Source: Bugula neritina (lineage: Eukaryota; Animalia; Bryozoa). From it: a DNA stretch of 19,272 nucleotides. The position numbers and the translations under genes were made by a program. The stretch covers positions 1-19,272 of the forward strand of contig CAXIUT010000306.1 of NCBI GenBank assembly GCA_964035545.1. Direction: 5' to 3'. Below the pieces are notes generated by a model. It saw nothing but the letters and a program-made list of their open reading frames with translations. It ran no database searches and was not told where the DNA came from. This document shows, piece by piece, positions 1-19,272 of the stretch. The stretch's first letter is position 1, and the number at the start of each line of letters is the position of its first letter.

Positions 1-75
1 CCCAACCCCAACCCCAACCCCAACCCCAACCCCAACCCCAACCCCAACCCCAACCCCAACCCCAACCCCAACCCC
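1..75 (-). repeat. Left terminal telomere (CCCCAA)n
   Basis: Perfect C4A2 repeats from base 1 to 75, in normal 5' chromosome-end orientation. Confidence 0.98.
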
Positions 76-305
76 TACAATCGTATGGAAACTATGTAAT
101 TAATCTTAATAATTCCAAAATAAAGAAATTGCTATTTTCAGCTGAAGCTGTAGATGCTCGTTGCGGGCTATGTAGATTTTATGTTCAGAAATATATAAAT
201 ATCAAACTGATGAAGGCTTTGACAGAGGAGATCAAAGCCTCTTTGAGTAGAATTGAAAATAAAAAGAATTATGATAAGTTAGAAGGATTTATTGACTTTT
301 AGTGA
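75..305 (+). CDS. 5'-truncated C-terminal fragment of a probable Pumilio/Puf-repeat protein
   Basis: Frame is open from the telomere junction: LQSYGNYVI...KKLL...ALTEEIKASLSRIENKKNYDKLEGFIDFE*, with TGA at 303-305. YGNYV resembles the last Puf repeat. There is no start codon before the motif. Confidence 0.45.
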
Positions 306-628
306 TATTATTTTTTATATTTTTCACATTTTTTATTGAACTACTTTCAAATAATTATGGATTAAAATTTTGAATCTTTTCTAGTTGAACTAGTTTGTTT
401 CAAACTAGCAGGGGAACTGATCTTTAATTGAAAGATAAATCAAAGATTAAAATTTATTTTTCATTTTTTAAAATAACAAATCCTTACCATCTTATAAAGA
501 CAATTCATTATTCTTACAGATTGTGATATGTTTTTATGAGACTATTTTAACTTAAATAACTTATTAAATCACTCAATTCCACCTTCTAACTTAATTCAAC
601 ATACTTTCTGCTCTGGTTGAATTCGATT

Positions 629-1028
629 TCAGTAGATAGTCAATGTATATCGTATATCTGATTTTTGAATTGTTCTTCTAGATTTTCTTGTTTTTTTTGA
701 ATAATTACTCTATAATAACTTCTACTTTTATAGAGATCCTTCTTGAGATTGCTGAAGACTTGCCATAAACTGAACTGTTTCTTCTTCTTTCTTCATTCGA
801 TAGGCCTTCAAAGAACTAGCTAAACTTTAGATCGTTTTTTTGTTCTTTCTAATCCTGAGTAACAATATAAATACCTTCCTGAGCAATTTGTGTTCTTTTA
901 TTGGCTCTGAGAGATTCTTTTCTAAGGTTATTGGTGATATTGAAAATTTAATTGTCGAGGTAATGAACTTTAGAGTAAGAGTGGATGAAGTGCTGATAGA
1001 CTCTCTGGTCTTGGTACTTGCTGAACAT
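629..1028 (-). CDS. Hypothetical protein, gene model uncertain
   Basis: ATG at 1028 (MFSKYQDQRVYQHFIHSYSK...), divergent from NDUFA7, with a typical 20-nt intron at 855-874. The spliced frame hits TGA near 808 unless the T7 run at 835-841 has a 1-nt error. The 3' end is unresolved. Confidence 0.35.
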
Positions 1029-1100
1029 AATATTTATTTCAAAGACTTATAATTTATTGATTCAATGGTTTGATAGAGGTTCGTATTGATAATAATTTCA

Positions 1101-2017
1101 ATGAACAAAATGATGAACCGTTTCTGGTAGTTATCTTTGCATTCAGGGACTGGATATTTCATCCGGCTATCAGAAAATATAAACATCCTAACCTCCAAGC
1201 AGTCACTTATAGATATCCTTCTCCTGGAAATTAACCTCTCAACTCTATGAATCCAGACTACCAACCAGACTTTAAAACTCCCTACTCTCACTCTCAATAT
1301 GATGTACGCTACACCAATCCCACGCCAATGTAAACTATAGACATCACTGAATAAATAAAAGCTGCTCCTATAGGTTCTTCTCCTATTTTAAGGTATACGA
1401 TTATATATACAGACTGAAAAAGGCAGGAATATTGAAGAAGAGTGATGAAAACAATGCAGATGCAGTTGCCAATGCAAAGGCCAAATTTTAGCAGAAGTTT
1501 GGATTTTCAGCTGATGAAGATGGTAGAATGAGTATGATTCAGTTTACAGTAATAAAGAAGAAGGATATCTTTTAAGATCAACTAATAGAGAAGAGGTGGC
1601 TGCCTATATTAAATCATCATACCAAGAGGTTCGAAATGCTAAGACTGAATTTTATGAGTATGCCAATATCCGTTCGACGATTGTTGATCCTGAGACTGTT
1701 CCATTGGAGTCGGTGGACATGTTTGTTGCTCCTCAAATGCAACAGGGACAGATCACCAATTAATATATGATAGAAAAAGAGATCGTAGTTGTTGTTTGAT
1801 TCAGAATGAGATCGAAAAGAAAAAGAAAATCGATGTTTACGCTGGTGATGCTCGATTTTGGAAGACTATTGATGATTCTTTTGATAATTCTGAAGTTTAG
1901 AAGATCCAGAAGTATCTTGGAGATCAGGAGCCTACTTCTTTTGAGATTAGATCTTCTAAGGTGGAGTTTTAGTATGATAAAGATGGAAACATTAAAGACC
2001 TTCACCCCAAACATTGA
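1101..2017 (+). CDS. NDUFA7: Mitochondrial complex I accessory subunit NDUFA7 (B14.5a/NUZM), ciliate type
   Basis: Four 20-nt introns (1127-1146, 1393-1412, 1523-1542, 1785-1804). Protein: MNKMMNRFWDWIFHPAIRKY...YRYPSPG...DFKTPY...NADAVANAKAKF...TNREEVAAY...YAGDARFWKTIDDSF. It matches ciliate NDUA7 as I recall it; no search was run. Confidence 0.85.
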
Positions 2018-2212
2018 TCGACTAATCATTTCTAAATAGGTCTAGTTATCAAAGATAAATGAAATATTAGCAAAATTCAACAGTTTTCACTAAACATTTT
2101 AATAATTAATGAGTTATTGAGGATTAATAAGTTTATTTTCTTTACAGAAAACAAGAAAAGGTAGATTAACAATAGTATTCATTAAATTATCTTTAAAAAT
2201 AAATAGGCCATA

Positions 2213-2689
2213 TCAATTCTGGTTAATTTCATCTTCACTATCGATATAATCTTCGATATCTTACTTTTATTCTTCTTTCTCCTCAAATAAACTTTTGTTT
2301 GAGTTGCTTGTTTTCTTTGTAAGTTATCGAGGACTATTCTCTTCTACTATTTCTTATTTTTCATTATTTTCTTATTTTTTTTAACTATTTTACCCATTTA
2401 TAGGTGTAATGATGCGAGTGTCTTTGGATATTTAAGGGTTGGTAGGTGATGAAGAGAGTTGAGTTGGTTAATTTTTGACTAAATGTTGTTGTTTGGGAGT
2501 TGGATGATTGTTATTCATAGTATTTGGACTATTGTGGACAGGTTAATCAATTTGATCGCTGAGAGAAATGTCTTACTGATTGACAAATTCTTCTTATTCT
2601 ATTTCCATGGTGGGTCCATAGGAGTTTCTTTTGGGTTTGATTAGCCATTTGTTGATGAAATCGTTCAAACAAGGACAAATACTTTCCAT
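2213..2689 (-). CDS. Hypothetical acidic low-complexity protein (158 aa) with N-terminal CPC motif
   Basis: Intronless ORF under TAR=Glu: MESICPCLNDFINKWLIKPKRNSYGPTMEIEEEEF...EEKEEEKEDIEDYIDSEDEINQN*. Confidence 0.75.
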
Positions 2690-2848
2690 TTAAACTATTT
2701 ATATTAAAACACATACCTGCTCATTATACCTTTACCATTACTTTATAAATCTAAAATATAAAACTAAAAGTTTCAATGAGTTCTATTTACATTAGCATCT
2801 TATTTTTTAAGTTATATTTTATTTTTTATGAAATGAGTATGTAGAATA

Positions 2849-4375
2849 TCATTGATCTTATAGTTAGTTGTTTTTCTTTTTTCTTTTTTATCCATGAGTT
2901 TTTTTATATTTCATCCATTTAGTTCCACTTTATATATATTTTTTAATGACTTCTTAGTTTTCAGATTCCTCGTCTTCTTTGGTTATTTATTTTTATCCTT
3001 TTTTTTTCTTTTTTGGTTGAATTAATTTCTGCATCTACTAAAAATCAAATAATTATGCTTATTTCTCTACTATTACAGGTTGACTTAACTTCTTTAACTT
3101 CTAATCTGATGATACAGGAATTAATTCTTCATAATATATTATAAGTTCTGCAAGATTATCTACTTTTAGTTTCTATAACTTCTTGATTAAATTTTATCTT
3201 TGATAATAAATGATCAAATTGCAATTGTTAGTGTAATCTTTGAATATTTCCTTTGAAGATTTTATTATTGGACTGAGATTATTAAAATCATTGATGTTAG
3301 TCAAAAAGTCATTAAGATAAATAGCCTTCTACTGAACAAATATTTTTTATTCACCACTCGTTAAGAGATCTTCATATCTTTAAAGAATAAATTCAGATAC
3401 TATACATCCTGAATCTTTATTGAAACCTTCACAGACAACATATTTATTGTTGCTAAAAGGGTTGGACATGAAACTCTTATGCAAAGTAACCTTTGAAAAT
3501 GAAGATTTCAATAAAAATAAATATTAAACTGTTTTTTGGGTGTAAGTACCAGCTATTTTAAGCAAAGCATGCTGACCTTAATTGAGAACTGCTGTCAAAA
3601 TGGCTATCTGTGCCTGCAAGTAAGGCCATAGCTGTACTTCTTACCTTAATACTGACTCACAAGGCTATAATTCAGGAAAACTATCACAAATATAAAGATG
3701 TATTCCTCCGAATAGTTGATCTTTTTCTCTTCCAATGCTTTTGATTTAAGTAATGTAGTTTTGAATTTATTCTAATCGATTATAGTTGATTTTTCTTAAC
3801 TGAGGACGAGATAATTGAGCACAGTTGATGATGATTTCTTGTTCATATTCGAAGAGTTATTGGAGAAGAGTTTTTCTGAGATGTTCATAAAAACAAGAAT
3901 TTTATCCTTAGTAGTAGACCAGGTATGTGATAAGGGCATGATCTTTAATAGAAAATGCTGTTTATCTTAACACATCTAAAGTACCTAAAAGTTATAAAAA
4001 TTAAAATAGCTGATTTTTGTCTGTTTTGCTTGTAAAAAAGCACTTTCTTAATCCATCTAGATTATCTTGAGTGAGAGAACTTTTGATAAATTCTAGATTA
4101 TGTCCATTAAGATTGACGTTTTTTCTTTGGGTGGAGTTATTTACTATCAGGTGTTTTTCTAGATCTCGAGGGGTAAAGCTTCTTGAAGAAAGTTGTTTTG
4201 TTAGAGAGGCATCGGCAATAAATTTGACTGTAGATTATCCTGAAGCATTTCTTTTGGTGGGTTGTTTTGGTTGGGCGTCGAAGTTCAAGAACTTGTAGCC
4301 GATGGGTTCAGATATAGAGGAAGATTAGCATTGTGCTTTTGAGTAGTACTTGCTTTGTTTATAAATGCAGTTCAT
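2849..4375 (-). CDS. FtsJ/RrmJ-fold, CMTR-like cap 2'-O-methyltransferase-related protein, probably degenerate (508 aa)
   Basis: Intronless 1527-nt ORF. Segment GIHLYICD...QIAILTAVLNEGQHALLKIAGTYT...YLFLLKSSFSKVTLHKSFMSNPFSNNKYVVCEGF parallels the CMTR1 pattern GVH..AD...G.F.CK.FD....LY..F..V...KP..SRP.NSERY.VC.G. Confidence 0.7.
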
Positions 4376-4675
4376 ATATTAAATGTAGAACTAAATTAGT
4401 AATTATTTTTATCAAAACTGATAAAAATGTTGAATAAAAGATTTTTATTATTGATTGAGAATCTTACAACCACAATAAATTATATTTCAATTCTCAAATT
4501 TATAATTTATAAATATTTACATCCTTTTTCCTTATTTTATTAACTTTCTTGTCTGTTTTAAATATTAATAATTTTTTCTTTAATCAACAACAATAAATAT
4601 TAAATATTAGATATCTGTGATTAAAAAAGATGTAAATTAATAATGTGATTTGCTGGTATATTTGTAATTAGTGGA

Positions 4676-5052
4676 TCAATTATTTTTGGACTAAGCTTTA
4701 TTTTTTGTGATTTATGGTTTGATGGAATGATACTATTGGTTATTTTTAGTGGTTTATTGATTGGTTTTTTATTGTAGGTCGTAGAGATTGATAAAGTATT
4801 AATGATTTTATGAGGATTAGAGGAATGCAACATAAATTGTCGAACCCATAATTGCAGGTACAAGTCCTTTTCCTATTCTTTTATCTTTGCTAAAATCCAT
4901 TGCTGGCTATAAAACCAAAAATAACTTCTTTATCAACTTATTCATTCTCTTTAACTTACAATATTATTATCCTTTTATTCTTCGCTTTTAATGCTTAATC
5001 AACTATTAAATATACTTACCAAGAATTGGCTTTCTAATTCAATAGAACTCAT
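4676..5052 (-). CDS. Possible small hypothetical protein, strand and frame ambiguous
   Basis: ATG at 5052 plus a 17-nt GTAAG...TAG intron gives MSSIELESQFL...MNKLIKKLFLVLEPAMDFSKDKRIGKGLVPAIMGSTIYVAFL...*. A competing hydrophobic + strand frame from ATG 4427 also exists. Confidence 0.25.
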
Positions 5053-5114
5053 CTGATTTGAATTATAAATATATTATTTAGCTCTAAAGGAACTGTTTAT
5101 TTAAATTCAAATTA

Positions 5115-5176
5115 GGGGTTGGGGTTGGGGTTGGGGTTGGGGTTGGGGTTGGGGTTGGGGTTGGGGTTGGGGTTGG
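5115..5176 (+). repeat. Interstitial telomeric tract (GGGGTT)n, 62 bp
   Basis: Perfect repeats with unique sequence on both sides, and ATTA immediately on each side. Confidence 0.97.
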
Positions 5177-5203
5177 ATTAATTTAAAAGAAAAAAGATAG
5201 TTA

Positions 5204-8200
5204 ATGTGGAATGTGATAGAAGCAGGAGATCCATATGATATCCATAAGTATGAATTAGTGTATCTAGGTCAATGATCGCTACTTTACCTGGTCATAAAAA
5301 ATCAATGGGAACCCATCTTGAAATAGTCTGTTTACTCCAAGCAGCAGAAATAGAAAGACTTTGCCTCTTTCTTTAAGAACATGCCCTCAAGTAAGCCACT
5401 TGGTATCAAGATTAAGAGAACAATAACGGATTAAACTCGATAGGCATAGTTATGAAGTCCAGATTAAAGAATTGACTGAAAGGATAGGAGGGTAGGAGAT
5501 TTTTAAATCTTAGAATGAGAAACTTAAAGAGTTTATAAGAAAACAAGGGGTAAATATTTCTTACTCAGAAAGAACTTTAAGAAATGCAAAGAAAATAAAA
5601 CAATCCAGAAATGACAAGAAAGTATGAGTAAAGTTTAGGACAAATGCAATAACTTTTAAAAGAGAAAGGAATTATCGAGAACGAGCTTTATCGGAGTAGA
5701 TAGTCACTAGTTTTAGCTGAAAGACAGTTGCGTATCAATCAGGAAAGATTTAACAAAGAGATAGAAATACTCACTCAAAAGCTAAATTCATAAATGGTTT
5801 ATAAACAACAATTATAAAATGAAGGTAAACAATATTAAGAATAAATGGTTAGACTGAAGGTTAGTTGTAATTAACTGTCATTGCAATTATAAAAAGGTAA
5901 AAACGATAGTCGATTATTAATAATCGAAAGGCAACAAAGATAACAATTACTATCAACAATGAAAGAGTATGAAAATCGATTTTAGTTACTTGCTGGTTAA
6001 ATAGAAAGACTAAATCTTTGTTTAAGAGACAAATCCAAGTAACTTAATTAACACTATATGCGTGGGAAACAGCTAGCAGATGAGAAGAAGTTTTGTCAAG
6101 AACAGAACGCTGAGTTGTAATTGAAGTTAAAGAATATTTTGGTTGATTTGTCTAACCTTTAGAAACAAAATAGATAAATTTGGGTTTAAAAAAGTACTTT
6201 AGAAGAAAGATAAAGTTTAATTTTCGAATATTAGTCAAGAATATAAAAATTAAGTTTTGAAGTTGATAGATTAAACAGTGTACTCAGGATAAAAGTTGAC
6301 TAACTTGAGTAATTAAAAAGAAATAACAGATAACAAGAGTTAACTATCCGTAACTTAGAGTTAATATAAGCTGAAACTCAAGAACTTAGAACTAAATTTT
6401 CATAAATATCAAAGAAAATGTTTTAATATGAAAAACAAATTACTGTTCAGAGTCAATAAGTAGATAGATTAAATTTATCTCTGAAAAGAATGATAGATTA
6501 GATAAATAATACTTAAAAAACTCTTAAAAATAGTGAAAAAGATCTTTAAATTCAAGTCGAAAGAAGTAAAGAACTTGAGTTGAATTTCTAAAATTTAAGT
6601 AGAGATGTGTAATGGGGAAGAGAACAATTGAAAAAAAAGTAAAAAAAGATCTCAGAGATGTAAGAGATAATTAGGATGATCCAAGAATAAAAATAAGACC
6701 TTATTGTTAAAAACATTGAGAGTTAGTAGAAATTAAAACTAAAAGAAAACAATGAATCAAATAGTATAGATCAATAGAAAGTTAAAGCTTAGTTAATAGA
6801 TAAAGTAACAAGATTGACAGAGTTAATGATTAAAAATGAGATAAAAATTAAAGATTTGTAGAAAAAATAGATTTTTCTAAAAACTGAAATATCTCAACTA
6901 TCGATAAAAACTAAAAACTATGAGATTCAATTATAAAAAATTAAAGAATAAAAGAAATACTAAATAGAAAAGCCAAATAGAGAAAATAACTTCTGAAGAA
7001 AAAGAAAAATAACCCAGGAAAATCTAAATAGAATTAATAAAAAATATTATAAAAAGATAGACAAGGTTAACCTTTAAGATAAGTTTAATAAAAGCTATTT
7101 GAAGATGAATAGAGTTATAAATCTTAAGGAAATGTACTTTAAGGGTAAAGTATTTAAATAATTATTTTATAAGCTTAAAATTAGGAGTTGAGAGGAGATC
7201 TTAATAGATTTATTCAAGAAAATTAAAAATTGATAGAAAGGCATGAAGTATTACTAAATTAATATTAAAGCTAGAAGCAAAAGTTTGAGTAAGCTGGTGA
7301 GTATTTTCAAAAGGTATTGATTTTTAGTGATTAAATAAGTCGTTTAAATGGAGTTCTTCAGGGTAAATAAAAATAGATTGAAGGATATCTTTAGAATTTG
7401 GTAAAATGCAAGTCAAAAATAAAAGAGTTTGAAGAAAAGATGAATAGTATTAGTAGTGAATTAGAGACATATCGAGTTAAAGGTGGAACATAGCGAATGA
7501 GAGAAGAAACATATCGAGATAACTAAGTATTTATTCCATCAGAAGTTAGTGAAAATTAAACTATTAAAAGGTTATAAGGATAACTGGAAATAAAATATGC
7601 AGATATGGTAGTTAAATAGGAACAGGTAGTATCCTATCAAAACAAAATCAAGGTTGTCGGTGAATAAATATAAAGATTGAATGGCATTTTAAGAAATAAG
7701 GTATTAGAAAGTGAAAGACTTGAAGATCATAATAGGGAATTGAGTCAGTTAGATAGCTAATTAAAAATACAATTAGAAGAAAGTAGTAAGGTAGTATAGT
7801 CTTTAAAAGGAAAAATAACAGAGCAAAATAATGAACTTGAACGACTTATTATGGTAATAAACTAGAAAAATAATTATTTACGTCAACTATAGAATAAATT
7901 ACAAGTTATAAATCATTTGGATAGCTTCGAGGGAAATATCAAAGAATATAGACTTTAAATAGAACGACTCAACCTGAAACTTAATGAAAGTAGGATTTAG
8001 TTGGAATCAGTTGAAAAAAAAGATCGTAACTACTTGGTATAAATATAAAGACTTAATAACTTGTTGAGGATTAAAATTTAAGAATGTTAATCAAAGAATC
8101 TAGAACTCAAACGGATTCATGAACAAATTATTGTCCATAGAAAATAAAAGATAGGATAAATAGATGAAATAGTGATAAGATAAAACGAGGAAGTAACTTC

Positions 8201-8646
8201 TGTGGAAATAACAAAAGCGAAAGAACAAATGCATGTTTACTAAATCAGGTAAGAATTCCTTACTCAGAATAAAATAACTTCACTAAGAGTTCTAAAAACT
8301 TCAAATTATATTGAAAACTTTAAGATAGGACAACCAATAAGTAGTTGGTCTCAAAATTGAAAGAGATAGTCTAATCGTAAAGGTAATTTATAAAAATATT
8401 AAGAATAAATGGCTTGGAGGATAAATCGATAGACTTAATCTAATAGTTGAATCACAACTTCAATAATTATACTAAGCTAAAGAAAAAATCATTTAAGACA
8501 ATTCTTTTTAGAGGAGAATAAGTGAAGATTTGGGACTTTTTGTGGTTCTTTTTGCTGAAATATAAGCTTTAAGATAGAGATTGAGGCAGAGAGAACAAGA
8601 TGTAGCCGAAATGAAAAGAGAAGCTATTAGTTATCATCGAGTTTGA
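5204..8646 (+). CDS. Large coiled-coil, charged-repeat (EIERLN-type) cytoskeletal/pellicle-like protein, about 1120 aa, with one apparent frameshift
   Basis: Introns at 5248-5267, 5391-5410, 5550-5568 (19 nt) and 8249-8267 (19 nt). Recurrent motifs AAEIERL, GEIERLN, SQEVDRLN, EEIERLN and C-terminal LFVVLFAEIEALR. The frame changes between 6924 and 6996. Confidence 0.8.
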
Positions 8647-8805
8647 TATGATTTTATCGTTTTTTATCCCTTGAAGTATCTAGATATTTATATTGGTCTA
8701 TAAAAGAAAATCTAATTCAAGAAAGGCAAATTTGAATAAGTCAAACTTGATAGATAGCTTTATATAAATTTGACACACAAATTAAATATTGTTTTGTAGG
8801 TTTGG

Positions 8806-10092
8806 ATGGATCTAAACGAACTTGTGAAAATACTTCCTAAACAAGCTGCTAATTGGAATATCTAAGACGTGACTCTTTGGCTCAACTATATTGGTCTTCC
8901 AGGACTGATTCATTCTTTCAGTAGATCTAAAAATACTCAGGATAATTTTCAATCGAAGGATGGATTTTACTACTATTAACTGAAGATCAACTCAATAATG
9001 ATCTTCAAGTGTGTTCTAGAATTCAGAGGAAGAAAATAATGAACTGTATGAACTACTTTATATAGGGATATCTTTTTTGAAAGATAATTCGAGAAGTATT
9101 CATAGTAAGATAACTGAGTTATTGTAATCTCAATTGATAGAAGATGAAGAATGTTAGATAACTACTTTGACAACTAGCGATTCTATTCGAAATTTTTTGT
9201 CTAATTAGAGTCAAAAGACAATCGAGATGTGTGAATTAAATCGATAAATACTAACATCTAGTCAAAAAGAGACATTGAAACCTGTACATCTCAATCTATA
9301 TGTTTATGAACGTTTTGGATTAGAAAATAAATTTTTTAGATGTAATGGAAAAACTCTTAATTTGGGAAAAGCTGCTGATAATCAAATCATATTAACAGAT
9401 AACTTAATAGATCTATATCAAATAAGTATTTTCCATAAAAAGTATCAACACTACATTAAACCTATCTCTTAAGATGGACTTTGGATCAAAGTTAACAAAA
9501 GAATAAAAATAGATAAAAAATACATCATTTAAATGGGAATAACTCAATTTTATGTTACTGTATGGGATCAAATTCTTTTTTTGAATGTTGTTTAAAATAG
9601 AGAAGTTAAAAAAAATATGGATTCTTATAACTTTCAGCCCTAAGGATAGAAAGTTATTAGAGTTGGACGTTCTCCTAGATATTAGCTTTCTTTCTCCCTT
9701 GATACAACTATGAGTTCTCTACATGGAAAATTTAGCTTTATTGATAAAAATTGGTACTTCTAAGATATGTAGACAACCAACAGGTACTTGTTTGCTAAAT
9801 TAGTTCTTGGTATTTTTGTGCTTTAGAAGAAAAAATAGTTGATAAGATGATGTTCAGAGCGGGAAGGACAACCTTTATATTTGAGTGCAGGTTAAAATAG
9901 AACGATGATATTCAATCATTGAGCTCGAATCAGTCAATGGGTATTTGCAAAATATGTAAAAAGGTCTAAAAAAATAGTTATTTTTCTCCTTGTTCGCATA
10001 GCAACAGTTGTTTGGAGTGTGCAGTTAAAACTAGTTAGTGTTTTCAGTGTAAGCAATCCTTCTCAAAGATCAACAAAATTTATCGTCAGTGA
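8806..10092 (+). CDS. SAM-FHA-FHA-RING protein, putative E3 ligase (paralog 1, 408 aa)
   Basis: 20-nt introns at 8921-8940, 9046-9065, 9784-9803. SAM: WNIEDVTLWLNYIGL...IEGWILLLLTEDQL. FHA: RVGRS...MSSLH...EDMETTNSSW. RING: CKIC...PCSHSNSCLEC...CFQC. Confidence 0.9.
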
Positions 10093-10176
10093 TCATTTTA
10101 TAGTTACTTTTAAAATAAGTCAATGATTCACACTCTATAAATAAAGAATGAGACAAATCAAAGAGTCAAAAAGGGA

Positions 10177-11368
10177 TCATGAAGCATTTTTTTGGAAGAG
10201 ACTTTTGAGTGGAATTTTTTTGTCTTCTTTGTACTGTTAAAGAAGATAACTCTGAAAAACACCATGAATATTACGTTTATCACTTGTTTATTTTCTATAT
10301 TTTTTATCCAAATATTTCATTATTTATTCGATTGTTTTCACGAACTCATTCTTTGAGGAAAGGTCACGCAAATGAATATTGTTAGGAATTTCTGCCTCCT
10401 TGATAGATTCTTTTATCTGGGTTATTATCTCCTCAGAATAACTTTATCCTTTCTACCTTCGACATTTACACATGTAGAGGTATGCTTCGATAATGGATAG
10501 TAGTTTGGAATCTAATTATGGCACTTTGTTTTTCCTGAAGTAGTTTTTAAGTGCTTTTCTTCCAAGATCATCTAAAGGAATGACTCTTGAGTGATCTTTG
10601 AGGTTGCTGCATTTGTTGAAATAACTTTGCAGTTTATCTTTACTGCTTTTATGCAGCTTTTACTCCATTTAGTTCATATAGATTTGTGCATTTCTGATTT
10701 TGATAGCCTAAGTAATAGCTATGAGCCTATATAGAAAGATAGCTACCAACTATACATGTCTTCTTTGGAACTTGTTTTGAAGACAGTGCTATTAAATTTG
10801 TCTCTTACGGAAAAAATGCATTTCTTTTAATTGACTATTTAAACAATTGAGTTTTAGAGTGGCATAAAAGATACTTTCTTTTCTATTTAATCTAAAAGAT
10901 ACATGTTTCTTTGAATTTGTAGAATGTTAAATAGTCGTGATGGAGTTTGAGTTGGCATTATTAATAAGAATTTTTGCTTTATACATGTTTGCTAAGGGTG
11001 CCTGATCGAATAAATTTCATGTTATCAGTGAGAGGCATATGATAACTTATTTTAGGGACTGTACTTCTTTAAGATCCATATCCCATAATTAAATATGTTC
11101 TTTGGTCTTACGAAGAGATATTTAAAGTTTATTTGAATCTTTAATATCCGTTAAGTTTTCTTTTTAGGATGACTTATGCTGTTTTTTTATTGAGGATCAT
11201 GAGGTAGAGGAATTGATCTTAATCTAAATCGTTTTAAAGTTGATAATCTCTAACAGTTTGGTCTTTAACTTCTCTATTTTTTTTTAGATCTGCATCGAGG
11301 TAGACTAAAATAGCATTACTTTTAGTTTTTTAAACTGGATTGCTAAAAATTTTTTTGAAAAAGCTCAT
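10177..11368 (-). CDS. PH-domain protein (383 aa)
   Basis: 20-nt introns at 10883-10902 and 10727-10746. PH signature: IRSGTLSK...LKLHHDYLTFYK...MPLENSIV...FSV...VFKTSSKEDMYSWLIAITEAI. Confidence 0.85.
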
Positions 11369-11441
11369 AACTTTACCTTTGACTTAATTTTATATCAATT
11401 AAACCAATAAAGATAAAAATAATAATAGAAATGATAGAAAA

Positions 11442-11825
11442 TCATGGAAACGAATTGATTAACTATGAGATCTAATAGTTATCAATGATGAGTTAATTTG
11501 ATTTTTAAAGTTGTTCTTCTGAGCATGATTATGAAGCAATTTTTGTGAATATTCTAGTTATTATTAATTTTGATTTTTCAATTAATCTATTTATTTCTTC
11601 TATTGAGGGCATTAATTCCTGAAAGGTTATTTATATTTGTTTTTGCATTTTTTTTTTTAGTTGAGTTCTAACTTCAGTCTCTTATTTTTTCTAGAGTTAT
11701 TGAAGTTGATTTGAATTGTTCTTCAAATATAATATTTGCTTTTATTTATCTTTCCAAATTGTCTTTAAACCAATATTCGAGTTCATTAATGCATAAAGTT
11801 GCTACTAAATTGTATCTTCTTGCAT
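11442..11825 (-). CDS. Hypothetical coiled-coil protein (127 aa)
   Basis: Intronless ORF: MQEDTIEEQLYALMNSNIGLKTIW...IEEINRLIEK...ELINSFP*. Confidence 0.6.
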
Positions 11826-11868
11826 TTGGTTCAACAATAGTAATTATAGTAGAAATTTTTTATTAGAT

Positions 11869-11936
11869 GGGGTTGGGGTTGGGGTTGGGGTTGGGGTTGG
11901 GGTTGGGGTTGGGGTTGGGGTTGGGGTTGGGGTTGG
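11869..11936 (+). repeat. Interstitial telomeric tract (GGGGTT)n, 68 bp, in a divergent intergenic region
   Basis: Perfect repeats between ATG 11825 (-) and ATG 11990 (+). Confidence 0.97.
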
Positions 11937-11989
11937 TTTGAACTGTTTATTGTTAAATAAGTTAACAGTAACAATATAATTCAATTCAA

Positions 11990-13196
11990 ATGGACTACCA
12001 AGCACTTGCCTAACTACTACCTCTTTCCACTTAACTATGGAATCTACAACACGTACAAGAGTGGCTTCGATTCATACATCTACCCATGCTTGCTACCTCT
12101 TTCAGTATTTTCTTTCTCATAAAGGTCAACAAAAAATAAATGGAAAAGCTTTGCTTTCTCTTAATTAACAAAAACTCTAAAACCTCGGAGTAAATAGCTC
12201 TATCATAAAAAGAAAACTTATTCGCTGGATCAGTGAAGGGTTCTATTAATTTTCGGACCATCTCAACTGCATAGGTCTTGAAAATAAATAAAATATTTCT
12301 TTATTGTCTAATAAAGAGACTTCTTATAGAGGAGATTTCAAGATAAAACCGGACAGTAACAAGATACCTCAAGTGTGTTCTTCTGGGATGGTGATTAGGA
12401 GTTGTGACAATAGTTTGGCTGTTTTTTATATGATGAAATAGAAGGTGATGAAGATTGGTCGTTCTTCTGCTAATGTGATTCGTAGTTTATAGGTTTCGGT
12501 ATAAAATTAACACGCAGAGGTGAGAAGAAGTGGTAATAAACACTATTTGATGGATAAGGGAACATAAGCAGGCACATTTATCAAGATAGTGCAACCTAGA
12601 ATACTTCGAGTGGGTTCTTTGATTTAGATGGGAAGTTTTTTAATGGAAGTAATAGAAGTAAAAAAGTAATAGAAAGTTATTTTTATTAAAATAGTACATA
12701 TGATATCAAATTAATTCTGTGAGGTTGCTATATCTCTAGTAGATGGTTGTAGTTTTTATAGTTTTGGTCGTAGAAAATCTAATAATTTCTCTGCTGATGA
12801 CTAGCATTTAAGTGGAATCCATGCTAAAATATTTTGGCAACAATCTTAATTTGTAATGGAAGATATGCATTCTACCAATGGGTATTTTGAATCTTAGTTA
12901 GAACCTGGCTGAGATTAAATAAACCAAGAGTACCTTCTGAACTCTTTGGTCTTGAGGAGGGATAAGTCTTTAAAATAGGAACCACTATCACTTACCAGTG
13001 TGTGACTCAGTAAAATCGCGAGTAGAAGATGTAGATAGAATATGAGGACAGTTGTATGAATTGTGGGAGGGAGAAGAGAGACCTGCTTTTTCTTCCTTGC
13101 AAGCATAATGCATTTTGTTGTGGCTGCGGGGAGGGGATGAACTGTTGTCCTCTTTGTGAAAGTGCTATTGACTAGCGGATTAAAATCTACATTTGA
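11990..13196 (+). CDS. SAM-FHA-FHA-RING protein, putative E3 ligase (paralog 2, 388 aa)
   Basis: 20-nt introns at 12105-12124 and 12882-12901. SAM: WNLQHVQEWL...INGKALLSLNEQKLENLGV. FHA1: KIGRSSAN. FHA2: FGRRKSN...HLSGIH...EDMHSTNGTW. RING: CMNC...PCKHNAFCCGC...CPLC. Confidence 0.9.
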
Positions 13197-13236
13197 TGTT
13201 TTAATTCATACTCTATAATAACTGTATATTCAAAGA

Positions 13237-14065
13237 ATGAACGACTACAAAAGTCTTTACGAAAGTAGAAGTGCTGAATTCGATGAACTAAACGAACAGT
13301 TCATCGCTTATCAATGTAATATCAGTCTTAGTAAGAATAAACTAACTCTATGATCAATGAACTAGAGGATTAAAATACTTAACTTAAAACAAAACTTCAA
13401 AAAATAGACAATTAACTCGCATCTCAAAAGGTAAAAGTTGAATTAGTTAGGATAAGAAAAAAACTCAGACGAACTCTCTGGAAAAAGAACTATAACTTAT
13501 TAAACGATAAAGAAATGAGTTCAAAACTAGATTCGAAGAATTCCAACGTAAAGTTATTTAACTCTAAAATATCAATGAAACACTATAGTCTTAAATAAGA
13601 GCTGCTAACTGTATGCTCAGCGAATATTAACAAAGAGTTGAAAAGACCATGGAAGAACTAGCTTTGCTACAGATAGAACTGGAAGAAAGCAAAGAGTCCA
13701 ACCAATAACAGGTTACAAGATTAAAAAGTCAACTGAAATAAACTGAAGATGAGTTAATGGTGCTTCACATCAAACATCAGAAACATAATGATGAGTCAGA
13801 ACACAGAAGGTCAAGGCTATCATCTGCCTCTTTCTCTTCTCAAGAATAAATGACTCCTATTCGATCTGCAGAATTAGATTAAGAACCAAAAATGGACCCT
13901 CAGATCACTAGCACTCCTCTGAACTTACCAGGACTGACAGGAATGGACTTCAAGAGAAATAAAGAGACTTCTTTCCAAAATACTATTACTCTAGTTTCTA
14001 ATTTAATCAGTTAGCTTGATAATCGTGCTCGTAAGATTAGAGCAAAAAAGAAAAATGTAGTATGA
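13237..14065 (+). CDS. NudE/NDE1-like coiled-coil protein (dynein/LIS1 regulator family, 262 aa)
   Basis: 20-nt introns at 13316-13335 and 13431-13450. KVIELENINETLESEIRAANCMLSEYEQRVEKTMEELALLQIELEE...QVTRLK parallels NDE1 RELEQANDDLERAKRA...[22 protein letters not shown]...VQRLK. Confidence 0.75.
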
Positions 14066-14101
14066 TAGACTATCTATTTTATTTTAAATATGTTTGAATA
14101 A

Positions 14102-16354
<2,253 letters not shown>

Positions 16355-16462
16355 TCTTTTAGAATTTTATACTTTTATAGAAACTACTTCAATAGAATTT
16401 TTAAAAATAATGAACAATCAAACATAACTTCAAAGATAAAAATTGTAAAAAGGATATAAGAC

Positions 16463-17672
16463 TCAAATTATTATATGATTTAGATTTATATCTTAAATTA
16501 TCTAAAAGTAGATAATATCTGAGTTTATATTTCTGGTTATTAATACTGGGGTTGGGGTTGGGGTTGGGGTTGGGGTTGGGGTTGGGGTTGGGGTTGGGGT
16601 TGGGGTTGGGGTTGGGGTTGGGGGCAAAAAGTCCAAGATCTGTGGTTACAGCTATGATATTTCTTTACATTTAAACATAGTAGGCGTATCCCATATCGAA
16701 AAGATACTGATGTTTCTTTATTTATTTCGGAACACCAACCAAATCCCAGAGATGGAACTTTTGAATAATAGCTGTGGTTCTCCATTGAGTAAAAAATCCA
16801 TTAAAATCAACTGAAATAATAGAATATTCTGGACTTTATCTGTTTACTAATGAAAAAGCTACAATAGAAGAGTTATGACTATAAAGGTCCCTTTGAACTT
16901 TGCTCTACATTTGATAAGACTTCACATTTTTATTATTTTAAACAAAAATAAGTTATTTTCCAACAAGCCTACCATGAGATAAAAAATGATACTCTTTTTC
17001 GTACGATTTTATAGGAATGACTTTCTTTTGAGATAGATCATAGTATTGAAACTACTTGAGTTGATCTTCTCTATACTCCATCCATAGGATTCTATTTCCA
17101 TCAAAATCAAAGGGGACAGCTACTTAGGGCATCTTGAACTCACGATGAAGTTTGATTTAATTTTTGTCTGCGTCTATTTCATACATATTTTTGTTTTATA
17201 TTTCTAGTTCAACAGCTGAGTTGCTTCATAATTACAAATAGCTTATCGTTTTTGAGTAGGAAATGCACAAAATATGACTATTTTGACTCCAAACATCATT
17301 GTCATTGAATGAGAACAAACAATATTCGAATGACTTCTTAAAATACTCAGCATTTAATCATTTTAGGGATCTCTAGCTAAATCTTTGATCCTTATATGTC
17401 GATCTCCAATAGCTATATAGATCTTGTTATCTTTGAAGCAAATCTAAATAGTATTATTTTTACTCCTCGAATGAGTTCTTCGTCTATTTGTTCGAAGTAG
17501 GTAGTTTTTTTAGTTTATAGTCCAAATGAACCTACATAGCCTGAAATTGATCCAAAAAGAACTTTATCTTTGTAGACAAATAAGTACTATTGGCGATTTC
17601 TATGGCTGTAAGAGGTTCTCCTATTCTTATTTTGACCCAGGACAAGTACTTGGCCTTTGTTTACTACATCAT
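16463..17672 (-). CDS. Beta-propeller (WD40-like) protein interrupted near its C-terminus by a telomeric tract
   Basis: 20-nt introns at 17568-17587, 17444-17463, 17216-17235. Motifs VLFGSISGYVG, IYIAIGD, VPFDFDGNRILWMEY, YLFDMGYAYY..IAVTTDLGLF. The end at 16463 assumes 16548-16623 is removed. Confidence 0.75.
16548..16623 (+). repeat. Interstitial telomeric tract (GGGGTT)n, 76 bp, inside a CDS
   Basis: Perfect repeats followed by one extra G at 16624. Confidence 0.97.
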
Positions 17673-17705
17673 TTTAAATATTATCAAATTAAATACCATA
17701 ATAAA

Positions 17706-18536
17706 TCAAACTTTTTGTTTCGTTTCATCTGATAGTTATATCTGTTCTTTTGAGATTTAGTCAAAAGGTATTTGAAAGTTTAATTGATTGGTGATTTCTC
17801 GATTTCTTGTGTTGATGAAGTTTTCAAAAGGGTCTAGTTTAAGACCTAATGAATATTGATAGTATTATTTATACCATCCTTTTTTTGCAGTTTATATAGA
17901 GTCAAGAGCATATCTTCTTGTTTTATAGTAATCTTTAAGTTTGCGATATTGGAAGTTATATTTCATGTCTTCCACGTCTTTATAGAGGTTAAATTTCTGA
18001 TCATACTCTAGATACATCGATTGTTAGTCTGGTATCATTCTGAAGTATTCATGGTTGATAATATGGTATTAAGAAGTTGCTAAGAGTTTTAATATGGAGG
18101 AAGGAATTAAAATCAATAGGGAAGGGAAGAACAGTTTTCTCCAAGTAGCTATTGTGAAATAATCACCACAGGTATGAAGACCTAAGACTCTAGATAGACC
18201 AAAAGCAAGAAGGAGTGTATATTTGATAGATTCTTCAACATAAATTTAAAACCCTATTGCTTGATCATCCATTCTCTTGAAATCTATCCTATCGAATTCT
18301 TTATATTGTTTGAATTGTCTTAATATCTTTTATTTTTTATTTAATCTAATCAAGTACTCATCAATTTATTGCTGTCTTGCATCTTCTTTAAATATTTTTT
18401 TAGAAGTAAAACTTTTATATTCGATCTCAACTTCTTTGTTGGGTCTATACTATCTGGCTGAGTGAAGTTGCTAGGAGTCAAAAGACTCACTTGTTACATA
18501 GAGAATATCTTTTATTTTAGCACAGTTGCTTCCCAT
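17706..18536 (-). CDS. Hypothetical protein with two hydrophobic segments and an MGxxC N-terminus (276 aa)
   Basis: Intronless ORF: MGSNCAKIKDILYVTSESFD...YTLLLAFGLSRVLG...LFFPSLLILIPSSILKLLA...ETKQKV*. Confidence 0.75.
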
Positions 18537-18682
18537 TAATTCAATCAATGATATAATACCGAATATAAATGATCAACAGTCAAAGGACTCACTTGTTACA
18601 TAGATAATATCTTTTATTTTAGCACAGTTGTTTCCCATTAATTCATAGGATCAATAATATAATATTGAATATAAAATGATCA
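18476..18682. repeat. Imperfect tandem duplication of about 100 bp (18476-18575 and 18578-18682)
   Basis: Both copies read agtcaaa.gactcacttgttacataga.aatatcttttattttagcacagttg.ttcccattaattca...gaatataaa(a)tgatca, with substitutions and small indels. Confidence 0.93.
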
Positions 18683-19097
18683 GGGGTTGGGGTTGGGGTT
18701 GGGGTTGGGGTTGGGGTTGGGGTTGGGGTTGGGGTTGGGGTTGGGGTTGGGGTTGGGCTAACAATTAAAGTAGTTCGTTTTTAGTGTAGATCATATACTG
18801 ATTTCTACAAAAGATAGATATTCTGAATCAAGCATTTTATCTACTTTTCTGAATGACAGTTTATACATAATAAGACTTAACCTGACAGGGGAAGATGATA
18901 AAAATATGTTAGAGTTGATAACTGAGTCAGATAATGAGTATTCAATTCTATACAATATCCATGATCTTTTTATTTATGGAGTGAGTGTTAAGAAAGACAA
19001 AATTCATTTAGGAAGACAAATTGCTACTCAGTCTCTCAATCATATCAAAAATCAGTTCAAATAAGTCATCTCTTGGACAGAAGCAGACAGTGATTGA
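18676..19097 (+). CDS. Hypothetical protein interrupted in codon 3 by a telomeric tract
   Basis: ATG ATC A|tract|GC TAA CAA... gives MISEQLKEFVFSVDHILISTKDRYSESSILSTFLNDSLYIIRLNL...WTEADSD*. The 3' end could extend through an unrecognised intron. Confidence 0.55.
18683..18757 (+). repeat. Interstitial telomeric tract (GGGGTT)n, 74-75 bp
   Basis: Perfect repeats. The last G (18757) may belong to the host sequence. Confidence 0.97.
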
Positions 19098-19203
19098 AAT
19101 ATCTAGAACCTCCATACAATCATTTAGTTAACATAAACCATATTTAATCAATCAAAATATTCATTTGATCAAAATGCTACCTATCTTGTGATTATTAGTT
19201 ATA

Positions 19204-19272
19204 GGGGTTGGGGTTGGGGTTGGGGTTGGGGTTGGGGTTGGGGTTGGGGTTGGGGTTGGGGTTGGGGTTGGG
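19204..19272 (+). repeat. Right terminal telomere (GGGGTT)n
   Basis: Perfect G4T2 repeats to the end of the window. Confidence 0.98.

Follow-up and report, generated by a model that had tools for sequence, protein, structure and literature searches.

The telomeric repeats found inside this DNA may be chromosome ends in their own right. The window, that is the whole stretch of 19,272 nucleotides that was analysed, is a 19 kb, telomere-capped macronuclear chromosome from a peritrich ciliate, present in the assembly either as a contaminant or as a resident of the host. Four perfect GGGGTT tracts of telomere length interrupt it. We give roughly even chances to the reading that these tracts are real, heritable chromosome ends embedded in a peritrich macronuclear chromosome. 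In that case the chromosome architecture would be new. Real tracts would mean that internal telomeres, at about one per molecule, are both tolerated and inherited in an acentric somatic genome, and the ciliate would be a natural system for the rejoining of telomerase-healed breaks, for undecayed internal repeats and for optional breakage. If they are technical, they represent a type of strand-polar chimera that would be taken for a complete chromosome in telomere-to-telomere checks.

Four internal tracts divide a peritrich chromosome into five units

The assembly is made up of a standard-code host (nine chromosomes of 11-36 Mb with CCCCAAA telomeres) and of about 310 small contigs. Many of these small contigs are ciliate and read TAA/TAG as Glu, which points to a peritrich. 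In practical terms, the assembly holds several Mb of cobiont DNA in a different genetic code, and telomere-motif screens will flag such contigs. Open reading frames of the window were called with TGA as the sole stop, and gene models were built from these ORFs and from paralogs rather than from RNA. A search of the assembly for the SSU 5'-end pattern returned host rDNA only, and no tRNA gene was found in the window.

The left terminal telomere (1-75, minus strand) is made of C-strand, CCCCAA-type repeats and begins with CCCAAC, a start phase common to most other ciliate contigs whose starts were read. The right terminal telomere (19204-19272, plus strand) is 69 nt long and ends with GTTGGG. 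Between them lie four perfect tracts on the plus strand: J1 (5115-5176), which is (GGGGTT)10 followed by GG, J2 (11869-11936), J3 (16548-16623) and J4 (18683-18757). Their lengths are 62, 68, 76 (or 77 with the in-phase T at 16547) and 75 nt, as compared to 75 and 69 nt for the termini. TRF gave 100% matches and 0% indels for all six repeat arrays, four internal and two terminal. An 18-mer of the repeat was observed 56 times in the window whereas dinucleotide shuffles gave an expectation of 0. The sequence-only reading had described four co-oriented, undegenerate tracts of telomere length, and this description is confirmed. At none of the four window junctions is the internal tract followed by a CCCCAA tract, and none of them bears a restriction-site or adapter signature.

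Unit A (76-5114), the core, is the sole unit bounded by telomeres on both sides; its genes lie mostly on the minus strand and its final ~180 nt left of J1 are non-coding. Unit B (5177-11868) starts 27 nt upstream of the ATG where DNA similarity to paralogs in contigs C15 and C310 begins. It carries a long coiled-coil ORF on the plus strand, and its last gene, on the minus strand, is followed by ~146 nt of non-coding DNA before J2. Unit C (11937-16547) opens with an AT-rich leader of ~55 nt ahead of an ATG and contains a complete minus-strand gene (14105-16354), in the translation of which cyclic-nucleotide-binding and protein-kinase motifs were recognized by eye. About 195 nt of upstream DNA separate the start of this gene from J3. 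In unit D (16624-18682), a beta-propeller-like ORF on the minus strand enters J3 without a stop codon, so that J3 falls in the last codons of one gene, at its 3' end, and is 195 nt upstream from the neighbouring one. If the J3 tract is left out, the propeller ORF gains 28 codons and then meets a TGA near 16463. The right end of unit D is a tandem duplication of a 102-bp unit (18476-18682), and J4 starts 7 nt past the ATG belonging to this repeat unit. Unit E (18758-19203, plus strand) is 446 nt long, with an ORF of ~111 codons open from J4 to a TGA at ~19090, then a 113-nt tail. Its product resembles Roadblock/LC7 proteins (atlas look-alikes score 0.85-0.89), which is a lead only. Eight stop-free pieces, including a 71-aa piece of unit C and the unit E ORF, had no usable match in Pfam; the pieces are short because TAA/TAG codons are frequent.

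Overall, the tracts lie at gene boundaries, 110-195 nt past the last gene of the left-hand unit. By the ORF and paralog gene models, J1 to J4 all have the intergenic location of ciliate telomere-addition sites. This supports the sequence-only reading in that it fits telomere-addition sites within one multi-gene locus. Some right flanks begin a few codons inside a gene. The only ciliate copy of SDHA, on contig C231, is cut by a tract at about codon 8, and in the window the propeller ORF is interrupted at J3 and a small ORF (18676-19090) at J4. Since several genes would be broken by tracts, tract-free copies must exist somewhere if these genes are needed; none was seen, which speaks against real embedded ends. 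Removal of the tract as a GT-AG intron was considered and rejected, as it would preserve the frame of SDHA but disrupt that of the ORF at J4. A rule for gene orientation beside the tracts was also discarded, because it applied to 4/4 tracts in the window but no bias was found at 26 junctions elsewhere.

The arrangement recurs with a single polarity

The same polar pattern was observed in contigs C10, C11, C14, C16, C18, C22, C231 and others. Over the whole assembly, 36-mers of the repeat were counted 5054 times in the forward and 2716 times in the reverse orientation, which suggests, as a rough estimate, ~0.9 internal tracts per telomere-capped molecule. The sequence-only reading had found six addition sites in 19 kb very dense; the density is indeed high, but in view of this estimate it is unexceptional for this ciliate. 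All unscaffolded contigs examined, ~14/14, had the G-rich polarity. Among the contigs examined, reverse internal tracts were confined to N-gapped scaffolds. No head-to-head junction of a G-tract with a C-tract was found inside any contig, such pairs being seen only across 200-N scaffold gaps. This excludes a simple end-to-end fusion of intact minichromosomes, against which the missing CCCCAA tracts had already been held.

The uniform G-rich polarity points to a strand-specific, possibly technical, process, since double-stranded molecules assembled from both strands should show either orientation. A strand-directed process could have strung small ciliate chromosomes together, either ahead of sequencing or in the course of it, for instance by polymerase run-off at a chromosome end and a template jump, or by one-strand joining in library preparation. 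On this view, a unit would be a copy begun at an internal position and terminated by run-off at the telomere. We regard such a chimera as a serious possibility, though at clearly less than even chances. It would account for the uniform polarity of the contigs, whose 5' end, among those examined, is invariably formed by the two-telomere unit, as well as for units truncated on their 5' side and complete on their 3' side. The end of contig C18, where two tracts are separated by a single A, and the pieces of 18, 18, 63 and 90 nt that lie between paired tracts in ciliate contigs also fit run-off with template jumping. Furthermore, the component sizes of ~15-27 kb are near long-read length, and PacBio sequencing of Oxytricha has yielded chimeric reads in which telomeres are embedded (PMC6937825).

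Several observations speak against this explanation. Neither head-to-head telomeres, as random ligation would give, nor adapter letters were found at 34 junctions. Complete chromosomes of 5-10 kb are present and normally assembled within the same data set. The junctions also have a base preference in addition to their position at gene boundaries: the base directly after the tract is a C in 13/28 junctions as compared to 17% expected (p ~3e-4), showing that the joins are non-random in sequence.

Independent runs link units C and D across J3

Logan contigs from runs X1 and X2 (study P1) and X3 (study P2) provided independent data. X1 record 4, X2 record 11 and X3 record 15 match the window on either side of J3, and each has exactly 92 letters separating 16537 from 16630. 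X1 record 7 and X2 record 14 have 109 letters ahead of 18766, consistent with J4. The bridging C-D contigs are the main path in all three runs, at depths from 3 to 129. Because unit D of X1 and X2 differs from the window at ~10 sites, the window was not assembled from these runs. In X3, the contig stops at 16683 within a library primer, and the linked C-D molecule therefore predates the fragmentation of that library. All 31-mers of a Logan contig file are distinct by construction (PMC12424806). The contigs that bridge J3 consequently cannot hold a pure 76-nt repeat, and their 92 spacer letters are known by length only. When the runs were queried with a 97-nt junction-spanning sequence, 3-4 of the six words sampled from it were present.

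A one-off chimera or a consensus artefact is unlikely because the other runs bridge C and D with identical order and spacing on different alleles. The C-D junction is not unique to one library or read family, being present in X1-X3 with a spacer seen by length. This link, in three other runs from two studies and with other alleles, as well as the X3 link being older than the fragment ends of its library, count against a technical chimera. The impossibility of pure tracts in Logan contigs counts for it.

The internal tracts resemble finished chromosome ends

For comparison, 34 internal and 21 terminal tracts were sampled from the ciliate's other contigs. In the window and in this sample, the internal lengths are within the terminal range; in the sample they run from 57 to 132 nt, scattered as in true telomeres. 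Internal purity equals terminal purity, with a longest pure run of at least 46 nt in 28/28 sampled internal tracts and no decay. The commonest end phase, ...GTTGGG, is that of 11/29 internal and 18/21 terminal tracts. At the sampled junctions, the GC content is 0.23 in the left flank versus 0.29 in the right flank (paired Wilcoxon p = 0.0009), and the left-flank value is near that of most sampled terminal subtelomeres. No conserved flank was found next to the tract, beyond a weak C/A-T-A/T preference after it. Each tract looks like a finished end, with an AT-rich, subtelomere-like left flank and a right flank of ordinary DNA from a gene boundary.

Alternatively, the repeats could be encoded in the germline, as micronuclear (GGGGTT)n at intergenic sites that is retained when no break occurs and that might provide telomere seeds for optional breakage. 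Such an origin would agree with the location at gene boundaries and with the equal position and spacing in samples having different alleles. It would also agree with the Logan data, since the tract of the bridging contigs, if present, must be an imperfect repeat of equal length, which is what inheritance would produce. Cherry and Blackburn reportedly described internal C4A2 tracts in the Tetrahymena germline in 1985, which we counted for this explanation. Nevertheless, we find it improbable. The internal tracts are as pure as the terminal ones and undecayed, their length scatter is telomere-like and their end phase is that of processed chromosome ends. A single polarity per molecule would moreover be unexpected for independent germline elements.

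Tract-free copies and contiguity of the flanks

No second copy or tract-free allele of the five units was found in the assembly, where only paralogs matching at 65-80% were detected, and all-against-all BLAST of the fetched ciliate loci gave no allelic pairs. The exact 30-mer of the J3 right flank was absent from metagenome contigs. Three window ORFs were looked up as exact products, and the J3-spanning ORF was used in a homology search; neither approach turned up anything on record in protein-indexed assemblies. An empty site, with the flanks joined without the tract, was found neither in the assembly nor in metagenome contigs nor in protein-indexed assemblies. Scanning metagenome contigs for a tract followed by C and then A or T gave 66 matches, nearly all of them in GC-rich unrelated organisms or in contig-end foldbacks from G-tract to C-tract; they speak neither for nor against real tracts. 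Nor was a repeat-free read-through isoform seen: the assembly holds no tract-free copy and the bridging contigs keep the 92-letter spacing.

The idea that the tracts had been inserted into a colinear locus is upheld in part. The linkage of the flanks is stable, C and D being joined in three other runs and on other alleles; exact contiguity before insertion is a conjecture, as no tract-free copy was found. The jump in composition across the tract argues against simple contiguity of the flanks. J4 and the SDHA tract each have an ATG close by on their left side, a weak argument for contiguity.

It is very improbable that telomere-ending reads at alternative addition sites were merged by the assembler into the consensus of longer read-through molecules: co-orientation, gene-boundary sites and a depth of E below that of C+D (8.3 vs 12.7 in X1, 99 vs 129 in X2), which would fit some molecules ending at J4, are in line with it, but overlap and de Bruijn assemblers need reads with the tract-to-flank junction to place the downstream sequence, independently assembled contigs of other runs keep the same J3 spacing and the assembly has no tract-free version. 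The bridging of J3 with the same spacing in these contigs also speaks against the earlier suggestion that the tails of reads had entered the consensus as the contig was extended. The depths of C+D and E are similar, which counts for embedded ends, and the lower value for E is only a hint of molecules ending in a telomere at J4.

Embedded chromosome ends may be built by one-sided healing and rejoining

The anatomy, its recurrence across the genome, the asymmetric flanks and the linkage in other runs are direct observations. To account for embedded, heritable chromosome ends, we infer telomerase healing, a joining step and a mode of inheritance. A break would occur at an intergenic telomere-addition site, and telomerase would heal one side only. 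The uncapped other side, either the original germline neighbour or a foreign piece, would then be joined to the new end. Each tract would be a chromosome end finished by telomerase, with normal telomere length and purity, which is covalently continued by telomere-less DNA starting at a gene boundary. The product would be a polar stack, in which unit A has two telomeres and units B to E each add a distal telomere only. We propose that joined molecules persist because the lack of centromeres in macronuclear chromosomes lets them segregate at no cost. The joins would be heritable, since identical links with identical spacing recur in other samples that have other alleles.

A broader version of this model is doubtful, though worth stating. 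Peritrich macronuclei might routinely keep stacked chromosomes, in which finished telomeres come to lie inside the molecule by one-sided healing and rejoining at intergenic breaks. The joins, including tract position and length, might pass from one generation to the next either in the germline or by templating that is maternal or guided by RNA or homology. Such stacking would be polar and heritable, and would also set gene dosage along nested isoforms.

Comparison with known systems

Macronuclear chromosomes of Paramecium have telomere-addition regions. In Oxytricha macronuclei, alternative chromosome fragmentation and internal telomere-addition sites have been described (PMC6937825, PMC3558436). 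The present case is like ciliate alternative fragmentation in having several addition sites per locus, at gene boundaries, which would give nested isoforms sharing one end, and in the close spacing of alternative sites at chromosome ends (the 18-90 nt pieces). However, in ciliate fragmentation the site is the terminus of the short isoform and is crossed by the long one without repeats, whereas here the repeats sit inside the molecule with further DNA beyond them. In addition, only right-end (G-strand) sites are found here within a molecule.

Nanochromosome reads with embedded telomeres have been treated as artefacts and discarded, head-to-head G-tract/C-tract being one of the filtered patterns (PMC6937825). 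The window shares with such reads the presence of telomeric repeats within a long sequence built of small ciliate chromosomes. It differs from them in that its junctions are one-sided and its links recur in other runs. A resemblance to the Tetrahymena-type C4A2 tracts at the ends of transposon-like elements was rejected, because the flanks are not conserved and the tracts are co-oriented within a molecule, not inverted.

Telomere dysfunction in human and yeast leads to telomere-to-break and short-telomere fusions, which are unstable and rare in centromeric genomes. As in telomere-to-break fusions, a repeat-bearing end would here be joined to an end lacking repeats and some subtelomeric DNA. 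Unlike them, the joins would be inherited stably, would form stacks of up to four and would lie without exception to one side of the core unit.

Finally, Nergadze et al. are said to have found that vertebrate interstitial telomeric sequences were inserted by telomerase during double-strand-break repair. The likeness lies in exact hexamers, one orientation and non-telomeric flanks, and in the proposed sequence of a break, extension of one 3' end and rejoining. As expected of break-repair insertions, the repeats of the window are perfect, species-specific and in a single orientation, and they are those of the ciliate's terminal telomeres. In contrast, vertebrate insertions are few, short and scattered, and have become fixed in the course of evolution in a genome with centromeres, whereas here there is about one telomere-length tract per chromosome, co-oriented within the molecule and undecayed, in an acentric somatic genome.

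Perfect co-oriented tracts in a ciliate chromosome

The window is the complete contig C315 of an assembly of 216 Mb in 321 contigs. Its left end is a 75-nt run of C-strand (CCCCAA-type) repeats, its right end a 69-nt run of GGGGTT repeats. Between these telomeres, four GGGGTT tracts lie on the plus strand: J1 (5115-5176, 62 nt), J2 (11869-11936, 68 nt), J3 (16548-16623, 76 nt) and J4 (18683-18757, 75 nt). All of the window's tracts were perfect according to Tandem Repeats Finder, and shuffled sequence gave zero matches of this type. No C-strand tract directly follows any of the four junctions. The sequence-only reading had thus described the tracts correctly, as co-oriented and without a trailing CCCCAA tract.

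Nine contigs of 10.9-35.6 Mb (C1-C9, about 200 Mb in total) are the chromosomes of the assembly's main organism; five of them start with CCCCAAA (TTTGGGG) telomere repeats. HSP70 genes on these large contigs contain no in-frame TAA or TAG, and those on small contigs contain up to 35. In the HSP70 gene of small contig C87, 8 of 12 aligned TAA/TAG codons face Glu of the host protein, and long ORFs appear in the window only with TGA as sole stop. Judged from these reading frames, the small telomere-capped contigs come from a ciliate that uses the nuclear code of peritrichs and was assembled along with another organism. The main organism is very AT-rich, uses the standard code and has HSP70 as tandem intronless genes and multi-exon copies (C2:970684-977433; C1:21299077-21323487). 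Four small contigs (C12, C13, C200, C300; loci L018, L019, L024, L026) look bacterial, with a GC content of about 46-48%; further non-host DNA is therefore present in the assembly.

Tracts lie at gene boundaries

J1 is preceded by about 180 non-coding nt after the last gene of unit A (76-5114) and followed, after 27 nt, by an ATG; from this ATG on, the DNA resembles paralogs on contigs C15 and C310. J2 lies about 146 nt upstream of a minus-strand gene on its left, and a leader of about 55 nt separates it from an ATG on its right. J3 lies about 195 nt upstream of a complete minus-strand gene (14105-16354) with many TAA/TAG Glu codons, in which two cyclic-nucleotide-binding-like regions and a protein-kinase domain were recognized by eye. 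Its product looks like a cGMP/cAMP-dependent kinase, and its beginning, MGCANAH, is a possible myristoylation start. Within this gene, contigs of all four runs compared (see below) break with loose ends at 14550-14710, and one run, X2, skips 95 nt from 14582 to 14678; the segment could be intron-like, polymorphic or a repeat common to other loci. To the right of J3, a minus-strand propeller-like ORF enters the tract without a stop and would gain 28 further codons if the tract were removed. J4 starts 7 nt after an ATG belonging to a 102-bp repeat unit, and an ORF of about 111 codons is open from its right junction. This ORF, searched as short stop-free pieces, had no Pfam match; its Roadblock/LC7 likeness is an atlas lead only. 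Two copies of the 102-bp unit, 89% alike, directly precede J4 (18476-18682). In runs X1 and X2 the unit has 4-7 times the depth of its flanks, with loose ends that are copy-to-copy joins, so the array is longer, or also present elsewhere, in those samples.

On C231, the sole ciliate SDHA copy (L029, 18141-19485) picks up at about codon 8, on the right side of a tract, and an ATG with seven codons lies just left of that tract. The tract is 94 nt long and slightly irregular; excising the segment that begins with a GT inside it and closes with the AG of the next CTAG would keep the frame. Near 18664-18670 the frame changes, perhaps through a tiny intron. On C14, a tRNA gene begins 2 nt after an internal tract; it is the first of three clustered intron-containing tRNA genes (L008, 3554-4136) found by Rfam and missed by ARAGORN. 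Positions of this kind are compatible with telomere addition between closely spaced genes. They lend partial support to the proposal of insertions into a colinear locus and are no proof that the flanks were formerly joined.

Junction anatomy and polarity

The junction statistics come from 34 internal and 21 terminal tracts of ciliate contigs. GC content was 0.23 in the 100 nt left of internal tracts, near that of most sampled terminal subtelomeres, as compared to 0.29, the contig average, on the right (paired Wilcoxon, p = 0.0009). Internal tracts matched terminal ones in length (57-132 vs 38-134 nt) and equalled them in purity. The end phase ...GTTGGG was found in 18 of 21 terminal tracts as against 11 of 29 internal ones, the remainder spreading over various other phases. 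C was the first base after 13 of 28 internal tracts (17% expected, p ~3e-4), and T was preferred second. No general rule of gene orientation was found beside the sampled junctions. Short pieces between two tracts occur near contig ends (18 nt in C30 and C21, 63 nt in C47, 90 nt in C63, 446 nt in the window), and C18 ends in two repeat tracts of 76 and 93 nt with one A between them. On C11, a 2.2-kb tandem array (L006, 5311-7553; period about 29 bp or a multiple, copies 91-94% alike) starts directly 3′ of an internal tract.

Ciliate contigs such as C10, C11, C14, C16, C18, C22 and C231 share one layout: C-strand repeats left, at least one internal G-strand tract, and G-strand repeats right. A 36-nt repeat probe matched the assembly 5054 times forward vs 2716 times reverse, suggesting, as a rough estimate, about 0.9 internal tracts per capped molecule. 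C19, C36 and C58 are complete 5-10 kb chromosomes without internal tracts. Contigs longer than about 30 kb were scaffolded; C15, C21 and C63 have 200-N gaps between components, each linking an outward G-tract to an inward C-tract. Among the contigs examined, reverse internal tracts occurred only in scaffolds above about 70 kb (C21, C41, C46). All unscaffolded contigs examined had the G-rich orientation and began, at the 5′ end, with the two-telomere unit. For double-stranded molecules both orientations are expected. The uniform polarity suggests that sequencing passed through one strand only, or that a strand-directed process built the stack.

Bridging contigs in other runs

Parts of 13300-19200 are present in ten runs from three studies. 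Four runs were compared along 13300-19272, which covers J3, J4 and the right end. Three contigs, record 4 of run X1 (4148 nt), record 11 of X2 (2716 nt) and record 15 of X3 (7388 nt), flank J3 on both sides, with exactly 92 letters, a spacer known by length only, between 16537 and 16630. Record 7 of X1 and record 14 of X2 have 109 letters preceding 18766, which fits J4. Unit D (16624-18682) of X1 and X2 shows about 10 full-depth differences from the window, and the two runs also differ from one another; they are therefore not the window's source reads. At 16683 the X3 contig stops in primer AAGCAGTGGTATCAACGCAGAGTA, reverse-complemented, which marks a fragment end from library preparation; the linked C-D molecule therefore existed earlier. 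The contig extends 3981 nt further left than 13300 and would cross J2 if colinear with the window. Depth is similar in units C (11937-16547) plus D vs E (18758-19203): 12.7 vs 8.3 in X1 and 129 vs 99 in X2. A query with six junction-spanning words only found 3-4 of them in the runs. The links at matching spacing in other runs make a one-off chimera or consensus artefact unlikely, and they speak for C-D-E as a stable order in this ciliate.

In Logan contig files every 31-mer is unique, and the Logan paper describes no special handling of long reads (PMC12424806). A pure 76-nt repeat is therefore impossible in the bridging contigs: either their 92 letters spell an imperfect tract of equal length or some other sequence, or these records are of a kind other than plain Logan contigs.

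Origin of the tracts

We give about even odds to the tracts being real, heritable embedded chromosome ends. In favour of this reading are the anatomy of the junctions, their base preference and gene-boundary position, the fact that neither head-to-head joins nor adapters occur at them, and the linkage in other samples. A technical, strand-directed chimera, which we regard as rather unlikely, would account for the uniform contig polarity, for units that look like run-off products and for the odd double tracts; the linkage in other samples favours embedded ends. Germline-encoded repeats are improbable: position and spacing, both constant, would follow from them, but undecayed, telomere-like tracts are poorly in line with such an origin. 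The earlier suggestion that the assembler had built read tails into the consensus is hardly credible and was rejected, as independently assembled X1-X3 contigs link C and D at identical J3 spacing.

Embedded ends would most likely arise from an intergenic break healed by telomerase on one side, the healed end then being joined to telomere-less DNA. Macronuclear chromosomes are without centromeres and would for that reason tolerate such joins. In AT-rich metagenome contigs of other ciliates, ends often run from a G-tract straight into a C-tract (GGG-CTCAACCCCAA; L128, 1158-1245; L086, 1-67; contig ends of L066, L083 and L097). These are a foldback form, unlike the junctions of the present ciliate.
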